Assembly (NCBI RefSeq): GCF_024223415.1
Contig: NZ_CP100500.1
Source of the DNA: Escherichia coli
GTDB taxonomy: Bacteria > Pseudomonadota > Gammaproteobacteria > Enterobacterales > Enterobacteriaceae
DNA: 64,000 nucleotides
Reading direction: 5' to 3' (one strand)
Numbering within the stretch: position 1 is the first letter of the stretch; each line of letters starts with the position of its first letter. The notes under the pieces are model-generated. The model ran no database searches and was not told where the DNA came from. It was given only the letters and a program-made list of their open reading frames with translations. Shown piece after piece: positions 1 through 64,000 of the stretch. The translations under genes were made by a program, and so were the position numbers.

Positions 1-232
1 AACTCGCACATCTTTTTCACGTAAGCTATTGTTTATTCCGTTGAACCTCATTTTGAGGTTGATTGACATACCCGGGGTAAACTCATCTGCGTTGCGGTTG
101 TATATCTGGGTGATTTTATCGCCGCGCGAATACCCCAGCGCAGTAGCCAGCGTTGCGGCGGTGAACCACTGCCTGCCGTTGTGTTCGGTAGTTTCGAGAA
201 CGTGAGATTTGAATACGAGTTGGGTACTCATA
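1..232 (-). CDS. Bro-N / antirepressor-like protein, N-terminal part only (gene runs off the window start)
   Basis: Own translation of the reverse strand from the ATG at 230-232: MSTQLVFKSHVLETTEHNGRQWFTAATLATALGYSRGDKITQIYNRNADEF..., which resembles phage Bro-N domain proteins. Not in the ORF track because it is open-ended. Confidence 0.45.
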
Positions 233-613
233 GTTTTATGTCCTTTGCAATATTTTGAATTCACCCCTTTTGAGAGGGCGGTCAGGCGCTCAAAACCGTG
301 CAAAGTCGGCGGGCGTATTTCCCTTACGGGTATTGTATTAGCCTCACGCCCGACCATTGAATTCTCAATATCGTGGACATAAAAAATCCGCATGTCTGTC
401 GGGTGCGGTTTCCGCTTTGCAAGGTGTTTTGAGCACCATGACGCGGAATATAGCCCCGTTAACGCGACATTGTCAAACTGAAGAATTTTACGGATAGCAA
501 AAACCCCCGAACTGGTGAGGAACAGGGGTTTTTACTTTACTACTGATTTCGCGGTACGCTGATCTCAAACAGACGAGATTATCACCAGACTTGTAAAGTA
601 AGCAATGGGCGGA

Positions 614-1357
614 TTAAGATGAAGCGTTCGCTATCTGAGCGTCGCTGAATGTGAAACCCGCCTGTTTAAGACGCTGGATTAAGCGGGGTACTGTCTCCCG
701 AACATGGTCATTAAAGTTGAGATAAAGAATACCGGCGGCATCAGAAGGCTGCTCAAGGTGTTGTTTCTGCAGGATGACCACGTTACTGCGACCGAGTGAA
801 GATAACAGCATCCCCATTTCTAAAACTACGTTTTGGCGTGCCCTGGGCTGGGCTGCTTCCTGGCCGTCTCTTTTGGCGTATCCCACATCATCGGGAGTGA
901 GGAGAACAATGCCGAAACGCGTCGCTGTCCGTCCCTGACCAATTTCACGTTCAAGCTCTTCAATTATCGTAAGCCCGGTCCCACCGGTATTCTGCAAAAT
1001 AAAATGGTCAGGTAATCCAAGCTTATGAAGAATAAGTTCAAGCTGCTCTTTTGCTACATGATCGTGACCGTGAACGATGAAAATCTTTTTTGCTGGTTCT
1101 TGCATCATGACTGGAGCGTTACCCAGGTGTTCATTAATAATGGCTTCAACCTCAGGTTTTGCCGCTTGTGAACCCTGAATCAAAATCGTTCCGGTGTGGT
1201 AAAGCGTTATGATGGCACCATTACTTAAACGATAACAATCATGACCGGTTTTGTTTTCTTCTCCGGTAACATCAAATCCGGATTCGACTAAAAATTGACG
1301 AAAAGTATCGACAGCGTATGGGTATTTGAGTGCCATTTCATTGAGTTCCTGCATCAT
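614..1357 (-). CDS. Two-domain protein: unknown ~85-aa N-terminal domain plus C-terminal TIR-like domain (FIVHGHD ... LLTPDDVG ... RARQNVVLEMG ... LGR motifs, as in the CAP12/PycTIR-type TIR-like family). Candidate defence/abortive-infection effector
   Basis: 247-aa ORF; motif pattern recalled from the predicted nucleotide-binding TIR-like family; gene is bracketed by an exact 15-bp direct repeat and followed by a hairpin with T-tract. Confidence 0.5.
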   Translation of the reverse strand: MMQELNEMALKYPYAVDTFRQFLVESGFDVTGEENKTGHDCYRLSNGAIITLYHTGTILIQGSQAAKPEVEAIINEHLGNAPVMMQEPAKKIFIVHGHDHVAKEQLELILHKLGLPDHFILQNTGGTGLTIIEELEREIGQGRTATRFGIVLLTPDDVGYAKRDGQEAAQPRARQNVVLEMGMLLSSLGRSNVVILQKQHLEQPSDAAGILYLNFNDHVRETVPRLIQRLKQAGFTFSDAQIANASS

Positions 1358-1410
1358 TGTGTTCCTGTAAAGTAAGCAATAGTTAACAAAGTTGCAACGA
1401 CAACGATCAC

Positions 1411-3477
1411 CTAATCTTTTCTGTAACGGTACGCCTCGAATCCTCCGGCGTTTAGTGGAATGCTCGTGGCCCAGTCAGGAACGGTTGCCAGTAACTGGCT
1501 GAGATGTTCTGCTGAGTAATCGGGTGAGTCAGGGGCCTCACTTATAATTTCATCGTGTACCGTCAGCACAATGCTGTAACCGGCATCTTCGATAAGCGGC
1601 ATGTTTCCGGCCAGAACGTCGCGGGCGGCCGCCTGGGTGACGTTCTCCACCAGCTTTCCGCCGTAGGTTTTGAGTCGTTGCCATTTACGCGAATAAGAGT
1701 TAACACCCATATAGGTGATATCCCCTTTTTCGATAACCGGAGACGGGTAGCATACAGCGCGTCCGGATGGTAGCTGTATGCGCAGCCACGCGCCATCGCG
1801 GCGGATTTTAAGATAACCGCAATACAATGTTTTTTGCGGTGTGGCGATTGCAGTGCGGACGGTGCGCTCCAGTTCGTACCAGAAATCGCAGGTCGCCGGG
1901 TGCGCCCTGCGCCACAGGCGCTTGAGCGAGTCACATGCGATGAATACACGCTCGGACAGGCCAAAGGTCGACTTACGTTTAACCGATTCGTCGTACCAGC
2001 TTTTCGCCTCGCGGATAACATCGCGGGGAATGTTTGGCAGTGCGGCGTTCGCCAGCTCGTCGAGATCGAGACCGTAAACCAGAGCAAAAGTGATGAAAGC
2101 CGATACACCACCTCCATAACCCAGACCGAGTTCCATGACTTTACCGATCTGACGCATGTGTTTATCAACATCATCTGGTGCAATATCGAAAGCTTTTGCA
2201 TACGCCAGTTTATATAAGTCCGGACCCGTTCCGGCGTCGTACTCTCTGAATGCATTCAGTTTCCATTCTTCTCCCGCCAGCCATGCCAGCATACGGCCTT
2301 CAATGTTCGACAAGTCACTTACCACCAGTTTTTTGCCTGTTGGCGCGATAATGCAGCCACGTAACGCTGAACTGGTTAGTTCCATGATATTGTCAAACAG
2401 CAGGTCTGCACATCCGGCTTTCAGTGCTTCGATGCCTTCGTCTATTTGTTCCTGTTTTAGTGAAGGGCGGGGAAGGTTCTGGGGCTGGAATAGCCGTCCG
2501 GCCCAACGACCGGTACGTGACGCCCCGCAGAACTGTAGCGTACCGCGTAAGCGCCCGTCGTGGCTTACGCCTTTCATCAGTGCCTTGTATTTACTGGTGC
2601 TGGTAGTACTGGCCTGCAGGCGGATAGCCAGCAGTTCTTTCACGGCAGATGGTAAATTGGGGTCGGCAATACGACGTTCCAGAGTACTGCGTTGCATGTC
2701 TGGTAGCTCCACACCGTAGGATTCAACAATGTGCTTAATCAACGCGTCCCGTTGTGTGGCTGCCTGCACTTCGCCATCAGTCATTTCCTGTGTACGCTTT
2801 GCCAGGCGCTTTTGCTCCTGGTCTACCGCTTCGATCGCAGCGCGCGCGAGTTGAATGTCCATGCAGACGCCCCGGTCGTTGATCTGCTGATCACGATGCC
2901 AGAGTGCCAGTTCTGTCCCCTGATAATTCCACTTCGGCAGACGTTTATAGACTTCGCGCATTGCCTCGATATCCAGTCCGGCGTAAGCAACAAAGCGCCG
3001 CCATTCTTCCGGGTGGGTTTTGCTGGTGGCCCGGCGCAGTTTGCTGTTTTTCGGGCGTGGTTTGCACAGTAGCTGAATTAGTGACTTGCCTTCTTTATCC
3101 TTCGCTTTGTCCTGCGGGACGCCCAGCACTTCGCAAAGAGCGCCCAGCGCCCCCGGAAGACCATGCGCCAGCGCCTGCACCATTGTGTCGCGCCAGCGTT
3201 CAGTAGCTGGTGACATGTCTGGCATACAATGACGAAGTATCGTGCGGTCAAAGTGCGAATTGTGCGCCCAAACCTCCACATCCGGGTTTTTGAGTGCGAG
3301 ACGTAATTCCGGGGGGATTTTTTCGCCTGCGGTCAGGTCCCACACCTGCACGGGATCGTTATTGATGGCCCAGGCAAAAAGCATAATTTCAGCGCCTTCT
3401 GCATATGCGTGGGTACCGTTTTTTATCGGTATTTCAGAGAAGGTTTCAAGATCGAGCCAGAGAATGTTTGCAGGCAA
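1411..3477 (-). CDS. Phage family-A DNA polymerase with N-terminal DnaQ-like 3'-5' exonuclease
   Basis: 688-aa ORF; exonuclease motif LDLETFS near the N-terminus; polymerase motifs [16 protein letters not shown] (motif B-like K...YG) and VHDEI (motif C-like). Confidence 0.85.
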
Positions 3478-3546
3478 AACAGGACCCTCCGTAAATTAAA
3501 CGGCTACAAAAAGCCCCTGACAGTGCAGGGGCGGGATTGATTTGAA

Positions 3547-4311
3547 TTAACGAGGTAAGGCTGGTGGAATGTATCTGCCGATGCGGTCTTCTATGGTCGG
3601 CAGAATGCACATGCTGTCGCTGAAGCGGTCATGCAACTGGTAAACCAGTTTAGAATCCATTTTTTCGAGAGCAGGCATTAACTGCGCCCGCCAGATTTCG
3701 TTGATGCGCCGGAAGTTATGACAGACGGCGCGGAGATTGTTGATGAACATTTCCTTCTCTGCGTCAGTGACTTCTGTCTGTGTTTTCTGAATACGCTTTG
3801 TGCTGCCATTCCGATAGAAGCGTTCCTGAGCAGCAACAGCCTCATCCACGGTTGGATAGCACCCTACGTAAACGCTCTTCTCTCCGTTCCATGCGTAGGC
3901 TCTGTACGGGTTGTATTTGCTCCGGTGATGGTAAACCATCTTCGGCAGACACTCCCTGTGTGGCGCCAGTATCGTGGAGGATTGCTGGTGCAGTTTGCGT
4001 TCGCACTCGATGAAGTATCGGCGGATCTGGCGGCCTTTTTCGTTGCGCTCCACCATCGCCAGTTCTTTGGCCGTGTCGAGGGTGAGGTGGTAGTCCTTAC
4101 AAAGAACATTTTTACGCTTTCCAGTTTTGGAAAACGTTACGATATAATCCTGATTTTCAACGAATTCATAGTCTGCAATTCGTGATGTAATCCACGCTGC
4201 AAACACTTTCCCTACCCCAAGGAATGCGTGCAGATCGCGAGCATTGCAGAGCAGGGTGGTTTCGTTGGCGATAGCGCCGTTGAAAACGGGGATGAGTTGA
4301 GTTGCCATCAC
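3547..4311 (-). CDS. Protein with AntA/AntB-type antirepressor N-terminal domain
   Basis: 254-aa ORF; N-terminal LIPVFNG ... LHAFLGVGKVFAAWITSRIADYEFVENQDY ... YHLTLDTAKELAMVERNEKGRQIRRYF resembles the AntA/AntB antirepressor domain. Confidence 0.55.
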   Translation of the reverse strand: MMATQLIPVFNGAIANETTLLCNARDLHAFLGVGKVFAAWITSRIADYEFVENQDYIVTFSKTGKRKNVLCKDYHLTLDTAKELAMVERNEKGRQIRRYFIECERKLHQQSSTILAPHRECLPKMVYHHRSKYNPYRAYAWNGEKSVYVGCYPTVDEAVAAQERFYRNGSTKRIQKTQTEVTDAEKEMFINNLRAVCHNFRRINEIWRAQLMPALEKMDSKLVYQLHDRFSDSMCILPTIEDRIGRYIPPALPR

Positions 4312-4469
4312 AGTTACCTCTAACGGTGAAATTCACCGCCACCACTGAGTTGCAAATCTCATATGGGTGGCGAACTGACGAGGTTTGCAATACCGGCGTT
4401 AGAGGAAACCGGCGCGCCGAAGCGCCCCCGCCAGCCCGCCATAATGCGAACGTGGCAAAGCTTGCGACA

Positions 4470-4500
4470 ATAAAAAAGACGCTGGCGCGTCTGGTGTCGC
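4470..4500 (-). terminator. Rho-independent terminator-like hairpin downstream of the DUF2815 gene
   Basis: On the minus strand, AGACGCGCCAGCGTCT hairpin followed by TTTTTTATT (plus-strand aataaaaaagacgctggcgcgtct). Confidence 0.5.
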
Positions 4501-4691
4501 CCCTAACAATTCCGGGTTGCAAATCCCGATCTCCATTTGGGAGATTCGGTGAGCATAAACCGGAAGGGGGCGATGAGTCAATATCGGGGTAGCAGGGCGA
4601 CTGGGTGCTAACCAGAACAATACAGGTAGCTCCGGGCATATTCCCCTTTGCAAAAACACCCGGCGTTTAACCGGGCGTCTGTGAAGCAGGA

Positions 4692-5240
4692 TTAAATCAG
4701 TGCTTCAGCATCAGCACCTTCGCTGATATCGTCGAAATCGTCAGCGCTTGCCACTCCGCCGCCAGCGAATGCATCGCCGTCTCGCAGGAACTGGACTCCG
4801 CCGAGTGAGGCATTAATGCGTTTACCGAAATTATTGTCCTGTGCCCAGATATCGATAACGGCGTTTACATAGCACCCTGCATAGGGACGTCCATCAGCCT
4901 GAGTAAGTGGCGAACGATCGCGATCAAGAACAGCCGGGCGCGCTTTGTTAGCAGCATTCAGGAAGAAATTACCGGGGAAACCTTCATACTCTGCTTTTTC
5001 ATCGCCGTCATGCAGGCACAGATTGAGTTTCTTCTCCAGTTGGTTATAAACAGCCTCCCACTTCTCTCCCCATTTTTCCTTTGCGACCTGCTTCATTGCT
5101 TTACGGATTTCTTCCAGTTGTGGGTGTTCGGGAGACATTAAAAATACAGCGGAGAAACGCGGATCGCCTTCGCCGTTTACAGTTTTAGCTTCAAACAGCG
5201 CAGGAAAAGCCAGACGAACATTGTTCAGCTTCAGTTTCAT
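4692..5240 (-). CDS. DUF2815-type phage protein (putative ssDNA-binding protein of the PolA/DUF2800 replication module)
   Basis: 182-aa ORF starting MKLKLNNVRLAFPALFEAK, acidic C-terminal tail; adjacent to DUF2800-like gene as commonly seen in phages. Confidence 0.55.
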   Translation of the reverse strand: MKLKLNNVRLAFPALFEAKTVNGEGDPRFSAVFLMSPEHPQLEEIRKAMKQVAKEKWGEKWEAVYNQLEKKLNLCLHDGDEKAEYEGFPGNFFLNAANKARPAVLDRDRSPLTQADGRPYAGCYVNAVIDIWAQDNNFGKRINASLGGVQFLRDGDAFAGGGVASADDFDDISEGADAEALI

Positions 5241-5255
5241 TATATGTCTCCTTAA

Positions 5256-6560
5256 TCAGATGAGGTCAGCGGCGAGCGCGTCGTCGGACACGTCATCGAA
5301 ATCATTTACAGGGTTAATATTGAGTGCGGGGCGCGGATCTGAATCAGGAACGACGGTGGGTTTACCGTCCGCTCGTGTTATCAGGGCCTCGACTTTTGGC
5401 CAGCGGCGCGGACTGGCTTTTTTGATGAGTTTTTCTGCTTTGGCAGGGCTAATCAGTTTAAAGTCGAAAACTTCTTCAGTTTTATACCTGAACTGATCCT
5501 TCAGAAGAGCTCGAGCTGCTTCCTCATCACTCCAGGTCCGGTTACCTTGTTTTCCTGTTACCAGTTTAAACCCCGGTACCGTATGCCCGGCATGGAGTTC
5601 ATTGTGAACCCGGTCACGTAGCGCTTTGCAAAAAGACTCAATCAGGTCAACATGGCTGTAAATGTCTGCCAGTTGTTCAGCGGTCAGTAGTGGTACACGC
5701 TTAACGGCATCTGCGAGTTGCTCGCCAACGGGTCTGCTCAGGTCAACGAAGTCGTCCGCAACGGCGTTAAGTCTGGCCTGTGCTTCTGCTGAACACAGCC
5801 CACCTTTTGCTTTACAGAAGAGGCACTGTTTCTCGCCTGGTGTGAAGTTTTCAGGTGGCAGGGTTTCGACGCCTTCGCAATCGGCGATGTTGAACATCAC
5901 GATCACACTGGCGGCAGCTTCCTGCGCCCGTTTGCCGAATGCCTGCAGTTCCTCCACCGTCAGGGACCACTCTGAAACGTGGTTAATCCGCGGCTGGTGG
6001 ATGAACAGGCGCACCGTCTCGAAGTCGTACAGAAGGCTGAACTGCTCGAGCACGCCCAGGGCATACAGCTGCAACTGCTCGTTCTGCTCAGCGTCGACAC
6101 GCACTCCCTTACCGTATTTCAGGTCGTGGATCTGCAGTTCGTTACCCGCGATGATTATGCAGTCGGCAGTTCCGAAAGAGTCTTCCACACCGACGATGTG
6201 GGAGAAGTCTACGCGTTGCTCAACCAGCAGCGTGTTGCCCTGTGCCAGTGACCAGACTGTATCAACATACCGGCCAACGGCTTCGACCATTTCCTCATCC
6301 ACCTGTGGGCCAGATGTATCATCAGGATTTGCGCGAAGGGGGTATGAGCCGAGAAACATAGAAACATTGCATCCGGCGTAGTGTTCCGGGTGACTTTGCC
6401 TGTTTCGCAGGACTTTTTCTGCAAGCGCGTGCGCCGCAGTACCTTCAACAGCAAAGGATGTTTCTTTGTCAGGCTGAGTGGACTCCAGCGCCAGACTGCC
6501 GCTACAACGCATCCATCTGTGGGCGGCTGATGGAGATAATTTTGCATGAACCTCGGGCAT
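5256..6560 (-). CDS. DUF2800-type PD-(D/E)XK nuclease-like phage protein
   Basis: 434-aa ORF; N-terminal [15 protein letters not shown] motif typical of DUF2800; C-terminal cysteines ([11 protein letters not shown]). Confidence 0.6.
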
Positions 6561-6562
6561 AA

Positions 6563-7486
6563 TTAACCCTCCAGCGCTTTTTCAGCAAGGGCTATCACGT
6601 CTGCGAGTTTATCGTCAGCGACTTCACCGAGTTTTCTGGCTCCCTGTTTTTCCAGAATGGCAATAGCTTCTGCCCGGTAACCGCCTTTTGCAAGCTGGAG
6701 GATCAACCCTTCGGCCTGTTTACGCAGTGCAGCAAAATCGGTCTGTTCGCCAGTATCTTCCACGGCATCACCACCAGTTTCGGTACCGCTTTTTGCTGCG
6801 TCTCTGCGTGCAAATTCTTCCTGCAGCTGAAGGTACTCAACACGGTTGATCTCGATATGGCCTTTTTTCAGCATCTCGTTCAACTTGCGTAAGGTGTGGA
6901 GTTCACTGGCTGCTGTGCCGGATACATTTTTGACGTAAAACGGCCCCGTGCGTTCTCCATCTTTGTTACTGGCCTTTTTCGGCTTAACTTCATCACGCCC
7001 ATCTGCAGGTGCATCAAGTAGCTGCTCGGCAAAAGCACGTCGCTCGCCGATAGTTGGCAGGTCGTCCCAGAACTTAAGAATGTTGCGGGACAGGTCCAGA
7101 AGAGCGGGTTTATGCAGTGCCCTGGCTCGTTTGACGCACTGCAATGTGCTGTCGAGAGCATCAATCTGAACTACTCGTTTATCACCTTCAGCATCACGGT
7201 AAGCAACAGCTCGTTGCAGCATGTCTTCAGTAACAGGGGTAGCTGACGGGTAGAAACCAGCCAGTGCGATAACGTCGCTGAACTCCAGATCATCCAGTGT
7301 CATTACCGCTTTATTTTCAGTTTCATCTGCTGTTTCGGTTGCTGTATCCCGACATTCCTGTACTTGTGAAATGGCGTCAGGATGCATAACAATACCTGAT
7401 GCCATTGTGCGGATAAGACGTTCAAGCAGCACATTATGTTGCGCCAGAAGTTGGTTATTAAGTTCGAGACTGGTTTCTAAGCTCAT
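6563..7486 (-). CDS. Hypothetical phage protein
   Basis: 307-aa ORF, tightly packed in the leftward operon (ends 1 bp before the next gene); no motif recognised. Confidence 0.5.
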
Positions 7487-7665
7487 ACTGTGGTCCTCGC
7501 TACAAGGAGAATGAAAGTGATGATCAGGCCAAGTGCAGTGGCAACGACCAGACCTGTCATCAAATCGAAGTGTTTACGGCGATAACGGAGAACATCGCGC
7601 CCCGTCAGTCGATGGATGTGTTCAGGTTTCATCGGTTGTATTCCTTTTTTCATATCGGGGAGCAC
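7483..7665 (-). CDS. Small hypothetical protein with C-terminal hydrophobic helix
   Basis: 60-aa ORF overlapping the start of the downstream gene by 4 bp; C-terminus LVVATALGLIITFILLVA. Confidence 0.35.
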   Translation of the reverse strand: MLPDMKKGIQPMKPEHIHRLTGRDVLRYRRKHFDLMTGLVVATALGLIITFILLVARTTV

Positions 7666-7748
7666 GCTGTTGCGAGTGCGCTTTCAGACATAAAAAAGCC
7701 CGTCACTTGCGGCGGGCAAAGACTACACACAGCAATTACATGGATGAT

Positions 7749-7943
7749 TCAGTTGGTATTGTGCGTACGTGGTACCACGAGGTTGAAGCGGACACGCCAG
7801 TGCGTTGCAATGGTATGCAGGAAAGCACCACATCTAGGGCAGTGCTCATAACATTCGTTGATTTGGTATCGTTTTGGCTTTGGTGTCTGAAGTTGTGTTT
7901 GGCAAGCAGGGCATTCACCTTTGAGCGGTTTATACGTTTTCAC
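7749..7943 (-). CDS. Small zinc-ribbon-like hypothetical protein
   Basis: 64-aa ORF with CPAC ... CPRC cysteine pairs. Confidence 0.35.
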   Translation of the reverse strand: MKTYKPLKGECPACQTQLQTPKPKRYQINECYEHCPRCGAFLHTIATHWRVRFNLVVPRTHNTN

Positions 7944-8224
7944 GCCGTTTCCTCATTCAGTTCACTTTGGTGGTTCGGCGGCTTCGACTTGTATCAGTAG
8001 ACAGTGCTTCGCCGCACCCCAAAGGGAACTTACTGACCCGTATTGCCGACATCCTGTCCCGCCACGGTCCCGACGCATGGTTTAGAGTCGCGCCGTTCGA
8101 CTTGATGAGGGATAAATTACTATGTTTATTGTATTACGTAAACCACAAATATGGTATTTATGGTTGCAAAAATACCATATTATTGATATTTAAGTTAATT
8201 TAGTTGGTAGACAATCGGGGCGGG

Positions 8225-8262
8225 CGGTATGGCGGGAGGGCTTTTTCGCCCTCTTTCTGGAT
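8225..8262. terminator. Hairpin GAGGGC-TTTTTC-GCCCTC with T-rich flank just downstream of the cI-like gene
   Basis: Inverted repeat read directly in gggagggctttttcgccctctttctgg. Confidence 0.4.
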
Positions 8263-8266
8263 GGGA

Positions 8267-8893
8267 TTATCTTTTGCGGCGGTAAATACGATGTTCAATC
8301 ATGACCCCTACGATCTGTAAGGGGACATCTGCACTTCGTAGCACGGGATAGTCGGGATTCAGGGGGACCAGTTCAAAATCATCAACGCCGATACCCAACG
8401 GGCGGTATTTTTTGAAAGTGGCCTCATACCCGTTGTTCTTTGCAACGACGAATTCGCCAGGCATGGGGCATAAATCCGGGTCAATTATTACAATATCGCC
8501 TTCCTTAAACTCCGGTTGCATACTGTCACCATCTATCCGCAGGGCGAAGCAGGACTCAGGTACGTCGGAATCCGCGAGAACGTATTCCATATTTCCATCC
8601 ATGTCCGTAGCGTCTTTTGCTTCCGTTAGCGCACCGGCCTGTACGTAACTGAGGATCGGGATGCGGCGGGTACTTATTTCCGCCAGGGGCATTATATTCC
8701 TGCCATTTAAAAGCCAGTCGGGACTGCATTTCAGTGCCTTTGAAAGCTCTATGATGTTGCGGGGCTTCCGGGTCTTTCCGCTTTCAATAGTCTCAATGGA
8801 TTGCTGGCTGACCCCCGCGATTGCTGCAACTTCTGTTTGTGTCATCCCGAGTTCTGTACGGCGTGCTTTAAAGCGTTCTGCAAGTGACATGGT
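8267..8893 (-). CDS. cI: cI-like prophage repressor (XRE-family HTH plus S24 LexA-like peptidase domain)
   Basis: HTH GMTQTEVAAIAGVSQQSIETIESGK and peptidase region LRIDGDSMQPEFKEGDIVIIDP; start taken at MSLAERF (AGGGGG RBS) rather than the ORF-track start at 8956; divergent from the cro-like gene. Confidence 0.85.
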   Translation of the reverse strand, partial: TMSLAERFKARRTELGMTQTEVAAIAGVSQQSIETIESGKTRKPRNIIELSKALKCSPDWLLNGRNIMPLAEISTRRIPILSYVQAGALTEAKDATDMDGNMEYVLADSDVPESCFALRIDGDSMQPEFKEGDIVIIDPDLCPMPGEFVVAKNNGYEATFKKYRPLGIGVDDFELVPLNPDYPVLRSADVPLQIVGVMIEHRIYRRKR

Positions 8894-9006
8894 GTACCCC
8901 CTGATTCCTGATTTTTTGCTCTCCCTTATTAATACAATTTTTGTTGTAGTTGACAAACATCATTTATTGTCGCTAAATACCACATAAATTGTAGGAGACA
9001 ATAATC
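8894..9006. promoter_or_regulatory. Divergent cI/cro intergenic control region (oR/pRM/pR analogue)
   Basis: 113-bp AT-rich spacer between divergent repressor genes containing ACCACA-type half-site repeats (taccacataaattgtagg) also seen left of cI. Confidence 0.5.
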
Positions 9007-9216
9007 ATGACACTTGCTACCCGAGTAAAAAACCAGCGTAAGGCTCTTGGCCTGACGCAGGTTATGCTGGCAGAACGCACAGGGATTAGCCAGCAGGCCA
9101 TTAACCGCATTGAAAGCGGCCTTATATCCCGTCCCCGTTATCTGCTGGAAATAGCTGTTGCCCTGAACTGCGACCCTAACTGGCTGTTGCATGGTACTCC
9201 CGCGGATAAGACGTAA
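9007..9216 (+). CDS. cro: Cro-like HTH repressor
   Basis: 69-aa ORF with XRE HTH (LGLTQVMLAERTGISQQAINRIESG), first rightward gene. Confidence 0.8.
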   Translation: MTLATRVKNQRKALGLTQVMLAERTGISQQAINRIESGLISRPRYLLEIAVALNCDPNWLLHGTPADKT

Positions 9217-9219
9217 CTT

Positions 9220-11364
9220 ATGGCCCAGATCAATCTCTCATACGGCCGGGAACTGGTAGACAACCTTCCTGTGCCCTGTACTGATGCCGATTTTAACCGG
9301 ACATTTAAGCGTGTTAAAAAGTGGGCTCGTGCTATCGGCGCAACCAAACAGGATACAAAAAGCCAGCTTAACGCCAAAAAAGCGCGTCTGCCCTACATCT
9401 GGCACGCAATGAAGGACGTCACCAAAGGTCGTAACGCTGCTAATGCGGGCAACCGTGATGTGCTCTTCATGGATATGGACGGCTGTAACGCGCCTGCATG
9501 GGGCGCTTTACGCGATGCGCTGGCCTGTTTCTCATGTTTCACCTATTCAACGCCAAGTCATCTGCACCCCACTGCAAACGGGGAACATCGCTGGCGTATC
9601 TGCCTGGAGCTGAGTCGCCAGGTCACGCCCGAAGAGTACAAGCGTCTTGGCCTTGCGGTTGAAAACTGGCTGATGGATTGTATCAGCCTGCTGGACGATT
9701 ACACCGTCAAGTGGGACCACAGCGTTTACAACCCGGACCATATGGTTTTTGCCCCTGATGAAAAGGCCATCTTTGAACGTTTTACCGGGGAACCTGTTGA
9801 CGTTGATATCCTGTTGGCCAGCGCACCGGAAGTTACCATCCCTGAAAAAGCATCTTCCACAGACCGCGATGATTTGTCACGCGCTGTCGAACTGAACGGC
9901 ATCAGTCAGGAAACTTTTGACGACCTGCGCGAAGTGATGTGGCATCCGGCTGTACTGGCAGACGCTGAGCCGGGTTGCGGTAAATACCATAGCTGGGCGG
10001 CGATGGGAAATCGTCTGGCATGGTTTAAGGGAACCGACTGGGAAGACGCAGCCCGTCAGCTTTGGGTCGACTGGTCGATAGCGGGTGGTGGCGATGGCAT
10101 CAGCGCTGAACATAAATGGGACAGTAACCAGCTTACCGCCGAACGAACCGGTTACCAGGCCATTTTCGCCCATGCGCAGAAAGCAGGGGTCGCTAACCCC
10201 GCGACCGACCGTATGCGCGGTTTTGTCGCCGGTGCGAATGACTTCGACGAGTTGCCACCGGAAAAACCGGAGCTGCCAAAGTCCAGACCGCACACAGGCG
10301 GCTACGGTAAGCCGGGAAAGTTCATCATTGAAGGGATGGTGCCGCACGGGGTGACCATGCTCTATGGAGCTTCGTCATCGTTCAAATCCTATGGCGTTAT
10401 CTCCATGCTCTGCCGTGTGGCGACGAAAACTCATCGCTGGGGCGGGCGTAACCTCAAAGGTGGCGCTGTTCTGTATGTTGCCGCTGAGGGTGGCAGCTCC
10501 GTTATGCCGCGTGTCGGCGCATGGGCGGATAAGTACAATGACGGTAAGCCACTGGATTTGTTCTACACCCTGCCACTGGCGGTTGATCTCTCTGTCCCCG
10601 CAAACGTCACAAAGATGGTAAACGAGATTAAGCGCATAGCGTACCACACCGGCGAACCTGTCCGGCTTGTGGCCGTCGACACGCTGTCGCAGTCCATGAT
10701 GCAGGGCGAGGAAAACAGCGCCAGTGATGTGGCAAAATTCATGGCGGGCGCAACCAGGGTGTTCACCGAAACGGGCGCAGCGGTGATTATCGTTCACCAC
10801 AGCGGCAAAGACAGCAGTAAGGGGATGCGTGGCTCTTCTGCTGCCTTTGCTAACGCCGATGCGGTCATTCGCGTGGAACGCATCGGCGACGCGGTGAACC
10901 TGATTAACGAGAAACAGCGTACCGGTCCGGTACAGCCGACCCGCGGTTACATGGTACCGACAGTGCAGCTTCCTGACGACGTTATCGCGGCTAACGAAAC
11001 GTACGATGATGAGTATACCAGCACTGAAGGGGAAGTATATGACCCTGTAAGGCTTACCACCGAGCGCGTGTTTGAAGATGCACCAATGGCGGAGATCACC
11101 CCACTGCTGGTGGATAAGGGCGACGGGAATACCAAAGGCAGCAGCGATGAATCCTGGGTATGGGAAAAGCTGGAGGCCTCCGGCGGCAGCATCAACCGTT
11201 CTGCGCTTCGCGAGTTATGGAAGGATGAAACCGATAAAAGTACCGGTCAGTTACGTGCGGTTCTGGGGCGCATGAAAGAGAAGTATTACATCGTTGAGCG
11301 CGACGGCGTAATCAGGGATCCGCTATGCAATGGCGTACCACCTGGAGGGGATGAAATTGCTTAA
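9220..11364 (+). CDS. Replicative primase-helicase (N-terminal primase-like region, C-terminal RecA-fold AAA_25/RepA-like helicase)
   Basis: 714-aa ORF; C-terminal Walker-type region with LVAVDTLSQS and IIVHHSGKD motifs typical of AAA_25/DnaB-like helicases. Confidence 0.7.
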   Translation: MAQINLSYGRELVDNLPVPCTDADFNRTFKRVKKWARAIGATKQDTKSQLNAKKARLPYIWHAMKDVTKGRNAANAGNRDVLFMDMDGCNAPAWGALRDALACFSCFTYSTPSHLHPTANGEHRWRICLELSRQVTPEEYKRLGLAVENWLMDCISLLDDYTVKWDHSVYNPDHMVFAPDEKAIFERFTGEPVDVDILLASAPEVTIPEKASSTDRDDLSRAVELNGISQETFDDLREVMWHPAVLADAEPGCGKYHSWAAMGNRLAWFKGTDWEDAARQLWVDWSIAGGGDGISAEHKWDSNQLTAERTGYQAIFAHAQKAGVANPATDRMRGFVAGANDFDELPPEKPELPKSRPHTGGYGKPGKFIIEGMVPHGVTMLYGASSSFKSYGVISMLCRVATKTHRWGGRNLKGGAVLYVAAEGGSSVMPRVGAWADKYNDGKPLDLFYTLPLAVDLSVPANVTKMVNEIKRIAYHTGEPVRLVAVDTLSQSMMQGEENSASDVAKFMAGATRVFTETGAAVIIVHHSGKDSSKGMRGSSAAFANADAVIRVERIGDAVNLINEKQRTGPVQPTRGYMVPTVQLPDDVIAANETYDDEYTSTEGEVYDPVRLTTERVFEDAPMAEITPLLVDKGDGNTKGSSDESWVWEKLEASGGSINRSALRELWKDETDKSTGQLRAVLGRMKEKYYIVERDGVIRDPLCNGVPPGGDEIA

Positions 11365-11379
11365 TTTTACCAATTTGCA

Positions 11380-11640
11380 GAAAGCTACAAATTTGCATAA
11401 AAATGCAAAAATAAAATATATGCAATTTATTTGCATAAATAGTCAGCGCAACAAAAATTTTAAGCAGCAAGCGCAACACGATGCGCAACAGCGCAACAAA
11501 AAATGTTGCGCCGCTGATTTTAAAGGCTTTTTTAACCGCAACAAGAGCAACACGACGGCTAGCGTAGTGGCGCAACACAATACCCCTCTCCCCCCTTTAG
11601 GGGGGAGGGGTTTGTTGCGCCCGAGCCGTTGCGGTTTTTA
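11380..11640. repeat. Candidate replication origin: AT-rich tract, multiple GCGCAACA iterons (direct and inverted) and a perfect 12-bp-arm palindrome
   Basis: GCGCAACA or its complement TGTTGCGC occurs repeatedly; palindrome cccctctcccccctttaggggggagggg at 11583..11610; TGCATAAA/TTTGCATAAA repeats at 11391..11445. Confidence 0.5.
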
Positions 11641-11687
11641 TTCATTTAAATGCATATGCAATGCTGGTGAATGATAAGGGGGTGCAG

Positions 11688-12386
11688 ATGCTGACAGCAA
11701 TCAACAACGAAAAAATTGTCATCGCAAGGGACGCGCAGAAACCGGGAATTTTCGCCTGCCCGGAATGTGGTGAAGTTGTCACCCTGCGGAAAGGTTCGGT
11801 GAAAGTTCACCATTTCGCCCATCGCAGCACCACATCCTGCGGTTACGGGAAAGGCGAATCTGAGTTGCACATGGATTTGAAAATGCAGGTCTATGACGCG
11901 TTGAACGCGCATCGTGAGGTGGAATATGTTGCGATGGAGGTCGCAGTCGGTGATGTTCGTCCCGATGTGCTGGCGATTATTCGGGGTCAGAAGGTTGCTT
12001 TTGAGATTCAGGTTAGTTCGCTGAGTATTGAAGACCTCTATCGCCGCACGGTTGCGTACGCAGCTCAGGACATTGCGATGATCTGGATCCTGCACTGGCC
12101 TGAAGGTACTGCACTGGACCGGCTTTATCACCCTGCATCATGGGAGCGATGGTTACATACTTGCGGAATGGCAACTCTGTACTTCTGGGCGGGCGATGGC
12201 TGGGTCAGGCCAGTGCGTCTGGGAAACCGACAACATGGATTACAAAGAGCACCTCGTGCCCATCTGGTTGATGATTTCGAACCAAAGCGAACAGGCGGGT
12301 GGATTAAAGGTGATTTTCTGATACCTGCTCGCTTTATCTGGAATCGTGTGCGACGGCAAAAACGTAGAGGTCAGAGCTATGCGTAA
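11688..12386 (+). CDS. CoiA-like protein (competence protein CoiA-like family, predicted nuclease)
   Basis: Start at ATG 11688 (AAGGGGG RBS); N-terminal CPECGEVVTLRKGSVKVHHFAH zinc-finger-like segment typical of the CoiA-like family. Confidence 0.5.
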   Translation: MLTAINNEKIVIARDAQKPGIFACPECGEVVTLRKGSVKVHHFAHRSTTSCGYGKGESELHMDLKMQVYDALNAHREVEYVAMEVAVGDVRPDVLAIIRGQKVAFEIQVSSLSIEDLYRRTVAYAAQDIAMIWILHWPEGTALDRLYHPASWERWLHTCGMATLYFWAGDGWVRPVRLGNRQHGLQRAPRAHLVDDFEPKRTGGWIKGDFLIPARFIWNRVRRQKRRGQSYA

Positions 12387-12813
12387 TATTCAACAGGTTT
12401 TAGAGCGCTGGGGTGGCTGGGCTGCCAATAGCAACACCACAGTGAGCTGGGCTCCAATAGCGGCGGGATTTAAAGGGCTGGTAGTCAGCAGCCTGCCTGG
12501 CAGGCTGAGTTGCTGCGACGACGATGGCCTGATTATCGATGCTTGCGTCTGTCGGCTGCAGCAGGTCCGTAAGCCTGAGGAACTGGACGTCATTATGCTG
12601 TACTACGTCTACGGGTTAAGCAAACGTGAGATAGGACGGCGGCGTCGATGTTCTGAAGGATTTATCCGCCAGCAGTTGCAGGTAGCTGAGGGATTCATTG
12701 AGGGGTGTCTCTGCATGCTGGGTGTGAGCCTTCAGATGGATCCTGAGGTCGAAATTCAAAGGGATGAAAAAAGTATTAGTGCGCTACGCAAAAACTGCGC
12801 TACGCTGGTATGA
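12379..12813 (+). CDS. Q: Late-gene antiterminator Q (phage 21/82-type Q family)
   Basis: Sequence MRNIQQVLERWGGWAA ... resembles lambdoid Q antiterminators; position immediately upstream of the lysis cassette. Confidence 0.7.
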   Translation: MRNIQQVLERWGGWAANSNTTVSWAPIAAGFKGLVVSSLPGRLSCCDDDGLIIDACVCRLQQVRKPEELDVIMLYYVYGLSKREIGRRRRCSEGFIRQQLQVAEGFIEGCLCMLGVSLQMDPEVEIQRDEKSISALRKNCATLV

Positions 12814-12989
12814 GTTGAATTTCTGACCTCAACGAAGAGCTCCAAATTATTGGGGGTTTTTTGTACGCACAACAGGTAATAGTATTGAACCCGCAGACCT
12901 CGCGGAACTGGTGAAAGGTGCCGCGCAGTGCTCTTATCGTTGTGGTGAAGCTCAATGGCGAGCTAGCAGATAGGCGACAGTGAAAATAC

Positions 12990-13070
12990 TAGTCATGTAT
13001 CTGACCGCCGCGCGTACTGCAATCGGCAGCGCACCGATGGAAGCCGGTTCGATTCCGGCCGCCACAACCC
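12990..13070 (+). other. tRNA-like element (canonical T-arm GCCGG-TTCGATT-CCGGC and a foldable anticodon-like stem) that does not fold as a complete canonical tRNA
   Basis: gaagccggttcgattccggccgccaca read directly; possible anticodon stem atcgg-cagcgca-ccgat; no convincing D-arm or 5' acceptor strand at the correct spacing. Confidence 0.3.
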
Positions 13071-13187
13071 AAACTGAGCCGTAGCCACTGGCTGTCCTGA
13101 ACTCCTCAGTGATAGTTACGCTGCGGCCTTCTTTTTCCCCTTCCTAATACAAGAACTACGCAATCCGTTACTGGCGGAGGCGTTGCT

Positions 13188-13403
13188 ATGAAATCAATGG
13201 ACAAAATCTCAACTGGCATTGCCTACGGAACATCCGCTGGTAGTGCGGGATACTGGTTTTTACAGTGGTTGGATCAGGTCAGTCCGTCACAGTGGGCTGC
13301 TATTGGTGTGCTGGGGAGTCTGGCACTGGGCTTTCTGACTTATCTGACGAATCTGTACTTCAAGATAAAAGAGGACCGTCGCAAGGCGGCGCGGGGAGAG
13401 TAA
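13188..13403 (+). CDS. S: Class II holin, phage 21 S-type (pinholin) with dual starts MKSMDK
   Basis: 71-aa [74 protein letters not shown], closely resembling the phage 21 S holin as recalled; GGAGG RBS. Confidence 0.85.
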
Positions 13404-13536
13404 TTCAATGGAACATAATAATGAAAAATCCAGAGAGCACTCTGGAAACAGCAAACATTATTCCATTGCTCATTCATTCGGCGGCTTTCGTGATGTAGTC
13501 GGACAGGGTGCTGAGAGAGAACAGGAGAGTAATACA

Positions 13537-14343
13537 ATGACTCAAAACCATGAACTGGTTGTTAAAGGAACCCGAAATTTTGAGAATAAAATTGCGGTGA
13601 TTTTAACCCTGCGTGACAAAAAGCGTTTTGCCTGTGAGATATTTGACTTACACATCAACCTTGAACGACAGGAAGGCGCCACTCTGGAGTTTTATGAGTC
13701 AGAGGCAATAAAACGGGCAAAGACATTGTTCCGGGATGTTGCTGCAGGGTTATGTGAAGGGGACGAGCTGTCGCCGGAAAAGCGCCCCATAATTTTACAG
13801 GCGCACAATGTGTGGATAACCTACAAAGGAAAGCTACCGGGAAGAATTACTGGTTCTCTGAAGATGCCGCCGTCAACACTGCGGTCAGAAAAAGAGGCGT
13901 CTTGTCTGCAGTCTGAGTACTCCATTACGGTTAAAAGTGCCGGAGAGGAAGGAAATAAACGTTATTTTATTGCGTCTGCACCTGATAAAGATCAGGAATG
14001 GGAGTGTAACCGGCCATCCTTTGTTGTATACGGAGATGGCGGGAAAATAACCATCTCAGAAAATGGGAAATTAACACCGCCATCGCACCAGCATAGTGAG
14101 GCGCTCATTGAATTTGCCATTGATTACCTGAAGAACAATAAAAAGCAGGGGCTGATGAAGCGCATTGGTCGTTGCATGGGATATCTGCAGGTAGCAGCTG
14201 AGATTGAAATGATGGCCAGTGGTGCTGACAATGATGCAGTTGTGCTGGAGGCTCTTCTGCGTGATTTTGATAATACGCCCTTTAAGAAAGCACCTGTTGA
14301 CTGGATGCAGCCGGGGATGACTTATCTGAAAGGGCGTATATAA
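13537..14343 (+). CDS. Hypothetical protein (moron inserted between holin and endolysin)
   Basis: ORF track frame 13408..14343; preferred start ATG 13537 preceded by AGGAG; no recognised domain. Confidence 0.45.
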   Translation: MTQNHELVVKGTRNFENKIAVILTLRDKKRFACEIFDLHINLERQEGATLEFYESEAIKRAKTLFRDVAAGLCEGDELSPEKRPIILQAHNVWITYKGKLPGRITGSLKMPPSTLRSEKEASCLQSEYSITVKSAGEEGNKRYFIASAPDKDQEWECNRPSFVVYGDGGKITISENGKLTPPSHQHSEALIEFAIDYLKNNKKQGLMKRIGRCMGYLQVAAEIEMMASGADNDAVVLEALLRDFDNTPFKKAPVDWMQPGMTYLKGRI

Positions 14344-14352
14344 GGTGGCTCG

Positions 14353-14667
14353 TTATCTGTTGCTGGATAATCGACTGAAGATGCGTTCTTTTTGTGTTTT
14401 TGCGTAATGATTGTCCCACTCACAATCAAGGTAGCTTAATTCTTCATTCAACCAGTTATTTATATTGGTCTTAATACGCATAAGCATGGGCTGTGTTAAT
14501 GCTCTGGCGATAATGCCGAGAGTCACAGGTGTGAGATGTCCATACGGCTCAGCCTGAATGGATTTTACTGCATCGTGTTCTTGTGGGAGGAGTAAGAGGC
14601 ACTCTGATTTTACCCGCTCATTTATGGCTTGCAGGCATAAATCATAATTATGTTGATCGTTATGCAT
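14353..14667 (-). CDS. Hypothetical protein, convergent partner of the 13537..14343 moron gene
   Basis: 104-aa ORF on the opposite strand to the late operon; no recognised domain. Confidence 0.4.
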   Translation of the reverse strand: MHNDQHNYDLCLQAINERVKSECLLLLPQEHDAVKSIQAEPYGHLTPVTLGIIARALTQPMLMRIKTNINNWLNEELSYLDCEWDNHYAKTQKERIFSRLSSNR

Positions 14668-14795
14668 GGTTAATCCTCTACTGAAATTGTCAGATATATT
14701 TCAGCCATCAGGAAAAACGCCAGTGTCCTACCGCTGGCGGGCTGAAGATTTAACATATCCAGGGATTCGGAACCGATAAATCCTGATAAATATCC

Positions 14796-15329
14796 ATGAA
14801 CACCAAAATCAAATATGGCCTGTCGGCTGCCGTTCTGGCACTGATTGCCGTCGGTGCGCCTGCGCCTGATATTCTCGACCAGTTTCTGGATGAAAAAGAA
14901 GGTAACCACACAACGGCATACCGCGATGGTTCCGGTATATGGACCATCTGTCGTGGTGCCACAATGGTGGATGGTAAGCCCGTCATACCGGGAATGAAGC
15001 TGTCGAAGGAAAAATGCGTTCAGGTTAATGCCATTGAGCGTGATAGGGCGCTGGCATGGGTGGAGCGCAATATTAAAGTACCTCTGACCGAAGCACAGAA
15101 AGCGGGTATTGCGTCATTCTGTCCCTATAACATTGGCCCCGGTAAGTGTTTCCCGTCGACGTTTTATAAGCGGCTTAATGCCGGTGATCGTAAAGGTGCC
15201 TGTGAGTCGATTCGCTGGTGGATTAAGGACGGTGGGCGTGATTGCCGCACACGTTCAAATAACTGCTACGGACAGGTTATTCGTCGTGACCAGGAAGCAG
15301 CACTTGTGTGCTGGGATATCGACAGATGA
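14796..15329 (+). CDS. R: SAR-endolysin (T4-lysozyme-like muramidase with N-terminal signal-anchor-release domain)
   Basis: N-terminal GLSAAVLALIAVGAPAP SAR-like segment; E...D...T catalytic spacing (DEKEGN, YRDGSG, WTICRG). Confidence 0.8.
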   Translation: MNTKIKYGLSAAVLALIAVGAPAPDILDQFLDEKEGNHTTAYRDGSGIWTICRGATMVDGKPVIPGMKLSKEKCVQVNAIERDRALAWVERNIKVPLTEAQKAGIASFCPYNIGPGKCFPSTFYKRLNAGDRKGACESIRWWIKDGGRDCRTRSNNCYGQVIRRDQEAALVCWDIDR

Positions 15330-15419
15330 GCAGAATATTTTGCTGAAAAATGACGTTGGCCAACGCGGACGGATAACACGATATTCGACATAAATGAATT
15401 TAAATAGTGAATAAAAGCA

Positions 15420-15460
15420 GAAACCCCGATTGTTGGTCGCAATCGGGGTTTTGTGTTTCT
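15420..15460 (+). terminator. Strong hairpin (12-bp stem AAACCCCGATTG / CAATCGGGGTTT) followed by T-rich tract, downstream of the endolysin gene
   Basis: aaaccccgattgttggtcgcaatcggggttttgtgtttc read directly. Confidence 0.55.
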
Positions 15461-15644
15461 GGCAGTAAGTTATGGGAGGCTGCCTTGATTAATTTTAGCG
15501 GAGGAGACTGGATTGTGGAAGCTCTGAAATTGCTCGAAAGAAGTCCGGTTCTGAGAAGAATGTTTTATATAGCTCTTATAGTTATCGGAGCATTCGCCGT
15601 TGCGAAATCACTTCCGGGAATAGCTGAAATCATAAAGGCGCTGA

Positions 15645-15818
15645 ATGCATAAAGAATACCTGGCTGAGGCTGACAAACAGGTCTCTGAATTGAAAGCTCC
15701 GGTAACCGATGACATCAGCGGAGCGGTGGCTTTTGCCATTAAGTGGGTGGCAGTCGGCGTTGCTATATCACCGGTACTGTATGGGCTGGCAAAGCTGGTT
15801 ATTGCGTTGAAATCATAA
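15645..15818 (+). CDS. Small hydrophobic protein (57 aa, one predicted TM helix) within the endolysin-Rz insertion
   Basis: Own translation MHKEYLAEADKQVSELKAPVTDDISGAVAFAIKWVAVGVAISPVLYGLAKLVIALKS; below the ORF-track size cutoff. Confidence 0.3.
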   Translation: MHKEYLAEADKQVSELKAPVTDDISGAVAFAIKWVAVGVAISPVLYGLAKLVIALKS

Positions 15819-15819
15819 C

Positions 15820-15884
15820 TGTTACGGCCAGGTTATTCGTCGTGACCAGGAAAGTGCATTAGCCTGTTGGGGGATAGATCAGTG
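15820..15884 (+). pseudogene. Duplicated 3' end of an endolysin gene (remnant coding ...[20 protein letters not shown]), marking an insertion boundary
   Basis: ctgttacggccaggttattcgtcgtgaccaggaa at 15820 nearly repeats ctgctacggacaggttattcgtcgtgaccaggaa at the 3' end of R (about 15268..15301). Confidence 0.6.
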
Positions 15885-16349
15885 AGCAGAGTCGCCGCGA
15901 TTATTTATGCTCTGGTTATCTGCATCATCGTCTGCCTGTCGTGGGCGGTCAATCATTACCGTGATAACGCCATCGCCTACAAAGAACAGCGTGATAAAAA
16001 AGTCAGTGAGCTGAAGCAGGCGACCGCCACCATTACTGACATGCAGCAACGCCAGCGTGCTGCTGATGTACTCGATGCTAAATACACGAAGGAGTTGGCT
16101 GATGCGAAAGCTGAAAATGATGCTCTTCGGCGCAAGCTTGATAATGGTGGTCGGGTGCTCGTCAAAGGAAAATGCTCTGTGCCATCCTCAGCCGAAACCT
16201 CCAGCGCCTCCGGCATGGGCAATGATGCCACCGTCGAACTCTCTCCAGTTGCTGGACGAAACGTTCTCGGTATCCGGGACGGAATCATCAGAGACCAGAC
16301 AGCACTGAGAACGCTTCAGGAATATATCAGGACGCAATGCCTTCGATGA
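15867..16349 (+). CDS. Rz: Rz i-spanin (inner-membrane spanin subunit); true start probably GTG at 15882
   Basis: [33 protein letters not shown] ... closely resembles lambda Rz as recalled. Confidence 0.8.
16102..16308 (+). CDS. Rz1: Rz1 o-spanin lipoprotein embedded in the +1 frame of Rz
   Basis: [21 protein letters not shown] lipobox and proline-rich [11 protein letters not shown] segment inside the Rz gene. Confidence 0.7.
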
Positions 16350-16550
16350 TAGCGATAATTTTACTGATCATCCTTCACATCTGGCTCTGTAGACAGGGTG
16401 GTGATCACTTCTGGAGTGAATCCAGATTAAACATCTCATTGCTGATGCTTGAAGTTGAGCATCTGGCGCGCGGTAAGGGGCTGCGTTGAAATAAGAGCCA
16501 GTCATTAAAAATACCTGGATTTAGCCTCGCATTCGCGGGGCTTTTTATTG

Positions 16551-16774
16551 CCATTACAAAAGCCACTCCCTACAGAGTGGCTTTGATAATGGCTTATACC
16601 CTACACGGGATAACTTAACTGATATCCCTTTTAACGGATAAAGGTATTCAAGCCTGACACATCATGCGCTGTATCGTCGCCGTATTCCCGTATTAACAGA
16701 GACCGTAGCCCGACGGGGAACTCCTTCTGCGAGAGTGTGCGGGAATAATCAAAAACGATGCACACCGGGTTTTT
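16551..16774. repeat. Direct repeat copy 1 (~224 bp) upstream of the two-gene cassette
   Basis: Near-identical to 18338..18560, with only a few mismatches by eye. Confidence 0.8.
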
Positions 16775-16899
16775 ACCGCGCTAATGATTCGCGGGTTTGT
16801 CCCTCATGCTCGCCAGTCCTGTGCGAGGGTGGAAGAAACAGGGCATGTATTCAGGAGCGTGCGACCGTGGTCGCACGGTATCTTTGTCAGGAGGTTTTG

Positions 16900-17760
16900 A
16901 TGAAAGAGTTGCAAAAAATTAATTCAATAATGGAAAGGTTAAGTGCTCTTGAGCGTAAGCTGGACGATTGTGGAAAGCTGTGTGTTGAAAAGCAAAATGA
17001 GCTTTACCGGGAATTTTTTACAATCGTAAGTGAGCTGATGCCAATTGTTAATAACTGCCTGATGACATCCAGATTTTTTAATGTCGATGCTACTACATCC
17101 AGAAAATTTTCTGTGAAAATTCAAGAAAGAGTTTCTGGTAGTGTGACAAGAGAGATGGCTGAACAGTTGGTGGCAATGAGCAATAAAACAAAAAGAAAAA
17201 AGGCATTGCTTGTAACAGCAAATCAGCTTTCAGGGCGCGTTGACTTTCAGGTCAGACAGGGTGGGCGTGTACTGGTAAATGATGCGTTCGTTGGACGTAG
17301 CTTTAGTCCTTACTCGATAAAATATGATGTTGATGCAGATGATCAGGATATCAGCATTTCCTGGAAATCTGAGACAGCAGGGATTGTATTAACAGCAGAG
17401 TTGTTGAGTGATGATAAAAATGATGTCCAGCATCATTTGGACGAAAAGAATCATATTTCTGAAATTTGTATGAAGCCACGCAGCGGAATGACTTTATTGT
17501 CACGCACTCTTGCTGCTGGCTTTTCTGCACCGGAAAAACGTGTGCTTCTGGTAGTGCCTGAAGATGCAGATATTCGACCACTGAATGGCTGTGATGTTAT
17601 TAGTGCAAAAACATTGCATACCCGCGTCATTCCTGTACCGGATGTGGTCATTATTGATGATGTTGAGAAATGCAAGTCTGTTTCCTCAACTGCCACAATC
17701 AAGCGAATTTTACGTTGTAGCACGTCGGCTGTTGTATTCCGGAAGCAGTTACATAACTAA
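16900..17760 (+). CDS. Hypothetical soluble protein (~286 aa), first gene of the repeat-flanked cassette
   Basis: ORF-track frame 16735..17760; preferred start ATG 16900 with AGGAGG RBS; N-terminal coiled-coil-like segment. Confidence 0.5.
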   Translation: MKELQKINSIMERLSALERKLDDCGKLCVEKQNELYREFFTIVSELMPIVNNCLMTSRFFNVDATTSRKFSVKIQERVSGSVTREMAEQLVAMSNKTKRKKALLVTANQLSGRVDFQVRQGGRVLVNDAFVGRSFSPYSIKYDVDADDQDISISWKSETAGIVLTAELLSDDKNDVQHHLDEKNHISEICMKPRSGMTLLSRTLAAGFSAPEKRVLLVVPEDADIRPLNGCDVISAKTLHTRVIPVPDVVIIDDVEKCKSVSSTATIKRILRCSTSAVVFRKQLHN

Positions 17761-17886
17761 CCAGTTTTGTTTTGCAGAACATCCTCAACTAAAAGCTTAT
17801 AGAAAGAGAGCCTGAGATATTTTTTCTGTCTCTCGTAGTTGTTTGTTTTTTTTTTCGAACAGGCTTACAACTTACAGGATATAAAC

Positions 17887-18336
17887 ATGCAAGAAGAAGC
17901 AAATAAAATTCTTGTTGATTTATTGAAGAAGGCCAGCGATGGAATTGATTCCGCCATTGCATTCAGTCAGGCTCAGATTCCGGATGTTGTTCATCAGTTG
18001 CTGGTATGGAATATGGTTGATAGCCTGATTAAAACATTAATAGCCATTTCAACAATCCCTCTGGTTTTCTGGTTTATGAAGAAGCAGTGCCAAAGAGTTG
18101 AGACAGGTAAAATCGGTGATGAAGGATATTCATGGGAGAAGGGAAATCCCAAATACAGGCCGACAATGGTTTGGGATAGCAAAGGTGATATTAATCTTCT
18201 TATCGTGCCATTGGTTGGAGTTTTGACTATGTGGGGGATTTTTATTATTTGTGCAGTAACCAATATGACATGGTTAAAAATCTGGCTGGCACCTAAGTTA
18301 TATCTAATCGAATACGCAGCATCACTAATTAAATAG
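17887..18336 (+). CDS. Small membrane protein (~150 aa, two predicted TM helices), second gene of the repeat-flanked cassette
   Basis: ORF-track frame 17839..18336; start ATG 17887; hydrophobic segments LIKTLIAISTIPLVFWFM and LLIVPLVGVLTMWGIFIICAV. Confidence 0.5.
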   Translation: MQEEANKILVDLLKKASDGIDSAIAFSQAQIPDVVHQLLVWNMVDSLIKTLIAISTIPLVFWFMKKQCQRVETGKIGDEGYSWEKGNPKYRPTMVWDSKGDINLLIVPLVGVLTMWGIFIICAVTNMTWLKIWLAPKLYLIEYAASLIK

Positions 18337-18337
18337 T

Positions 18338-18560
18338 CCATTACAAAAGCCATTCGCTACAGAGTGGCTTTGATAATGGTTTATACCCTGTACGGGATAA
18401 CTTAACTGATATCCCTTTTAACGGATAAAGGTATTCAAGCCTGACACATCATGCGCTGTATCGTCGCCGTATTCCCGTATTAACAGAGACCGTAGCCCGA
18501 CGGGGAACTCCTTCTGCGCGAGTGTGCGGGAATAATCAAAAACGATGCACACCGGGTTTT
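18338..18560. repeat. Direct repeat copy 2 (~223 bp), immediately after the membrane-protein stop codon
   Basis: Near-identical to 16551..16774. Confidence 0.8.
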
Positions 18561-18631
18561 ACTGTGCTGACAGACGCAGGGTTACTCTCATAGTCGCTTT
18601 TCCGGTGCGATGGTGGAAGAAACCGGGATGT

Positions 18632-18826
18632 TTATTCATCATCTATTTGGATTGATGTATATGCTCTCTTTTCTGACGTTAGTCTCCGACGGCAGGCTTC
18701 AATGACCCAGGCTGAGAAATTCCCGGACCCTTTTTGCTCAAGAGCGATGTTAATTTGTTCAATCATTTGGTTAGGAAAGCGGATGTTGCGGGTTGTTGTT
18801 CTGCGGGTTTTGTTCTTCGTTGACAT
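18632..18826 (-). CDS. Small DNA-binding-like protein (possible ribbon-helix-helix fold) with basic N-terminal tail
   Basis: 64-aa ORF MSTKNKTRRTTTRNIRFPNQMIEQINIALEQKGSGNFSAWVIEACRRRL...; fold assignment is inference. Confidence 0.35.
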   Translation of the reverse strand: MSTKNKTRRTTTRNIRFPNQMIEQINIALEQKGSGNFSAWVIEACRRRLTSEKRAYTSIQIDDE

Positions 18827-19014
18827 GAGGTTGCCCCGTATTCAGTGTCGCTGATTTGTATTGTCTGAAGTTGTTTTTACGTTAAGTTGATGCAGATCAA
18901 TTAATACGATACCTGCGTCATAATTTATTATTTGACGTGGTTTGATGGCGTAGATGCACGTTGTGACATGTAGATGATAATTATTATCATTTTGCGGGTC
19001 CTTTCCGGCATGTG

Positions 19015-19060
19015 GACCGTTACGGGGCGTCGACCTCGCGGTTTTTCGCTATTTATGAGA
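19015..19060. other. cos site (cosN with lambda-like cohesive-end sequence, start of cosB)
   Basis: ggggcgtcgacctcgcggtttttcgctatttatga closely resembles the lambda cos sequence GGGCGGCGACCTCGCGGGTTTTCGCTATTTATGA as recalled; located ~200 bp upstream of Nu1. Confidence 0.8.
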
Positions 19061-19252
19061 TTTTTTGAGGGGGTGGTTGTTGTTTAATTGTTTGGTATAT
19101 CTAATTGATAAGTAAGGTGAAAATAAAATAAATACAACAACCTTACGATGTGCTTTGATGTCATTAATGTGAAAAAATTAAATGATATCAAATGGTTTTG
19201 TAAAAACACATGGTTGTTGTATCGCTTTTTATCGATGACTTATGGAGAGGAG

Positions 19253-19759
19253 ATGGCCTTTTTATTGAATAAAAGTGATATGGCCTCCTCCATCGGTATC
19301 TCTGTTCAGGCATTTGATAAATGGGGTGTTCCTCCTGTCGAGCGTCGGGGGAGGGAAGTTTTTTATGACGTTAAAACTGTACTGGAGATAGATCGCGAGC
19401 GGCGACAACACAATCATAGAACACCTGATGACGGGGGCGATCTGGAGGAAAGGCTGCTTCGGGCCAGAGCTGAACTGACAGAAGAACAGGCCGTAGCTCA
19501 AAAACTTAAAAATCAGGTAACCGAAGGTAAGCTCATCGATTCAGACTTCTGCGTTTTCGCCCTCAGCAAGCTGGCGATGGCATTGTCCAGTACGCTTGAT
19601 TCTATTCCGTTATCCATGCAGCGACAGTTCCCGGATTTAACGCCACGTCATCTTGACCATCTGAAAACCCTTATTGCGAAGGGCGCAAATCAGTGTGCGC
19701 GGGCAGGGGATAAATTACCGGATTTGCTGGATGAATATATCAGAGCAACAACTGAATAA
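19253..19759 (+). CDS. nu1: Terminase small subunit (lambda Nu1-like)
   Basis: FCVFALSKLAMALSSTLDSIPLSMQRQFPDLTPRHLDHLK resembles lambda Nu1; start at ATG 19253 (GGAGAGGAG RBS). Confidence 0.8.
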   Translation: MAFLLNKSDMASSIGISVQAFDKWGVPPVERRGREVFYDVKTVLEIDRERRQHNHRTPDDGGDLEERLLRARAELTEEQAVAQKLKNQVTEGKLIDSDFCVFALSKLAMALSSTLDSIPLSMQRQFPDLTPRHLDHLKTLIAKGANQCARAGDKLPDLLDEYIRATTE

Positions 19760-21659
19760 TCTGATGGCTGCCGTTTCGGTTGCGCTGCAGCCTCTGGTCA
19801 GGGTTGTACCGATGACGGCAGTTGAATGGGCTGATCAAAATTATTATCTGCCGAAAGAATCCTCATACGGTGACGGCGAATGGAAAACGCTGCCGTTCCA
19901 GATCGCCATCATGAACAGTATGGGGAATGATCAGGTCCGCACTGTTAATCTGATTAAATCTGCCCGTATTGGTTATACAAAGATGTTGCTGGGGGTGGTC
20001 GGGTATTTTATTGAGCATAAATCCCGAAACAGTCTGCTTTTTCAGCCCACGGATTCTGCCGCTGAAGATTTTATGAAGTCTCACGTGGAGACGACGATTA
20101 GGGACGTGCCATGCCTGAAAGACCTTTCCCCATGGCTGGGTCGTAAACATCGTGATAATACCCTCACGCTGAAACGCTTTTCATCGGGCGTCGGTTTCTG
20201 GTGCCTGGGCGGCGCTGCCGCCAAAAACTACCGTGAAAAATCCGTGGACGTGGTCTGCTATGACGAACTCTCATCGTTTGAACCTGATGTTGAAAAAGAG
20301 GGCTCGCCAACCCTGCTGGGGGATAAGCGTATTGAGGGCTCTGTATGGCCAAAATCCATTCGCGGCTCGACGCCTAAAATCAAAGGCTCCTGCCAGATCG
20401 AAAAAGCCGCTAACGAGTCGGCACATTTCATGCGTTTTTATGTGCCCTGTCCGCACTGTGGGGAGGAGCAGTATCTGAAATTTGGTGATGATGCCTCGGC
20501 TTTCGGTCTTAAGTGGGAGAAGAATAAGCCAGAAAGTGTTTTCTACCTTTGTGAGCATCATGGCTGTGTGATCCATCAGTCTGAGCTTGACCAGAGTAAC
20601 GGGCGGTGGATCTGTGAAAACACGGGGATGTGGACCCGTGACGGTCTGACGTTTTTCAGCGCCCGGGGTGATGAAATTCCGCCGCCGCGCTCCATCACTT
20701 TCCATATCTGGACGGCGTACAGTCCGTTCACCACCTGGGTACAGATAGTCTATGACTGGCTGGATGCACTGAAAGATCCCAACGGCCTGAAAACCTTTGT
20801 GAACACCACGCTGGGCGAGACCTGGGAAGAGGCCGTGGGCGAAAAACTCGATCACCAGGTACTGATGGATAAGGTTGTGCGTTACACGGCGGCGGTGCCT
20901 GCCCGGGTGGTTTATCTGACGGCGGGCATTGACTCGCAGCGAAACCGTTTTGAGATGTATGTCTGGGGATGGGCTCCGGGAGAGGAAGCCTTTCTGGTGG
21001 ATAAAATCATCATTATGGGACGTCCCGATGAGGAAGAGACGCTGTTACGTGTGGATGCGGCGATCAACAAAAAATACTGCCATGCAGACGGAACCGAAAT
21101 GACCATTTCCCGTGTCTGCTGGGACATCGGGGGGATCGATGGCGAAATCGTTTATCAGAGGTCAAAAAAACACGGTGTTTTCCGGGTGCTGCCGGTAAAA
21201 GGCGCATCTGTCTATGGCAAGCCGGTGATCACCATGCCAAAAACCCGCAATCAGCGGGGCGTGTATCTGTGTGAAGTGGGGACGGACACCGCAAAAGAAA
21301 TTCTCTATGCCCGTATGAAAGCCGCTCCCACGCCTGCGGATGAATCCACGTCGTATGCCATCCGTTTTCCTGATGATCCGGAGATTTTTTCGCAGACAGA
21401 GGCGCAGCAACTGGTCGCGGAAGAGCTTGTGGAGAAGTGGGAAAAAGGAAAGATGCGTCTGCTGTGGGATAACAAAAAGCGGCGTAACGAAGCGCTGGAC
21501 TGCCTGGTGTATGCCTACGCGGCATTACGTGTGTCCGTGCAACGCTGGCAGCTTGATCTGGCTGTACTGGCAAAATCCCGGGAAGAAGAGACGACCCGGC
21601 CAACCCTTAAAGAACTGGCAGCGAAGCTGTCCGGAGGAGTGAATGGTTACAGTCGCTGA
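19731..21659 (+). CDS. A: Terminase large subunit (lambda gpA-like)
   Basis: MNISEQQLNNLMAAV ... TAVEWADQNYYLPKES ... closely resembles lambda A; overlaps the Nu1 end. Confidence 0.9.
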   Translation: MNISEQQLNNLMAAVSVALQPLVRVVPMTAVEWADQNYYLPKESSYGDGEWKTLPFQIAIMNSMGNDQVRTVNLIKSARIGYTKMLLGVVGYFIEHKSRNSLLFQPTDSAAEDFMKSHVETTIRDVPCLKDLSPWLGRKHRDNTLTLKRFSSGVGFWCLGGAAAKNYREKSVDVVCYDELSSFEPDVEKEGSPTLLGDKRIEGSVWPKSIRGSTPKIKGSCQIEKAANESAHFMRFYVPCPHCGEEQYLKFGDDASAFGLKWEKNKPESVFYLCEHHGCVIHQSELDQSNGRWICENTGMWTRDGLTFFSARGDEIPPPRSITFHIWTAYSPFTTWVQIVYDWLDALKDPNGLKTFVNTTLGETWEEAVGEKLDHQVLMDKVVRYTAAVPARVVYLTAGIDSQRNRFEMYVWGWAPGEEAFLVDKIIIMGRPDEEETLLRVDAAINKKYCHADGTEMTISRVCWDIGGIDGEIVYQRSKKHGVFRVLPVKGASVYGKPVITMPKTRNQRGVYLCEVGTDTAKEILYARMKAAPTPADESTSYAIRFPDDPEIFSQTEAQQLVAEELVEKWEKGKMRLLWDNKKRRNEALDCLVYAYAALRVSVQRWQLDLAVLAKSREEETTRPTLKELAAKLSGGVNGYSR

Positions 21660-21849
21660 ACTGCAGGCGCTGCGTCAGGCGCGCCTTGATTTATTAACCG
21701 GTAAACGGGTGGTGTCTGTCCAGAAAGATGGTCGCAGAATTGAATATACGGCGGCTTCTCTGGATGAGCTTAACCGGGCGATCAATGATGCGGAGTCGGT
21801 ACTGGGGACAACCCGACGTCGCCGTCGTCCGCTGGGAGTGAGGTTATGA
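21643..21849 (+). CDS. W: Head-tail joining protein W
   Basis: 68-aa ORF with LTGKRVVSVQKDGRRIEYTAAS resembling lambda gpW. Confidence 0.8.
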   Translation: MVTVAELQALRQARLDLLTGKRVVSVQKDGRRIEYTAASLDELNRAINDAESVLGTTRRRRRPLGVRL

Positions 21850-23438
21850 AAAGAACGCCTGTCCTGATTGATGTGAACGGCGTTCCGCTTCGTGAGAGTC
21901 TCAGCTACAACGGGGGCGGCGCAGGATTTGGCGGGCAAATGGCGGAGTGGTTGCCACCGGCGCAGAGTGTCGATGCGGCCCTGCTGCCCGCGTTGCGTCT
22001 GGGGAATGCCCGGGCAGATGATCTGGTGCGCAATAACGGAATAGCGGCTAATGCGGTGGCCCTGCATAAGGATCACATAGTCGGGCATATGTTTCTGATC
22101 AGCTACCGTCCGAACTGGCGCTGGCTGGGGATGCGGGAGACCGCAGCAAAAAGCTTTGTCGATGAGGTGGAGGCGGCCTGGTCGGAATACGCCGAAGGGA
22201 TGTCTGGCGAGATCGACGTGGAAGGAAAACGCACGTTCACGGAATTTATCCGTGAAGGTGTGGGCGTTCATGCGTTTAACGGCGAAATCTTTGTGCAGCC
22301 GGTCTGGGATACGGAAACCACGCAGTTATTCCGTACGCGTTTTAAAGCCGTGAGTCCGAAACGGGTGGACACGCCTGGACACGGTATGGGGAACCGCTTT
22401 CTGCGGGCCGGGGTGGAGGTCGATCGGCATGGACGGGCCGTTGCGTACCATATCTGTGAGGATGATTTTCCGCTCTCTGGTAGTGGACGATGGGAACGGA
22501 TCCCGCGTGAACTTCCCACCGGGCGTCCGGCCATGCTGCATATTTTCGAGCCGGTTGAGGACGGGCAGACCCGTGGGGCTAATCAGTTTTACAGCGTCAT
22601 GGAACGGCTGAAAATGCTCGATTCCCTGCAGGCAACACAGCTTCAGTCAGCCATAGTGAAGGCGATGTATGCAGCGACGATTGAAAGTGAACTTGATACC
22701 GAAAAGGCCTTTGAATATATCGCCGGTGCGCCGGAGGGGCAGAAGGATAATCCGCTTATTAATATTCTGGAGAAGTTCTCCAGCTGGTATGACACGAATA
22801 ACGTGACACTGGGCGGTGTCAAAATTCCGCACCTTTTCCCCGGTGATGATCTGAAACTACAGACTGCGCAGGATTCAGACAATGGATTTTCTGCGCTTGA
22901 ACAGGCGCTGCTGCGGTATATCGCCGCCGGTCTTGGCGTTTCCTACGAACAGTTGTCCCGTGATTACTCGAAGGTCAGTTATTCAAGTGCCCGCGCCTCC
23001 GCCAATGAGTCGTGGCGCTATTTTATGGGGCGGCGAAAATTTATTGCGGCCCGGCTGGCCACGCAGATGTTTTCCTGCTGGCTGGAAGAGGCTCTTCTGC
23101 GGGGGATTATTCGTCCGCCACGGGCGCGTTTTGATTTTTATCAGGCGCGTTCATCCTGGTCACGGGCAGAGTGGATTGGAGCCGGAAGAATGGCCATTGA
23201 CGGGCTCAAGGAGGTCCAGGAATCGGTGATGCGCATTGAGGCCGGACTGAGCACGTATGAGAAAGAGCTGGCGCTGATGGGTGAGGATTATCAGGACATT
23301 TTCCGCCAGCAGGTCAGGGAATCTGCAGAGCGGGAAAAAGCCGGACTCTCACGTCCGGTGTGGATAGCGCAGGCGTATCAGCAGCAGATAGCGGCGAGTC
23401 GCAGGCCGGAAGAGGAGACAACACCACGTGAGACGTAA
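21846..23438 (+). CDS. B: Portal protein (lambda gpB-like)
   Basis: 530-aa ORF in the lambda B position. Confidence 0.85.
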   Translation: MKRTPVLIDVNGVPLRESLSYNGGGAGFGGQMAEWLPPAQSVDAALLPALRLGNARADDLVRNNGIAANAVALHKDHIVGHMFLISYRPNWRWLGMRETAAKSFVDEVEAAWSEYAEGMSGEIDVEGKRTFTEFIREGVGVHAFNGEIFVQPVWDTETTQLFRTRFKAVSPKRVDTPGHGMGNRFLRAGVEVDRHGRAVAYHICEDDFPLSGSGRWERIPRELPTGRPAMLHIFEPVEDGQTRGANQFYSVMERLKMLDSLQATQLQSAIVKAMYAATIESELDTEKAFEYIAGAPEGQKDNPLINILEKFSSWYDTNNVTLGGVKIPHLFPGDDLKLQTAQDSDNGFSALEQALLRYIAAGLGVSYEQLSRDYSKVSYSSARASANESWRYFMGRRKFIAARLATQMFSCWLEEALLRGIIRPPRARFDFYQARSSWSRAEWIGAGRMAIDGLKEVQESVMRIEAGLSTYEKELALMGEDYQDIFRQQVRESAEREKAGLSRPVWIAQAYQQQIAASRRPEEETTPRET

Positions 23439-24933
23439 TCTTTCACACATTATTGCCGCAGCATTCAATGAACCGCTGCTTCTGGAGCCCGCCTATGCGC
23501 GGGTTTTCTTTTGCGCGCTCGGGCGCGAGATGGGGGCAGCAAGTCTTTCGGTACCACAACAGCAGGTACAGCTTGATGCTCCCGGAATGCTGGCTGAAAC
23601 GGACGAGTACATGGCCGGAGGTAAACGACCGGCCCGTGTTTACCGGGTGGTGAACGGTATTGCTGTACTGCCGGTGACCGGCATGCTGGTGCACCGGCTG
23701 GGTGGTATGCGGCCATTTTCCGGAATGACAGGCTATGACGGCATTGTCGCCTGTCTTCAGCAGGCAATGGCGGACACCGCTGTCCGGGGCGTACTGCTGG
23801 ACATTGACAGTCCGGGCGGGCAGGTCGCAGGCGCGTTTGACTGCGCTGACATGATTTACCGCCTCCGTCAGCAGAAGCCGGTCTGGGCACTGTGCAATGA
23901 CACGGCCTGTTCTGCAGCCATGCTGCTGGCGTCGGCCTGCTCCCGACGGCTGGTTACCCAGACATCCCGTATCGGCTCCATTGGCGTGATGATGAGCCAT
24001 CTCAGCTATGCCGGTCATCTGGCGCAGGCCGGTGTGGATATCACGCTGATTTATGCCGGGGCGCACAAGGTGGATGGCAATCAGTTTGAAGCCTTACCGG
24101 AAGAGGTGCGTCAGGACATGCAGCAGCGCATTGATGCGGCACACCGGATGTTTGCCGAAAAAGTGGCGATGTATACCGGGCTGTCTGTGGATGTGGTCAC
24201 GGGAACAGAGGCCGCCGTTTTTGAAGGTCAGTCCGGCATTGAGGCCGGGCTGGCGGATGAATTAGTCAATGCGTCGGATGCCATCAGTGTGATGACCACG
24301 GCGCTGTACACACATGATACAGGAGGCACTATGCCGCAATTAACTGCAACGGAAGCCGCCGCGCAGGAGAACCAGCGAGTGATGGGGATCCTGACGAGTA
24401 AGGAAGCGAAAGGACGTGAACAGCTTGCCACGATGCTGGCGGGACAACAGGGCATGAGCGTTGAACAGGCCCGGGAGATCCTGGCCGCGGCGGCACCACA
24501 GCAGCCGGTGGCATCCGCGCAGAGTGAAGCCGATCGCATTATGGCGTGTGAAGAGGCGAAAGGTCGTGAACAACTGGCGGCAACGCTGGCGGCGATGCCG
24601 GAGATGACGGTGGAAAAAGCCCGCCCGATCCTGGCAGCTTCACCGCAGGCGGATGCCGGACCATCACTCCGTGATCAGATCATGGCCCTGGATGAGGCAA
24701 AAGGGGCTGAGGCGCAGGCTGAACAGCTGGCTGCCTGCCCGGGAATGACCGTGGAGAACGCCCGGGCTGTGCTGGCTGCGGGATCAGGTAAGGCAGAACC
24801 GGTCTCTGCATCCACAACCGCCATGTTTGAACATTTCATGGCGAACCATTCACCGGCAGCGGTACAGGGTGGCGTGCCACAGACGTCAGCAGACGGTGAT
24901 GCGGACGTGAAAATGCTCATGGCCATGCCATGA
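23428..24933 (+). CDS. C: Head maturation protease / scaffold (lambda gpC-like, S49 peptidase family) with three C-terminal ~40-aa tandem repeats
   Basis: 501-aa ORF in the lambda C position; repeats of the form EAKGREQLA...M..E.AR.ILAA. Confidence 0.8.
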   Translation: MRRNLSHIIAAAFNEPLLLEPAYARVFFCALGREMGAASLSVPQQQVQLDAPGMLAETDEYMAGGKRPARVYRVVNGIAVLPVTGMLVHRLGGMRPFSGMTGYDGIVACLQQAMADTAVRGVLLDIDSPGGQVAGAFDCADMIYRLRQQKPVWALCNDTACSAAMLLASACSRRLVTQTSRIGSIGVMMSHLSYAGHLAQAGVDITLIYAGAHKVDGNQFEALPEEVRQDMQQRIDAAHRMFAEKVAMYTGLSVDVVTGTEAAVFEGQSGIEAGLADELVNASDAISVMTTALYTHDTGGTMPQLTATEAAAQENQRVMGILTSKEAKGREQLATMLAGQQGMSVEQAREILAAAAPQQPVASAQSEADRIMACEEAKGREQLAATLAAMPEMTVEKARPILAASPQADAGPSLRDQIMALDEAKGAEAQAEQLAACPGMTVENARAVLAAGSGKAEPVSASTTAMFEHFMANHSPAAVQGGVPQTSADGDADVKMLMAMP

Positions 24934-24969
24934 AGCCAGTGCTGACCATCAATAGGAGGTTTTTACAAT

Positions 24970-25317
24970 ATGGTAACGAAAACCATCACTGAACAGCGTG
25001 CGGAAGTACGTATTTTTGCCGGTAATGATCCGGCTCATACCGCCACAGGCAGCAGCGGGATTTCCTCGCCAACACCGGCACTGACGCCCCTGATGCTGGA
25101 TGAAGCCACCGGGAAACTGGTGGTCTGGGACGGACAGAAAGCCGGTAGTGCGGTTGGCATACTGGTACTGCCGCTTGAAGGCACAGAGACGGTGCTGACG
25201 TATTACAAGTCGGGAACCTTTGCGACGGAGGCAATCCGCTGGCCTGACAGTGTGGATGAACACAAAAAGGCCAACGCCTTTGCCGGTAGTGCCCTGAGTC
25301 ACGCGGCGCTGCCGTAA
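24970..25317 (+). CDS. D: Head decoration protein (lambda gpD-like)
   Basis: DPAHTATG ... TPLMLD ... WDG ... YKSGTF ... FAG motifs shared with lambda D. Confidence 0.85.
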   Translation: MVTKTITEQRAEVRIFAGNDPAHTATGSSGISSPTPALTPLMLDEATGKLVVWDGQKAGSAVGILVLPLEGTETVLTYYKSGTFATEAIRWPDSVDEHKKANAFAGSALSHAALP

Positions 25318-25374
25318 CACGTTATCAGGCCACCGCGGTGGCCTGACTGATTTCTGAATGAAAGGAACTGATTT

Positions 25375-26403
25375 ATGGGATTGTTTACGACCCGCCAGTT
25401 ACTCGGTTATACCGAACAAAAAGTGAAATTTCGTGCGCTGTTTCTGGAGCTGTTTTTCCGTCGTACGGTGAATTTCCATACCGAAGAGGTGATGCTGGAC
25501 AAAATTACCGGAAAAACGCCGGTGGCGGCCTATGTCTCCCCGGTTGTTGAAGGAAAAGTGCTGCGTCATCGTGGTGGTGAAACCCGCGTGTTGCGTCCGG
25601 GCTACGTCAAGCCGAAACACGAATTTAATTCCCGGCAGGCGGTTGAGCGCCTTCCTGGTGAAGATCCGGCTCAACTGAACGATCCGGCTTACCGCCGTCT
25701 GCGTATCATTACCGATAACCTCAAACAGGAAGAGCACGCGATTGTCCAGGTGGAAGAAATGCAGGCGGTAAATGCCGTGCTGTATGGCAAATACACCATG
25801 GAAGGAGACCAGTTCGAGAAAATTGAGGTCGATTTTGGCAGGTCGACGAAGAATAACATTACGCAGGCCAGTGGTAAAAAATGGTCTGAGCACGATCGTG
25901 ACACGTTCGATCCTGCGCATGATATTGACCTCTACTGCGACCAGGCCAGCGGCCTTGTGAATATTGCCATTATGGACGGTACCGTCTGGCGTCTGCTGAA
26001 TGGTTTTAAGCTGTTCCGCGAAAAACTGGATACCCGTCGCGGTTCAAATTCGCAACTCGAAACGGCAGTGAAAGACCTGGGGGCGGTGGTGTCTTTCAAA
26101 GGGTATTACGGTGATCTGGCCATTGTGGTGGCGAAAACGTCTTATGTGGCAGAGGACGGTACCGAAAAACGTTATCTGCCAGACGGCACGCTGGTCCTGG
26201 GGAATACTGCTGCAGATGGGATCCGTTGTTACGGTGCCATTCAGGATGCACAGGCGTTGTCTGAAGGAGTGGTGGCCTCTTCCCGTTATCCGAAACACTG
26301 GCTGACGGTGGGGGATCCCGCCCGTGAATTTACCATGACGCAGTCCGCGCCGCTGATGGTGTTGCCGGACCCGGATGAGTTTGTGGTGGTACAGGTGAAA
26401 TAA
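25375..26403 (+). CDS. E: Major capsid protein (lambda gpE-like)
   Basis: PGYVKPKHE ... QVEEMQAV ... KLDTRRGSNS ... TGDPAREFTM ... SAPLM resemble lambda E. Confidence 0.9.
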   Translation: MGLFTTRQLLGYTEQKVKFRALFLELFFRRTVNFHTEEVMLDKITGKTPVAAYVSPVVEGKVLRHRGGETRVLRPGYVKPKHEFNSRQAVERLPGEDPAQLNDPAYRRLRIITDNLKQEEHAIVQVEEMQAVNAVLYGKYTMEGDQFEKIEVDFGRSTKNNITQASGKKWSEHDRDTFDPAHDIDLYCDQASGLVNIAIMDGTVWRLLNGFKLFREKLDTRRGSNSQLETAVKDLGAVVSFKGYYGDLAIVVAKTSYVAEDGTEKRYLPDGTLVLGNTAADGIRCYGAIQDAQALSEGVVASSRYPKHWLTVGDPAREFTMTQSAPLMVLPDPDEFVVVQVK

Positions 26404-26454
26404 TCCGTGAGCGGGGGCGAAATGCCCCCGTGTCTTTTTTCACAGGGGGCTGAT

Positions 26455-26817
26455 ATGGCAACGAAAGAGCAAAATCTGAAACGGCTTGATGAACTGGCCC
26501 TGATTCTGGGGCGTGAGCCGGATATATCCGGGAGTGCCGCAGAGATAGCGCAGCGGGTGGCGGAATGGGAAGAGGAAGCAGAGGACAAAAACCAGGAGAG
26601 TGATGAGAACGAAAGGCATTTGATGACGTATAGCCACTCCACTGGCGGGGATGAAATGAGCACTGTTCGTGTACTCAAAACCCTGCATGTGGCGGGAAAA
26701 CATCCGCATGATGACAGTGATATGGAGATTGTTGTTACAGGTATGACTGTCAGAGTTGATCCAGTGAATGTTGCGGAACTTGTCCTGGAGGGGCTTGTTA
26801 CAGATGAAAGTTATTAA
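26455..26817 (+). CDS. FI: DNA-packaging protein (lambda FI-like)
   Basis: Position between E and FII; start taken at MATKEQNLKRL. Confidence 0.6.
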   Translation: MATKEQNLKRLDELALILGREPDISGSAAEIAQRVAEWEEEAEDKNQESDENERHLMTYSHSTGGDEMSTVRVLKTLHVAGKHPHDDSDMEIVVTGMTVRVDPVNVAELVLEGLVTDESY

Positions 26818-27166
26818 TATCAGGGATAACGGTTTTGATACAGCCATTGCCCGGGCTGATGAAACGATACGCGGGCATATGGGAACGTCAGCCACCATTA
26901 CATCCGGTGAGCAGCCCGGCGCAGTAATACGTGGTGTTTTTGATGACCCTGAAAATATCAGCTATGCCGGACAGGGCGTGCGCGTTGAAGGCTCCAGCCC
27001 GTCCCTGTTTGTCCGGACTGATGATGTGCGGCAACTGCGGCGTGGAGACACGCTGACCATCGGTGAGGAAAACTTCTGGATAGACCGGGTTTCGCCGGAT
27101 GATGGCGGAAGCTGTCATCTCTGGCTTGGGCGGGGCGTACCGCCTGCCGTTAATCGTCGCCGCTGA
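26804..27166 (+). CDS. FII: Head-tail connector protein (lambda FII-like)
   Basis: FDTAIARADETIRGHMGTSATITSGEQPGAVIRGVFDDPENISYAGQGVRVEGSSPSLFVRTDD closely resembles lambda FII. Confidence 0.85.
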   Translation: MKVINIRDNGFDTAIARADETIRGHMGTSATITSGEQPGAVIRGVFDDPENISYAGQGVRVEGSSPSLFVRTDDVRQLRRGDTLTIGEENFWIDRVSPDDGGSCHLWLGRGVPPAVNRRR

Positions 27167-27177
27167 AAGGGGGATGT

Positions 27178-27753
27178 ATGGCCATACAGGGTCTTGAGCA
27201 GGCCGTTGAAAACCTCAGCCGTATCAGCAGAACGGCGGTGCCTGGTGCCGCCGCAATGGCCATTAACCGCGTGGCCACAACGGCGATTAATCAGTCTTCG
27301 TCTCAGGTCGCCCGTGAAACCCGGGTGCCGAGAAAACTTGTTAAAGAGCGATCCAGACTGAAACGGGCTACGGTCAGAAATCCGAACGCAAAAATTATCG
27401 TTAACCGCGGCGATCTTCCTGTGATTAAGCTGGGGATCAGGATGCTGGGACGTCGCCCGAACAGCATACTCAAAGCCGGTCAGCATCGTTATCAGCGGGC
27501 ATTCATCCAGCGACTGAATAATGGGCGCTGGCATGTTATGCAACGTCTGCCAGAAGCCAGGTATGCGAAGGGCAATGACGATAAGGGAAGGAAAAAGCGT
27601 AATCGTCTTCCCATTCAGGTGGTGAAAATTCCGATGTCGGCCCCACTGAAACAGGCTTTTGATGAGAACGTTAACCGTATCCGACGCGAACGTCTGCCAA
27701 AAGAACTGAGCTATGCGCTGAAACAACAACTGAGGATTGTGATAAAGCGATGA
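27178..27753 (+). CDS. Z: Tail completion protein (lambda gpZ-like)
   Basis: 191-aa ORF in the lambda Z position. Confidence 0.8.
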   Translation: MAIQGLEQAVENLSRISRTAVPGAAAMAINRVATTAINQSSSQVARETRVPRKLVKERSRLKRATVRNPNAKIIVNRGDLPVIKLGIRMLGRRPNSILKAGQHRYQRAFIQRLNNGRWHVMQRLPEARYAKGNDDKGRKKRNRLPIQVVKIPMSAPLKQAFDENVNRIRRERLPKELSYALKQQLRIVIKR

Positions 27754-28145
27754 AAAATACTGATATCCGTACAGCCGTACTGGATGCACTGGAGAAGCAT
27801 GACACCGGGGCGACGTTTTTTGATGGTCGCCCCGCTGTTTTTGATGAGGCGGATTTTCCGGCAGTTGCCGTTTATCTCACCGGCGCTGAATACACGGGCG
27901 AAGAGCTGGACAGCGATACCTGGCAGGCGGAGCTGCATATTGAAGTTTTCCTGCCTGCTCAGGTGCCGGATTCAGAGCTGGATTCGTGGATGGAGTCCCG
28001 GATTTATCCGGTGATGAGCGATATCCCGGCACTGTCAGATTTGATCACCAGTATGGTGGCCAGTGGCTATGACTACCGGCGCGACGATGATGCGGGCCTG
28101 TGGAGTTCAGCCGATCTGACTTATGTCATTACCTATGAAATGTGA
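27750..28145 (+). CDS. U: Tail terminator protein (lambda gpU-like)
   Basis: [55 protein letters not shown] closely resembles lambda U. Confidence 0.9.
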
Positions 28146-28152
28146 GGACGAT

Positions 28153-28905
28153 ATGCCAACACCAAATCCTCTGGCACCGGTGAAAGGGGCCGGGACCACA
28201 CTGTGGGTTTATAAGGGGAACGGTGACCCTTATGCGAATCCGCTTTCAGACAATGACTGGTCGCGTCTGGCTAAAGTTAAAGACCTGACGCCCGGCGAAC
28301 TGACCGCTGAGTCCTATGACGACAGTTATCTCGATGATGAAGATGCGGACTGGGCCGCGACCGGACAGGGGCAGAAATCCGCCGGAGATACCAGCTTCAC
28401 GCTGGCGTGGATGCCCGGAGAGCAGGGGCAGCAGGCGCTGCTGGCGTGGTTTAATGAAGGTGATACCCGTGCCTATAAAATCCGCTTCCCGAACGGCACG
28501 GTCGATGTGTTCCGCGGCTGGGTCAGCAGCATCGGTAAGGCGGTGACAGCGAAGGAAGTGATCACCCGCACGGTGAAAGTCACTAACGTGGGTAAACCTT
28601 CTGTAGCGGAAGAACGCAGCAAAATTACGCCGGTCAGTGCGATTAAGGTGACGCCGACATCCGGTACGGTGGCAAAAGGGAAAACAACCACCCTGACGGT
28701 TTCTTTTGAGCCGGAAAGTGCAACCGACAAGACGTTCAGAGCGGTTTCCGCCGATCCGTCGAAAGCCACCATTAGTGTGAAAGATATGACAATTACGGTA
28801 AACGGCGTGGCGACAGGTAAGGTGCAGATCCCTGTGGTGAGCGGAAATGGTCAGTTCGCCGCAGTGGCTGAAGTCACCGTTACTGAAGCGGGCGCTGCAG
28901 GGTAA
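28153..28905 (+). CDS. V: Major tail tube protein (lambda gpV-like) with C-terminal Ig-like domain
   Basis: [13 protein letters not shown] ... DPYANPLSD ... closely resembles lambda V; start ATG 28153. Confidence 0.9.
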
Positions 28906-28918
28906 ACGGAGGTAATAC

Positions 28919-29341
28919 ATGTTTCTGAAAACAGAACAATTTGAATATAACGGTGTGTCTGTCACGCTTTCCGAATTGTCTGCGCTGCAGCGTATCGAGC
29001 ATCTTGCCCTCCTGAAACGGCGTGCAGAACAGGCAGAATCCAGCGGCAACCTGCAGGTAAGCGTGGAAGATCTCGTCAGAACCGGCGCGTTTCTGGTGGC
29101 GATGTCCCTGTGGCATAACCATCCACAGAAAACGCAGATGCCGTCCATGAATGAAGCCGTTAAACAGATTGAGCAGGAAGTGCTTACCACCTGGCCCACG
29201 CAGGCAATTTCTCATGCTCAAAACGTGGTGTACCGGCTGTCCGGAATGTATGAGTTTGTGGTGAATAATGCCCCTGAACAGACAGAGGACGCCGGGCCCG
29301 CAGAGCCTGTTTCTGCGGGAAAGTGTTCGACGGTGAGCTGA
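28919..29341 (+). CDS. G: Tail assembly chaperone G
   Basis: 140-aa ORF in the lambda G position. Confidence 0.8.
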   Translation: MFLKTEQFEYNGVSVTLSELSALQRIEHLALLKRRAEQAESSGNLQVSVEDLVRTGAFLVAMSLWHNHPQKTQMPSMNEAVKQIEQEVLTTWPTQAISHAQNVVYRLSGMYEFVVNNAPEQTEDAGPAEPVSAGKCSTVS

Positions 29342-29757
29342 GTTTTGCCCTGAAACTGGCGCGCGAGATGGGGCGACCCGACTGGCGCGCCATGCTTGCC
29401 GGGATGTCATCCACGGAGTATGCCGACTGGCACCGCTTTTACAGTACCCATTATTTTCATGATGTTCTGCTGGATATGCACTTTTCCGGGCTGACGTACA
29501 CCGTGCTCAGCCTGTTTTTCAGCGATCCGGATATGCATCCGCTGGATTTCAGTCTGCTGAACCGGCGCGAGGCTGACGAAGAGCCTGAAGATGATGTGCT
29601 GATGCAGAAAGCGGCAGGGCTTGCCGGAGGCGTCCGCTTTGGCCCGGACGGGAATGAAGTTATCCCTGCATCCCCGGATGTGGCGGACATGACGGAGGAT
29701 GACGTAATGCTGATGACAGTATCAGAAGGGATCGCAGGAGGAGTCCGGTATGGCTGA
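28919..29757 (+). CDS. T: Tail assembly chaperone G-T fusion made by programmed -1 ribosomal frameshift at GGGAAAG (29312..29318)
   Basis: Slippery heptamer GGGAAAG near the end of G, with the -1 frame open through 29757 (ORF track 29323..29757), as for the lambda G/gpGT frameshift. Confidence 0.7.
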
Positions 29758-32329
29758 ACCGGTAGGCGATCTGGTCGTTGATTTAAGTCTGGATGCGGCC
29801 AGGTTTGACGAGCAGATGGCCAGAGTCAGGCGTCATTTTTCCGGTACGGAAAGTGATGCGAAAAAAACAGCGGCAGTCGTTGAACAGTCAATGAACCGGC
29901 AGGCGCTGGCTGCACAGAAAGCGGGGATTTCCGTCGGACAGTATAAAGCCGCCATGCGTATGCTGCCTGCACAGTTCACCGACGTGGCCACACAGCTTGC
30001 AGGCGGGCAGAGTCCGTGGCTGATCCTGCTGCAACAGGGTGGTCAGGTGAAGGACTCCTTCGGCGGGATGATCCCCATGTTCAGGGGGCTTGCCGGTGCG
30101 ATCACCCTGCCGATGGTCGGGGCCACCTCGCTGGCGGTGGCGACCGGTGCGCTGGCGTATGCCTGGTATCAGGGCAACTCAACCCTGTCCGATTTCAACA
30201 AAACGCTGGTCCTTTCCGGCAATCAGGCGGGACTGACGGCAGATCGTATGCTGGTCCTGTCCAGAGCCGGGCAGGCGGCAGGGCTGACGTTTAACCAGAC
30301 CAGCGAGTCACTCAGCGCACTGGTTAAGGCGGGGGTAAGCGGTGAGGCTCAGATTGCGTCCATCAGCCAGAGTGTGGCGCGTTTCTCCTCTGCATCCGGC
30401 GTGGAGGTGGACAAGGTCGCTGAAGCCTTCGGGAAGCTGACCACAGACCCGACGTCGGGGCTGACGGCGATGGCGCGCCAGTTCCATAACGTGACGGCGG
30501 AGCAGATTGCGTATGTTGCTCAGTTGCAGCGTTCCGGCGATGAGGCAGGGGCATTGCAGGCGGCGAACGAGGCCGCAACGAAAGGGTTTGATGACCAGAC
30601 CCGCCGCCTGAAAGAGAACATGGGCACGCTGGAGACCTGGGCAGACAGGACAGCGCGGGCATTCAAATCCATGTGGGATGCGGTGCTGGATATTGGTCGC
30701 CCGGACACTGCCCGGGAAATGCTGGAGAAAGCAGAAAAGGCTTTTGATGAGGCGGACAAAAAATGGCAGTGGTATCAGAGCCGGAGCCACCGGCGCGGTA
30801 AAGCCTCAGCATTTCTTGCCAATCTCCGGGGAGCATGGGAGGACAGAGCGAATGCGCAACTTGGGCTTTCAGCCGCCACGTTGCAGGCCGATCTTGAAAA
30901 GGCCAGAGAGATGGCAGCAAAGGACTGGGCCGACTCTGAGGCATCACGGCTGAAATATACCGAAGAGGCGCAGAAGGCTTACGAACGCCTGCAGACGCCG
31001 CTGGAGAAATATACCGCCCGTCAGGAAGAACTGAACAAGGCACTGAAAGACGGAAAAATCCTGCAGGCAGATTACAACACGCTGATGGCGGCGGCGAAAA
31101 AGGATTATGAAGCGACGCTGAAAAAGCCGAAACAGTCCGGCGTGAAGGTGTCTGCGGGCGATCGTCAGGAAGACAGTGCTCATGCCGCCCTGCTGACGCT
31201 TCAGGCAGAACTCCGGACGCTGGAGAAGCATGCCGGAGCAAATGAGAAAATCAGCCAGCAGCGCCGGGATTTGTGGAAGGCGGAGAGTCAGTTCGCGGTA
31301 CTGGAGGAGGCGGCGCAACGTCGCCAGCTGTCTGCACAGGAGAAATCCCTGCTGGCGCATAAAGATGAGACGCTGGAGTACAAACGCCAGCTGGCTGCAC
31401 TTGGCGACAAGGTTACGTATCAGGAGCGCCTGAACGCGCTGGCGCAGCAGGCGGATAAATTCGCACAGCAGCAACGGGCAAAACGGGCCGCCATTGATGC
31501 GAAAAGCCGGGGGCTGACTGACCGGCAGACAGAACGGGAAGCCACGGAACAGCGCCTGAAGGAACAGTATGGCGATAATCCGCTGGCGCTGAATAACGTC
31601 ATGTCAGAGCAGAAAAAGACCTGGGCGGCTGAAGACCAGCTTCGCGGGAACTGGATGGCAGGCCTGAAGTCCGGCTGGAGTGAGTGGGAAGAGAGCGCCA
31701 CGGACAGTATGTCGCAGGTAAAAAGTGCAGCCACGCAGACCTTTGATGGAATTGCACAGAATATGGCGGCGATGCTGACCGGCAGTGAGCAGAACTGGCG
31801 CAGCTTCACCCGTTCCGTGCTGTCCATGATGACAGAAATTCTGCTTAAGCAGGCAATGGTGGGGATTGTCGGGAGTATCGGCAGCGTCATTGGCGGTGCT
31901 GCCGGTGGTGGCGCATCAGTGTCAGGCGGTACAGCCATTCAGGCTGCTGCGGCAAAATTCCATTTTGCGACCGGAGGATTTACGGGAACCGGCGGCAAAT
32001 ATGAGCCAGCGGGGATTGTTCACCGTGGTGAATTTGTCTTCACGAAGGAGGCAACCAGCCGGATTGGCGTGGGGAATCTCTACCGGCTGATGCGCGGCTA
32101 TGCCACTGGTGGTTATGTCGGTGGCACCGGAAGTCCGGCGCAGATGCGGCGGGCTGAAGGCATTAATTTTAATCAGAACAATCACGTGGTGATTCAGAAC
32201 GACGGTACGAATGGTCTGCCAGGTCCACAGATGATGAAGGCAGTGTATGACATGGCCCGCAAGGGTGCCCGTGATGAAATTCAGGCACAGATGCGCGATG
32301 GTGGTCTGTTCTCCGGAGGTGGACGATGA
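29750..32329 (+). CDS. H: Tail tape-measure protein (lambda gpH-like)
   Basis: 859-aa ORF in the lambda H position with coiled-coil-rich middle and Gly-rich C-terminal region. Confidence 0.9.
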   Translation: MAEPVGDLVVDLSLDAARFDEQMARVRRHFSGTESDAKKTAAVVEQSMNRQALAAQKAGISVGQYKAAMRMLPAQFTDVATQLAGGQSPWLILLQQGGQVKDSFGGMIPMFRGLAGAITLPMVGATSLAVATGALAYAWYQGNSTLSDFNKTLVLSGNQAGLTADRMLVLSRAGQAAGLTFNQTSESLSALVKAGVSGEAQIASISQSVARFSSASGVEVDKVAEAFGKLTTDPTSGLTAMARQFHNVTAEQIAYVAQLQRSGDEAGALQAANEAATKGFDDQTRRLKENMGTLETWADRTARAFKSMWDAVLDIGRPDTAREMLEKAEKAFDEADKKWQWYQSRSHRRGKASAFLANLRGAWEDRANAQLGLSAATLQADLEKAREMAAKDWADSEASRLKYTEEAQKAYERLQTPLEKYTARQEELNKALKDGKILQADYNTLMAAAKKDYEATLKKPKQSGVKVSAGDRQEDSAHAALLTLQAELRTLEKHAGANEKISQQRRDLWKAESQFAVLEEAAQRRQLSAQEKSLLAHKDETLEYKRQLAALGDKVTYQERLNALAQQADKFAQQQRAKRAAIDAKSRGLTDRQTEREATEQRLKEQYGDNPLALNNVMSEQKKTWAAEDQLRGNWMAGLKSGWSEWEESATDSMSQVKSAATQTFDGIAQNMAAMLTGSEQNWRSFTRSVLSMMTEILLKQAMVGIVGSIGSVIGGAAGGGASVSGGTAIQAAAAKFHFATGGFTGTGGKYEPAGIVHRGEFVFTKEATSRIGVGNLYRLMRGYATGGYVGGTGSPAQMRRAEGINFNQNNHVVIQNDGTNGLPGPQMMKAVYDMARKGARDEIQAQMRDGGLFSGGGR

Positions 32330-32655
32330 AGACCTTCCGCTGGAAAGTGAAACCCGGTATGGATGTGGCTTCGGCCCCTTCCGTCAGGAAAGTGCGCTTT
32401 GGTGATGGCTATTCCCAGCGAGCGCCTGCCGGGCTGAATGCCGACCTGAAAACGTACAGCGTGACGCTTTCTGTCCCCCGTGAGGAGGCCACGGCGCTGG
32501 AGTCGTTTCTGGCTGAGCACGGGGGCTGGAAGGCCTTTCTGTGGACGCCGCCTTATGAGTGGCGGCAGATAAAGGTGACCTGCGCAAAATGGTCGTCGCG
32601 GGTCAGTATGCTGCGTGTTGAGTTCAGCGCAGAGTTTGAACAGGTGGTGAACTGA
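32326..32655 (+). CDS. M: Minor tail protein M
   Basis: 109-aa ORF in the lambda M position. Confidence 0.8.
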   Translation: MKTFRWKVKPGMDVASAPSVRKVRFGDGYSQRAPAGLNADLKTYSVTLSVPREEATALESFLAEHGGWKAFLWTPPYEWRQIKVTCAKWSSRVSMLRVEFSAEFEQVVN

Positions 32656-33353
32656 TGCAGGATATCCGGCAGGAAACACTGAATGAATGCACCCGTGCGG
32701 AGCAGTCGGCCAGCGTGGTGCTCTGGGAAATCGATCTGACAGAGGTCGGTGGCGAACGTTATTTTTTCTGTAATGAGCAGAACGAAAAAGGTGAGCCGGT
32801 CACCTGGCAGGAGCGGCAGTATCAGCCGTATCCCATTCAGGGGAGTGGTTTTGAACTGAATGGCAAAGGCACCAGTACGCGCCCCACGCTGACGGTTTCT
32901 AACCTGTACGGTATGGTCACCGGTATGGTGGAAGATATGCAGAGTCTGGTCGGCGGAACGGTGGTCCGGCGTAAAGTTTATGCCCGTTTTCTGGATGCGG
33001 TGAACTTCGTCAACGGAAACAGTGACGCCGATCCGGAGCAGGAGGTTATCAGCCGCTGGCGCATCGAGCAGTGCAGTGATTTGACAGCGGTCAGCGCGAC
33101 CTTTGTACTGGCCACGCCGACGGAAACGGACGGCGCTGTTTTTCCGGGACGTATTATGCTGGCCAACACCTGCACCTGGACCTATCGCGGTGACGAGTGC
33201 GGTTATAGCGGTCCGGCGGTCGCGGATGAATATGATCAGCCGACGTCCGATATCACGAAGGATAAATGCAGCAAATGCCTGAGCGGCTGTAAGTTTCGCA
33301 ATAACGTCGGCAACTTTGGCGGCTTCCTTTCCATTCACAAACTTTCGCAGTAA
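32655..33353 (+). CDS. L: Minor tail protein L
   Basis: 232-aa ORF with C-terminal cysteine cluster, lambda L position. Confidence 0.8.
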   Translation: MQDIRQETLNECTRAEQSASVVLWEIDLTEVGGERYFFCNEQNEKGEPVTWQERQYQPYPIQGSGFELNGKGTSTRPTLTVSNLYGMVTGMVEDMQSLVGGTVVRRKVYARFLDAVNFVNGNSDADPEQEVISRWRIEQCSDLTAVSATFVLATPTETDGAVFPGRIMLANTCTWTYRGDECGYSGPAVADEYDQPTSDITKDKCSKCLSGCKFRNNVGNFGGFLSIHKLSQ

Positions 33354-33357
33354 TTCC

Positions 33358-34101
33358 ATGACAGAGACAGAATCAGCGATTCTGGCGCACGCCCGGCGAT
33401 GTGCGCCAGCGGAGTCGTGCGGCTTCGTGGTGAGAGCGCCGGAGGGGGAAAGATATTTCCCCTGCGTGAATATCTCCGGTGAGCCGGAGGCGTATTTCCG
33501 GATGTCGCCGGAGGACTGGCTGCAGGCAGAGATGCAGGGTGAGATTGTGGCGCTGGTCCACAGTCACCCCGGTGGTCTGCCCTGGCTGAGTGAGGCCGAC
33601 CGGCGGCTGCAGGTGCAGAGTGATTTGCCGTGGTGGCTGGTCTGCCGGGGGGCGATTCACAAGTTCCGCTGTGTGCCGCATCTCACCGGGCGGTGCTTTG
33701 AGCACGGGGTGACGGACTGTTACACGCTGTTCCGGGATGCTTACCATCTGGCGGGAATTGAGATGCCGGATTTTCATCGCGGGGATGACTGGTGGCGTAA
33801 CGGTCAGAATCTCTATCTTGACAATATGGAGGCGACTGGTTTTTACCGTGTCGCACTGACAGAGGCGCAGCCCGGCGACGTGCTGCTGTGCTGTTTTGGT
33901 TCATCGGTGCCGAATCATGCCGCCATTTACTGCGGCGACGGCGGGCTGCTGCACCATATTCCTGAACAACTGAGCAAACGAGAGAGGTATACCGACAAAT
34001 GGCAGCGACGCACACACTCCCTCTGGCGTCACCGGGCATGGCACGCATCTGCCTTTACGGGGATTTGCAACGATTTGGCCGCCGCATCGACCTTCGTGTG
34101 A
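33358..34101 (+). CDS. K: Tail assembly protein K (JAB/MPN plus NlpC/P60-like domains)
   Basis: HSHP motif (JAB) and later Cys/His region; lambda K position; start ATG 33358. Confidence 0.8.
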   Translation: MTETESAILAHARRCAPAESCGFVVRAPEGERYFPCVNISGEPEAYFRMSPEDWLQAEMQGEIVALVHSHPGGLPWLSEADRRLQVQSDLPWWLVCRGAIHKFRCVPHLTGRCFEHGVTDCYTLFRDAYHLAGIEMPDFHRGDDWWRNGQNLYLDNMEATGFYRVALTEAQPGDVLLCCFGSSVPNHAAIYCGDGGLLHHIPEQLSKRERYTDKWQRRTHSLWRHRAWHASAFTGICNDLAAASTFV

Positions 34102-34646
34102 AAACGGGAGCCGAAGCCATCCGGGCGCTGGCCACGCAGCTCCCTGCGTTTCGTCAGAAACTGAGCGACGGCTGGTATCAGGTGCGTATTGCCGGGCGTG
34201 ATACAGGCGAAAACGAATTATCAGCCCGTCTTAATGAACCGCTGGCAAATGGTGCCGTGATCCACATCGTGCCGCGTCTGGCGGGAGCCAAACGTGGTGG
34301 TGTGTTTCAGGCAGTGCTGGGCGCGGCGCTGATTGCGGTGGCATGGTGGAACCCTGCAGGCTGGCTGGGGGCTGCGGCTTTATCGGGCATGTATGCGGCA
34401 GGGGCCAGTATGGTGCTCGGTGGTGTGGCGCAGATGCTGGCACCGAAAGCCAGAATGCCCGGAGTATCAGCCACGGATAACGGCAAACAGAACACCTATT
34501 TCTCCTCACTGGAAAACATGGTTGCCCAGGGGAATGCTCTGCCCGTTCTGTACGGTGAAATGCGCGTGGGGTCACGGGTAATTTCGCAGGAGATCAGCAC
34601 AGCGGATGAGGGGGATGGCGTCCGGGTTGTGGTGATTGGTCGCTGA
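33999..34646 (+). CDS. I: Tail assembly protein I
   Basis: 215-aa ORF in the lambda I position. Confidence 0.75.
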   Translation: MAATHTLPLASPGMARICLYGDLQRFGRRIDLRVKTGAEAIRALATQLPAFRQKLSDGWYQVRIAGRDTGENELSARLNEPLANGAVIHIVPRLAGAKRGGVFQAVLGAALIAVAWWNPAGWLGAAALSGMYAAGASMVLGGVAQMLAPKARMPGVSATDNGKQNTYFSSLENMVAQGNALPVLYGEMRVGSRVISQEISTADEGDGVRVVVIGR

Positions 34647-34706
34647 TGAAAAACGTTTTATGTGAAACCGCCTCCGGGCGGTTTTGTCGTTTATGGAGCG
34701 TGAGGA

Positions 34707-37700
34707 ATGGGTAAAGGCAGCAGTAAGGGGCATACCCCGCGCGAAGCGAAGGACAACCTGAAGTCCACGCAGTTGCTGAGTGTGATCGATGTCATCAGCG
34801 AAGGGCCGATACAAGGACCGGTGGATGGATTAAAAAGCGTGCTGCTGAACGGTACGCCGGTGCTGGACAGTGAGGGGAATACCAATATATCCGGCGTCAC
34901 GGTGGTATTCCGGGCCGGTGAGCAGGAGCAGACGCCGCCGGAGGGATTTGAATCCTCCGGCTCCGAGACGGTGCTGGGTACGGAAGTGAAGTACGACACG
35001 CCGATTACCCGGACCATCACGTCGGCAAACATCGACCGTCTGCGCCTGACCTTCGGTGTGCAGGCACTGGTGGAAACCACCTCAAAGGGGGACCGGAATC
35101 CGTCGGAAGTCCGCCTGCTGGTTCAGATACAGCGTAACGGTCGCTGGTTAACGGAAAAAGACATCACCATTAAGGGAAAAACCACTTCACAGTATCTGGC
35201 TTCGGTGGTGGTGGATAACCTGCCGCCGCGCCCGTTCAGTATCCGGATGCGCAGGATGACACCGGACAGCACCACAGACCAGCTGCAGAACAAAACGCTC
35301 TGGTCGTCATACACCGAAATCATCGATGTGAAACAGTGCTACCCGAACACGGCACTGGTCGGTGTGCAGGTGGATTCGGAGGAGTTCGGCAGCCAGCAGG
35401 TGAGCCGTAATTATCATTTTCGCGGGCGCATTCTGCAGGTGCCGTCGAACTATAACCCGCAGACGCGGCAATACAGCGGTATCTGGGACGGAACGTTTAA
35501 ACCGGCATACAGCGATAACCCGGCCTGGTGTCTGTGGGATATGCTGACCCACCCGCGCTACGGCATGGGGAAACGTGTTGGCGCAGCGGATGTGGACAAA
35601 TGGGCGCTGTATGTCATCGGCCAGTACTGCGACCAGTCGGTGCCGGACGGCTCTGGTGGCACGGAGCCGCGCATCACCTGTAATGCCTGGCTGACCAGGC
35701 AGCGTAAGGCGTGGGATGTGCTCAGTGATTTCTGCTCGGCGATGCGCTGTATGCCGGTATGGAACGGGCAGACGCTGACGTTCGTGCAGGACCGACCGTC
35801 GGATAAGGTGTGGACCTATAACCGCAGTAATGTGGTGATGCCGGATGATGGCGCGCCGTTCCGCTACAGCTTCAGCGCCCTGAAGGACCGCCATAATGCC
35901 GTTGAGGTGAACTGGAGTGACCCGGATAACGGCCAGGAGACGGCGACAGAGCTTGTGGAGGACACGCAGGCCATTGCCCGTTACGGTCGTAACGTCACGA
36001 AGATGGATGCCTTTGGCTGTACCAGCCGGGGGCAGGCACACCGCGCCGGGCTGTGGCTGATTAAAACAGAACTGCTGGAGACGCAGACCGTGGATTTCAG
36101 CGTGGGTGCTGAAGGGCTTCGCCATGTACCGGGCGATGTCATTGAAATCTGTGATGATGACTATGCCGGTATCAGCACCGGTGGTCGTGTGCTGGCGGTG
36201 AACAGCCAGACCCGGACGCTGACGCTCGACCGTGAAATCACGCTGCCATCCTCCGGTACCACGCTGATAAGTCTGGTTGACGGAAGTGGCAATCCGGTCA
36301 GCGTGGAGGTTCAGTCCGTCACCGACGGCGTGAAGGTAAAAGTGAGCCGGGTTCCTGACGGCGTTGCCGAGTACAGCGTGTGGGGGCTGAAGCTGCCGAC
36401 GCTGCGCCAGCGCCTGTTCCGCTGCGTGAGTATCCGTGAGAACGACGACGGCACGTATGCCATCACTGCCGTGCAGCATGTACCGGAAAAAGAGGCCATC
36501 GTGGATAACGGGGCGCACTTTGACGGCGACCAGAGCGGAACGGTGAATGGTGTCACGCCGCCAGCGGTGCAGCACCTGACCGCAGAAGTCACCGCAGACA
36601 GCGGGGAATATCAGGTGCTGGCGCGCTGGGACACGCCGAAGGTGGTGAAGGGCGTGAGCTTCCTGCTTCGCCTGACCGTGGCCGCGGATGACGGCAGTGA
36701 GCGGCTGGTCAGCACGGCCCGGACGACGGAAACCACATACCGCTTCAGGCAGCTGGCGCCGGGGAACTACAGGCTGACAGTCCGGGCAGTAAATTCCCGG
36801 GGGCAGCAGGGAGACCCGGCGTCGGTATCGTTCCGGATTGCCGCACCGGCAGCGCCGTCGCGGATTGAGCTGACGCCGGGCTATTTTCAGATAACCGCCA
36901 CGCCGCATCTTGCCGTTTATGATCCGACGGTACAGTTTGAGTTCTGGTTTTCGGAAAAGCGGATTACCGATATCAGGCAGGTTGAAACCACAGCCCGTTA
37001 TCTTGGTACCGGAAGTCAGTGGCTTGTCTCCGGCCAGAATATTAAACCTGGCCATGATTATTACTTTTATATCCGCAGTGTTAACACTGTCGGTAAATCG
37101 GCATTCGTGGAGGCAGTCGGTCGGGCGAGTAATGATCCTGCCGGTTACCTTAATTTTTTCAGGGGGGCGATAAATAAAACGCATCTGGGACGGGAGATCA
37201 ATGAACGCATTGATGCCTCTGCACTGCGCACTGAAGTTGAGCAACTGGAGAATGAGATTAACCGCGAAATGACGCAGCTGGAGAAAGATGTGAGGCAGCG
37301 TGCGGAGCGTGATATCGCCGAGGTGACGAAAAAAATCACGGCGTCTGAAAACAGCATAACGGAACTGGTGGCGAAAAAGAGCGGTGAACAGTCGCTGGCC
37401 ATTGCGAAAGTCGACAGGAAAGTTGACAGCGTGAGCAGTGAAATCCGGCAGACAGTGAGCAGGAGCACGGAGGAGAACAGCCGACAGATAGCGCAGGTCA
37501 GGCAGTATGTTGATGATAAAAGTGCGCAAATAAGTACTGTTGTGGCGAAAAAGAGCGCTGAACAGTCAATGGCCATTGCGGAAGTTGACAGAAAAGTTGA
37601 CAGGATGGGAAGCGAAATCCGGCAGACAGTAAGCAGGAGCACGGAGGAGAACAGCCGACAGATAGCGCAGATCAGACAGTATGTTGATGATAAGGGAAGT

Positions 37701-38216
37701 CAGATCAAACAGAGCACGGATAAAAAACTGGGATCCTGGAATGCCAGCATTGAGCAGATACAGAAAGTTCAGGAGGACACGCGCCGGAACCTGAACAGCA
37801 TGTGGGCTGTGAAGCTGCAGCAGACACGGGATGGACGTCTCTATATTGCAGGTATTGGTGCCGGAATCGAAAATACGTCTGACGGAATTCAGAGTCAGAT
37901 CCTGATGCAGGCAGATCGTATTGCGATGATTAACCCGGAAAATGGCAATACAACACCTTTGTTTGTGGCTCAGGGTGATCAGCTGTTCATGAATGATGTT
38001 TTCATGAAAAAACTGACCGTGGATTTTGCCAGAGTGACGGGAGATATCCGGTCAGATAATTTTCATTCCGGTAGTCCGGGGTGGCGTTTATCAAGAAACG
38101 GCAGCCTTGAAATTAACTCAGGAAGGCCCGGCGCAGGCCGCCTGTTTTTCAATGGCGAGCGAATCGACGTATATGACGATAACAATGTGTTAAGAGTACG
38201 ACTGGGGAGACTGTAA
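34707..38216 (+). CDS. J: Central tail fibre / host-specificity protein (lambda gpJ-like) with an internal ~174-bp tandem duplication (about 37368..37716) and a C-terminal region I cannot match to lambda J
   Basis: 1169-aa ORF in the lambda J position; tandem repeat read directly. Confidence 0.85.
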
Positions 38217-38476
38217 TGTTCGGAGTCCGGGTATGGCGCAAAGGGCGCCTTGTGACACATGAAATAAACCCAACAGGGGTGCTGGATGTGATCACTGAAG
38301 GGACGGGGCAGCGTTCTTATACTCCTTTGCAGGGCTGGCGTCTGGAAGTCTGTTCACCGGCCATTCTGATTAACGGTCAGGGAAGTCATACCAGTGCCAG
38401 TGTATCCGGCTGGACAGTGCACTATGCCAACACAAGCTGGCTAAGACCCGTGCTGGTCATGATAAGGGGGATCTGA
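38216..38476 (+). CDS. Hypothetical protein downstream of J
   Basis: 86-aa ORF, start overlapping the J stop. Confidence 0.4.
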   Translation: MFGVRVWRKGRLVTHEINPTGVLDVITEGTGQRSYTPLQGWRLEVCSPAILINGQGSHTSASVSGWTVHYANTSWLRPVLVMIRGI

Positions 38477-39138
38477 TGTTTGCACTTAAATTAACTGATG
38501 AGCGGGGGAGAGAATGGATATCACCTGTTGCGCCGCCACTGAACCTTGTGCGCCGTTTTCATTTCACACTGAGTGCGCGTGATGCGGTGATGCAGTTTAT
38601 CGACACCGGGGTGCCGACGAATTATCGTTGCGTGATTTTTATTAAACAGATAAGCGGTAATCAGTCCTTCCATGGTGAAATGGTTCAGCTTAACGGTACC
38701 TGGCAGTATGACATTTTCAGCGCTGGTACAGGGCAGGAGCCGGGCATGGAACAGGACAGCACATATGTTGTTTATGTTTTTGCCAACATGGTGAATGTAT
38801 GGCCGCAATGGGGAATACAGTTGTGCGACAGTCATGGCAGGGTGGTCTGGAACACGGAAATGCTGCCACTGGAAGTAAAAATGACGCGAATATGGGAAAA
38901 GGATGTACCGATCAGTGTGGGACATGATGTGGCCGTAATGCCGGGGTGTACCCAGTGGACGACAGTTCAGGAAGGGGAGAGTTATTACTGGTATACCGCC
39001 AGTTTTAATGCCAGAAACTCACAGTTATGGCGTCAGTCAACTTTTGCTGAAGATAACGTAGCGGCGCCCAATGATAATTCAGGTGTTGTTAATAACCTCT
39101 GTTATTACATAAATGCAGAAATTTATGATGCGTACTGA
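38476..39138 (+). CDS. Hypothetical protein downstream of J
   Basis: 220-aa ORF, translationally coupled to the upstream ORF. Confidence 0.45.
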   Translation: MFALKLTDERGREWISPVAPPLNLVRRFHFTLSARDAVMQFIDTGVPTNYRCVIFIKQISGNQSFHGEMVQLNGTWQYDIFSAGTGQEPGMEQDSTYVVYVFANMVNVWPQWGIQLCDSHGRVVWNTEMLPLEVKMTRIWEKDVPISVGHDVAVMPGCTQWTTVQEGESYYWYTASFNARNSQLWRQSTFAEDNVAAPNDNSGVVNNLCYYINAEIYDAY

Positions 39139-39159
39139 TAGTTATGTTGAGGGCATGTA

Positions 39160-39405
39160 ATGAAAATAATCGTCTGCACTTTTTTGCTGTTTCTTGTATC
39201 AGGTTGCGCGGGGTACCGTTCAGTTACGGAGAGAGTCCGGTGCACCGGTGTGCTGAGTCCCGGGGTTTTACAGCGAGCTTATACGGTAGATCTTACAGGG
39301 AAAATAGAAACGAAAAGCGGCACTGTGTATAAAGTATCAGCTCCGAGATTTTATGGTCAGTGGGTGAGTGAAGATATGTTTACGAAAGTTTCGTGCGTGA
39401 AGTAA
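39160..39405 (+). CDS. Small lipoprotein, Cor-like candidate (superinfection exclusion against FhuA-dependent phages)
   Basis: Signal peptide with lipobox (FLVSGC); ~80-aa lipoprotein between J and side tail fibre gene, the position cor occupies in phi80/N15/HK022-type phages as recalled. Confidence 0.4.
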   Translation: MKIIVCTFLLFLVSGCAGYRSVTERVRCTGVLSPGVLQRAYTVDLTGKIETKSGTVYKVSAPRFYGQWVSEDMFTKVSCVK

Positions 39406-39477
39406 TCATAAAAACACCCGATTGTAAATGAATGACGACGCCCGCAATTTTGCGGGATTATTTTTTATGGAGCGAGT

Positions 39478-41292
39478 ATGGCGGCTGTAAAAATTTCAGG
39501 CGTGCTGAGGGACGGAACCGGAAAACCGGTACCGGGATGCATTATTGAGCTGAAAGCGAAGAGAACCAGCGAGACAGTCATCGCCACGACAGTGGCTTAT
39601 GGCATGCCGGAAGAGACGGGGAGTTACAGTATGGATGTGGAGCCAGGAATATACAGGGTGACACTCAATACAGAAGGTTACCGTCCTTCGTATGTGGGAG
39701 ATATCGTGGTCAGGGAGGATTCTTCACCGGGAACACTGAATAAATTTCTGATGGAGATGGAAGATGCTCCTTATTATCCGAAGGCGTTGTCAGAGCTGGA
39801 GGCTGTGGTGCAGTCCATACTGCACAGAGCAGAGTCCGCGGCATCTGAGGCGGAGGAAGCCCGGAAACGAGCAGCATCTGCCCGGGGACCACGAGGAGAG
39901 AAAGGGGATACCGGCGCTCGTGGTGAAAGAGGCATTACCGGGCCACAGGGGCCAAAAGGTGAAACAGGAGCACGTGGCCCGGCAGGACCACAGGGACCAA
40001 AAGGTGAAACAGGTGAACGCGGTCCGGCAGGTCCACAGGGACTAAAGGGCGATACAGGTGAACGCGGCCCGGCAGGTCCACAGGGACCAAAGGGTGAAAC
40101 AGGTGCACGCGGCCCGGCAGGTCCACAGGGAGCAAAGGGCGAAACAGGTGAACGCGGCCCGGCAGGTCCACAGGGAGCAAAGGGCGAAACAGGTGCACGT
40201 GGTCCGGAAGGCCCTCAGGGTCTGAAGGGAGAAAAGGGTGAGCGAGGAGAAAAAGGCCCTAAGGGGGATAAAGGAGATCCGGGAGGTCCACAGGGACCAA
40301 AGGGGGATACAGGTGAACGCGGCCCGGCAGGTCCACAGGGATCAAAGGGCGATACAGGTGAACGTGGCCCGGCAGGTCCTCAGGGACCAAAGGGGGATAC
40401 AGGTGAACGTGGCCCGGAAGGTCCACAGGGAGCAAAGGGTGAAACAGGTGAACGCGGCCCGGCAGGACCACAGGGACCAAAAGGTGAAACAGGTGAACGC
40501 GGTCCGACAGGTCCACAGGGAGCAAAAGGTGAAACAGGAGCACGCGGTCCGGCAGGTCCTCAGGGACCAAGAGGAGAGTCAGCCCGTGGACAACTGCTGA
40601 ATGGTGATCTGAACCGACTGGGACGAGTGACCGATCAGGGTGATTATTATCAGCCATCAGACAGTGGGGCTACACGAGAAAATAATTATCCGATTCAGAG
40701 AGCGGGTTATCTTCAGGTAAGAGTTGGTGCATGGGGATATTGCCAGCATGAATATACAACCTGGAACCCACCACGAAAGTTCGTAAGAACTGTTACTGGT
40801 AATTTTACCGGTAATGGCCCCTGGTCTGAATGGAAAGAGCTGGGAGCCCAGGGGGAGCGTGGTCCACAGGGACCAAAAGGTGAAACAGGTGCACGCGGTC
40901 CGGCAGGTCCACAGGGACTAAAGGGCGAAACAGGTGCACGTGGCCTGGCAGGTCCTCGGGGGCCAAGAGGGTATACAGGTGAACGCGGCCCGGCAGGTCC
41001 ACAGGGGCCAAGAGGAGAAGCGGGGCGGCCAGCGAGCGTCGGAAGTGTTTATTCCGTGGGGTCTTATGTTCTGGGGATCATAGAACGAAATCATGAGATA
41101 ACAAATACCCGTCAAATACCCGGGTATCGTATCAGACAGGCCGTTATTGTGTCGTCGTCATCGGATAAACTTACAGATATCCGCTTTTTATTTGGCAATC
41201 CTATGCTTGGTACATGGATGTTATGCACAACTAACATGACGGTGAATAATATCAGTGGGACGATTTGGGGCCTGTTTCAGAGAATACTGTGA
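39478..41292 (+). CDS. stf: Side tail fibre protein (Stf-like N-terminus) with long collagen-like Gly-X-Y repeat region
   Basis: N-terminus [18 protein letters not shown] resembles lambda Stf; two blocks of GXY triplets ([19 protein letters not shown]...). Confidence 0.8.
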
Positions 41293-41307
41293 CAGGGGGA
41301 GAAATGA

Positions 41308-41883
41308 ATGAAGGTCGATAAAATCACGTCACCAGTGTGGGCTGACAGGGGTCATACGACCATAAACTGTATAGTGAAGTTTTCAGACGCGGAAACAGAA
41401 TGTGTATTTACAGCAAGTGCGGATGATCCTGAGTCTTACGGTCGTGAAATATTTGAAGCCTGCATAAGAGGTGATGCAGGGCCGGTAGGTGAGTACCGGG
41501 CAAATGATGATATGGCTGTGGAAGAAGCACGCAGGATGAAAAACGCGGAGATAAATGCCTGGCGTGATGCGATGGAGGCGTCAGGGTATGTTTTTGAGCA
41601 CAGAGGACGGAAATGGGATTATGGAAAGGAAACCATGACACGTCTTGGAATGTCGGCATCAGCGGCCAGAGGCGGTGTGTTGCCGGAAGGATTTTTCTGG
41701 ACGGACGCAGAGAATAATGATGTACCGATGACGGCAGATGAACTGATATCCCTGAGTGATGCTGCTGGTAAAGCGATGTTCAGGAAAGGCCTTGAAATAC
41801 ATATAAGGCAAAGGGAGATGAAAAAGGCAATAGCAGAACTGAGTGACAGTGAAACCATTCTGGCGTACAGGGTTGGATGGTGA
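41308..41883 (+). CDS. tfa: Tail fibre assembly/chaperone-like protein
   Basis: 191-aa ORF immediately after the fibre gene; assignment by position and weak similarity. Confidence 0.45.
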   Translation: MKVDKITSPVWADRGHTTINCIVKFSDAETECVFTASADDPESYGREIFEACIRGDAGPVGEYRANDDMAVEEARRMKNAEINAWRDAMEASGYVFEHRGRKWDYGKETMTRLGMSASAARGGVLPEGFFWTDAENNDVPMTADELISLSDAAGKAMFRKGLEIHIRQREMKKAIAELSDSETILAYRVGW

Positions 41884-41892
41884 AACTGATAA

Positions 41893-41930
41893 AAAAACCC
41901 CTCTGAAAATTCTGTCAGAGGGGTGTAGTC
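41893..41930. terminator. Hairpin CCCCTCTGA ... TCAGAGGGG flanked by an A-tract upstream; likely end of the late operon
   Basis: aaaaaaacccctctgaaaattctgtcagaggggtg read directly. Confidence 0.4.
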
Positions 41931-42321
41931 AATAAGGGAATAATATTCAACATGAAGATGTCTTCTGGGAATGTTTACATAGCAAATGCTTTCACTCCGG
42001 TAATTAATTTCTGTGATTAACTGCTTTCGATCAATAAAGGAATTGCAAAAAAGGTGAACTGATTCACAATTGAGTCTGTGATGAATGTAGACTGATGTAG
42101 GAAACGGTTATTCTGACAGCTATATCTGAATGCTCTGCTGACATATGGGGACAAGAACGCTCATATTGTTTTATCGGGGTGCATTTATCCTATAATTCCA
42201 TGTTAACTGTATTGATTGTTAAAATCAATGCAGTGGTGACTCTGAAAGGTATCCTGGAAAAGAATCTCGCCTGCTTATTCAGGGGGGGTTACAGTTTAAT
42301 CTTCTTAACAGGATATACCAT

Positions 42322-43731
42322 ATGAAATTTATAATGGCAAAGAATGTATTGGCAATGGCGGTTACCGGTGCGCTGTTATGTTACTCTGTGGGGGTTATGG
42401 CAGAAGAGAGTTTTAATGTAGATGGATATGAGGTTACTCTGTATGATAATGGTGCGGCAGTAATATCAAAAGGTAATGATGTTAATCTTATTAATACTAT
42501 TACTGGAGCTAATACAGGGCGTATTGTCCCGAATGATTCTATTACGCGTGCTATATTAGCAGCTCCTGAGAATGCTAGGCATATTGTTGCTCAGGATTTG
42601 CTAACTTACCCCATCTACTCAGATGCATTAAAAGCCGAAAACATCAGAAATATAAAAGCAGAAGATATAAAGTCCATTGTTGATACAAAAGAATCACTAC
42701 AAAAAATAATCAAGCCAGAAAACAAGGATGATTATATCGCCGCTGTTAATGCTGGTGGTACCGCTGAGGATTTTATTAAAATTAGTAATACAACATCGGG
42801 ATTGTCATCATTGTATAAAAATGTAGTTGAAGGCCAGAATTTTGTTCTGGATTCATCAGGCCGAATCACTGCTGACGGAAGGGCTGACGGAAATGCTCAG
42901 ACAGTCCCTGTTAAAGAATTCGTCGTGGAGCTGGATAATCGTACCCGCAACCTTGGGGTTGAAGTGAAATCACAGGGAGACAGTCTGCGTGGTGAGATAG
43001 GTGGTGTATACAGAGATGCCCGTGCTCATACTGACAGTCAGGTCACAGCAGTACGTGATGAACTGAAGGCAGAGGGAGACAGTCTGCGCGGTGAGATAGG
43101 CGGTGTATACAGAGATGCCCGTGCTCATACTGACAGTCAGGTTACAGCAGTACGTGATGAACTCAGCAGGGATATTATTGCAGGCACATCGGCAGCGGTG
43201 GCGTATACGGATGCATCTTCTCTTGCTCTTCAGGATGAAATAAAAGAAAAAGCGGATGAAACAGTTCAGGTTTCCCGGGCTTATACAGATAAAAGTGTAC
43301 GGGATGCCCGTAAAGAAGCGAAAAGCCAGGCAGAACATCTCAGCGATGTGCTTGTGAAGAACAGGGCGCAGACGGATGCAGCAATAGCCTCAAATACAGC
43401 AGCGATAAGGAATAACAGTCATCGTCTGGATTTGACGGAAGCCTGGCAGAAGATGGCGACAGAGAGAATGAATAATATGCAGGAGCAGATTAAAGAGAAC
43501 CGGAAGGAGTTAAGGGAGAGTGCAGCCCAGAGCGCGGCACTGGCCGGTCTTTTCCAGCCATACAGTGTTGGAAAATTTAACGCGACAGCAGCCGTTGGTG
43601 GTTACCGTGATGAGCAGGCCATTGCGGTGGGCGTGGGCTACCGTTTCACAGAGAATGTGGCAGGAAAAGTTGCAGTTGCTGCAGGTGGGTCATCCGCATC
43701 GTGGAATGCTGGTGTGAATTTTGAGTTCTGA
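42322..43731 (+). CDS. Trimeric autotransporter adhesin-like protein (YadA-like C-terminal anchor); resembles prophage-encoded Eib immunoglobulin-binding proteins
   Basis: Signal peptide; coiled-coil stalk with 33-aa tandem repeat; C-terminal anchor [10 protein letters not shown] ... [20 protein letters not shown]. Confidence 0.7.
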
Positions 43732-43791
43732 CAGGTCAGGATTTAGATATCTGTCCCGGGGGAGTCCCCCGGGATATAATGAGGTACAGAG

Positions 43792-44247
43792 ATGCTGGAT
43801 ATAATCCTGGCGACGAGAGATATTTATTTTGAAAAAGCCCTGCGAGAGATATTTGGAACCGTAAGCAGTCGAATCAGATATATAGAAGATGCCATATCAG
43901 ACAGAAGAAGGGTGCAGTCAGGCAGGTCATTCAGATATTATTTTGTATTCTGTGATGATGAGTATACAGATATTGTTCGTATTCTTTTTACCGGAGAGGC
44001 CTGCTGTATTCTGAATAAGTCGATGCTGAATCTGAGAGCGGCCGGAGGTGTGTTGACGCTGGAAGAGCGCAGAGCGGTACTGAACCGGTATTACAGAGGT
44101 TTAAGTATTGCGGAGATTACAGAAGAGACGGGGCAGAATGACAAGACGGTATACGGTCATCTTCGTCGTGCACTGCAGCGGTCTGGATTCCGGAAGGGGC
44201 GTTTTATAAAGGGGAGAGAAGCTGCGGGGGATTCAGGTGTTGAATAA
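43792..44247 (+). CDS. Putative LuxR/GerE-type HTH transcriptional regulator
   Basis: C-terminal LTLEERRAVLNRYYRGLSIAEITEETGQNDKTVYGHLRRALQ fits a LuxR-type HTH. Confidence 0.4.
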   Translation: MLDIILATRDIYFEKALREIFGTVSSRIRYIEDAISDRRRVQSGRSFRYYFVFCDDEYTDIVRILFTGEACCILNKSMLNLRAAGGVLTLEERRAVLNRYYRGLSIAEITEETGQNDKTVYGHLRRALQRSGFRKGRFIKGREAAGDSGVE

Positions 44248-44358
44248 TGTATCTTATATTGTGATATCGGTGCTGCTGCTGTTATTTTTTGTTGTATTTG
44301 TGACGAATGGTTAAGAATAAAACATGAGTTGGTGATTATCAGGACAGGTTGCTTGTAT

Positions 44359-44454
44359 ATGAAGATAACAAAGGCGGCATTTATTTTTGCGCTGTCAGTG
44401 TGGAGTGTTGCTGTGATATGTCTTTTATTATTTGTACTGGTTGTTCTGGGATAG
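44359..44454 (+). CDS. Very small hydrophobic peptide (31 aa), possible small membrane protein
   Basis: Own translation MKITKAAFIFALSVWSVAVICLLLFVLVVLG in an AT-rich spacer. Confidence 0.2.
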   Translation: MKITKAAFIFALSVWSVAVICLLLFVLVVLG

Positions 44455-44630
44455 CTATAGTGGAATTATTATTTTTTTAAGACTATGGTTTATATTTTTA
44501 TTCGGCAATATTTCTGTAAACAATTAAATATCAGAAAGGCGTGTTGTATGCGTGAACACGCCTGAGTATGTATACAGAGATTGTTAATTTGGAGAGAATA
44601 ATTACAGTTGTTATTTATTTGACGTCCTGA

Positions 44631-44879
44631 TTAGTGAAAAAACCAGTCATCAGCAGTTTCCCAGACTTCCTGCAGCGTTTCCTGTATGAACTTCTGAGCG
44701 TTTTCTTTATCTACGGCTCTTAAAATTGTCAGTCCGTCATTACTGGCGGATTTTACTATAACCTCCACATCGTCATATCGTTTTCTGATACGGCGAGACA
44801 TTTCCTGTTGTAGAGCAGGTACAGAGCCTTTTGGCATTTTGCTGAATTTTTCTTTAGCGATACAGATCTCAATACGCAT
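44631..44879 (-). CDS. DinI-like protein (prophage-encoded DinI family)
   Basis: [35 protein letters not shown] ... [14 protein letters not shown] resembles E. coli DinI as recalled. Confidence 0.7.
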
Positions 44880-45184
44880 AAAAGTCCCTCTACACTGTGT
44901 TTGTATACAGTATTATTTTTAACTGTATGGATAAACAGTGTCAAGGTTTTCAATTTCGAAGCGGGAGTCAAGGGCTTTGTGTTGCTGAACTTATGCAAAA
45001 TTTTTTTGCATCATAAATCCAACAACACATTCAATAACACATTACTGCATAACCATGAAAATAAATGTATTTTTATTTAATTTCACACATATCACAATTG
45101 ATGCATTTTTTAGTGATTAACAGCGCCATAAGGAAACTCTCAAAACAACACAAACCGGGCGGGCATTATACGCGCATTCTTTAC

Positions 45185-46033
45185 TCAAACCAGTTTTTTC
45201 ACCAGTGCCTCGCTGTGACGAATGCGCTCAGGGGCCAGTTCGAGATCCTGCTGGATTAGCGCAATGAACAGCAAATCTGTAAGCATTCCCTGAGCGTGAC
45301 AAGCGGAGATCGACGCACTATTCGTCGCCTGTTCTTCGGCAATAGTATACAGGCAATGGGATGCTCGTTGTTGCAGAGCATTCGGCGTGAAACCGGTAAT
45401 TGCCAGCACCTTTCCACCCACGCGCAGCATCTCATCCGCCGCGAGATTCAACTCACGTCGTACACCAGTGTAAGAGATGGCTAATAACAGATCGTCCGGT
45501 GAGGATGCCTGTACAGTAGCGAGCAACGCATGCATATCGCGTTCTGCGGCAGCATTGAAACCAATCTTCATCAGTTTCCAGGCAAAGTTTTGCGCTACCA
45601 GACCCGAAGCGCCAATGCCAGTCAAAATAATCCGCCGTGCAGAACGCAACATCACCACGCATTCATGTAATTTCTCTTCACTGTTAACGTTCAGTGTCGC
45701 ATACATGGCAGCCGTGTTTTCTTTTATGAGCTTTTCACCCACCAGTCGCAGCGGATCATCACCGCGAATTTGGTTATGAATGGGGACAGAAGGGGATTCC
45801 GGCTGGCTCGCCAGAGCTTCGCTTAACGCGAGTTTTAAGGCAGGAAAACCTTTATAGCCGAGTTTTTGCGCGAACTTCACGACGCTGGACTGACTGACTC
45901 CGGCTTCGTTGGCCAGTTGCTGAGAGCTTAAATGGCGCGCCGTATCAGGTTGTAGCAGCAGATAATCCGCCAGTTTTTTATCACTCTGGGCAAGCCCCTG
46001 GTAACGCTGACGGATACGAAGTAAGCCGTTCAT
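45185..46033 (-). CDS. yfhH: RpiR-family transcriptional regulator (HTH plus SIS domain), YfhH-like
   Basis: HTH SQQLANEAGVSQSSVVKFAQKLGYKGF and SIS-domain region; conserved neighbour of pgpC/tadA; start taken at MNGLLRIRQ. Confidence 0.85.
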   Translation of the reverse strand: MNGLLRIRQRYQGLAQSDKKLADYLLLQPDTARHLSSQQLANEAGVSQSSVVKFAQKLGYKGFPALKLALSEALASQPESPSVPIHNQIRGDDPLRLVGEKLIKENTAAMYATLNVNSEEKLHECVVMLRSARRIILTGIGASGLVAQNFAWKLMKIGFNAAAERDMHALLATVQASSPDDLLLAISYTGVRRELNLAADEMLRVGGKVLAITGFTPNALQQRASHCLYTIAEEQATNSASISACHAQGMLTDLLFIALIQQDLELAPERIRHSEALVKKLV

Positions 46034-46241
46034 ATCTTTCCTCGCGATGAAATAGTGGCGACAACAGGCAATATGAGACACACGCGAGTGAATTTTATAT
46101 TCCATTGCCGCTAATTGCCATGAATTAAAAATTCCAGTTAGCCATGATGCGGTCGATTGTTGCCGGAAAAGTGATGATCTATCTGTTAGGCTATGTAGTA
46201 GCGAAAATTAATCAGGATGTTTCAGTCCAGAGGAGTATGGT

Positions 46242-46877
46242 TTGGCAACTCACGAGCGTCGTGTGGTGTTTTTTGACTTAGATGGAACATTGCATCAGCA
46301 GGATATGTTCGGCAGTTTTCTGCGCTATTTACTGCGTCGCCAACCGCTGAATGCGTTACTTGTCCTGCCGTTGTTGCCGATTATAGCCATTGCGTTATTG
46401 ATAAAAGGTCGTGCGGCACGCTGGCCGATGAGTCTGCTTCTGTGGGGATGCACTTTTGGTCACAATGAAGCGCGTTTGCAGGCGTTGCAGGCCGATTTCG
46501 TACGCTGGTTTCGTGACAATGTTACCGCCTTTCCGCTGGTTCAGGAGCGATTAACCACCTACCTGTTAAGTTCTGATGCTGATATCTGGTTGATTACCGG
46601 CTCTCCGCAGCCGCTGGTTGAAGCGGTTTATTTCGATACGCCCTGGCTGCCGCGAGTTAATCTTATCGCCAGCCAAATTCAGCGTGGCTATGGTGGTTGG
46701 GTATTGACGATGCGTTGTCTGGGACATGAAAAGGTCGCACAACTGGAGCGCAAAATCGGCACGCCGCTGCGGCTGTACAGTGGCTATAGCGACAGTAATC
46801 AGGACAATCCGCTGCTTTATTTCTGTCAGCATCGTTGGCGAGTAACCCCGCGCGGTGAACTCCAGCAACTGGAATAG
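46242..46877 (+). CDS. pgpC: Phosphatidylglycerophosphatase C (HAD-family)
   Basis: FFDLDGTL HAD motif I, TM helix; conserved position next to tadA. Confidence 0.85.
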   Translation: MATHERRVVFFDLDGTLHQQDMFGSFLRYLLRRQPLNALLVLPLLPIIAIALLIKGRAARWPMSLLLWGCTFGHNEARLQALQADFVRWFRDNVTAFPLVQERLTTYLLSSDADIWLITGSPQPLVEAVYFDTPWLPRVNLIASQIQRGYGGWVLTMRCLGHEKVAQLERKIGTPLRLYSGYSDSNQDNPLLYFCQHRWRVTPRGELQQLE

Positions 46878-46889
46878 AGTAAAGCATAG

Positions 46890-48991
<2,102 letters not shown>

Positions 48992-49156
48992 TTAGTTAAT
49001 TCTCTGTGTCGTGCGCGTCCCAGCTTGAAAAAACGTAATAATAGTGAAAGGTTTACTCATAAATGAGCGGCATTTTGCGTAAACCTGCGCCAGATGGCAA
49101 CTTATTACAGCCATTGGCGGCACGCGTTGCTAATTCACGATGGTGATTTTATTTCC

Positions 49157-49172
49157 ACGCAAACGGTTTCGT
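49157..49172. promoter_or_regulatory. PurR operator box upstream of purL, with a TATAAT -10 element at 49190..49195
   Basis: acgcaaacggtttcgt resembles the PurR box consensus (ACGCAAACGTTTGCGT). Confidence 0.75.
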
Positions 49173-49248
49173 CAGCGCATCAGATTCTTTATAATGACGC
49201 CCGTTTCCCCCCCTTGGGTACACCGAAAGCTTAGAAGACGAGAGACTT

Positions 49249-52200
49249 ATGATGGAAATTCTGCGTGGTTCGCCTGCATTGTCGGCATTCCGAATCAACA
49301 AACTGCTGGCACGTTTTCAGGCTGCCAGGCTCCCGGTTCACAATATTTACGCCGAGTATGTCCATTTTGCTGACCTCAATGCGCCGTTAAACGATGATGA
49401 GCACGCACAACTTGAACGCCTGCTGAAATATGGCCCGGCACTCGCCAGCCACGCCCCGCAAGGCAAACTCCTGCTGGTGACCCCGCGTCCTGGCACCATC
49501 TCTCCCTGGTCTTCGAAAGCGACCGATATTGCCCATAACTGCGGGCTACAACAGGTAAACCGCCTTGAGCGCGGCGTTGCTTACTATATAGAAGCCGGTA
49601 CGCTGACCAATGAACAATGGCAGCAGGTTACCGCTGAACTGCACGACCGCATGATGGAAACGGTCTTTTTTGCTTTAGATGATGCAGAGCAGTTGTTTGC
49701 CCACCATCAACCGACTCCGGTTACCAGCGTTGATTTGCTGGGGCAGGGCCGTCAGGCGCTGATCGACGCTAACCTGCGTCTTGGCCTGGCTCTGGCGGAA
49801 GATGAAATTGACTATCTGCAGGATGCTTTCACAAAGCTTGGTCGTAACCCGAACGACATCGAGCTGTATATGTTCGCTCAGGCGAACTCCGAGCACTGCC
49901 GCCACAAAATTTTTAACGCCGACTGGATTATCGACGGTGAACAACAGCCGAAATCGCTGTTCAGGATGATCAAAAATACTTTCGAAACCACGCCAGATCA
50001 CGTTCTCTCTGCTTATAAAGATAACGCCGCCGTAATGGAAGGTTCTGAAGTGGGCCGCTACTTTGCTGACCACGAAACGGGCCGCTACGATTTCCATCAG
50101 GAACCGGCGCATATTCTGATGAAAGTCGAAACTCACAACCACCCGACGGCGATTTCTCCGTGGCCGGGCGCGGCGACCGGTTCTGGCGGCGAAATTCGTG
50201 ATGAAGGCGCCACCGGACGCGGTGCGAAACCGAAGGCTGGTCTGGTTGGTTTCTCCGTATCCAACCTGCGAATTCCTGGCTTCGAACAGCCGTGGGAAGA
50301 AGATTTCGGTAAGCCTGAGCGCATTGTCACCGCGCTGGACATCATGACCGAAGGCCCGCTGGGCGGTGCGGCGTTTAACAACGAATTTGGTCGTCCGGCA
50401 CTGAACGGCTACTTCCGTACTTATGAAGAAAAAGTGAACAGCCACAATGGCGAAGAGCTGCGCGGTTATCACAAACCGATCATGCTGGCGGGCGGGATCG
50501 GCAACATTCGCGCCGATCACGTACAAAAAGGCGAGATCAACGTCGGTGCGAAGCTGGTCGTTCTCGGCGGCCCGGCAATGAACATCGGTCTTGGCGGCGG
50601 AGCGGCGTCTTCCATGGCGTCAGGTCAGTCTGATGCCGACCTCGACTTTGCTTCCGTACAGCGCGACAACCCGGAGATGGAGCGTCGCTGCCAGGAAGTG
50701 ATCGACCGTTGCTGGCAGCTTGGTGATGCCAACCCAATCCTGTTTATCCACGACGTCGGCGCTGGCGGTCTTTCTAACGCGATGCCGGAACTGGTGAGCG
50801 ATGGCGGGCGCGGCGGTAAATTTGAACTGCGCGATATTCTAAGCGACGAACCGGGCATGAGCCCGCTGGAAATCTGGTGTAACGAATCCCAGGAACGCTA
50901 CGTGCTGGCGGTTGCTGCCGATCAATTACCGCTGTTTGACGAACTGTGTAAGCGTGAGCGCGCACCCTACGCGGTGATTGGTGAAGCGACCGAAGAACTG
51001 CATCTTTCTCTGCACGATCGTCATTTTGATAATCAGCCGATCGATCTGCCGCTGGACGTCCTGCTTGGTAAAACGCCGAAGATGACCCGCGATGTACAAA
51101 CGCTGAAAGCGAAGGGCGATGCGCTGGTCCGTGAAGGGATCACCATTGCAGACGCGGTGAAACGCGTACTGCATCTGCCGACCGTGGCGGAGAAAACTTT
51201 CCTGGTGACCATCGGTGACCGCAGCGTAACCGGCATGGTGGCGCGCGATCAGATGGTGGGGCCGTGGCAGGTGCCGGTCGCTAACTGCGCGGTCACTACC
51301 GCCAGCCTCGACAGCTACTACGGTGAAGCGATGGCGATTGGCGAGCGTGCGCCGGTTGCGCTGCTGGATTTCGCCGCCTCTGCCCGTCTGGCGGTCGGTG
51401 AAGCGTTAACCAATATTGCCGCAACACAGATTGGCGATATCAAACGCATTAAACTTTCCGCCAACTGGATGGCGGCGGCAGGCCACCCTGGTGAAGATGC
51501 GGGCCTGTATGAAGCCGTTAAAGCCGTGGGCGAAGAGCTTTGTCCGGCGCTGGGCCTGACGATCCCGGTGGGTAAAGACTCTATGTCGATGAAAACCCGC
51601 TGGCAGGAAGGTAACGAAGAGCGCGAAATGACGTCGCCGCTGTCGCTGGTGATTTCTGCATTTGCCCGCGTGGAAGATGTACGTCACACCATCACGCCGC
51701 AGCTTTCTACCGAAGATAACGCACTGCTGCTGATTGATTTGGGCAAAGGCAATAACGCGCTGGGCGCAACGGCGCTGGCGCAGGTTTATCGTCAGCTTGG
51801 CGACAAACCGGCAGATGTACGCGATGTCGCGCAACTGAAAGGCTTCTATGACGCGATTCAGGCGCTGGTTGCACAGCGTAAGCTGCTGGCGTATCACGAC
51901 CGCTCTGATGGCGGTCTGCTGGTAACGCTGGCGGAAATGGCCTTTGCTGGTCATTGTGGCATTGACGCGGATATCGCCACTCTGGGTGACGATCGCCTGG
52001 CGGCGTTGTTTAACGAAGAACTGGGTGCGGTGATTCAGGTTCGTGCCGCTGACCGTGAAGCGGTCGAGTCCGTACTGGCACAGCATGGGCTTGCGGATTG
52101 CGTCCATTATGTTGGGCAGGCGGTTTCCGGTGACCGTTTTGTGATTACCGCCAACGGGCAGACTGTATTCAGCGAAAGCCGCACTACGTTGCGTGTCTGG

Positions 52201-53136
52201 TGGGCAGAAACTACCTGGCAGATGCAGCGCCTGCGTGACAACCCGGAGTGTGCCGACCAGGAGCACCAGGCGAAATCAAACGACGCCGATCCTGGCCTGA
52301 ATGTGAAACTGTCGTTCGATATCAACGAAGATGTGGCAGCACCGTATATTGCCACTGGCGCACGTCCGAAAGTTGCCGTGCTGCGTGAGCAGGGCGTGAA
52401 CTCGCATGTTGAAATGGCGGCAGCTTTCCACCGTGCGGGCTTCGATGCTATCGACGTGCATATGAGTGACCTGCTGACTGGACGCACGGGACTGGAGGAT
52501 TTTCACGCCCTGGTCGCGTGCGGAGGTTTCTCCTACGGTGATGTGCTGGGTGCCGGTGAAGGTTGGGCGAAGTCTATCCTGTTCAATGACCGTGTACGCG
52601 ATGAGTTTGCAACCTTCTTCCATCGTCCGCAAACGCTGGCTCTGGGGGTATGTAACGGTTGCCAGATGATGTCTAACCTGCGTGAACTGATCCCGGGGAG
52701 CGAGTTGTGGCCACGTTTTGTGCGCAATACCTCCGATCGCTTTGAAGCGCGTTTCAGCCTGGTAGAAGTAACCCAAAGCCCGTCTCTGCTGTTGCAGGGG
52801 ATGGTGGGCTCGCAAATGCCGATTGCTGTCTCTCACGGTGAAGGGCGCGTTGAAGTACGCGATGCGGCGCATCTGGCGGCGCTGGAAAGCAAAGGGCTGG
52901 TGGCGCTGCGCTACGTCGATAACTTCGGCAAAGTCACCGAAACCTACCCGGCTAACCCGAACGGTTCCCCGAACGGTATTACTGCGGTCACTACCGAAAG
53001 CGGTCGTGTCACCATTATGATGCCGCACCCGGAACGTGTATTCCGTACCGTCAGCAACTCCTGGCATCCGGAAAACTGGGGGGAAGATGGTCCGTGGATG
53101 CGCATTTTCCGCAATGCGCGTAAGCAGCTGGGGTAA
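49249..53136 (+). CDS. purL: Phosphoribosylformylglycinamidine synthase
   Basis: 1295-aa ORF starting [26 protein letters not shown]; C-terminal glutamine amidotransferase region. Confidence 0.95.
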
Positions 53137-53199
53137 GCCGTCAAACTCATTGGTTTTGCAGCCCGGATGAGGCATGGCATTAAATACAACCGCTATTAT

Positions 53200-53228
53200 A
53201 AGCTCCCAACTTCGGGAGCTTTTTTGTG
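53200..53228 (+). terminator. purL rho-independent terminator
   Basis: gctcccaacttcgggagc hairpin followed by TTTTTTG. Confidence 0.75.
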
Positions 53229-53340
53229 TCTGTAAATCACGACAATGGGTGGTTTGCCGTGTCGCTTTTTGGTGACACTTAACTGATTGATTTTAATGTG
53301 ATCTAATAAGTTTTTCTTAAGTTGTCTCTTTTTAGCGACA
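53227..53340. promoter_or_regulatory. Three TGTC-N10-GACA boxes (GlrR activator binding sites) upstream of glmY
   Basis: tgtctgtaaatcacgaca (53227..53244), tgtcgctttttggtgaca (53260..53277), tgtctctttttagcgaca (53323..53340). Confidence 0.8.
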
Positions 53341-53429
53341 TAGTGGCTGATTTACATTCAAATAGCGGGGAAGCCATAAACCCCTCAAAGCAACGTATAA
53401 TCAGTACGTTACCAAACTATTTTCTTTAT

Positions 53430-53445
53430 TGGCACAGTTACTGCA
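53430..53445 (+). promoter_or_regulatory. Sigma-54 promoter of glmY (TGGCAC-N5-CTGCA)
   Basis: tggcacagttactgcat read directly. Confidence 0.75.
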
Positions 53446-53456
53446 TAATAGTAACC

Positions 53457-53642
53457 AGTGGCTCATTCACCGACTTATGTCAGCCCCTTCGGGACGTGCT
53501 ACATAAAATTCGAATGACGCACAACAAGGTGCCTGCCGTCCAACTTCTGATATCAGCGTAGCTATATCAACCATCGGGCGAAACGTCGAGTTAGGCACCG
53601 CCTTATTCCATAACAAAGCCGGGTAATTCCCGGCTTTGTTGT
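53457..53642 (+). ncRNA. glmY: GlmY small regulatory RNA
   Basis: Begins agtggctcattcaccgacttatgtcagcccc downstream of the sigma-54 promoter, ends at terminator aaagccgggtaattcccggctttgttgt; located between purL and glrK as in E. coli K-12. Confidence 0.8.
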
Positions 53643-53698
53643 ATCTGAACTTCCCCTCGGTTAGCATCAGGCTATTCGCGTCTGACGAGAGTAACACC

Positions 53699-55126
53699 TT
53701 GAAACGCTGGCCCGTTTTTCCCCGCTCATTACGACAACTGGTAATGCTGGCATTTTTGCTGATTCTGCTGCCCCTGTTGGTGCTGGCATGGCAAGCCTGG
53801 CAAAGCCTGAATGCGCTTAGCGACCAGGCGGCGCTGGTCAACCGCACCACGCTTATCGATGCCCGGCGCAGCGAAGCAATGACCAACGCGGCGCTGGAGA
53901 TGGAGCGTAGCTACCGTCAGTATTGCGTGCTGGACGACCCTACGCTTGCGAAGGTTTATCAAAGCCAGCGCAAGCGTTACAGCGAAATGCTCGATGCCCA
54001 CGCAGGCGTACTGCCAGACGATAAACTTTACCAGGCATTGCGTCAGGACTTGAACAATCTGGCCCAACTTCAGTGCAACAACAGTGGTCCCGATGCTGCT
54101 GCTGCCGCGCGTCTGGAAGCCTTTGCCAGTGCCAATACCGAAATGGTACAGGCCACGCGCACAGTAGTGTTCTCTCGTGGGCAGCAACTTCAGCGTGAAA
54201 TCGCCGAACGTGGGCAATATTTTGGTTGGCAATCGCTGGTGCTATTTCTGGTGAGTCTGGTAATGGTACTGCTTTTCACGCGGATGATTATTGGTCCGGT
54301 GAAAAATATCGAGAGGATGATCAACCGGTTGGGGGAAGGGCGTTCTCTGGGCAATAGCGTTTCGTTCAGTGGACCGAGCGAGTTACGCTCGGTTGGGCAA
54401 CGTATTCTTTGGTTAAGTGAGCGCCTGTCATGGCTGGAATCCCAACGCCATCAATTTTTAAGACATTTATCTCATGAATTAAAAACGCCACTGGCGAGTA
54501 TGCGCGAGGGCACTGAATTACTGGCTGATCAGGTTGTCGGGCCGCTTACGCCAGAGCAAAAAGAGGTGGTGAGCATTCTTGATAGCAGCAGCCGCAATTT
54601 GCAAAAACTGATCGAACAACTGCTTGATTACAACCGTAAACAGGCGGACAGTGCGGTGGAACTGGAGAATGTTGAATTAGCACCGCTGGTGGAGACAGTG
54701 GTTTCTGCTCATAGCCTGCCCGCACGGGCTAAAATGATGCATACCGACGTCGATCTCAAAGCAACAGCTTGCCTGGCGGAGCCAATGCTGCTGATGAGCG
54801 TACTGGATAATCTTTACTCCAATGCGGTGCACTACGGGGCTGAATCCGGTAACATTTGCCTTCGCAGCAGTTTACATGGTGCGCGGGTTTATATTGATGT
54901 CATCAATACAGGCACGCCCATTCCGCAAGAGGAACGCGCCATGATCTTCGAACCCTTTTTTCAGGGAAGCCACCAGCGAAAAGGGGCGGTGAAGGGCAGC
55001 GGTCTGGGATTAAGCATTGCCAGGGATTGTATTCGCCGTATGCAAGGGGAACTGTATCTGGTCGACGAGAGCGGGCAAGACGTTTGTTTCCGCATTGAAT
55101 TACCGTCGTCGAAAAACACGAAATAA
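53699..55126 (+). CDS. glrK: Sensor histidine kinase GlrK
   Basis: TM helix, HAMP and HisKA (LSHELKTPLASM) / HATPase regions; start taken at the TTG preceding KRWPVFPRSL. Confidence 0.9.
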   Translation: MKRWPVFPRSLRQLVMLAFLLILLPLLVLAWQAWQSLNALSDQAALVNRTTLIDARRSEAMTNAALEMERSYRQYCVLDDPTLAKVYQSQRKRYSEMLDAHAGVLPDDKLYQALRQDLNNLAQLQCNNSGPDAAAAARLEAFASANTEMVQATRTVVFSRGQQLQREIAERGQYFGWQSLVLFLVSLVMVLLFTRMIIGPVKNIERMINRLGEGRSLGNSVSFSGPSELRSVGQRILWLSERLSWLESQRHQFLRHLSHELKTPLASMREGTELLADQVVGPLTPEQKEVVSILDSSSRNLQKLIEQLLDYNRKQADSAVELENVELAPLVETVVSAHSLPARAKMMHTDVDLKATACLAEPMLLMSVLDNLYSNAVHYGAESGNICLRSSLHGARVYIDVINTGTPIPQEERAMIFEPFFQGSHQRKGAVKGSGLGLSIARDCIRRMQGELYLVDESGQDVCFRIELPSSKNTK

Positions 55127-55290
55127 TGCTAACAGCCTATCCCATCAGGCTATTTTATTTGTCAGTTCGGCCCCGGGCAGTGCTCGAAATCCTCACGTAC
55201 GACATGTACGCTCCGGTTTCTCCGCGCTGTCCATGTCCAAACTGTCTGCAACAATTACGCCCACTGGGATAGGCTTTAAGTCTGGTGAAT

Positions 55291-56004
55291 ATGCGACACA
55301 TTTTTCAACGATTATTGCCCCGACGGCTGTGGCTGGCAGGGCTGCCATGTCTGGCATTGCTGGGTTGCGTGCAGAATCACAATAAGCCAGCCATTGATAC
55401 GCCAGCAGAAGAAAAAATTCCGGTTTATCAACTGGCTGACTATCTTTCTACTGAATGTAGCGACATCTGGGCGCTGCAAGGTAAATCAACCGAAACCAAT
55501 CCGCTTTACTGGCTGCGGGCGATGGATTGTGCTGATCGTTTAATGCCTGCGCAGTCGCGTCAGCAAGCTCGCCAATATGACGACGGCAGCTGTCAAAATA
55601 CCTTTAAACAAGGGATTTTGCTCGCCGACGCCAAAATTACGCCGTATGAGCGCCGCCAGCTGGTCGCGCGCATTGATGCGTTAAGTACCGAGATCCCGGC
55701 ACAGGTTCGCCCTCTGTATCAACTCTGGCGCGACGGTCAGGCGCTACAACTGCAACTGGCGGAAGAGCGCCAACGCTACGGCAAACTCCAGCAATCCAGC
55801 GACAGCGAGCTGGATACATTGCGCCAGCAACATCACGTTCTACAACAGCAGCTGGAACTCACCACCCGCAAGCTGGAAAACCTGACCGATATTGAACGCC
55901 AGCTCTCGACCCGCAAACCGGCTGGAAATTTCTCGCCGGATACGCCGCACGAGGGTGAAAAGCCCGCGCCATCCACCCATGAGGTCACTCCTGATGAGCC
56001 ATAA
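55291..56004 (+). CDS. qseG: Outer-membrane lipoprotein QseG
   Basis: MRHIFQRLLPRRLWLAGLPCLALLGC lipoprotein signal; conserved between glrK and glrR. Confidence 0.85.
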   Translation: MRHIFQRLLPRRLWLAGLPCLALLGCVQNHNKPAIDTPAEEKIPVYQLADYLSTECSDIWALQGKSTETNPLYWLRAMDCADRLMPAQSRQQARQYDDGSCQNTFKQGILLADAKITPYERRQLVARIDALSTEIPAQVRPLYQLWRDGQALQLQLAEERQRYGKLQQSSDSELDTLRQQHHVLQQQLELTTRKLENLTDIERQLSTRKPAGNFSPDTPHEGEKPAPSTHEVTPDEP

Positions 56005-57328
56005 ACCTGCGCATTTATTATTGGTCGATGACGATCCGGGATTGCTGAAACTGCTTGGCCTGCGCCTGACCAGCGAAGGCTACAGTGTGGTCACGGCGGA
56101 AAGTGGCGCTGAAGGATTACGGGTACTGAATCGCGAAAAAGTAGATTTAGTTATCAGCGACCTGCGGATGGATGAAATGGACGGTATGCAGCTGTTTGCT
56201 GAAATCCAGAAAGTGCAGCCGGGAATGCCGGTAATTATTCTTACCGCGCATGGTTCTATTCCCGATGCCGTTGCTGCAACACAGCAGGGCGTTTTTAGTT
56301 TCCTCACCAAGCCTGTCGATAAAGACGCGCTATATCAGGCAATTGATGATGCGCTGGAACAATCCGCGCCAGCCACCGACGAACGCTGGCGCGAGGCGAT
56401 TGTCACCCGCAGCCCGCTGATGCTGCGTTTGCTGGAACAGGCGCGGCTGGTGGCGCAATCAGACGTCAGCGTTTTGATTAATGGCCAGAGCGGCACCGGG
56501 AAAGAGATTTTCGCCCAGGCTATCCACAACGCCAGCCCGCGCAATAGCAAACCATTTATTGCTATTAACTGTGGTGCATTGCCTGAGCAATTGCTGGAGT
56601 CGGAGCTGTTTGGTCATGCGCGTGGCGCGTTTACTGGCGCTGTCAGCAATCGCGAAGGTTTATTCCAGGCAGCGGAAGGCGGAACGCTATTTCTCGATGA
56701 GATTGGCGATATGCCTGCGCCGTTGCAGGTCAAACTGTTGCGCGTGTTGCAGGAGCGTAAAGTGCGCCCGCTGGGCAGTAACCGCGATATTGATATCAAT
56801 GTGCGGATTATTTCTGCCACTCACCGTGATCTGCCAAAAGCGATGGCGCGCGGGGAATTCCGCGAAGATCTCTATTACCGCCTCAACGTTGTCAGCCTGA
56901 AAATTCCGGCACTGGCGGAGCGCACAGAAGACATTCCGCTACTGGCAAATCACCTGTTGCGCCAGGCGGCAGAGCGACATAAACCGTTTGTCCGCGCGTT
57001 TTCCACCGATGCGATGAAACGCCTGATGACCGCGAGCTGGCCGGGTAATGTGCGCCAGTTGGTCAACGTGATTGAACAGTGCGTGGCGCTGACCTCATCT
57101 CCGGTGATTAGCGATGCATTAGTAGAGCAGGCGCTGGAGGGTGAAAATACGGCGCTGCCAACCTTTGTTGAGGCACGTAATCAGTTTGAACTCAACTATT
57201 TGCGTAAGCTGCTGCAAATTACCAAAGGCAACGTCACCCACGCGGCGAGAATGGCGGGGCGCAACCGGACAGAATTTTATAAACTGCTTTCCCGACACGA
57301 GCTGGATGCAAACGATTTCAAGGAATGA
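55994..57328 (+). CDS. glrR: Sigma-54-dependent response regulator GlrR
   Basis: Receiver domain (LLVDDDPGL ... DLRMDEMDG), AAA+ sigma-54 interaction domain ([14 protein letters not shown]) and C-terminal HTH. Confidence 0.95.
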
Positions 57329-57352
57329 ATTGGCGTTATGTGTTACGTTTAG

Positions 57353-57727
<375 letters not shown>

Positions 57728-57738
57728 ACCGCGTCAAG

Positions 57739-57764
57739 GGTTGCCGGATGTTTCCATCCGGCAA
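57739..57764. terminator. Bidirectional terminator hairpin between glnB and hmp
   Basis: gttgccggatg tttc catccggcaac, a perfect 11-bp stem. Confidence 0.7.
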
Positions 57765-57771
57765 CATCAAA

Positions 57772-58962
57772 TCACAGCACCTTATGCGGGCCAAAGCATT
57801 CGTAATGAATGTTTTCCTGCTTCACGCCCAGATCCACTAACTGTTTCGCGGCAAACTGCATGAAGCCAACCGGGCCGCAGAGATAGAACTGCATTGTCGG
57901 ATCGCTGAACGCACCTTCCAGTTTGCTCAAATCCATCAGACCTTCGCTATCAAACTGACCTTTAGCGCGATCGGCTTCGCTCGGCTGACGATACCAGGTG
58001 TGCGCGGTAAAGCGCGGCAGTGACTGCCCCAGTTCCTTAACTTCATCGGCAAAGGCGTGAACATCGCCATTTTCTGCCGCATGGAACCAGTTCACTTGTG
58101 CTGTGTGGCCTGCTTTTGCCAGCGTGTCGAGCATTGCCAGCATTGGCGTTTGACCAACACCGGCAGAGATTAACGTCACTGGTGTGTCATCTGCGACAGC
58201 CATAAAGAAATCACCTGCCGGAGCGACCAGTTTCACGACATCGCCAACATTGGCGTGATTGTGCAACCAGTTGGATACCTGCCCACCCTCTTCGCGTTTC
58301 ACCGCAATACGATAGCCTTTGCCATCCGGTTTGCGAGTCAAAGAGTACTGACGAATTTCCTGATGCGGGAAACCTTCCGGCTTCAGCCAGACGCCGAGAT
58401 ATTGCCCCGGACGGTATTCTGCCACTGCGCCACCGTCGACCGGCTCCAGTTCGAAGCTGGTGATAAGCGCGCTGCGCGGTGTTTTAGCCACAATGCGGAA
58501 ATCGCGAGTACCTTCCCAACCACCGGCTTTGCTGGCGTTTTCGTTATAGATTTCCGCCTCGCGATTGATAAATACATTAGCCAGTACGCCATAGGCTTTA
58601 CCCCACGCGTCCAGCACTTCCTGCCCCGGGCTGAACATTTCGTCCAGCGTTGCCAACAGGTGTTCACCGACGATGTTGTACTGTTCCGGTTTGATCTGGA
58701 AACTGGTGTGCTTCTGCGCGATTTTTTCTACCGCTGGCAGCAGTGCAGGCAGGTTTTCAATATTACTGGCGTAGGCGGCAATAGCGTTAAACAGGGCTTC
58801 ACGTTGATCGCCATTACGCTGGTTACTCATGTTAAAAATTTCTTTGAGTTCTGGGTTATGAGTAAACATACGGTCGTAGAAATGGGCGGTTAACTTTGGC
58901 CCCGTTTCCACCAGTAAAGGGATGGTGGCTTTTACTGTAGCGATGGTTTGAGCGTCAAGCAT
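57772..58962 (-). CDS. hmp: Flavohaemoprotein (nitric oxide dioxygenase)
   Basis: Start taken at [17 protein letters not shown]; globin, FAD- and NAD-binding regions. Confidence 0.95.
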
Positions 58963-59291
58963 ATGGTCTTCCTTTTTTTGCATCTTAATTGATGTATTTC
59001 AAATGCATCTTATAAAAAATAGCCCTGCAATGTAAATGGTTCTTTGGTGTTTTTCAGAAAGAATGTGATGAAGTGAAAAATTTGCATCACAAACCTGAAA
59101 AGAAATCCGTTTCCGGTTGCAAGCTCTTTATTCTCCAAAGCCTTGCGTAGCCTGAAGGTAATCGTTTGCGTAAATTCCTTTGTCAAGACCTGTTATCGCA
59201 CAATGATTCGGTTATACTGTTCGCCGTTGTCCATCAGGACCGCCAAAATTAGGCGAAAAAATTTTATTGTTAGCTGAGTCAGGAGATGCGG

Positions 59292-60545
59292 ATGTTAAAG
59301 CGTGAAATGAACATTGCCGATTATGATGCCGAACTGTGGCAGGCTATGGAGCAGGAAAAAGTACGTCAGGAAGAGCACATCGAACTGATCGCCTCCGAAA
59401 ACTACACCAGCCCGCGCGTAATGCAGGCGCAGGGTTCTCAGCTGACCAACAAATATGCTGAAGGTTATCCGGGCAAACGCTACTACGGCGGTTGCGAGTA
59501 TGTTGATATCGTTGAACAACTGGCGATCGATCGTGCGAAAGAACTGTTCGGCGCTGACTACGCTAACGTCCAGCCGCACTCCGGCTCCCAGGCTAACTTT
59601 GCGGTCTACACCGCGCTGCTGGAACCAGGTGATACCGTTCTGGGTATGAACCTGGCGCATGGCGGTCACCTGACTCACGGTTCTCCGGTTAACTTCTCCG
59701 GTAAACTGTACAACATCGTTCCTTACGGTATCGATGCTACCGGTCATATCGACTACGCCGATCTGGAAAAACAAGCCAAAGAACACAAGCCGAAAATGAT
59801 TATCGGTGGTTTCTCTGCATATTCCGGCGTGGTTGACTGGGCGAAAATGCGTGAAATCGCTGACAGCATCGGTGCTTACCTGTTCGTTGATATGGCGCAC
59901 GTTGCGGGCCTGGTTGCTGCTGGCGTCTACCCGAACCCGGTTCCTCATGCTCACGTTGTTACTACCACCACTCACAAAACCCTGGCGGGTCCGCGCGGCG
60001 GCCTGATCCTGGCGAAAGGTGGTAGCGAAGAGCTGTACAAAAAACTGAACTCTGCCGTTTTCCCTGGTGGTCAGGGCGGTCCGTTGATGCACGTAATCGC
60101 CGGTAAAGCGGTTGCTCTGAAAGAAGCGATGGAGCCTGAGTTCAAAACTTACCAGCAGCAGGTCGCTAAAAACGCTAAAGCGATGGTAGAAGTGTTCCTG
60201 GAACGCGGCTACAAAGTGGTTTCCGGCGGCACTGATAACCACCTGTTCCTGGTTGATCTGGTTGATAAAAACCTGACCGGTAAAGAAGCAGACGCCGCTC
60301 TGGGCCGTGCTAATATCACCGTCAACAAAAACAGCGTACCGAACGATCCGAAGAGCCCGTTTGTGACCTCCGGTATTCGCGTGGGTACTCCGGCGATTAC
60401 GCGTCGCGGCTTCAAAGAAGCAGAAGCGAAAGAACTGGCTGGCTGGATGTGTGACGTGCTGGACAGCATCAATGATGAAGCCGTTATCGAGCGCATCAAA
60501 GGTAAAGTTCTCGACATCTGCGCACGTTACCCGGTTTACGCATAA
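59292..60545 (+). CDS. glyA: Serine hydroxymethyltransferase
   Basis: Start at [12 protein letters not shown]; PLP-lysine region [15 protein letters not shown]. Confidence 0.95.
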
Positions 60546-60564
60546 GCGAAACGGTTAATCTGTT

Positions 60565-60595
60565 GAAAAAAGGCTTCCTTCGGGAAGCCTTTCTA
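60565..60595. terminator. Bidirectional terminator between glyA and yphH
   Basis: aaaaaaggcttccttcgggaagcctttct hairpin with A-tract and T-tract flanks. Confidence 0.75.
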
Positions 60596-60608
60596 CGTTA
60601 TCGCGCCA

Positions 60609-61802
60609 TCAAATCTGTCGTAACTGCGCCTCAACATACAAATAGCCAATTCCCAGCACCTGTTGTGCGCGGCTTAATTGCCCGAAGCCAATTTGCGTCG
60701 CTTTCACGCTCGGTCCTTCGTCGCGGTCGAACGGGTTAAATCCCGTCTGGCGAATAATGGTATTAAGCCAGTGCTCACCAAAGGCACAACTGCGACCGTA
60801 CAACCAAATCTGATTAATATTGAGGATGTTGAGGAAGTTATACAGACTCAAACCAATGGCATTGGCACTGCGGTCAACCCAGCTGGTGATCCACGGTTCT
60901 CCACTCTGCCAGGCAGCGATTAACTGCGCTGTAGTCAGTTTTTCAGGATCAAGCTGAGTATTAACCGGTTGTGATTTTAGCCATACCCGCGCCTGTTTTT
61001 TTAAAGCACTTAACGAGGCGACGGTTTCCAGGCAGCCGTAACGTCCACAGTCGCAGACGACGCCATCCGGATTAACGATGGTGTGACCAATCTGTCCGCT
61101 ACCATACAAACTGCCGCGATAAATTTGCTCGTTAATCACGAACGACGAGCCAATGCCGTAATCAACGTTGATCACGCAGAAATCCCGTTCCTGCGAATTA
61201 TTTTGCCATTTCTCCGCCAGCGCCAGCATCACGCAGTCATTATCGACCATCACCCGAATGCCGAGCTTCTCTTCCAGCAGATACTTCACCTCAACCGGCG
61301 TTGTCCAGGGCGCTTGCGGCATGGTTTGCGACACTCCGGTCACAGGATCAACCTGACCGTGGATTGCCAGCGCCAGATTGATGGCGCGGTCCGGCCACAA
61401 TTTACGGTGGCGATGCCAGCATTTTTCGATTTCGGACAGCAGCGCCTGCGGCGTCGGTGCATCAATCTGTAAATACTCAAATTCACCTTTCGGACTTAAA
61501 CAAGCATTAGCAACCTGACACTCAATACTGGTGGGCGTCACGTTCAGACACAGCGTCCAGTCACCTTCCGGCGCAATCAGCCATGTACCGCTACTATGCC
61601 CGCGCGTCTGGCTTTCATCGTCGATATTCACCACCCGTTTTTCGCTTTCCAGTTCCTGCAAAATATTACTGACTGCCGGAATCGAAATTTGCGCCAGCCG
61701 GGCCAGCGTTGATTTATTGGCGCGCTTTTGCCGGTACAGCAGTTCCAGAATCACGCATTTGTTATGGTGGCGAATCTGTTGATTGTTAATGCAGGCTCTC
61801 AT
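60609..61802 (-). CDS. yphH: ROK-family (NagC/XylR-type) transcriptional regulator
   Basis: N-terminal HTH, ROK glucokinase-like core with CDCGRYGCLE zinc motif; conserved neighbour of glyA. Confidence 0.85.
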   Translation of the reverse strand: MRACINNQQIRHHNKCVILELLYRQKRANKSTLARLAQISIPAVSNILQELESEKRVVNIDDESQTRGHSSGTWLIAPEGDWTLCLNVTPTSIECQVANACLSPKGEFEYLQIDAPTPQALLSEIEKCWHRHRKLWPDRAINLALAIHGQVDPVTGVSQTMPQAPWTTPVEVKYLLEEKLGIRVMVDNDCVMLALAEKWQNNSQERDFCVINVDYGIGSSFVINEQIYRGSLYGSGQIGHTIVNPDGVVCDCGRYGCLETVASLSALKKQARVWLKSQPVNTQLDPEKLTTAQLIAAWQSGEPWITSWVDRSANAIGLSLYNFLNILNINQIWLYGRSCAFGEHWLNTIIRQTGFNPFDRDEGPSVKATQIGFGQLSRAQQVLGIGYLYVEAQLRQI

Positions 61803-61919
61803 CTTCACTAAACCTTGTTTAGTTAATTGCGTGATTATTCCGCGAAAACATTGCCAGATTGTTCAATACACTGCCACAAATCTTTTAATTCAGTATGTCT
61901 TGTTAATATTGAGGGCACC

Positions 61920-64000
61920 ATGACTCCAGTAAAAGTGTGGCAAGAGCGCGTTGAGATCCCGACCTATGAAACCGGGCCGCAGGATATACATCCCATGTTC
62001 CTGGAAAATCGCGTTTATCAGGGATCGTCCGGCGCGGTTTATCCCTACGGCGTGACCGATACGCTGAGCGAGCAGAAAACCCTGAAATCCTGGCAGGCGG
62101 TGTGGCTGGAAAACGACTACATCAAAGTGATGATCCTGCCGGAATTGGGCGGTCGGGTGCATCGCGCATGGGATAAAGTGAAACAACGCGATTTTGTCTA
62201 TCACAATGAAGTCATTAAACCTGCGCTGGTGGGGCTGCTGGGACCGTGGATCTCTGGCGGGATTGAGTTTAACTGGCCGCAACACCATCGCCCGACCACC
62301 TTTATGCCCGTTGATTTCACCCTCGAAGCCCATGAAGACGGTGCACAGACGGTGTGGGTCGGCGAAACGGAGCCGATGCATGGTTTACAGGTGATGACAG
62401 GTTTCACCCTGCGCCCTGACCGGGCGGCGCTGGAAATCGCCAGCCGCGTCTATAACGGCAACGCCACACCGCGTCATTTCTTGTGGTGGGCCAACCCGGC
62501 AGTGAAAGGGGGTGAAGGGCATCAGAGCGTTTTCCCGCCGGATGTGACTGCGGTGTTTGATCACGGCAAACGGGCCGTCTCCGCTTTCCCCATCGCCACC
62601 GGCACTTACTACAAAGTGGACTACTCCGCTGGAGTGGACATTTCTCGCTATAAAAATGTGCCTGTTCCAACCTCATATATGGCCGAAAAATCGCAGTACG
62701 ATTTTGTCGGCGCGTGGTGTCACGATGAAGATGGTGGTTTGCTGCACGTTGCCAACCACCATATTGCGCCAGGTAAAAAACAGTGGAGTTGGGGACACAG
62801 TGAATTTGGCCAGGCGTGGGATAAGAGTCTGACCGACAATAACGGCCCGTATATCGAACTGATGACCGGTATTTTTGCCGATAACCAGCCTGATTTTACC
62901 TGGCTTGATGCTTACGAAGAGAAGCGTTTCGAGCAGTATTTCCTGCCTTATCATTCTCTGGGCATGGTGCAAAATGCCTCCCGCGATGCGGTGATAAAAC
63001 TCCAGCGTAGTGAGCGGGGGATTGAGTGGGGGCTGTATGCCATCTCTCCGTTGAACGGATACCGCCTGGCGATCCGCGAAATCGGCAAATGCAACGCGTT
63101 ACTTGATGATGCCGTGGCACTGATGCCTGCGACCGCCATCCAGGGCGTGTTGCACGGTATCAATCCTGAAAGGCTGACCATTGAGCTCTCCGATGCCGAC
63201 GGCAATATTGTACTGAGTTATCAGGAACATCAGCCGCAAGAGTTGCCGTTGCCGGACGTCGCCAAAGCGCCACTGGCAGCACAAGACATTACCAGTACAG
63301 ATGAAGCCTGGTTTATCGGTCAGCATCTGGAGCAATATCATCACGCCAGCCGTTCACCGTTCGATTACTACCTGCGCGGCGTGGCGCTGGATCCGCTGGA
63401 TTACCGCTGTAACCTGGCGCTGGCGATGCTGGAGTATAACCGCGCAGATTTCCCGCAAGCGGTGGCGTATGCCACTCAGGCTCTGAAACGCGCACATGCG
63501 CTGAACAAAAATCCGCAGTGCGGACAGGCGAGTTTGATTCGCGCCAGTGCTTACGAACGTCAGGGACAATATCAACAAGCCGAAGAGGATTTCTGGCGTG
63601 CGGTCTGGAGCGGCAACAGTAAAGCCGGAGGCTATTATGGTCTGGCACGACTGGCGGCGCGTAATGGTAACTTCGACGCGGGTCTGGATTTTTGCCAACA
63701 AAGTCTTCGCGCCTGCCCAACCAATCAGGAAGTGCTTTGCCTGCATAATCTGCTGCTGGTGTTAAGTGGTCGTCAGGACAACGCGCGTTTGCAGCGCGAG
63801 AAACTGCTGCGCGATTATCCGCTGAACGCCACTCTGTGGTGGCTGAACTGGTTCGATGGTCGTAGCGAATCAGCTCTCGCGCAGTGGCGCGGTCTGTGTC
63901 AGGGACGCGACGTTAACGCCCTGATGACCGCCGGGCAACTGATTAACTGGGGAATGCCCACCCTGGCGGCAGAGATGCTGAACGCACTGGACTGCCAGCG
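61920..64000 (+). CDS. yphG: Large DUF4380/TPR-repeat protein, YphG-like; partial, continues beyond the window end
   Basis: Open frame from ATG 61920 (MTPVKVWQERVEIPTYETGP...) with no long ORFs in other frames; TPR-like C-terminal region; absent from the ORF track because it is open-ended. Confidence 0.8.
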   Translation, partial: MTPVKVWQERVEIPTYETGPQDIHPMFLENRVYQGSSGAVYPYGVTDTLSEQKTLKSWQAVWLENDYIKVMILPELGGRVHRAWDKVKQRDFVYHNEVIKPALVGLLGPWISGGIEFNWPQHHRPTTFMPVDFTLEAHEDGAQTVWVGETEPMHGLQVMTGFTLRPDRAALEIASRVYNGNATPRHFLWWANPAVKGGEGHQSVFPPDVTAVFDHGKRAVSAFPIATGTYYKVDYSAGVDISRYKNVPVPTSYMAEKSQYDFVGAWCHDEDGGLLHVANHHIAPGKKQWSWGHSEFGQAWDKSLTDNNGPYIELMTGIFADNQPDFTWLDAYEEKRFEQYFLPYHSLGMVQNASRDAVIKLQRSERGIEWGLYAISPLNGYRLAIREIGKCNALLDDAVALMPATAIQGVLHGINPERLTIELSDADGNIVLSYQEHQPQELPLPDVAKAPLAAQDITSTDEAWFIGQHLEQYHHASRSPFDYYLRGVALDPLDYRCNLALAMLEYNRADFPQAVAYATQALKRAHALNKNPQCGQASLIRASAYERQGQYQQAEEDFWRAVWSGNSKAGGYYGLARLAARNGNFDAGLDFCQQSLRACPTNQEVLCLHNLLLVLSGRQDNARLQREKLLRDYPLNATLWWLNWFDGRSESALAQWRGLCQGRDVNALMTAGQLINWGMPTLAAEMLNALDCQ

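What the first reader, a model, noticed from the sequence alone, without database searches (positions are those of the whole stretch)
11380..11640. Candidate phage origin with GCGCAACA iterons, AT-rich tract and a 12-bp-arm perfect palindrome
Immediately after the primase-helicase gene there is an AT-rich segment with TTTGCATAAA repeats, then a run of GCGCAACA octamers in direct and inverted orientation, then cccctctcccccc-ttta-ggggggagggg. This is the arrangement expected for an iteron-type origin located after, rather than within, the initiator gene. The 114-aa ORF 11330..11674 across it is probably not coding.
Basis: seen in the sequence. Interest (0 to 1): 0.45.

Follow-up and report, generated by a model that had tools for sequence, protein, structure and literature searches.

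The report
Prophage replication origin with swappable iterons
The non-coding stretch just after a prophage's primase-helicase gene is very probably the phage's replication origin. Its 8-base repeats change in step with the predicted DNA-binding tail of that enzyme across related prophages. The design is already known from phage P4 and pathogenicity islands, seen here with a different helicase type and in an uncharacterised phage group.

Summary
The repeats, the AT-rich tract and the G/C hairpin are all present. The hairpin is imperfect: 8 perfect pairs, or 11 with a G·T or a 2-nt bulge, not 12 perfect.

Seven of the window's 11 exact GCGCAACA copies lie within 175 bp.

Thirteen related prophage loci keep the same layout:
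- AT-rich tract
- direct iterons
- conserved TGATTTTAAAGGnTTTTTT motif
- further iterons
- iteron, bulged G/C hairpin, inverted iteron
- second AT-rich tract

The octamer itself differs between loci: GCGCAACA, GCGGGACA, GCGTGGCA, GCGTGACA, CGGTGACA, GCGTTACA, GCGTAACA or GTGTGCC. It tracks only the last ~90 residues of the primase-helicase, which are predicted to form a winged helix. The helicase core stays up to 98% identical.

A prediction made from the putative recognition helix was borne out in two loci fetched afterwards. The neighbouring Cro and CoiA genes do not track the octamer.

The 114-aa ORF across the region shows no coding signature, although RefSeq annotates it.

The enzyme is an AEP primase, a RepA-like (AAA_25) helicase and a winged helix. 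The prophage also encodes a family A DNA polymerase and an SSB.

It is a new variant of the P4 / SaPI-PICI "initiator-helicase plus downstream iterons" design. Interest is moderate.

The parts
9220..11364 (+). Primase-helicase, the putative initiator (714 aa). It has an N-terminal AEP primase-polymerase fold, a helical linker, an AAA_25/RepA-like helicase core and a C-terminal winged helix.
   Evidence: Pfam AAA_25, residues 368-532, E 3.9e-28. PHROG replicative helicase-primase families. The N-terminal AF2 model matches the cyanophage S-2L PrimPol AEP domain at E 9.8e-5, and also ASFV PrimPol, Prim-PolC and herpesvirus primase. Weak phmmer hit to RSF1010 RepA 1G8Y.
11143..11316 (+). Region of the gene encoding the predicted winged-helix origin-binding domain (aa 642-699). 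It contains the putative recognition helix ...TGQLRAVLGRMKEK...
   Evidence: AF2 model with H-S-H-H-S-S topology and core pLDDT 85-90. All top Foldseek PDB hits are winged-helix domains, but E is only >= 0.025. This is the only protein segment that varies together with the iteron sequence.
11365..11445 (.). AT-rich tract 1, the candidate DNA-unwinding element. It holds two TTTGCATAAA copies and several ATGCAW/WTGCAT hexamers.
   Evidence: GC 22-23%. Among the least stable duplex segments of the window. ATGCAW/WTGCAT occurs 7 times in the 316-bp element against 0.31 expected. Conserved in 9-10 of 13 relatives, short or absent in L006, L135 and L136.
11446..11511 (.). Left iteron set: GCGCAACA direct at 11446, 11471, 11483 and 11491, and inverted at 11504-11511. 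The last two form the palindrome GCGCAACA-AAAAA-TGTTGCGC.
   Evidence: Homologous positions carry a different octamer in each relative.
11515..11533 (.). Central conserved AT-rich motif TGATTTTAAAGGCTTTTTT. It is either an IHF-like architectural site (A-tract plus WATCAR, read on the - strand) or the central melting site.
   Evidence: Nearly invariant in 11 of 13 loci even though the iterons differ. L135 has a full WATCAANNNNTTR match at the same place. The TTR element is missing in the window, so the IHF assignment is tentative (consensus from bioRxiv 10.1101/382655).
11536..11552 (+). Two degenerate direct iterons, CCGCAACA and GAGCAACA.
   Evidence: Homologous positions carry the locus-specific core in relatives.
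11553..11569 (.). Conserved non-iteron spacer CGACGGCTAGCGTAGTG (family consensus CACGRCWAGCGYAG). Role unknown.
   Evidence: Conserved in 11 of 13 loci.
11569..11621 (.). Composite palindrome: iteron GCGCAACA (11570-11577), bulged G/C hairpin (11583-11610, loop TTTA), inverted iteron (11613-11620).
   Evidence: ssDNA fold -23.1 kcal/mol, z -6.5 to -6.9. In the 13-sequence alignment, 18 consensus pairs, 9 with compensatory changes. Equivalent hairpins fold at z -4.4 to -8 in all 8 other relatives folded. Flagged as terminator-like, with tail TTTGTTGCGC.
11621..11664 (.). Right flank: conserved CCGAGCC, a partial inverted iteron CGTTGCGG (11627-11634), a T-run and TTATTCATT (11638-11646, a DnaA-box-like position), then ATGCATATGCAATGC (11650-11664).
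   Evidence: Conserved blocks. L133 and L142 carry a perfect TTATTCACA at the equivalent position, and four other loci have 8 of 9 matches.
11330..11674 (+). 114-aa ORF across the element, annotated in RefSeq as hypothetical protein WP_029490148.1 from the internal ATG at 11351. Judged not coding.
   Evidence: Substitutions against 12 relatives are spread evenly over codon positions, for example 21/13/20, 28/30/33 and 38/42/38. Most indels are not multiples of 3. The frame is cut before the hairpin in L005 and shifted in L006. No Pfam or PHROG family passes threshold.

Best explanation
Window 11365-11664 is the cis-acting replication origin of a lambdoid-type prophage. Its initiator is the primase-helicase encoded immediately upstream (9220-11364).

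Proposed mechanism, with each step marked as supported or inferred:
1. The C-terminal winged helix of the primase-helicase reads the 8-bp iterons GCGCAACA. There are about 10 sites in two sets, each set ending in a convergent pair. This step is supported by covariation across relatives.
2. Binding of several subunits builds a nucleoprotein complex. The conserved central A/T motif (11515-11533) may help by bending the DNA, possibly through IHF. Inferred.
3. The duplex opens in an adjacent A/T tract. The lowest-stability segment, 11390-11441, abuts the first iteron. The stability figure is computed; the melting itself is inferred.
4. The RepA-like hexameric helicase loads itself, with no O/P-type or DnaC-type loader. 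Inferred by analogy with P4 alpha and the SaPI Reps.
5. The N-terminal AEP domain lays the first primers. The conserved bulged G/C hairpin between the convergent iterons could form in the unwound strand and act as a loading or priming signal, or as a clamp that limits melting. Inferred.
6. The prophage's own family A DNA polymerase, Enc34-type SSB and DUF2800 nuclease, all on the left arm, carry out elongation. The gene content is shown; the roles are inferred.
For: - Clustering is far above chance.
- The architecture is conserved in 13 loci from E. coli, Salmonella, Mixta, Erwinia, Serratia, Xenorhabdus and Arsenophonus, while the octamer is replaced at every position. Each origin has 6-10 copies of its own core and 0-2 of any other.
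- The octamer tracks the C-terminal domain (CTD), not overall relatedness. The L134 helicase core is 98% identical to the window's, yet its CTD is 39% identical and its iteron is GCGTGGCA. Arsenophonus L136 is only 64% identical in the core and 30% over the whole CTD, but keeps a similar putative recognition helix (LRTVISRMKK against LRAVLGRMKEK) and keeps GCGCAACA.
- A forward test worked. CTDs with 'RKEATLRQG' were predicted to differ in iteron from the 'GGKEDTFRR' CTD. L141 and L142 turned out to have (G/T)CGTGACA-type iterons, against GCGGGACA in L133.
- The CTD is predicted to be a winged helix and the N-terminus an AEP primase. The core is an AAA_25/RepA-like helicase.
- Cro does not covary. 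The window and L142 Cro proteins are 97% identical with different iterons, and L003 and L005 are 92% identical with different iterons. The downstream gene varies: CoiA is present in 7 loci and absent in 6.
- The AT-rich tract next to the iterons is among the least stable DNA in the window.
- The prophage encodes its own polymerase, SSB and nuclease.
- There is experimental precedent for the same layout. SaPI Reps have a C-terminal WHD, with 6-12 iterons immediately downstream of rep around an AT-rich centre (PMC9371898). The E. coli PICI pri-rep-ori segment was shown to drive plasmid replication (PMC6092414). The P4 crr, with 8-bp type 1 repeats in both orientations, lies directly 3' of the alpha gene.
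Against: - There is no experimental evidence for binding, melting or initiation at this site.
- The winged-helix assignment rests on a model from an 18-sequence alignment, and the Foldseek E-values are weak (0.025 and above).
- The CTD shows no detectable sequence similarity to the P4 alpha origin-binding domain (hhalign probability 0.2%).
- RecA-fold RepA/DnaB-like helicases are not known to me to self-load at duplex origins. RSF1010 RepA needs RepC.
- The left AT-rich tract is short or missing in L006, L135 and L136, so which tract melts is open.
- The central motif lacks the TTR element that the IHF literature calls highly conserved.
- The hairpin plus T-rich tail also fits an intrinsic terminator.
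- No close relative of the helicase is found on a natural plasmid that would show autonomous function.
Confidence: 0.77

Rival explanations
1. The hairpin and its surroundings are mainly a transcriptional element. They would act as an intrinsic terminator (a tR-like stop) between the early replication gene and the CoiA/Q genes. The repeats would then serve regulation, for example initiator binding that modulates read-through, rather than origin firing.
For: The scan flags 11585-11610 plus TTTGTTGCGC as terminator-like, and two weaker candidates nearby. The Q antiterminator gene lies downstream. P4 has a terminator, t-alpha, between the alpha gene and crr. Compensatory changes in the stem fit an RNA hairpin as well as a DNA one.
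Against: The T-tail is short and is really the spacer plus the start of the inverted iteron. L135 (GAGGGGTGTCACG) and L137 have no T-run at all, yet keep the hairpin between convergent iterons. A terminator does not explain about 10 binding sites that covary with the helicase CTD, the AT-rich tracts or the central conserved motif. The two roles are not mutually exclusive.
Confidence: 0.1
2. The cluster is a replication enhancer like P4 crr, not the start site. The initiator binds here, but DNA synthesis starts at a second site elsewhere in the prophage.
For: In P4 the iteron cluster directly 3' of the alpha gene is crr, while ori lies about 4.5 kb away. Both carry the same 8-bp repeats.
Against: No second cluster of GCGCAACA exists in the 64-kb window, either exact or with one mismatch. 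Outside 11446-11620 the matches are scattered at the chance level, 89 found against 88 expected overall. The element has its own AT-rich tracts.
Confidence: 0.07
3. The 114-aa ORF 11330-11674 (RefSeq WP_029490148.1) is a real gene, and the repeats are a by-product of a repetitive protein.
For: PGAP annotates it. Gene callers also call ORFs here in L134, L136, L138 and L142. One frame has few stops in several loci.
Against: There is no excess of third-codon-position substitutions, and most indels are not multiples of 3. The ORF is truncated before the hairpin in L005 and frame-shifted in L006. The iteron swaps would rewrite the protein at every repeat. No family match passes threshold. Repeats occur on both strands.
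Confidence: 0.03
4. It is another kind of repeat-plus-bend nucleoprotein site, such as a packaging (cosB-like), partition or recombination site.
For: The same 19-21-bp central motif sits among unrelated repeats next to terminase small-subunit-like ORFs in L016 and L023, in the manner of lambda cosB (the terminase identification is by eye).
Against: In the near-identical prophage in L001 the terminase genes lie about 6.4 kb downstream of the element, and no ParA/ParB genes are present. The prophage is integrated and has a tyrosine recombinase at its end. The repeats covary with the helicase CTD.
Confidence: 0.03

Closest known systems
Satellite phage P4: alpha protein with ori and crr
   Same: One polypeptide combines a primase, a helicase and a C-terminal winged-helix origin-binding domain (PMC4234260). 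The iterons are 8 bp (GGTGAACA/TGTTCACC) in direct and inverted orientation. One cluster (crr) lies immediately 3' of the initiator gene, after a G/C hairpin.
   Different: The P4 primase is Toprim/DnaG-type (PMC4234260) and its helicase is SF3 (from my own knowledge). Here the primase is an AEP fold and the helicase is AAA_25/RepA-like. P4 needs two separated cis sites, and only one cluster is found here. The CTDs show no detectable similarity. Here the hairpin sits inside the iteron array, between convergent iterons.
SaPI / PICI Rep-ori replicons (Staphylococcus SaPIs; E. coli EcCICFT073)
   Same: Both have a self-loading helicase with a C-terminal winged-helix domain that recognises short iterons. 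The iterons lie immediately downstream of the rep ORF, in two sets around an AT-rich centre with opposed orientations. There are several allelic Rep/iteron specificities (PMC9371898; PMC6092414).
   Different: SaPI Reps belong to the AAA+ helicases (superfamily III / MCM-like, PMC9371898). This one is a RecA-fold RepA-like helicase fused to an AEP primase. The iterons are 8 bp rather than 5-6 bp. There is an extra conserved bulged G/C hairpin and an IHF-like motif. The host element is a full-size lambdoid prophage with its own DNA polymerase, not a satellite.
RSF1010 (IncQ) oriV with RepA/RepB'/RepC
   Same: Both use a RepA-family helicase (weak hit to 1G8Y) and a plasmid-type primase. The origin consists of iterons, an A/T tract and a G/C segment, with hairpins (ssiA/ssiB) in a palindromic arrangement that act as priming signals (PMC4234260).
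   Different: In RSF1010 the three activities are separate proteins, and iteron binding is by RepC. Here they are fused, with a winged-helix tail. A priming role for the hairpin here is only an analogy.
pRN1 ORF904 and Bordetella phage BIP-1-type replication proteins
   Same: Both combine an AEP prim-pol, a helicase and a C-terminal winged helix. The cis element lies just downstream of the gene, and a stem-loop is needed for replication (PMC4234260).
   Different: pRN1 has an SF3 helicase and a 100-nt stem-loop without iterons. Here an iteron array dominates and the hairpin is 28 nt.
Lambda-type ori (O/P system)
   Same: The prophage context is lambdoid (cI, cro, Q, lysis genes and lambda-like head genes). 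Iteron specificity is exchanged as a module together with the initiator's DNA-binding domain. By my recollection, lambda ori also has iterons, an A/T tract and a palindrome.
   Different: Lambda ori lies inside the O gene and uses host DnaB, recruited by P. Here there is no O or P, the origin is intergenic, and the helicase and primase are phage-encoded.

Membership tests
Iteron-type replication origin | Cluster of several copies of one short motif, beyond chance | tested here: met
   7 exact and 3 degenerate copies in 190 bp. The whole 64-kb window is expected to hold 4.3 copies.
Iteron-type replication origin | Adjacent A/T-rich, easily melted segment | tested here: met
   22% GC at 11365-11445. 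The 30-mer at 11412-11441 is more than 3 SD less stable than the window mean.
Iteron-type replication origin | Iterons are the binding sites of a cognate initiator encoded nearby, so that specificity covaries | tested here: met
   Eight iteron classes in 13 loci track the C-terminal domain of the adjacent primase-helicase and nothing else. One forward prediction was confirmed. Physical binding was not tested.
Iteron-type replication origin | Segment supports initiator-dependent replication in vivo or in vitro | not testable with these tools
   Needs a cloning and replication assay.
SaPI/PICI-type Rep-ori (self-loading helicase initiator) | Iterons immediately downstream of the rep ORF, in two sets around an AT-rich centre, with opposed orientations | tested here: met
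   The first iteron is 82 bp after the stop codon. The two sets, 11446-11511 and 11536-11634, flank the A/T motif at 11515-11533, and each set ends in a convergent pair.
SaPI/PICI-type Rep-ori (self-loading helicase initiator) | C-terminal winged-helix domain on the helicase | tested here: met
   AF2 model topology H-S-H-H-S-S with core pLDDT 85-90. Top PDB fold hits are all WH domains, though with weak E-values.
SaPI/PICI-type Rep-ori (self-loading helicase initiator) | Helicase of the AAA+ SF3/MCM-like class | tested here: not met
   Pfam AAA_25 and a weak match to RSF1010 RepA, a RecA-fold hexameric helicase. It is therefore not a member by descent, only by design.
P4 alpha / ori-crr system | 8-bp iterons in both orientations, bound by the C-terminal domain of a primase-helicase; a cluster directly 3' of the gene | tested here: met
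   Window. The P4 record and sequence were read.
P4 alpha / ori-crr system | Homology of the initiator (Toprim primase, SF3 helicase, alpha origin-binding domain) | tested here: not met
   The N-terminus has an AEP fold. The helicase is AAA_25. The CTD profile against the P4 alpha C-terminus gives hhalign probability 0.2%.
P4 alpha / ori-crr system | Two separated cis sites (ori and crr) | tested here: not met
   There is no second cluster in the 64-kb window.
IHF binding site (central motif 11515-11533, read on the - strand) | WATCAR core | tested here: met
   AATCAG in the window, and AATCAA in most relatives. Consensus taken from bioRxiv 10.1101/382655.
IHF binding site (central motif 11515-11533, read on the - strand) | TTR element 4 nt after the core | tested here: not met
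   The window has GCA at that position. Only L135 has the full WATCAANNNNTTR consensus.
IHF binding site (central motif 11515-11533, read on the - strand) | A-tract of 4-6 A in the other half-site (optional feature) | tested here: met
   AAAAAA lies 8-9 nt before the ATCA. By my recollection this is the same register as lambda H'; that comparison was not verified here.
Intrinsic (rho-independent) terminator | G/C-rich stem-loop followed directly by a U-run | tested here: inconclusive
   The window passes the scan with 11 pairs and tail TTTGTTGC. However, L135 and L137 keep the hairpin without any T-run.
Protein-coding gene (ORF 11330-11674) | Reading frame and codon-position pattern conserved among relatives | tested here: not met

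The most novel reading that the evidence does not exclude
A RecA-fold (RepA/DnaB-like) helicase fused to an AEP primase may act as a fully self-contained, self-loading origin-binding initiator in lambdoid phages. To my knowledge that role has so far been documented for AAA+/SF3-type helicases such as P4 alpha, the SaPI Reps, SV40 T antigen and papillomavirus E1. The winged-helix tail would read a simple, naturally permuted 8-bp code of the form GCGnnACA. The conserved bulged G/C hairpin held between two convergent iterons would be the structure on which the ring is loaded or the first primer laid. The eight natural CTD/iteron pairs would then form a ready-made set of orthogonal replicons and a small protein-DNA recognition code.
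Probability: 0.35. Interest if true: 0.6.

Novelty: new variant of a known kind. Interest (0 to 1): 0.4.

Why it matters
- It assigns a function to a stretch that RefSeq annotates as a hypothetical protein. It also defines the origin of an uncharacterised replication module (AEP primase, RepA-like helicase, winged helix, plus phage Pol A, SSB and nuclease). At least about 100 distinct homologues of the enzyme were found, mostly in Salmonella and also in E. coli, Klebsiella, Serratia, Xenorhabdus, Arsenophonus and Sodalis.
- The natural series of matched C-terminal domains and octamers gives a clean system for studying how a winged helix reads DNA and how phage replicons avoid cross-talk. In some pairs the helicase core is 96-98% identical.
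- The series could supply orthogonal, host-factor-light replicons for engineering.
- If self-loading of a RecA-fold helicase were shown, it would widen the known ways of starting replication.

Tried and rejected
- DNA similarity to sequenced phages found no match (blastn). Only 1 of 5426 complete E. coli genomes carries the segment.
- Rfam gave only a sub-threshold SprD hit, 21 bits against a gathering score of 100, judged to be chance.
- The sigma-70 promoter scan found nothing in 11000-12000.
- The species-representative genome scan gave only 3 loci, from Mixta and Erwinia. I therefore used the protein database plus contig look-ups instead.
- The plasmid collection held only distant helicase hits, at most 38% identity, so there is no natural-plasmid evidence.
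- The pattern scan for the central motif was mostly chance hits, because the motif is AT-rich. The few hits with repeats turned out to lie next to terminase-like genes in L016 and L023, so I dropped the idea that they are further origins of this type.
- Homology of the CTD to the P4 alpha origin-binding domain was not supported.
- Cro/CI as the iteron binder was rejected.
- A DnaA-box reading of TTTGCATAA (reverse complement TTATGCAAA, one mismatch) was judged too weak in AT-rich DNA to claim.
- Literature searches for the motif strings found nothing relevant.
Full report
**1. What is in the sequence**

The window carries a lambdoid-type prophage early-right region:
- cI-like repressor, 8267-8956 (-)
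- cro-like gene, 9007-9216 (+)
- a 714-aa AAA_25 protein, 9220-11364 (+)
- a CoiA-like nuclease gene, 11661/11688-12386 (+)
- a Q antiterminator, 12346-12813 (+)
- lysis genes after that

Between the 714-aa gene and CoiA lie about 300 bp.
- There is an AT-rich tract at 11365-11445, 22-23% GC, with two exact TTTGCATAAA copies.
- There are five direct and two inverted exact GCGCAACA octamers between 11446 and 11620.
- The G/C hairpin lies at 11583-11610.

The octamer cluster is far beyond chance. The whole 64-kb window holds 11 exact copies, 7 of them within 175 bp, against 4.3 +/- 1.8 expected for the entire window. With one mismatch allowed, no other cluster appears anywhere in the window.

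The one inaccurate detail is the palindrome. The arms are 13 and 11 nt. They give 8 perfect pairs, or 11 with a G·T or a 2-nt bulge, not 12 perfect pairs.

- The hairpin is flanked by a convergent pair of iterons, forming a 53-nt composite palindrome at 11569-11621.
- A further motif, TGATTTTAAAGGCTTTTTT (11515-11533), sits between two iteron sets.
- The element continues to about 11664.

**2. Occurrence**

The segment has no DNA match in 50,697 phage records. It occurs in a single complete E. coli genome of 5,426, strain F1022.

In F1022 the prophage also encodes, on its left arm:
- a tyrosine integrase
- a DEAD/DEAH helicase
- a family A DNA polymerase
- a DUF2815/Enc34-type SSB
- a DUF2800 PD-(D/E)XK nuclease
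- a VRR-NUC protein

It also has lambda-like head genes. The polymerase, SSB and DUF2800 nuclease were confirmed in the window itself.

RefSeq annotates a hypothetical protein (WP_029490148.1) across the repeats.

**3. Comparative test**

Homologues of the 714-aa protein were collected from IMG/VR, species-representative genomes and the large protein database. The last gave 102 full-length AAA_25 homologues, mostly from Salmonella, and also from E. coli, Klebsiella, Serratia, Xenorhabdus, Arsenophonus and Symbiopectobacterium.

Their last ~95 residues fall into about 10 classes. I fetched DNA for one or two members of each class.

In 13 loci the stretch after the stop codon has the same architecture:
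- an A/T tract, usually present
- three or four direct iterons
- often an inverted iterons copy
- the TGATTTTAAAGGnTTTTTT motif
- two more iterons
- a conserved spacer, CACGRCWAGCGYAG
- iteron, G/C hairpin, inverted iteron
- YCRAGCCG and a partial inverted iteron
- a T-run, then TTATTCA..ATGCATATGCAATGC

The octamer itself differs between loci:

| Iteron | Loci |
|---|---|
| GCGCAACA | window, L003, L136 |
| GCGGGACA | L005, L133 |
| GCGTGGCA | L134 |
| GCGTGACA / GTGTGACA | L141, L142, L135 |
| CGGTGACA | L138 |
| GCGTTACA | L139 |
| GCGTAACA | L137 |
| GTGTGCC(A/C) | L006 |

Each origin has 6-10 copies of its own core and 0-2 of any other.

In a fourteenth locus, from Symbiopectobacterium (L140), IS elements replace the element.

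**4. What the octamer covaries with**

The helicase core is highly conserved. L134, L141 and L138 are 96-98% identical to the window there, yet their C-terminal ~80 residues are only 32-39% identical and their iterons differ.

L003 keeps 74% identity in the tail and keeps the same iteron. Arsenophonus L136 is only 64% identical in the core and 30% over the whole tail, but has a similar putative recognition helix (LRTVISRMKK against LRAVLGRMKEK) and keeps GCGCAACA.

Within one single-linkage tail cluster, P0022 carries 'GGKEDTFRR', like the L005 class, while P0021 and P0024 carry 'RKEATLRQG'. I predicted that their iterons would differ. They do: GCGGGACA in L133 against GCGTGACA and GTGTGACA in L141 and L142.

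Cro does not covary. The window and L142 Cro proteins are 97% identical with different iterons, and L003 and L005 are 92% identical with different iterons.

The downstream gene is not constant either. CoiA is present in 7 loci and absent in 6.

The only consistent partner of the repeats is therefore the tail of the adjacent protein.

**5. The protein**

- Pfam finds AAA_25 at residues 368-532. PHROGs finds helicase-primase families. phmmer against the PDB finds only a weak match to RSF1010 RepA.
- An AF2 model of the last 94 residues has helix-strand-helix-helix-strand-strand topology with core pLDDT 85-90. All of its best PDB matches are winged-helix domains: APC2 WHB, the MCM C-terminal WH, MarR, DtxR and BlaI. 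E-values are weak, at 0.025 and above.
- An AF2 model of residues 1-340 matches AEP primase-polymerases. The cyanophage S-2L PrimPol AEP domain scores E 9.8e-5, and ASFV PrimPol, Prim-PolC, herpesvirus primase and LigD-pol also match. The invariant D85/D87 and H114/H116 are compatible with AEP catalytic motifs, which is my own reading.

The protein is therefore an AEP primase, a RepA-like helicase and a winged helix.

**6. The ORF across the element is not a gene**

Against 12 relatives, substitutions fall evenly on the three codon positions, for example 21/13/20, 28/30/33 and 38/42/38. Most indels are not multiples of three.

The frame ends before the hairpin in L005 and shifts in L006. One database entry (P0073, 820 aa) is the helicase fused to this frame, presumably a frameshift or gene-calling artefact.

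**7. The hairpin**

RNAalifold on the 13 sequences gives 18 pairs, 9 of them with compensatory double changes.

The outer 7 pairs are simply the convergent iterons. The inner G/C stem also covaries:
- CTCTCC/GGAG (window)
- CACACC/GGTG
- CTCTCA/TGAG
- CTATAC/GTAG
- CTC/GAG

As single-stranded DNA the composite hairpins fold at -14 to -27 kcal/mol, with z from -4.4 to -8. In the main group the 5' arm carries 1-3 unpaired nucleotides, while L135 folds without a bulge in the G/C stem. Such an asymmetry is hard to explain by a symmetric duplex binding site, so it points to a structure formed in a single strand of DNA or RNA.

A terminator role is possible in the window, given the tail TTTGTT. But L135 and L137 lack any T-run. 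I therefore rate 'terminator only' as unlikely and 'also a terminator' as open.

**8. The central motif**

Read on the minus strand it is AAAAAAGCCTTTAAAATCAG. That is an A-tract followed, 8-9 nt later, by WATCAR. These are two of the three elements of an IHF site (consensus and A-tract description from bioRxiv 10.1101/382655).

The TTR element is absent in the window. Only L135 has a complete consensus.

The same motif turned up among unrelated repeats in several IMG/VR contigs. In L016 and L023 those repeats lie next to terminase small-subunit-like ORFs, identified by eye, which recalls lambda cosB. A shared architectural host factor fits this pattern, but the assignment remains tentative. 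The alternative is that this is the central melting site, as in SaPI origins.

**9. Mechanism proposed**

The winged-helix tails bind the iterons. This step is supported by covariation. A multimeric complex forms, possibly bent at the central motif. An adjacent A/T tract opens, the least stable being 11390-11441 next to the first iteron.

The RepA-like ring then loads itself, the AEP domain primes, and the phage polymerase, SSB and nuclease take over. The steps after binding are inferred by analogy.

**10. Comparison with known systems**

The design is known: an initiator-helicase with a winged-helix tail, and short iterons directly downstream of its gene around an A/T centre.
- SaPI Reps (PMC9371898).
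- E. coli PICIs, where pri-rep-ori was shown to drive plasmid replication (PMC6092414).
- P4, whose crr lies directly 3' of the alpha gene after a terminator hairpin. It has 8-bp repeats GGTGAACA/TGTTCACC in both orientations, read directly.
- pRN1 and BIP-1-type proteins, which combine AEP, helicase and WH with a required downstream stem-loop. RSF1010 uses iterons plus hairpin priming signals (PMC4234260).

The differences here are:
- the helicase class, AAA_25/RecA-fold rather than SF3/AAA+
- the AEP rather than Toprim primase
- a single cis site
- no detectable CTD similarity to P4 alpha
- the bulged hairpin embedded between convergent iterons
- the IHF-like motif
- the host element, a full lambdoid prophage with its own polymerase

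No isolated phage in the collection has this helicase full-length; APSE phages share only the N-terminal half. No plasmid has a close relative.

**11. Verdict**

The origin interpretation is supported by strong comparative evidence but is untested experimentally.

It is a new variant of a known kind of origin. Interest is moderate. The result is not surprising in principle, but it offers an unusually clean natural specificity series and a possible case of a self-loading RecA-fold helicase.

Noticed in passing
L008:6220-6400 and L009:6230-6440: Relatives share the N-terminal AEP half but carry a VapE-type C-terminal half, like APSE phage P3. They too have iteron arrays starting at or just after their stop codon: CGTCCCAAC about 5 times plus an ATATATATA tract in L008, and GTTACCACC 6 or more times plus ATATATAT in L009. 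The 'origin after the initiator gene' layout thus seems general for this wider group.
   Followed up: partly
L016:4480-4780, L110, L023, L034:12600-12900, L062, L067: The 19-21-bp motif (c)ATTGATTTYAAAGGnTTTTTT occurs inside clusters of unrelated short repeats in diverse IMG/VR contigs: ACGTCAA x9, TTTCGGG x10, GGTAAT/CC and TGTGCAAA. In L016 and L023 the cluster sits next to an ORF that looks like a terminase small subunit (judged by eye), which suggests cosB-like packaging sites. L016 also has a CCCCCCtataaGGGGGGG hairpin. This may be a widely used high-affinity architectural (IHF-type) site.
   Followed up: partly
window 614-1357 (-): A 247-aa ORF with a CAP12/Pycsar-effector TIR domain (Pfam PF10137, E 5.6e-31) lies at the left end of the prophage early region. 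It is a candidate prophage-borne anti-phage defence gene.
   Followed up: no
window 1411-6560 (-): The prophage left arm encodes its own replication proteins: a family A DNA polymerase (1411-3477), an Enc34-type ssDNA-binding protein (4692-5240) and a DUF2800/PD-(D/E)XK nuclease (5256-6560). An AntA-like antirepressor lies at 3547-4311. This is unusual for a lambda-like prophage, which normally relies on the host replisome.
   Followed up: partly
window 11638-11646; L133:4883-4891; L142:4923-4931: At a conserved position right of the iterons, L133 and L142 carry a perfect DnaA-box consensus, TTATTCACA. Four other loci have 8 of 9 matches and the window has 7 of 9 (TTATTCATT). The TTTGCATAA repeats (reverse complement TTATGCAAA) are also one mismatch from the consensus. 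A role for host DnaA was not assessed further.
   Followed up: partly
window 11390-11440 and 11650-11664: The hexamer ATGCAW/WTGCAT occurs 7 times in the 316-bp element, against 0.31 expected. It is conserved in most relatives on both flanks of the iteron array and absent in L135 and L137. This second repeat family has no known binder.
   Followed up: partly
window 11553-11569 and 11621-11627: Two non-iteron blocks are conserved across loci with different iterons: CACGRCWAGCGYAG and YCRAGCCG. They are partly complementary to each other (ACGGCT / AGCCGT in the window), which extends the palindrome. Function unknown.
   Followed up: no
L001:15052-15375 (= window 11351-11674); protein P0073: RefSeq/PGAP annotates the origin as a hypothetical protein (WP_029490148.1). 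One database protein of 820 aa is the helicase fused in frame to this spurious ORF. Both look like annotation artefacts that propagate through databases.
   Followed up: yes
L140:4651-6830: In Candidatus Symbiopectobacterium the homologous helicase gene is followed directly by two IS/transposase genes instead of the origin. This suggests a decaying prophage in a symbiont genome.
   Followed up: no
window 11688-12386 (+): A CoiA-like gene (CoiA_N plus CoiA nuclease domains) follows the origin in 7 of 13 loci and is absent in the others. Its role in a prophage early operon is unknown.
   Followed up: no

What the first reader, a model, noticed from the sequence alone, without database searches (positions are those of the whole stretch)
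11688..12386. CoiA-like putative nuclease encoded between the origin and Q
The nin-equivalent region here consists essentially of one gene encoding a CoiA-like protein, a family of poorly understood function associated with competence/DNA processing. It is an unusual occupant of this phage slot and may act in recombination or in degrading competing DNA.
Basis: partly seen in the sequence, partly recalled or inferred. Interest (0 to 1): 0.4.

Follow-up and report, generated by a model that had tools for sequence, protein, structure and literature searches.

The report
Phage CoiA-like nuclease beside replication helicase
A prophage gene just before the late-gene switch encodes a short relative of the bacterial competence nuclease CoiA; in phages this gene usually follows the replication helicase, so it probably cuts branched DNA during phage replication, but no experiment has tested this.

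Summary
ORF 11688-12386 (+, 232 aa) passes Pfam's curated thresholds for CoiA_N (zinc finger) and CoiA_nuc. It keeps the family's PD-ExQ catalytic residues (D93, E106, Q108, R120) and is under purifying selection.

It is not a canonical CoiA. Only residues 1-136 are homologous (37% identity to Enterococcus CoiA). Residues 137-232 form a β-rich domain with no Pfam match and no neighbour among solved structures. It belongs to a large short-form subfamily (at least 496 clusters at 50% identity) found outside Bacillota.

In enterobacterial prophages the order is fixed: repressor, cro, AAA_25 primase-helicase, iteron origin, CoiA-like, Q. In IMG/VR viral contigs, 12 of 16 evaluable short-form genes follow a primase/helicase. 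Chromosomal homologues do not.

The gene and its helicase each occur in 1 of 5,426 complete E. coli genomes. Sister prophages with VapE or DUF5906 replicases have no nuclease gene before Q.

Best reading: a lytic-cycle, structure-specific endonuclease that is an accessory of the replicase cassette. It sits where λ has Rap/NinG and DLP12 has RusA. The function is inferred, not shown. I call it a new variant of a known kind, of moderate interest.

The parts
11688..12386 (+). CoiA-like short-form nuclease gene (232 aa)
   Evidence: ORF. Pfam CoiA_N and CoiA_nuc above cut-offs. 22-sequence alignment with invariant C24 C27 H42 H45 C51 E57 H61 K65 E84 D93 E106 Q108 R120. AlphaFold2 model pLDDT 94.6, pTM 0.90. 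dN/dS 0.11-0.24.
11736..11843 (+). Residues 17-52: N-terminal zinc finger (CoiA_N; CPEC...HHFAH)
   Evidence: PF25164, 49.1 bits against a cut-off of 26.3. C24, C27, H42 and H45 are conserved.
11856..12095 (+). Residues 57-136: PD-(D/E)XK core with a PD-ExQ active site (E57, D93, E106-x-Q108, R120)
12096..12383 (+). Residues 137-232: subfamily-specific domain (two helices plus β-strands) with a basic tail; function unknown
11676..11682 (+). Shine-Dalgarno sequence AAGGGGG, 5 nt upstream of the ATG
   Evidence: Read directly from the sequence.
11365..11650 (.). Origin-like region. It has an AT-rich stretch, GCGCAACA iterons (direct at 11446, 11471, 11483, 11491, 11570; inverted at 11504, 11613), and a palindrome at 11569-11621 around a G/C hairpin.
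   Evidence: The architecture is kept with lineage-specific iterons in relatives.
9220..11364 (+). Primase-helicase replication initiator (714 aa, AAA_25 core), the conserved upstream partner gene
   Evidence: PF13481, 98.9 bits, plus PHROG primase/helicase families. Identity of C-terminal residues 601-714 tracks the iteron type.
12379..12813 (+). Q antiterminator gene, overlapping the CoiA-like stop by 8 nt
   Evidence: PF06530, 170 bits.
9007..9216 (+). cro-like HTH gene, first gene of the rightward operon
   Evidence: HTH_3, 56 bits.
8267..8956 (-). cI/LexA-type repressor (HTH plus Peptidase_S24), divergently transcribed

Best explanation
The gene encodes an active, metal-dependent, structure-specific DNA endonuclease of the CoiA superfamily. 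It has an N-terminal zinc finger and a PD-ExQ variant of the PD-(D/E)XK nuclease core. It belongs to a short subfamily whose C-terminal domain is its own.

The gene is the last early gene of the cro / primase-helicase / origin / Q operon, so it would be made only during lytic growth.

I infer that it works on the branched DNA produced by the phage's own replication and recombination: 5'-tailed junctions, the displaced strand of D-loops, or stalled or reversed forks. It would act alongside the adjacent primase-helicase in one of two ways. It could stabilise or extend strand-invasion intermediates for recombination-dependent replication. Or it could remove branches from concatemers before packaging.

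That makes it the positional and functional counterpart of Rap/NinG in λ and RusA in DLP12, and a phage parallel to the RadA/CoiA helicase-nuclease pair.

Shown here: the domain homology, the conserved catalytic residues, purifying selection, and synteny with primase-helicases. Inferred: the substrate, the cooperation with the helicase, and the timing of expression.
For: - Domain assignment above curated cut-offs.
- The catalytic D93, E106 and Q108, together with R120, are invariant in 22 homologues. D93 stays invariant and E106, Q108 and R120 stay at least 90% conserved in 127. D93 and E106 align with the RPD and ExQ motifs of Enterococcus CoiA. These are the motifs that hold D95 and E105, the residues whose mutation abolishes S. 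pneumoniae CoiA activity.
- CoiA cleaves 5'-tailed ss/dsDNA junctions and the displaced strand of D-loops, and acts synergistically with the DnaB-type RadA helicase.
- The order repressor, cro, AAA_25 primase-helicase, origin, CoiA-like, Q is fixed in E. coli, Salmonella, Erwinia, Yersinia and Xenorhabdus prophages, although their late modules differ.
- Divergent CoiA-like alleles (41-44% versus 57-77% identity to the window protein) sit behind helicases whose cores are 68-87% identical to the window's. The slot was refilled by a homologue, not by an unrelated gene.
- In IMG/VR, 12 of 16 evaluable short-form loci have a primase/helicase directly upstream. The types are AAA_25, Prim-Pol, Prim-Pol+AAA_25, D5_N+DUF5906 and NrS-1-like. 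One further locus follows a Helicase_C_2 helicase.
- The gene and its helicase are each found in only one of 5,426 E. coli genomes, and it is the same genome.
- Sister prophages with the same Q allele but VapE or DUF5906 replicases lack any nuclease gene before Q.
- λ and DLP12 carry junction endonucleases (NinG/Rap, RusA) close upstream of Q.
- dN/dS is 0.11-0.24.
Against: - There is no biochemical or genetic data for any short-form member.
- The C-terminal domain differs from canonical CoiA and has no known fold neighbour, so substrate specificity may differ.
- The association runs in one direction only. 76 of 80 viral AAA_25 helicase relatives have no CoiA-like gene within 4 kb.
- Chromosomal homologues sit in unrelated contexts.
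- The partner helicases belong to several superfamilies, which argues against a specific physical complex.
- The near-identical prophage in E. coli F1022 also encodes a VRR-NUC protein and a DUF2800 PD-(D/E)XK nuclease. The window itself has DUF2800. A resolvase-type function may therefore be redundant.
- Lytic-only expression is inferred from gene order. The promoter scan was uninformative.
Confidence: 0.55

Rival explanations
1. Origin-directed nickase. The nuclease cuts the structure formed when the initiator helicase melts the adjacent origin (a bubble, or the extruded palindrome at 11569-11621). This creates the nick that converts theta replication into rolling-circle replication.
For: - The gene lies about 40-70 bp downstream of an iteron origin in at least 8 lineages with different iterons.
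- A conserved palindrome or hairpin flanked by inverted iterons sits next to it.
- CoiA nicks supercoiled plasmid DNA.
Against: - CoiA-like identity does not track iteron type. It is 44% with identical iterons in Erwinia but 57% with different iterons in Xenorhabdus. The helicase C-terminus does track iteron type.
- Three lineages place the gene directly after the helicase, or after an intervening ORF, with no iterons between (L033, L011, L031).
- Adjacency may simply reflect that the origin lies at the end of the helicase gene.
Confidence: 0.12
2. Offensive or defensive nuclease. It degrades host DNA or co-infecting phage or plasmid DNA, or it acts as an exclusion or anti-defence factor.
For: - It is a nuclease carried by a mobile element.
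- The CoiA_N-type zinc finger also occurs in the defence proteins PD-λ-4B and DruB (weak PADLOC hit, 22.6 bits, residues 6-49 only).
Against: - The PADLOC hit covers only the zinc finger. No PD-λ-4 model is hit and no partner ATPase is present.
- The gene is embedded in the repressor-controlled early operon, not in a moron with its own promoter.
- Its synteny with replicases is strict, unlike typical defence cargo.
- Its characterised homologue is structure-specific, not a bulk DNase.
- No self-protection system, such as a methylase or DNA modification, was seen nearby.
Confidence: 0.12
3. Okazaki-primer or 5'-flap processing nuclease for the phage replisome. The phage's family A polymerase shows no recognisable 5'-nuclease domain, and this protein would supply that activity.
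For: - CoiA cuts 5'-tailed duplexes at the ss/ds junction, which is a flap-endonuclease-like activity.
- The gene is linked to primases.
- The window's PolA-like protein matches only part of the DNA_pol_A domain.
Against: - Sister prophages with the same polymerase module lack the gene.
- Host Pol I could serve this role.
- Some CoiA-like-bearing contigs show no polymerase nearby.
Confidence: 0.1
4. Selfish or dispensable passenger, such as a homing-type endonuclease or a decaying gene, with no role in the phage life cycle.
For: - The gene is absent from sister prophages.
Against: - Purifying selection.
- Catalytic residues are invariant or nearly so in 127 sequences.
- The position is stable across genera while identity falls to 41%.
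- The gene does not interrupt any other gene.
Confidence: 0.06

Closest known systems
CoiA of Bacillota (S. pneumoniae CoiA, B. subtilis YjbF; Pfam PF25164 + PF06054, COG4469)
   Same: - N-terminal C2H2-type zinc finger.
- PD-ExQ nuclease core with the conserved Arg.
- 37% identity over about 115 residues to Enterococcus CoiA.
- Even the N-terminal MLTA motif is shared.
- Both are paired functionally or genomically with a replicative-type helicase.
   Different: - 232 aa against about 320-390 aa.
- Matches only positions 1-80 of the 158-position CoiA_nuc model.
- Has a different, β-rich C-terminal domain.
- Encoded by a prophage of Enterobacteriaceae in a lytic operon, not a competence-induced chromosomal gene.
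- The preprint describes CoiA as restricted to Bacillota.
λ Rap (NinG) and RusA, the junction endonucleases of lambdoid nin regions
   Same: - Same neighbourhood: a small nuclease gene at the end of the early-right operon, close upstream of Q.
- Presumed role on branched recombination or replication intermediates.
   Different: - No sequence relationship. No Pfam, PHROG or NCBIfam hit to these families.
- Different fold class expected: Rap is HNH-like and RusA has its own fold (my own knowledge).
- Here the rest of the nin region is absent.
Phage VRR-NUC and archaeal Hjc Holliday-junction resolvases
   Different: - Only fold-level similarity, at 10-14% identity.
- These lack the zinc finger and the C-terminal domain.
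- A separate VRR-NUC gene exists in the closely related F1022 prophage.
PD-λ-4B (Vassallo et al. 2022) and DruB N-termini
   Same: They share the CoiA_N-type zinc finger.
   Different: - The similarity stops at about residue 50-66.
- No nuclease-core match and no partner ATPase gene.
- Not in a defence island.

Membership tests
CoiA family (PF25164 CoiA_N + PF06054 CoiA_nuc) | N-terminal C2H2-type zinc finger | tested here: met
   CoiA_N 49.1 bits against a cut-off of 26.3, residues 17-52. C24, C27, H42 and H45 are invariant in 22 homologues; in 127, C24 and H45 remain invariant and C27 and H42 are at least 90% conserved.
CoiA family (PF25164 CoiA_N + PF06054 CoiA_nuc) | PD-ExQ active site plus a conserved Arg in a PD-(D/E)XK fold | tested here: met
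CoiA family (PF25164 CoiA_N + PF06054 CoiA_nuc) | Full-length nuclease-like domain (158 model positions) followed by the long C-terminal region of canonical CoiA | tested here: not met
   Only model positions 1-80 match; a canonical Enterococcus CoiA matches 1-153. Residues 137-232 have no Pfam hit and no structural neighbour.
CoiA family (PF25164 CoiA_N + PF06054 CoiA_nuc) | Competence-induced chromosomal gene of Bacillota, required for transformation and acting with RadA | tested here: not met
   The gene lies in a lambdoid prophage of Enterobacteriaceae, between the replicase and Q. The role in transformation cannot be tested here.
CoiA family (PF25164 CoiA_N + PF06054 CoiA_nuc) | Structure-specific cleavage of 5'-tailed junctions and D-loops | not testable with these tools
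   This needs purified protein. Activity is reported only for S. pneumoniae CoiA.
Lambdoid nin-region resolvases (Rap/NinG, RusA) | Sequence membership in the NinG or RusA families | tested here: not met
   No such hit in Pfam, PHROGs or NCBIfam.
Lambdoid nin-region resolvases (Rap/NinG, RusA) | Position at the end of the early-right operon, close upstream of Q | tested here: met
   The stop overlaps the Q start. Compare λ NinG, two genes upstream of Q, and DLP12 rusA-ylcG-quuD.
PD-λ-4 / Druantia-type defence proteins | Match to the system's protein models and presence of the partner genes | tested here: not met
   PADLOC gives only DruB models, over residues 6-49 or 9-50 (22.6 and 14.2 bits). 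There is no PD-λ-4 hit, and the neighbours are a replicase and Q.

The most novel reading that the evidence does not exclude
Short-form CoiA-like proteins would be a phage-borne third example of the helicase/nuclease pairs described for transformation (RadA/CoiA, ComM/YraN). In this reading the nuclease cuts the strand displaced by the phage's own primase-helicase, at the melted origin or at D-loops. That cut commits the genome to rolling-circle or recombination-dependent replication. It would be a dedicated enzyme for the theta-to-sigma switch that has never been pinned to a protein in lambdoid phages.
Probability: 0.12. Interest if true: 0.75.

Novelty: new variant of a known kind. Interest (0 to 1): 0.42.

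Why it matters
CoiA has only recently been shown to be a structure-specific D-loop nuclease that works with a helicase, and the preprint reporting this describes it as confined to Bacillota.

This locus shows a large short-form branch of the same nuclease in Proteobacteria, cyanobacteria and their phages. It also shows that the phage copies are placed next to replicative primase-helicases and origins.

If the inferred role is right, the locus is a non-orthologous replacement for Rap/RusA-type resolvases. It would also offer a tractable E. coli or Salmonella prophage system for studying how a CoiA-type nuclease cooperates with a helicase.

Practically, the 'competence protein CoiA' label that pipelines give these prophage genes is misleading.

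Tried and rejected
- **Sequence-library searches.** PHROGs and NCBIfam gave no useful hit for the protein. A sequence search of PDB chains returned only chance zinc-finger matches with E above 0.1. The helicase has no PDB sequence relative.
- **Defence system.** PADLOC hits only the zinc finger of DruB. The 'CoiA domain' reported for PD-λ-4B is also only residues 1-66. I rejected membership.
- **Iteron-specific origin protein.** Rejected because CoiA-like identity does not co-vary with iteron type, whereas the helicase C-terminus does.
- **General AAA_25 helicase partner.** Rejected because only 4 of 80 viral helicase relatives carry the gene.
- **Fusion partners as functional hints.** Longer family members show no extra Pfam domain. 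The 961-aa ORF in L154 is probably an artefact of my own ORF calling.
- **Unavailable or failed tools.** The afdb50 fold library was not available. The search for related loci with the 127-sequence alignment failed for lack of conserved blocks. Model coordinates are not exposed, so I could not check that the catalytic residues cluster in space.
- **Promoter scan.** It found nothing informative on the + strand.

Full report
**1. Observation**

The + strand ORF at 11688-12386 encodes 232 aa.
- An AAGGGGG Shine-Dalgarno sequence lies 5 nt upstream of the ATG.
- The N-terminus MLxA is invariant in 22 homologues.
- RefSeq/PGAP calls the same 699-nt gene in E. coli F1022 and names it 'competence protein CoiA'.
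- The stop codon overlaps the ATG of the next gene by 8 nt. That gene is a Phage_antitermQ protein at 170 bits.

Upstream lie a divergent cI/LexA-type repressor (8267-8956, minus strand), a cro-like HTH gene (9007-9216) and a 714-aa primase-helicase with an AAA_25 core (9220-11364).

Between the helicase and the CoiA-like gene is a 320-bp region with three features:
- an AT-rich stretch;
- seven exact GCGCAACA iterons, five direct and two inverted, plus degenerate copies;
- a long palindrome (11569-11621) around a G/C hairpin. It folds as DNA at -24.8 kcal/mol, z = -5.4.

The PGAP 'hypothetical protein' ORF that overlaps this region has no family hit. No equivalent + strand gene is called across that gap in the Erwinia, Yersinia and Xenorhabdus relatives.

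**2. What the protein is**

Pfam gives CoiA_N (49.1 bits, cut-off 26.3, residues 17-52) and CoiA_nuc (54.5 bits, cut-off 20.3, residues 57-136). The CoiA_nuc match covers only model positions 1-80 of 158.

A canonical Enterococcus CoiA, recovered from a mislabelled 'phage' record, aligns over residues 22-135 at 37% identity (E 5e-19). It matches the Pfam nuclease model over positions 1-153.

Conserved residues:
- Invariant in 22 homologues: C24, C27, H42, H45, C51 (zinc finger), and E57, H61, K65, E84, D93, E106, Q108, R120.
- In 127 sequences: C24, H45, C51, E84 and D93 remain invariant. C27, H42, E57, H61, K65, E106, Q108 and R120 are at least 90% conserved.

This is the 'PD-ExQ plus conserved Arg' site described for CoiA (PMC1189080). 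D93 and E106 align with the RPD and ExQ motifs of Enterococcus CoiA. Those motifs hold D95 and E105, the residues whose mutation inactivates S. pneumoniae CoiA.

dN/dS against the 77% and 64% identical homologues is 0.11 and 0.24.

**3. The family**

An exhaustive profile search found 496 clusters (at 50% identity) with E ≤ 1e-30. The 150 best hits listed are mostly full-length matches of about 220-300 aa. There are 4,171 clusters at E ≤ 1e-10 and 13,795 at E ≤ 1e-3.

Named members and genome hits come from:
- Enterobacterales: Salmonella, Erwinia, Yersinia, Xenorhabdus, Serratia;
- Burkholderiales and relatives: Caballeronia, Paraburkholderia, Variovorax, Polaromonas;
- Lysobacter, Ferrimonas and Kistimonas;
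- cyanobacteria: Microcystis, Nostoc, Cylindrospermum;
- Acidobacteria, Nitrospirales, Desulfovibrio, and one Methanophagales metagenome-assembled genome.

This is a short-form branch outside Bacillota. The preprint that established CoiA's activity describes CoiA as restricted to Bacillota.

**4. Context**

The order repressor, cro, AAA_25 primase-helicase, roughly 270-330 bp gap, CoiA-like, Q recurs in prophages of five genera. CoiA-like identity in these relatives runs from 99.6% (nucleotide identity of the locus in F1022) down to 41% protein identity. The late modules differ: λ-like, Mu-F/portal_3 and P22-portal.

The gap always has the same architecture but with lineage-specific iterons: GCGCAACA, GCGGGACA, GTGTGCC or CGTGACA. 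More distant phages have AAGTGCG or ACGTTCAC. The inverted arms around the hairpin change along with the iterons.

Identity of helicase residues 601-714 tracks iteron type: 70-74% with the same iteron and 45-50% with different ones. CoiA-like identity does not: 44% in Erwinia with identical iterons, and 57% in Xenorhabdus with different ones. The helicase C-terminus is therefore the likely origin reader, and the CoiA-like protein is not.

Two divergent CoiA-like allele groups sit behind helicase cores that are 68-87% identical to the window's. Recombination has replaced the gene with a homologue rather than an unrelated gene.

In IMG/VR, 28 loci were found. Of the 16 short-form loci with upstream sequence available, 12 have a primase/helicase directly upstream. 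The types are AAA_25, Prim-Pol, Prim-Pol+AAA_25, D5_N+DUF5906 and NrS-1-like. Another relative follows a Helicase_C_2 helicase. The downstream neighbour varies: Q, a protease-capsid fusion, an HNH endonuclease, or unknown proteins. The gene is therefore typically the last gene of the replication module.

Limits of the association:
- 76 of 80 viral relatives of the helicase core lack a CoiA-like gene within 4 kb.
- Chromosomal homologues lie next to unrelated genes such as Mfd, SecA and Endonuclease I, or beside a Mu-like prophage remnant.

**5. Rarity**

The gene and its helicase are each present in 1 of 5,426 complete E. coli genomes, and it is the same genome.

There is no near-identical DNA match in 50,697 GenBank phage records. 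tblastn gives four weak matches:
- three are canonical coiA on questionable 'phage' records;
- one is an unannotated 302-aa ORF in the Brevundimonas jumbo phage Bambus.

The same Q allele is present in 104 E. coli genomes, but in 103 of them the match begins only about 20 nt before Q. In IAI1 and EC20017429 a VapE replicase and an intergenic gap precede Q. In B771 a DUF5906 replicase and a small hypothetical gene do. CoiA-like therefore travels with the AAA_25 replicase cassette.

**6. Mechanism**

S. pneumoniae CoiA is a monomeric, structure-specific endonuclease. It nicks supercoiled DNA. It cuts 5'-tailed duplexes at the -1 position of the ss/ds junction. It cleaves the displaced strand of D-loops and acts synergistically with the DnaB-type RadA helicase.

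The protein here has a conserved active site, belongs to the early lytic operon, and is linked to primase-helicases. The best-supported reading is that it processes branched replication or recombination intermediates of the phage (confidence about 0.55).

λ carries NinG/Rap, and DLP12 carries RusA and YbcO, close upstream of Q. This gene is thus a positional analogue and a probable non-orthologous replacement.

The main rivals are below; a fourth, a selfish or dispensable passenger gene (about 0.06), is covered in the Rival explanations section.
- An origin-nicking or theta-to-sigma role (about 0.12). It is weakened by the lack of co-variation with iterons and by lineages with no origin between helicase and nuclease.
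- An offensive or defensive DNase (about 0.12). The only link is the shared zinc finger with PD-λ-4B and DruB.
- A flap or primer-removal nuclease (about 0.10).

Caveat: the closely related F1022 prophage also has VRR-NUC and DUF2800 nucleases. The window has DUF2800 and an Enc34-type SSB. The role may be redundant or more specialised than stated.

**7. Verdict**

Refinements: this is a short-form CoiA-like nuclease, not a CoiA orthologue. It is the accessory nuclease of a primase-helicase/origin cassette. Recombination or replication-intermediate processing is favoured over degradation of competing DNA.

Novelty: a new variant of a known kind. My literature searches found no description of phage CoiA-like genes.

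Interest is moderate (0.42). The locus extends the newly described helicase/nuclease-pair idea to phages and contradicts the reported Bacillota restriction, but every functional step is inferred.

Noticed in passing
window 11365-11650: An origin-like region: an AT-rich stretch, seven GCGCAACA iterons, and a palindrome at 11569-11621 around a G/C hairpin (also flagged as terminator-like). Relatives keep the architecture but swap the iteron sequence (GCGGGACA, GTGTGCC, CGTGACA, AAGTGCG, ACGTTCAC). Identity of helicase residues 601-714 tracks the iteron type.
   Followed up: partly
window 11351-11674 (+): The ORF that PGAP annotates as a 'hypothetical protein' in the F1022 relative lies entirely over the iterons. 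It has no family hit, and no equivalent + strand gene is called there in the Erwinia, Yersinia and Xenorhabdus relatives. It is probably not a gene.
   Followed up: partly
window 614-1357 (-): A 247-aa protein with a CAP12/Pycsar-type TIR domain (PF10137, 107 bits) sits in the prophage left arm next to the family A DNA polymerase. The F1022 prophage has different genes at this position, including a VRR-NUC gene. It may be defence or counter-defence cargo.
   Followed up: no
window 1411-7486 (-): The left-arm replication and recombination module contains a PolA-like polymerase, an AntA antirepressor, an Enc34-type ssDNA-binding protein, a DUF2800/PDDEXK_1 nuclease and a 307-aa unknown protein. 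The prophage therefore brings its own polymerase as well as the primase-helicase.
   Followed up: partly
L013 (E. coli IAI1), L127 (B771), L128 (EC20017429): Sister prophages with the same Q allele carry VapE or DUF5906 replicases and no nuclease gene before Q. In IAI1 the same DUF2800/DUF2815 left-arm genes were also seen. The replicase, origin and (optional) nuclease appear to be exchanged as a cassette.
   Followed up: partly
L018 5001-5909 (Brevundimonas phage vB_BpoS-Bambus, ON529853): A 302-aa CoiA-like ORF in a 348-kb jumbo phage. Only its C-terminal 175 codons are annotated, as a hypothetical protein.
   Followed up: partly
L017 (OR846601), plus OR849341 and OR847541: GenBank 'phage' records from Enterococcus and Listeria carry canonical chromosomal-type coiA. 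The Enterococcus record, flagged UNVERIFIED_ORG, has a full-length 392-aa gene. The Listeria records are 1.9-2.6 kb fragments. They are probably bacterial DNA, not phage.
   Followed up: partly
window 13408-14343 (+): A 311-aa protein lies downstream of Q and the holin. It has an N-terminal DUF1327 (YdfR-like) region joined to a phrog_1085-type C-terminus. The F1022 relative has only a truncated YdfR pseudogene here.
   Followed up: no

What the first reader, a model, noticed from the sequence alone, without database searches (positions are those of the whole stretch)
12880..13100. tRNA-like T-arm element between Q and the holin
The sequence gaagccggttcgattccggccgccaca contains a canonical T-stem-loop and 3' acceptor-like strand, and an anticodon-like stem (atcgg/ccgat) is present, but I cannot fold a complete cloverleaf. 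Lambdoid phages often carry tRNA genes exactly here, so this may be a degenerate tRNA, an unusual tRNA, or part of the late promoter/terminator RNA region.
Basis: seen in the sequence. Interest (0 to 1): 0.35.

Follow-up and report, generated by a model that had tools for sequence, protein, structure and literature searches.

The report
Non-decoding tRNA-like phage RNA gene
Between the late-gene activator Q and the lysis genes, this prophage carries a conserved gene for a tRNA-shaped RNA that has no usable anticodon. It belongs to a large family of phage RNAs, with a relative in phage lambda itself, that is absent from Rfam 15, from the annotation of every genome and phage record examined, and from the searchable literature.

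Summary
It also has an extra 55-nt arm, and that arm is why no cloverleaf could be drawn. ARAGORN and Rfam do not call it a tRNA.

In 31 distinct relatives from Escherichia, Salmonella, Klebsiella and Pantoea phages, 94.7% of pair cells are standard pairs and 18 of 37 pairs show compensatory changes. It is therefore a selected, structured RNA and neither a decaying pseudogene nor a decoding tRNA.

The long arm ends in a loop whose 6-nt palindrome changes sequence but always stays self-complementary, which suggests kissing-loop dimers.

The supposed leader is the 3' strand of a covarying 13-bp helix (P0, 12875-12887 / 12926-12938), preceded by a conserved CACAACA.

The same P0 plus acceptor-like frame encloses unrelated interiors in hundreds of phage records, including lambda just after tR'. 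Some interiors mimic the tRNA elbow by loop-loop pairing. Some copy 16S rRNA nt 243-282.

My best reading is a late-expressed, RNase P-processed tRNA mimic that acts in trans. Its function is not established.

The parts
12840..12865 (+). Intrinsic-terminator-like hairpin plus T-run just after Q. It is the counterpart of tR', so the element lies downstream of it and should need Q read-through to be transcribed.
   Evidence: Terminator scan. HK75 annotates pR' and tR' at the homologous place, and homology to HK75 starts at 12857.
12868..12874 (+). Conserved CACAACA motif immediately 5' of helix P0. It is complementary to GUUGUG (12939-12944), so it could pair as an alternative to the acceptor stem.
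   Evidence: Each position is conserved in 115-151 of 163 distinct copies. Natural variants stay wobble-compatible, and one copy is compensatory. Whether this pairing forms is inferred.
12875..12887 (+). Helix P0, 5' strand (GGTAATAGTATTG).
   Evidence: Pairs with 12926-12938 (12 of 13 pairs here). Many compensatory variants exist in relatives. It is present in the MFE fold of 12866-13070.
12888..12925 (+). Interior of P0. It is 38 nt here and varies in sequence and in length (29-96 nt) across relatives.
12926..12938 (+). Helix P0, 3' strand (CAGTGCTCTTATC). This is the apparent conserved 'leader'.
12941..12947 (+). Acceptor-like stem, 5' strand (TGTGGTG). The predicted RNase P cleavage site is between 12940 and 12941.
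   Evidence: Pairs with 13060-13066. AU/UA and GC/AU swaps occur in relatives. Cleavage is inferred.
12950..12963 (+). D-arm: stem GCTC/GAGC with loop AATGGC carrying the GG of a tRNA D-loop.
   Evidence: 99% of cells paired, almost invariant.
12966..13020 (+). Long extra arm. It comprises basal stem GCAG 12966-12969 / CTGC 13017-13020, a conserved internal loop ATA 12970-12972 / GCGCGTA 13010-13016, an upper stem 12973-12980 / 13001-13009, and a 20-nt apical loop 12981-13000.
   Evidence: Helices 3 and 4. 10 of their 13 pairs show changes on both sides, and one pair occurs as GC, CG, AU and UA.
12988..12993 (+). Self-complementary hexamer ACTAGT in the apical loop, a candidate kissing-loop dimerisation site.
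   Evidence: 100% self-complementary in 31 distinct sequences, in seven different hexamers. Dimerisation is inferred.
13022..13038 (+). Anticodon-arm-shaped hairpin ATCGG CAGCGCA CCGAT. It can also be read as a class-II variable arm.
   Evidence: The Rfam tRNA model places it as a variable arm in the PdC23 copy. Its invariance in A1 is partly by design, because it was the search pattern.
13043..13059 (+). T-arm GCCGG TTCGATT CCGGC.
   Evidence: (3 of 5 pairs with compensatory change).
13060..13067 (+). Acceptor-like stem 3' strand CGCCACA plus discriminator A. It is followed by CCC, not CCA.

Best explanation
Window 12868-13067 encodes a roughly 200-nt structured RNA unit. Its 3' module (12941-13067) is a tRNA-derived RNA that does not decode.

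Shown:
- The module folds as a five-way junction with an acceptor stem, a D-arm, a T-arm, an anticodon-arm-shaped hairpin and an extra 55-nt arm.
- All helices are kept by compensatory change.
- The module moves as a discrete unit between unrelated phage backbones.
- It shares a frame (CACAACA, 13-bp helix P0, then the acceptor-like helix UGUGGUG/CACCACA) with a much larger family whose interiors are otherwise unrelated.

Inferred:
- It is transcribed late, by Q-dependent read-through of the upstream terminator.
- It is cut out of the long late transcript by the host tRNA-processing machinery, with RNase P cleaving at 12940/12941, because it offers the acceptor/T-arm minihelix and the elbow those enzymes recognise.
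- Two molecules join through the palindromic apical loop.
- The RNA acts in trans as a mimic of host tRNA, binding or diverting a host or defence protein that recognises the top half of a tRNA, without entering translation.
For: Anatomy:
- Searches give the arms and the fold.

Conservation and covariation:
- 94.7% of cells are paired against 83.2% in shuffles.
- 18 of 37 pairs have double changes.
- The covariation score is 0.332, against at most 0.096 for slid registers.
- 0 of 500 shuffles reach the observed values.

Descent from tRNA:
- Rfam's tRNA model scores the PdC23 copy at 37.4 bits, above its gathering score of 29.
- The family model R1 weakly hits genuine T4 tRNA-Thr and tRNA-Ser.

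Not a decoder:
- The loop reads CAGCGCA.
- The relaxed-ARAGORN 'anticodon' GGC lies in a covarying stem and reads GUU, GGU or GAC in relatives.

Discrete module:
- Identity is 92-95% to Salmonella Skatevirus over 12926-13068 only, within otherwise unrelated genomes.
- It occurs in 163 of 5426 complete E. coli genomes and is never annotated as RNA.

An independent gene:
- In Skatevirus and KlebP_265 it lies on the strand opposite to the flanking structural genes.
- In Skatevirus a TTGACA-17-TAGATT promoter-like site lies upstream on the element's strand, although the scan found about as many sites in shuffled sequence (1 found, 0.9 expected).

Link to tRNA processing:
- All 35 copies that have a tRNA within 600 nt have it on the same strand.
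- Some copies start 2 nt after another T-arm/acceptor end.
- Position -1 is U, and A73-C74-C75 follow the stem. That these suit E. coli RNase P rests on established knowledge.

Dimer:
- Seven different hexamers occur, all self-complementary.

Mimicry theme:
- Type-K relatives replace the D/T loops by complementary loops GCUGA/UCAGC, with the covarying variant GUCGA/UCGAC.
- Some carry a copy of 16S rRNA nt 243-282.
Against: - There is no expression, processing, dimer or binding data. Every step after 'conserved structured RNA' is inference.
- A8 replaces the near-universal U8, and CCA is not encoded.
- In lambdoid phages the element lies in the 5' untranslated leader of the late operon, which fits a cis role equally well.
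- The conserved CACAACA and helix P0 are not explained by a simple 'tRNA mimic' model.
- The A1 sequences were collected with a pattern from the 13022-13042 arm, so that arm's invariance is circular.
- The sequences are related to one another, so the shuffle statistics overstate significance.
- No partner protein gene is consistently linked.
Confidence: 0.55

Rival explanations
1. It is a cis-acting element of the late transcript. The tRNA-like fold and P0 would act as a processing 'punctuation mark' or 5' stabiliser for the lysis and structural mRNA, or as a folding switch (CACAAC pairing with GUUGUG versus the acceptor stem) that tunes late-gene expression. No free RNA would have a function.
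For: - The element lies between the tR'-like terminator and the holin, in the window and in lambda.
- CACAACA is strongly conserved and is complementary to the start of the acceptor strand.
- When the 3' strand is absent, the lambda RNA folds into the extended P0.
- The frame is conserved while the interiors vary freely.
Against: - In Skatevirus, ST1UNAM and KlebP_265 the element is on the strand opposite to all neighbouring genes, and it sits in tRNA clusters, so there is no downstream mRNA to control.
- The type-T interior is itself under strong structural selection, including loops.
Confidence: 0.2
2. It is a working tRNA with an exceptional anticodon arm or an intron. After an unknown excision or ligation step, or even without one, it would be charged and would decode.
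For: - ARAGORN with introns allowed and the threshold lowered to 90% draws a tRNA-Ala(GGC) with a 38-nt intron.
- The Rfam tRNA model passes its threshold on the PdC23 copy.
- One phage record annotates the 3' 58 nt as tRNA-Ser.
- Genuine tRNAs occupy this slot in relatives.
Against: - Default ARAGORN, with or without introns, finds nothing, and Rfam finds nothing in the window.
- The 'anticodon' bases are paired, covary and change identity between relatives.
- The only 7-nt loop lacks U33 and R37.
- Bacteria are not known to have a splicing endonuclease for short tRNA introns (established knowledge).
- The 'intron' is the most elaborately conserved part, palindrome included.
Confidence: 0.05
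3. It is a decaying tRNA pseudogene: a former phage tRNA disrupted by an insertion and now drifting.
For: - It is not detected by the standard tRNA finders.
- It lies in a slot where tRNA genes come and go.
Against: - Compensatory changes occur in every helix, including the insert.
- The loops are invariant.
- Identity is 92-99% across Escherichia, Salmonella, Klebsiella and Pantoea phages with unrelated backbones.
Confidence: 0.02
4. It is a DNA-level feature: conserved inverted ends (GTTGTGGTG...CACCACAAC) that mark a recombination cassette or module boundary, with the RNA fold incidental.
For: - The ends are conserved and the interior is hypervariable.
- The CUS-3 record annotates 'boundary sequences' around the equivalent place.
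- Homology breakpoints coincide with the ends of the element.
Against: - G-U-tolerant covariation, loop-loop complementarity, strand-specific T- and D-loop consensus, and co-orientation with tRNA genes all point to RNA.
- No target-site duplications or repeated identical copies were seen.
- The polarity is opposite to that of integron attC core sites.
Confidence: 0.05

Closest known systems
Transfer RNA (Rfam RF00005), especially class II tRNAs with a long variable arm
   Same: - A 7-bp acceptor stem stacked on a 5-bp T-stem.
- A canonical T-loop.
- A D-arm with GG.
- An extra stem-loop before the T-arm.
- It sits where phage tRNA genes sit and is co-oriented with them.
   Different: - There is no anticodon loop. 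The arm in the anticodon position is 55 nt with a 20-nt loop.
- A8 replaces U8.
- CCA is not encoded.
- The window copy is below the detection thresholds.
Phage T4 species 1 RNA (rnaC) and species 2 RNA (rnaD), the stable RNAs of the T4 tRNA cluster
   Same: - Both are phage-encoded.
- rnaC is about 120-140 nt.
- It is co-transcribed with tRNAs.
- It ends in a canonical T-arm plus an acceptor-like strand.
- To my knowledge its function is still unknown.
   Different: - No sequence or model similarity was found. R1 does not hit rnaC or rnaD.
- rnaC has no clear D-arm.
- It has no P0 frame and no palindromic loop.
C4 antisense RNA of P1/P7 and the CI RNA of P4 (Rfam RF01695)
   Same: These are small phage RNAs closed by an acceptor-like stem and matured from a longer transcript by RNase P (my knowledge of the published work). 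A C4 copy is present in this same window at 4363-4446.
   Different: - C4 has no D- or T-arm.
- It acts through two loops that base-pair with a target in its own operon.
- No such target was found here.
Bacterial Y RNA YrlA
   Same: It is a non-coding RNA with a tRNA-like module (T-arm, D-arm, acceptor-like stem). It is found in Salmonella and in some phages (my knowledge).
   Different: - In YrlA the ends lie at the 'anticodon' side and form the Ro/Rsr-binding stem.
- No Rfam Y-RNA family matched at E up to 10.
- No rsr gene is linked.
Methylophilales-1 RNA motif (Rfam RF03011)
   Same: One relative that shares the P0 and closing-stem frame (L048) aligns over the full model, including the closing stem and the GAAUAAGGCA...UGCCGA core.
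   Different: - The score is 28 bits against a gathering score of 79.9.
- The window copy does not match at all.
- It is at most a sister interior within the same frame.
GOLLD and ROOL RNAs
   Same: - They are phage-associated.
- They often lie next to tRNA genes.
- Their function is unknown.
- They self-assemble through kissing loops (bioRxiv 10.1101/2024.12.08.627333; PMC5737381).
   Different: - They are 5-6 times larger.
- They have no tRNA arms.
- They occur in different host phyla.

Membership tests
tRNA (decoding) | Detected by tRNA finders or the Rfam RF00005 model at threshold | tested here: not met
   ARAGORN found none (default settings). Rfam found no tRNA hit in the window even at E<=10. 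The PdC23 relative passes at 37.4 bits, with a 45-nt insert.
tRNA (decoding) | Acceptor stem, D-arm and T-arm with a canonical T-loop | tested here: met
tRNA (decoding) | A 7-nt anticodon loop with U33 and a purine at 37 on a 5-bp stem in the anticodon position | tested here: not met
   The arm in that position carries a 20-nt loop. The other hairpin's loop is C-A-G-C-G-C-A. The bases of the putative anticodon are paired and covary.
tRNA (decoding) | Aminoacylation and use on the ribosome | not testable with these tools
   This needs charging assays.
tmRNA | Rfam tmRNA models, a tag-peptide reading frame, and a G3:U70 acceptor | tested here: not met
   Only the 17-nt T-arm matches, at 10 bits against a gathering score of 47. 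ARAGORN -m finds nothing. Pair 3:70 is U:A.
Methylophilales-1 RNA (RF03011) | Score at or above the gathering threshold of 79.9 bits | tested here: not met
   The window has no hit. Relative L048 scores 28 bits.
C4 antisense RNA (RF01695) | A match to the Rfam model | tested here: not met
   There is no hit at 12780-13200, although the model does find the genuine C4 at 4363-4446.
T4 species 1 / species 2 RNA | Sequence or structure similarity to rnaC or rnaD | tested here: not met
   R1 does not hit L331:2909-3172. The folds differ.
New family proposed here (P0 plus acceptor-like frame; 'type T' interior) | CACAACA, a 13-bp P0, a 2-nt linker, UGUGGUG...CACCACA closing an interior that holds a D-arm, the long palindrome-tipped arm, the AUCGG-YAGCGCA-CCGAU hairpin and a T-arm | tested here: met
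   (146 bits, full length, though the window copy was in the training alignment).
RNase P substrate | Cleavage at the 5' end of the acceptor stem | not testable with these tools
   Only the structural prerequisites were seen.

The most novel reading that the evidence does not exclude
The window copy is one member of an undescribed superfamily of phage RNAs. In this superfamily a fixed frame (CACAACA, helix P0, and a tRNA-acceptor-like helix) serves as a processing-and-stability scaffold. The scaffold displays interchangeable, fast-evolving mimics of host RNAs: tRNA arms here, a base-paired imitation of the tRNA elbow in others, and a 16S rRNA helix in others. These mimics would act as decoys for host RNA-binding proteins or for RNA-targeting anti-phage defence nucleases. 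The type-T members would work as kissing-loop dimers. Phage lambda would then carry an overlooked functional RNA between tR' and S.
Probability: 0.3. Interest if true: 0.85.

Novelty: new variant of a known kind. Interest (0 to 1): 0.62.

Why it matters
tRNA-like non-coding RNAs of phages, such as T4 species 1 RNA, have gone unexplained for fifty years.

This family is common:
- It is in 3% of complete E. coli genomes.
- The related frame is in at least 240 phage records from Klebsiella, Pseudomonas, Erwinia, Aeromonas, Xanthomonas and others.
- A relative sits in lambda.

The family is genetically tractable, and standard annotation does not detect it.

Its modular frame with swappable interiors, some of which copy host tRNA or rRNA pieces, gives a concrete and testable handle on RNA-level mimicry in phage-host conflict. 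It is also a natural counterpart of the engineered 'tRNA scaffold'.

Practically, genome pipelines will go on calling it nothing, a hypothetical protein or a partial tRNA-Ser until a covariance model exists.

Tried and rejected
- **Rfam.** I searched at gathering and at E<=10 on the window, on relatives and on lambda. Only tRNA (one relative) and a weak Methylophilales-1 match (another relative) appeared.
- **Intron-containing tRNA.** Rejected because the 'anticodon' is paired and variable.
- **Pairing between the invariant loops CAGCGCA and GCGCGUA.** The L035 and L092 variants do not covary.
- **Antisense target for the apical loop.** I searched the whole window on both strands and found nothing beyond chance-level duplexes.
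- **Pairing of the 'leader' with the 3' trailer.** It is absent in this lineage, although another type-T lineage does extend the acceptor stem that way. The leader pairs upstream instead, forming P0.
- **Leader as a promoter.** It is not conserved as one.
- **Homology to T4 rnaC or rnaD.** None found.
- **Similarity of the type-T interior to E. coli core genes.** None found.
- **Integron attC.** The polarity is wrong.
- **Small ORFs across the element (34-37 aa).** These are inconsistent with the substitution pattern.
- **Genome-contig scan.** Four of six hits were chance 22-mers inside unrelated sequence.
- **Literature.** Nine full-text searches, including exact sequence strings, found no description. 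The Pas sRNA preprint (10.64898/2026.05.13.724894) concerns other RNAs near the holin.
- **tRNAscan-SE.** It was not available.

Full report
**Observation**

The parts it recognised are these:
- GGAA, 13039-13042
- T-arm GCCGG-TTCGATT-CCGGC, 13043-13059
- CGCCACA, 13060-13066
- the ATCGG/CCGAT hairpin, 13022-13038

TGTGGTG (12941-12947) pairs with CGCCACA, and it is followed by AA and a D-arm GCTC-AATGGC-GAGC (12950-12963). Between the D-arm and the ATCGG hairpin lies a further 55-nt arm (12966-13020). That arm is why no cloverleaf could be drawn.

RNAfold gives a five-arm structure at -50.6 kcal/mol, z = -3.0. The T-arm consensus occurs once in the window against 0.14 expected, and 11 of 100 shuffles had a match. 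The T-arm alone is therefore weak evidence. The case rests on the whole fold and on its conservation.

**Standard detectors**

ARAGORN finds no tRNA or tmRNA in the window. Rfam 15 finds nothing at 12780-13200 except the bare T-arm against the tmRNA models, at 10 bits.

With introns allowed and the threshold lowered, ARAGORN draws a 'tRNA-Ala(GGC) with a 38-nt intron'. RefSeq annotation leaves all 175 copies in 163 of 5426 complete E. coli genomes either unannotated or labelled as a hypothetical protein. One phage record labels the last 58 nt 'tRNA-Ser'.

**Context**

- Upstream is a Phage_antitermQ protein, 12346-12813.
- Downstream are a P21-type holin (13188-13403), a DUF1327 protein and a lysozyme.
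- A terminator-like hairpin with a T-run is at 12840-12865. Phage HK75, which is 96% identical from 12857 onward, annotates pR' and tR' at the corresponding place.

The element therefore lies after tR', in the leader of the late operon.

In another lambdoid prophage the same slot holds tRNA-Asn and tRNA-Thr, and homology with the window resumes exactly at the tRNA 3' end.

**Relatives and structure ('type T')**

The segment 12926-13068, and nothing else, is 92-95% identical in the following:
- Salmonella Skatevirus genomes
- a Pantoea phage (79%)
- another Salmonella siphovirus (81%)
- a Klebsiella prophage

A pattern scan of viral contigs gave 69 distinct copies. I aligned 31 of them with the window (A1) and counted pairs for the structure I propose. 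The results were:
- 94.7% of cells form standard pairs, against 83.2% in shuffles.
- 18 of 37 pairs have changes on both sides.
- The covariation score is 0.332, against at most 0.096 for registers slid by 1-3 columns.
- 0 of 500 shuffles reach any observed value.

Two caveats apply. The sequences are related to one another. The 13022-13042 arm was the search pattern, so its invariance says nothing.

The extra arm is the best supported part. 10 of the 13 pairs in its two helices show double changes, and one pair occurs as GC, CG, AU and UA.

The base triplet that relaxed ARAGORN calls an anticodon lies in that paired region and reads GGC, GUU, GGU or GAC in different copies. The only 7-nt loop, C-A-GCG-C-A, lacks U33 and a purine at position 37. 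I conclude that this is a selected RNA structure derived from a tRNA. In support, Rfam's tRNA model scores the Pantoea copy at 37.4 bits, and my model R1 weakly hits genuine tRNAs. It is neither a pseudogene nor a decoder.

**A covarying palindrome**

The 20-nt apical loop contains ACTAGT (12988-12993). In relatives the same columns read TCTAGA, GCTAGC, TCCGGA, TCGCGA, ACCGGT or TCTGGA. Every one of the 31 distinct sequences is self-complementary, allowing G-U.

A 6-nt palindrome cannot pair within one loop. The simplest reading is a kissing-loop homodimer. This is inferred and not shown.

**The 'leader' is a helix, and the frame is shared**

The 14 nt before the acceptor stem (CAGTGCTCTTATCG) first looked like a conserved leader, and it recurs in phages whose interior is quite different. 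It is in fact the 3' strand of a 13-bp helix, P0, whose 5' strand is GGTAATAGTATTG (12875-12887).

Relatives show many fully compensated versions. Examples are:
- GGAGAGAGTATTT / AAGTACTCTCTTC
- GGTAATGGCACTT / GAGTGCCATTATC
- GATAATCGGAATT / GATTCCGATTATC

When the 5' strand is located only by its upstream anchor, 10.8 of 13 positions pair. With shuffled partners the figure is 9.6, with a maximum of 10.0 in 500 shuffles. P0 encloses 29-96 nt of variable sequence, and it appears in the MFE fold of 12866-13070.

Immediately 5' of P0 is CACAACA (12868-12874), conserved at 115-151 of 163 distinct copies per position. CACAAC is complementary to GUUGUG (12939-12944). If they paired, P0 would lengthen to 19 bp at the expense of the acceptor stem. 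Natural variants remain wobble-compatible, and one is compensatory. I regard this as an unexplained lead: it could be a folding switch, a co-transcriptional guard or a protein site.

**The wider family**

The same frame (CACAACA, P0, a 2-nt linker, then UGUGGUG...CACCACA) closes at least three other kinds of interior.

- **'Type K'.** This is the commonest kind. It has a hairpin UGCGCA-GGCUGA-UGCGCA after the 5' strand and a hairpin GCCGG-AGAUCAGCA-CCGGC before the 3' strand. Their loops are complementary (GCUGA/UCAGC, with a covarying GUCGA/UCGAC variant). This amounts to a Watson-Crick imitation of the D-loop/T-loop elbow. A hypervariable stretch of 5-161 nt lies between them.
- **A smaller kind.** Examples are PJ16 and lambda.
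- **A kind that weakly matches Rfam's Methylophilales-1 motif.** It scores 28 bits against a gathering score of 79.9.

BLAST with a type-K copy finds 240 phage records, none annotated. They come from Klebsiella, Pseudomonas, Escherichia, Erwinia, Aeromonas, Xanthomonas, P1-like and Stx phages.

Phage lambda has a member directly after tR' (NC_001416 44787-44939). Its closing stem has covaried to UGUGCUG/CAGCACA, and Rfam has nothing there.

Some type-K interiors are 85% identical over 40 nt to E. coli 16S rRNA positions 243-282. From memory this is helix 11.

Family members lie within 600 nt of a tRNA gene in 35 cases, always on the same strand. Some begin 2 nt after another T-arm/acceptor end. 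In Skatevirus and KlebP_265 the element, with or without tRNAs, is on the strand opposite to all neighbouring genes. In Skatevirus a TTGACA-17-TAGATT promoter-like site lies upstream, though the scan expected about one such site by chance.

**How it most likely works**

Shown: a conserved, modular, tRNA-derived structured RNA gene.

Inferred:
- In this prophage it is transcribed only when Q lets RNA polymerase pass the upstream terminator.
- The acceptor/T-arm minihelix and the elbow make it a substrate for RNase P (U at -1, and A73-C74-C75 after the stem) and for 3' trimming, so it is released from the late transcript as phage tRNAs are.
- Two molecules pair through the palindromic loop.
- The RNA acts in trans as a tRNA look-alike that occupies some host or defence factor recognising the upper half of a tRNA.

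Two observations favour mimicry as the common theme. Other family members imitate the same upper half by different means. Some display a ribosomal RNA helix.

I put 0.55 on this package. I put about 0.9 on 'selected non-decoding tRNA-like RNA', and much less on the individual mechanistic steps.

The main rival (0.2) is a purely cis role in the late leader, in processing, stabilisation or a switch. That rival explains CACAACA and P0 better, but it does not explain the stand-alone, opposite-strand copies in virulent phages.

**Comparison with known families**

| Known RNA | What it shares | Why the window element is not a member |
|---|---|---|
| tRNA | Acceptor stem, D-arm, T-arm | Fails on the anticodon arm and on the detection thresholds |
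| T4 species 1 RNA | Theme: a tRNA-like stable RNA in a phage tRNA cluster, function unknown | No similarity |
| C4 / CI RNAs | Precedent for RNase P-matured phage RNAs with an acceptor-like stem | Not related by model |
| YrlA | A tRNA-like module | Opposite topology |
| GOLLD / ROOL | Phage and tRNA neighbourhood; kissing-loop assembly | 5-6 times larger, no tRNA arms |

Nine full-text searches, including exact sequence strings, found no description of this family. I cannot exclude one in literature that the tool does not hold.

**Verdict**

The element is a new variant of a known kind, a phage tRNA-like non-coding RNA. It belongs to a widespread family whose frame reaches into lambda and that I found neither annotated nor described.

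Noticed in passing
L338:988-1140 (phage lambda NC_001416 44787-44939): Lambda carries a member of the same frame directly after tR': CACAACA, then P0 (GGTAAGAGCATTG / CAGTGCTCTTTCC), then a closing stem TGTGCTG / CAGCACA around a 67-nt interior. It is unannotated and has no Rfam match.
   Followed up: partly
L082, L050, L032, L051 (type-K interiors); L339: The hypervariable interior of some relatives is 85% identical over 40 nt to E. coli 16S rRNA positions 243-282. It looks like a displayed copy of a ribosomal RNA helix.
   Followed up: partly
window 12868-12874 and 12939-12944: The conserved CACAACA upstream of P0 is complementary to the linker plus the start of the acceptor strand. This allows a mutually exclusive alternative fold.
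   Followed up: partly
window 13078-13140: A long hairpin, GCCGTAGC (13078-13085) / GCTGCGGC (13120-13127), is followed by a T-rich run. It is shared with lambda's late leader. It may be a second terminator or a processing structure downstream of the element.
   Followed up: no
window 4363-4446 (-), 4472-4545 (-), 272-355 (-), 53457-53604 (+): Rfam gathering-level hits to C4 antisense RNA, isrK, sRNA-Xcc1 and GlmY. C4 plus isrK suggests a P4-like or P1-like immunity region a few kb upstream of the Q-lysis block.
   Followed up: no
window 13408-14343 (+) and 11661-12386 (+): A 311-aa DUF1327 protein is inserted between the P21-type holin and the lysozyme. A CoiA-like nuclease ORF overlaps the start of Q.
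   Followed up: no
L001:2646-2710; L008 about 1700-1770: Downstream of the element, Skatevirus and the 9NA-like phage PJ16 share a second long hairpin containing TAGGGGTATGT. It may be another conserved RNA.
   Followed up: no
L007:1501-1760; L088:38-400; L245; L252; L276: Two family members can sit in tandem (K+K, or K+T), followed by two or three genuine tRNA genes on the same strand. In L222 the interior of P0 itself contains a T-arm/acceptor-like sequence.
   Followed up: partly
L004:581-1093 (HK629): An HNH endonuclease gene is inserted between the late terminator region and the type-K element. T4 likewise has the homing endonuclease segB inside its tRNA / stable-RNA cluster.
   Followed up: no

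What the first reader, a model, noticed from the sequence alone, without database searches (positions are those of the whole stretch)
13404..14700. Convergent gene pair inserted between holin and endolysin
In lambdoid lysis cassettes the holin and endolysin genes are normally adjacent. Here about 1.3 kb separates them and carries a ~268-aa protein (co-directional, starting right after the holin) and a 104-aa protein on the opposite strand, neither with a recognisable domain. The position guarantees expression at least in late lytic growth; the antisense gene implies its own promoter.
Basis: partly seen in the sequence, partly recalled or inferred. Interest (0 to 1): 0.6.

Follow-up and report, generated by a model that had tools for sequence, protein, structure and literature searches.

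The report
Moron plus reverse-moron gene pair
Between the holin and endolysin genes of this E. coli prophage sits a known kind of phage add-on: a late-expressed YdfR-family gene facing a small gene with its own promoter-like leader; both genes are real and their function is untested.

Summary
The convergent pair is real. The forward gene (13537-14343, 268 aa) is not domain-less. It carries an N-terminal DUF1327/YdfR domain (Pfam E 8e-28) and a conserved C-terminal domain. A DUF1327 gene occurs in about 80% of complete E. coli genomes, and in K-12 Qin it lies between an S21-type holin and the endolysin, so a gene at this position is ordinary. The 104-aa antisense gene (14353-14667) is under purifying selection (dN/dS 0.24-0.37) and folds confidently as a five-helix bundle with no informative relatives. 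It is rare (94 of 5426 E. coli genomes). In 11 lineages examined, from E. coli, Salmonella and unassigned contigs, it is always convergent with the C-terminal domain, even where the pair lies upstream of the holin. An 80-130 nt promoter-like, hairpin-bearing leader precedes it. The same leader precedes at least 12 unrelated small antisense ORFs, including HK97 gp23 ("reverse moron"), HK022 gp23 and ES18 gp25. Each faces a DUF1327-related forward "moron" gene. The identical pair is already annotated in Stx2-converting phage 86. Verdict: a new member of the known moron/reverse-moron kind. No toxin-antitoxin, defence or lysis signature was found.

The parts
13188..13403 (+). S21-type class II (pin)holin; left flank of the cassette (context)
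   Evidence: phrog_9876/phrog_20 holin, E 6e-35; PGAP calls the homologue 'class II holin'
13404..13536 (.). 129-nt spacer between the holin stop and the forward-gene start. It is flanked by the direct repeat GGAGAGTAAT(T/A)CAATG (13395 and 13524). It holds a minus-strand terminator-like hairpin at 13446..13429. It keeps the frame open from ATG 13408, giving an alternative 311-aa product.
   Evidence: found in only 2 of 5426 E. coli genomes
13537..14343 (+). Forward gene, a 268-aa long-form YdfR-family protein. It has an N-terminal DUF1327 domain (about 13537-13836), a low-confidence, variable linker, and a conserved C-terminal domain (about 14020-14340; motifs PPSHQH, KRIGRCMGYLQVAAEIE, DFDNxPFK..W..PG..YLK.RI).
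   Evidence: Pfam E 8e-28; phrog_1085 E 3e-138; 84% identical to Stx2-phage 86 gp05; the two-domain layout is kept in relatives with 35-45% identity
14353..14667 (-). Reverse (antisense) gene: a 104-aa soluble five-helix protein of the phrog_1853 family
   Evidence: phrog_1853 E 8e-50; 100% identical to Stx2-86 gp06; dN/dS 0.24-0.37; AF2 pLDDT 88; no TM segment
14664..14746 (-). Conserved leader of the reverse gene. It comprises 5' UUCAGCC, hairpin 1 (14739..14718, CGCCAGYG-loop-CACUGGCG), a GGCUGA motif (14706..14701), a second hairpin (14704..14681), an SD and the AUG.
   Evidence: covariance model R1 gives 68.9 bits as the only hit in the 64 kb, though the window sequence was a training row; pattern expected 0.02 times by chance; 92% of cells paired against 30-46% in slid controls
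14752..14780 (-). Candidate sigma-70 promoter of the reverse gene: -35 TTTATC (14780..14775), 17-nt spacer, -10 TATGTT (14757..14752). The -10 lies 7 nt before CAGCC, and that spacing is kept in all leaders examined. The -35 overlaps the translation-start region of the endolysin.
   Evidence: read from the alignments; only 7 of 12 consensus matches, and not reported by the consensus scan
14796..15329 (+). SAR endolysin (R21-type lysozyme); right flank (context)
   Evidence: phrog_7 endolysin E 4e-60; N-terminal hydrophobic SAR-like segment

Best explanation
This is a two-gene accessory cassette of the 'moron + reverse moron' kind that circulates among lambdoid phages of E. coli and Salmonella.

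Shown. (a) The forward gene is a soluble YdfR-family protein with a DUF1327 N-domain and a conserved C-domain. It lies in the Q-dependent late operon. (b) The reverse gene encodes a selected, well-folded 104-aa helical cytoplasmic protein. (c) The reverse gene carries a conserved promoter-like -10 at a fixed distance from a structured leader. That leader is shared with at least 12 unrelated small reverse genes. (d) This reverse-gene family is always found convergent with the forward C-domain, at two different positions in the late operon.

Inferred. The reverse gene is transcribed on its own in the lysogen, or before late transcription begins. Q-antiterminated late transcription then runs head-on through it, silencing it by interference and antisense pairing while it produces the forward protein. 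The 104-aa protein is the specific partner of the forward C-domain, most likely as a binder or antagonist that keeps leaky forward protein inactive. By homology with K-12 YdfR, whose first 72 residues suffice to bind the catalytic half of RNase E and which co-purifies with RNA, the N-domain links the forward protein to RNase E and RNA metabolism during late growth.
For: Forward gene. It matches DUF1327 at E 8e-28. It is 55% identical to K-12 YdfR over residues 1-74. That is the region sufficient for binding RNase E 1-597 in two-hybrid tests; full-length YdfR also co-purified with RNase E 1-598, and the preparations carried RNA (PMC13232886). A Q-like antiterminator lies 375 nt upstream of the holin. 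Neither protein has a TM segment.

Reverse gene. It shows purifying selection and a confident fold.

Linkage. About 60 loci carry the reverse gene with its 3' flank present. In all of them it lies within about 40 nt of, or slightly overlapping, a convergent forward gene: the C-domain itself was detected in about 60, and in L121 only a DUF1327-bearing 217-aa convergent gene was seen. These loci represent 11 lineages with 40-100% identity. In Salmonella the pair lies upstream of the holin. It is also present in L024 and L120. The two genes have diverged in step at depth (both about 40-50% identical between the E. coli and Salmonella groups; r = 0.82). Within E. coli their alleles are shuffled relative to each other, yet they stay paired. 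One locus with the C-domain but no reverse gene keeps a 20-nt scar of the reverse gene's 3' end.

Leader. It is conserved with partly covarying hairpins. Its G.U wobbles fit the reverse-gene strand in 6 variants against 1. Model R1 detects it in ES18, L121, L026 and L002, none of which were used for training.

Class. HK97 gp22/gp23, HK022 gp22/gp23 and ES18 gp24 (DUF1327)/gp25 are annotated as moron and reverse moron.
Against: No experiment bears on this pair. The promoter is weak by consensus (7 of 12 matches) and the generic scan did not report it. No classical terminator follows the reverse gene, apart from a hairpin 900 nt away that only this rare variant has.

Long-form forward genes without the reverse gene exist (L005-L014, L025, L026). 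The reverse gene is therefore dispensable, which fits an antidote role poorly.

The strict adjacency could come from shared descent of a 1-kb cassette, because only about 11 lineages were sampled.

The forward structure model is poor (pLDDT 50), and no hetero-complex prediction could be run. K-12 YdfR overproduction changed few transcripts (PMC13232886), so the significance of its RNase E binding is itself unsettled.
Confidence: 0.5

Rival explanations
1. These are two independent cargo genes. The forward gene is a late accessory protein and the reverse gene is an unrelated lysogeny-expressed moron, for example a lysogenic-conversion or exclusion factor. They are neighbours only because they travel on one small cassette.
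For: At the same position other phages carry unrelated reverse genes behind the same leader: 13 BLAST-unrelated clusters, with no profile similarity. Forward genes occur without the reverse gene. Morons are defined as independent transcription units (PMC3594210).
Against: I found no phrog_1853 gene away from a C-domain in 11 lineages. This held across relocation to another site in the late operon and across allele shuffling.
Confidence: 0.25
2. The reverse transcript matters more than its protein. An RNA made in the lysogen and antisense to the late operon would damp leaky late or holin expression, or exclude related superinfecting phages, as the STnc6030 asRNA does in Salmonella prophage BTP1.
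For: The convergent arrangement has a 9-nt gap, so the transcripts must overlap. The only minus-strand terminator-like site downstream is at 13446..13429, just before the holin. There is a precedent in an exclusion asRNA within late genes (PMC7067206). The 5' leader is conserved while the ORFs vary.
Against: The ORF is under clear purifying selection and has a confident fold, so the protein is functional. The two ideas do not exclude each other.
Confidence: 0.1
3. This is a toxin-antitoxin or abortive-infection module in which one product is toxic and the other neutralises it.
For: Two small adjacent genes are tightly linked. HicAB and RelB/ParE modules lie nearby in related Salmonella prophages, so this region does collect such cargo.
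Against: The genes are convergent rather than an operon. No toxin, antitoxin or defence profile matches. The pattern of loss is the reverse of what TA logic predicts: the presumed 'toxin' side survives alone and the small gene is never alone. Overexpression of K-12 ydfR was not reported to arrest growth, unlike yegJ (PMC13232886).
Confidence: 0.07
4. The pair comprises lysis-timing regulators (antiholin-like or endolysin-control proteins) that are an integral part of the S21-type lysis cassette.
For: In E. coli the pair lies between holin and endolysin, and the forward gene starts where translational coupling to the holin is possible. A screen cited in PMC13232886 linked ydfR to envelope integrity.
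Against: Neither protein has a TM segment or signal sequence. The same pair lies upstream of the holin in Salmonella. Related cassettes lie among tail genes in HK97, HK022 and ES18. Position in the lysis cassette is therefore not conserved.
Confidence: 0.05

Closest known systems
Stx2-converting phage 86 gp05 (YdfR family) / gp06 (hypothetical), NC_008464
   Same: It has the same convergent pair between holin and lysozyme. The reverse protein is 100% identical and the forward protein 84% identical, with an identical C-terminal part.
   Different: In phage 86 the forward gene starts 4 nt after the holin stop. The window has an extra 129-nt spacer. Neither gene has been characterised.
HK97 gp22 'moron' / gp23 'reverse moron'; HK022 gp22 / gp23 ('srb protein'); ES18 gp24 (DUF1327) / gp25
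   Same: Each is a convergent pair within a late operon. The reverse gene sits behind the same leader; R1 scores 75.9 bits for ES18, which was not used for training, and 68.6 and 90.7 bits for HK97 and HK022, which were training rows. The forward genes are DUF1327 (ES18) or share the 'RAKEYA' module that is also present in some long YdfR proteins.
   Different: These pairs lie among tail genes (I-J or M-L), not in the lysis cassette. Their reverse proteins are unrelated to the window's. Their forward genes lack the C-domain. Late-strand terminators are annotated there but are absent here.
E. coli K-12 Qin prophage YdfR (P76160)
   Same: It has a DUF1327 domain, 55% identical over 74 residues, and it sits between the S21-type holin EssQ and the lysozyme RrrQ.
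   Different: It is 103 aa, with the N-domain only, no C-domain, no reverse gene and no leader. It is the only family member with data: it binds the RNase E N-terminal half and co-purifies with RNA (PMC13232886).
Lambda bor and other lysogen-expressed morons (HK97 gp15)
   Same: They are small genes next to or inside late operons, with their own promoter and atypical GC (the definition in PMC3594210). Bor is likewise inverted next to the lysis genes, and bor/iss homologues lie downstream of Rz in related prophages.
   Different: Bor and gp15 are envelope proteins with known phenotypes. The 104-aa protein is cytoplasmic, helical and untested.
RapZ-type RNase E adaptor; phage RNase E modulators (T4 Srd, T7 gp0.7, phiKZ Dip; these three from my own knowledge)
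   Same: This is a 'works-like' lead only. YdfR binds the catalytic half of RNase E as RapZ does, and it co-purifies with RNA (PMC13232886).
   Different: There is no sequence or fold relation. No target RNA is known. Nothing has been tested for the long form.

Membership tests
YdfR / DUF1327 family (PF07041) | Significant match to the Pfam DUF1327 profile | tested here: met
   E 8e-28 over residues 1-100 of the 268-aa protein
YdfR / DUF1327 family (PF07041) | Binds the N-terminal catalytic half of RNase E, the only reported activity (K-12 YdfR) | not testable with these tools
   Only homology is available: 55% identity over the region (residues 1-72) sufficient for the interaction (PMC13232886)
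phrog_1853 (reverse-gene family) | Significant match to the PHROG profile | tested here: met
   E 8e-50 over residues 1-103; relatives in Salmonella with 40-47% identity
Moron (Juhala et al. 2000, as summarised in PMC3594210) | Extra DNA between genes that are adjacent in related phages | tested here: met
   In K-12 Qin ydfR overlaps rrrQ with no reverse gene. L009 and L012 have 36-42 nt between the forward gene and the lysozyme, and L012 keeps a deletion scar.
Moron (Juhala et al. 2000, as summarised in PMC3594210) | GC content differs from that of the neighbours | tested here: met
   Reverse gene 41.0% and forward gene 46%, against holin 50.9%, endolysin 51.5% and Q 53.2%
Moron (Juhala et al. 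2000, as summarised in PMC3594210) | Own promoter | tested here: inconclusive
   A -10-like TAnnGT/TATGTT hexamer lies 7-8 nt before CAGCC in all 19 leaders examined. TTG-type -35 hexamers occur in the Salmonella-type leaders. The window's -35 matches only 3 of 6 positions. The generic scan found nothing.
Moron (Juhala et al. 2000, as summarised in PMC3594210) | Own terminator | tested here: inconclusive
   No intrinsic terminator-like site lies right after the reverse gene. The nearest on that strand is at 13446..13429.
Moron (Juhala et al. 2000, as summarised in PMC3594210) | Expressed from the repressed prophage | not testable with these tools
   This needs RNA-seq or 5'-RACE of a lysogen
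HK97/HK022/ES18-type 'moron + reverse moron' cassette | Reverse gene preceded by the shared hairpin leader and convergent with a DUF1327-related forward gene | tested here: met
   R1 scores 68.9 bits at 14664-14746(-), though the window sequence was a training row. The same model hits ES18, which was not used for training, and the training members HK97 and HK022.
Type II toxin-antitoxin system | Two co-directional, co-transcribed genes | tested here: not met
   The genes are convergent, with stop codons 9 nt apart
Type II toxin-antitoxin system | Recognisable toxin or antitoxin domain | tested here: not met
   No such Pfam, NCBIfam or PADLOC match
Known anti-phage defence systems (PADLOC-DB 2.0) | Match to a defence-protein model | tested here: not met
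   0 families at E <= 0.1 for both proteins
Lysis proteins (holin/antiholin, SAR endolysin, spanin) | Transmembrane, SAR or lipoprotein signal segment | tested here: not met
   The maximum Kyte-Doolittle 19-residue window is 0.87 (forward) and 1.16 (reverse), against 1.59 for the holin and 1.87 for the SAR endolysin

The most novel reading that the evidence does not exclude
The constant parts of these cassettes may work together. On this reading the DUF1327 domain is an RNA-binding adaptor for RNase E, in the manner of RapZ. Its target would be the conserved, structured leader (5' UCAGCC, hairpin 1, and a GGCUGA loop that could pair with the 5' end). That leader heads the convergent reverse-moron mRNA. 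Late expression of the forward protein would then switch off whichever lysogeny gene the cassette carries. The variable parts (here the C-domain and the 104-aa protein) would form a second, protein-level partnership. This would be a new phage-encoded post-transcriptional switch shared by many lambdoid phages, and a new cis-regulatory RNA motif that is absent from Rfam.
Probability: 0.12. Interest if true: 0.7.

Novelty: new member of a known kind. Interest (0 to 1): 0.35.

Why it matters
As a finding about this window it is ordinary. A YdfR-family gene in an S21-type lysis cassette is the rule in E. coli. This exact pair has been in GenBank since the Stx2-phage 86 genome was deposited.

Three side results may be worth a follow-up.
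1. The 'YdfR family' appears to be ancestrally a two-domain protein, of which the K-12 protein represents only the N-terminal part.
2. One reverse-gene family is strictly tied to the C-terminal domain across E. coli and Salmonella, which gives a concrete pair of proteins to test for binding.
3. A conserved, hairpin-bearing leader heads at least 12 unrelated reverse-moron genes in classical phages (HK97, HK022, ES18) and in Stx prophages.

Together with the recent report that YdfR binds RNase E, this gives a testable route to the function of a gene family present in most E. coli genomes.

Tried and rejected
- NCBIfam and PADLOC scans of both proteins found nothing.
- Pfam on the reverse protein gave only a chance-level hit.
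- The AF2 model of the forward protein was poor (pLDDT 50) and Foldseek against the PDB gave nothing at E <= 0.001.
- Profile searches of PDB sequences found nothing.
- Rfam found no family for the leader.
- hhalign between the window's reverse protein and the reverse proteins of BL21, PhiR5_1 and L005 showed no relation. I therefore dropped the idea of one broad reverse-gene superfamily.
- A genome-contig scan for the reverse family found none in the species-representative genomes.
- I rejected the hairpin as an intrinsic terminator, because the T-run is absent from most variants.
- I rejected a conserved upstream leader peptide (ATGGCTGA...), because its frame and stop are not conserved (read).
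- Literature searches for DUF1327, YdfR and HK022 'srb' gave only the RNase E interaction paper.
- I looked for the pair in reference EHEC strains to use their transcriptomes. It is not in the usual reference genomes.

Full report
**What is there.** The window is an E. coli chromosome segment: purL is 100% identical to several strains, and glmY lies at 53457-53604. It carries a lambdoid prophage. A Q-like antiterminator (12346-12813, phrog_79) is followed 375 nt later by an S21-type holin (13188-13403). A SAR endolysin lies at 14796-15329, and Rz with embedded Rz1 at 15867-16349. The 1392 nt between holin and endolysin hold a + strand ORF and a - strand ORF. Their stop codons are 9 nt apart.

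**The forward gene.** The ORF is open from ATG 13408 (311 aa). The homologues and PGAP start at the ATG at 13537 (268 aa), which has AGGAG 7 nt upstream. The 129 nt in between is a rare spacer, found in 2 of 5426 E. coli genomes. It is flanked by a direct repeat of the holin-stop/start junction.

The protein has a Pfam DUF1327 domain at residues 1-100 (E 8e-28) and is what NCBI calls a 'YdfR family protein'. The domain is followed by a variable linker that AF2 models with low confidence. A conserved C-terminal domain of about 110 residues comes last.

An exhaustive HMMER search with the C-domain found only 21 cluster representatives. The distant ones (35-45% identity) keep the same layout of N-domain, linker and C-domain. 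The long form therefore appears to be the ancestral architecture, and K-12 YdfR (103 aa) corresponds to the N-domain alone.

**How common it is.** DNA similar to the N-domain occurs in 4348 of 5426 complete E. coli genomes. In K-12 Qin the order essQ-ydfR-rrrQ is contiguous. BL21(DE3) and many phages have holin, YdfR, a small antisense gene, then lysozyme. A gene between the S21-type holin and the endolysin is therefore the norm in E. coli, not an anomaly. The exact pair is gp05/gp06 of Stx2-converting phage 86, where the reverse protein is 100% identical.

**Linkage of the two genes.** A profile search extended the reverse family to Salmonella (41-47% identity) and to unassigned contigs. About 60 loci carry the reverse gene with its 3' flank present. 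In about 60 of them I detected the C-domain in a convergent forward gene that lies within about 40 nt of the reverse gene or slightly overlaps it. In L121 I confirmed only a convergent 217-aa gene with a DUF1327 hit, 11 nt away. Together these loci represent 11 lineages.

In Salmonella prophages the pair sits between Q/HicAB and the holin, not between holin and endolysin. The pair therefore moves as a unit. Both genes have diverged to about 40-50% identity between the E. coli and Salmonella groups (r = 0.82). Within E. coli their alleles are shuffled relative to each other but remain paired.

The converse does not hold: long-form genes exist without the reverse gene. One of these (L012) keeps a 20-nt scar of the reverse gene's 3' end fused to the endolysin upstream region, which indicates secondary loss. 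This asymmetry, in which the reverse gene is never alone, argues against classical toxin-antitoxin logic. It favours the view that the small protein is an accessory partner of the C-domain. Shared descent of a 1-kb cassette cannot be excluded with 11 lineages.

**The leader.** Upstream of the reverse gene is a conserved element: TTCAGCC, then an 8-bp hairpin (CGCCAGTG-loop-CACTGGCG; window 14739..14718), then a stretch that contains GGCUGA, then the SD, with the ATG 47-52 nt after the hairpin. The hairpin pattern occurs once in the 64 kb, against 0.02 expected by chance.

Scanning IMG/VR for the hairpin gave 29 further phage loci in which the element, with its TTCAGCC context, precedes a small ORF of 58-104 aa. 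With the loci already in hand, the ORFs behind this leader fall into 12 BLAST-unrelated clusters. The BL21 gene, behind a variant hairpin that the model does not detect, makes a thirteenth. In most leaders a second hairpin (GGAGG ... CCUCU or covarying variants) presents the loop AUGGCUGAU.

On a 17-sequence alignment, 92% of cells pair, against 30-46% when the partners are slid. Three pairs of the second hairpin show changes on both sides, although the three window-type rows are out of register there. G.U wobbles fit the reverse-gene strand in six variants and the opposite strand in one, which is the window's own. The invariant 5' UCAGCC is complementary to the invariant loop GGCUGA. A pseudoknot is therefore possible, but I found no clear covariation to support it.

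A -10-like hexamer (TAnnGT or TATGTT) lies 7-8 nt before CAGCC in all 19 leaders examined, and TTG-type -35 hexamers lie 17-18 nt upstream of it in the Salmonella-type leaders (read). In the window the -35 is weak. Rfam has no matching family. A covariance model built from the alignment finds one copy in the window. It also detects ES18, L121, L026 and L002, none of which were in the training set.

**Connection to known biology.** The same leader is in HK97, HK022, ES18, HK633, mEp213, mEp043, SPN3UB and other phages. In the HK97 record the small gene is 'Gp23, reverse moron product' and faces 'Gp22, moron product' between tail genes I and J. In HK022 it is gp23 ('srb protein') facing gp22. 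In ES18 it is gp25 facing gp24, a DUF1327 protein, between tail genes M and L.

The forward partners elsewhere begin with an MTLEQRVExLE coil or carry a 'RAKEYA' beta-rich module. That module also occurs inside some long YdfR proteins such as P0079. The forward genes therefore look like shuffled modules of one loose superfamily. The similarity to DUF1327 is only marginal for some of them.

The window's pair is thus a member of the moron/reverse-moron class first annotated in HK97 and HK022. The definition of that class (own promoter and terminator, atypical GC, extra DNA relative to relatives, expression from the prophage) is summarised in PMC3594210. GC content and the extra-DNA criterion are met. 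The promoter and terminator criteria are inconclusive. Expression cannot be tested here.

**Mechanism.** The only functional data for the family come from Göpel et al. 2026 (PMC13232886). K-12 YdfR binds the N-terminal catalytic half of RNase E in two-hybrid tests. Full-length Strep-tagged YdfR co-purified RNase E 1-598, and its preparations carried RNA. In the two-hybrid tests residues 1-72 were sufficient. Overproduction had little effect on the transcriptome.

My best model has confidence 0.5 for the overall picture and much less for the details. The forward protein is a late-phase cytoplasmic factor tied to RNase E and RNA. The reverse gene is transcribed independently in the lysogen and is overridden by head-on late transcription. 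Its product partners with the C-domain.

The rivals are:
- independent cargo genes (0.25);
- an antisense-RNA function like BTP1 STnc6030 (0.1; PMC7067206), which is not exclusive of the best model;
- a toxin-antitoxin or abortive-infection module (0.07);
- lysis regulation (0.05), which is disfavoured because related cassettes sit upstream of the holin or among tail genes.

**Verdict.** The side results give testable leads for a very common E. coli prophage gene family: the two-domain ancestry of YdfR, the strict pairing of the C-domain with the phrog_1853 gene, and the shared structured leader.

Noticed in passing
window 13395-13554: A 129-nt spacer separates the holin stop from the forward-gene start. 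It is bounded by a 31-nt direct repeat (13395-13425 and 13524-13554, 77% identical; the first 16 nt match at 15 of 16). The repeat duplicates the holin-stop/SD/ATG junction. The spacer leaves an in-frame 43-codon extension from ATG 13408 and holds a minus-strand terminator-like hairpin at 13446..13429. Only 2 of 5426 E. coli genomes have it.
   Followed up: partly
window 15330-15866: A second insertion in the lysis cassette lies between the endolysin and Rz. It holds two small ORFs with strong hydrophobic segments (15407-15652, 81 aa, no PHROG; 15645-15818, 57 aa, phrog_1115 of unknown function). It also holds a 14-bp bidirectional terminator-like hairpin at 15420-15452, with a minus-strand promoter-like site at 15519..15492 just upstream of it.
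   Followed up: no
window 13000-13070 (+): A weak match to the 3' end of tmRNA (Rfam RF00023, model positions 302-374, 16 bits, E 0.001, below the gathering score) lies between the Q gene and the holin. ARAGORN finds no tRNA or tmRNA there. It may be a remnant of an ssrA-type attachment core, or it may be chance.
   Followed up: no
window 4363-4545 (-) and 272-355 (-): Matches above the gathering score to C4 antisense RNA (RF01695) and isrK (RF01394) lie side by side, and sRNA-Xcc1 (RF02221) lies near the window start. The C4/isrK pair suggests a P1/P7-type antisense-controlled antirepressor region in this prophage.
   Followed up: no
window 16735-18336 (+): Two low-GC ORFs (36-43% GC) of unknown function lie between Rz and the small terminase subunit (16735-17760, phrog_2571; 17839-18336, phrog_3054). 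They look like further cargo in the late operon.
   Followed up: no
window 11661-12386 (+): A 241-aa ORF immediately upstream of, and overlapping, the Q-like gene has no PHROG match at E <= 1e-5.
   Followed up: no
L012:4985-5060 compared with window 14338-14366 and 14773-14798: This is a locus with a long YdfR gene but no reverse gene. It retains the last roughly 20 nt of the reverse gene (its stop and final codons), joined directly to the endolysin upstream region at a GATAA microhomology. It is a clean deletion scar showing loss of the reverse gene and its leader.
   Followed up: yes
L005-L008 (E. coli prophages, some next to stx): Here the domain order is inverted and split. The order is holin, a 213-aa protein with the C-domain (no DUF1327), a separate 75-aa DUF1327 gene, a different reverse gene (phrog_10490, related to ES18 gp25), then lysozyme. 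This shows that the modules of the forward gene are shuffled as units.
   Followed up: partly
L073-L078, L026 (Salmonella-type prophages): HicAB, and in some loci RelB/ParE, toxin-antitoxin modules lie next to the pair in the Q-to-holin interval. A strong late-strand terminator-like hairpin (GCCGC...GCGGC followed by a T-run) lies just upstream of the reverse gene's promoter region.
   Followed up: no
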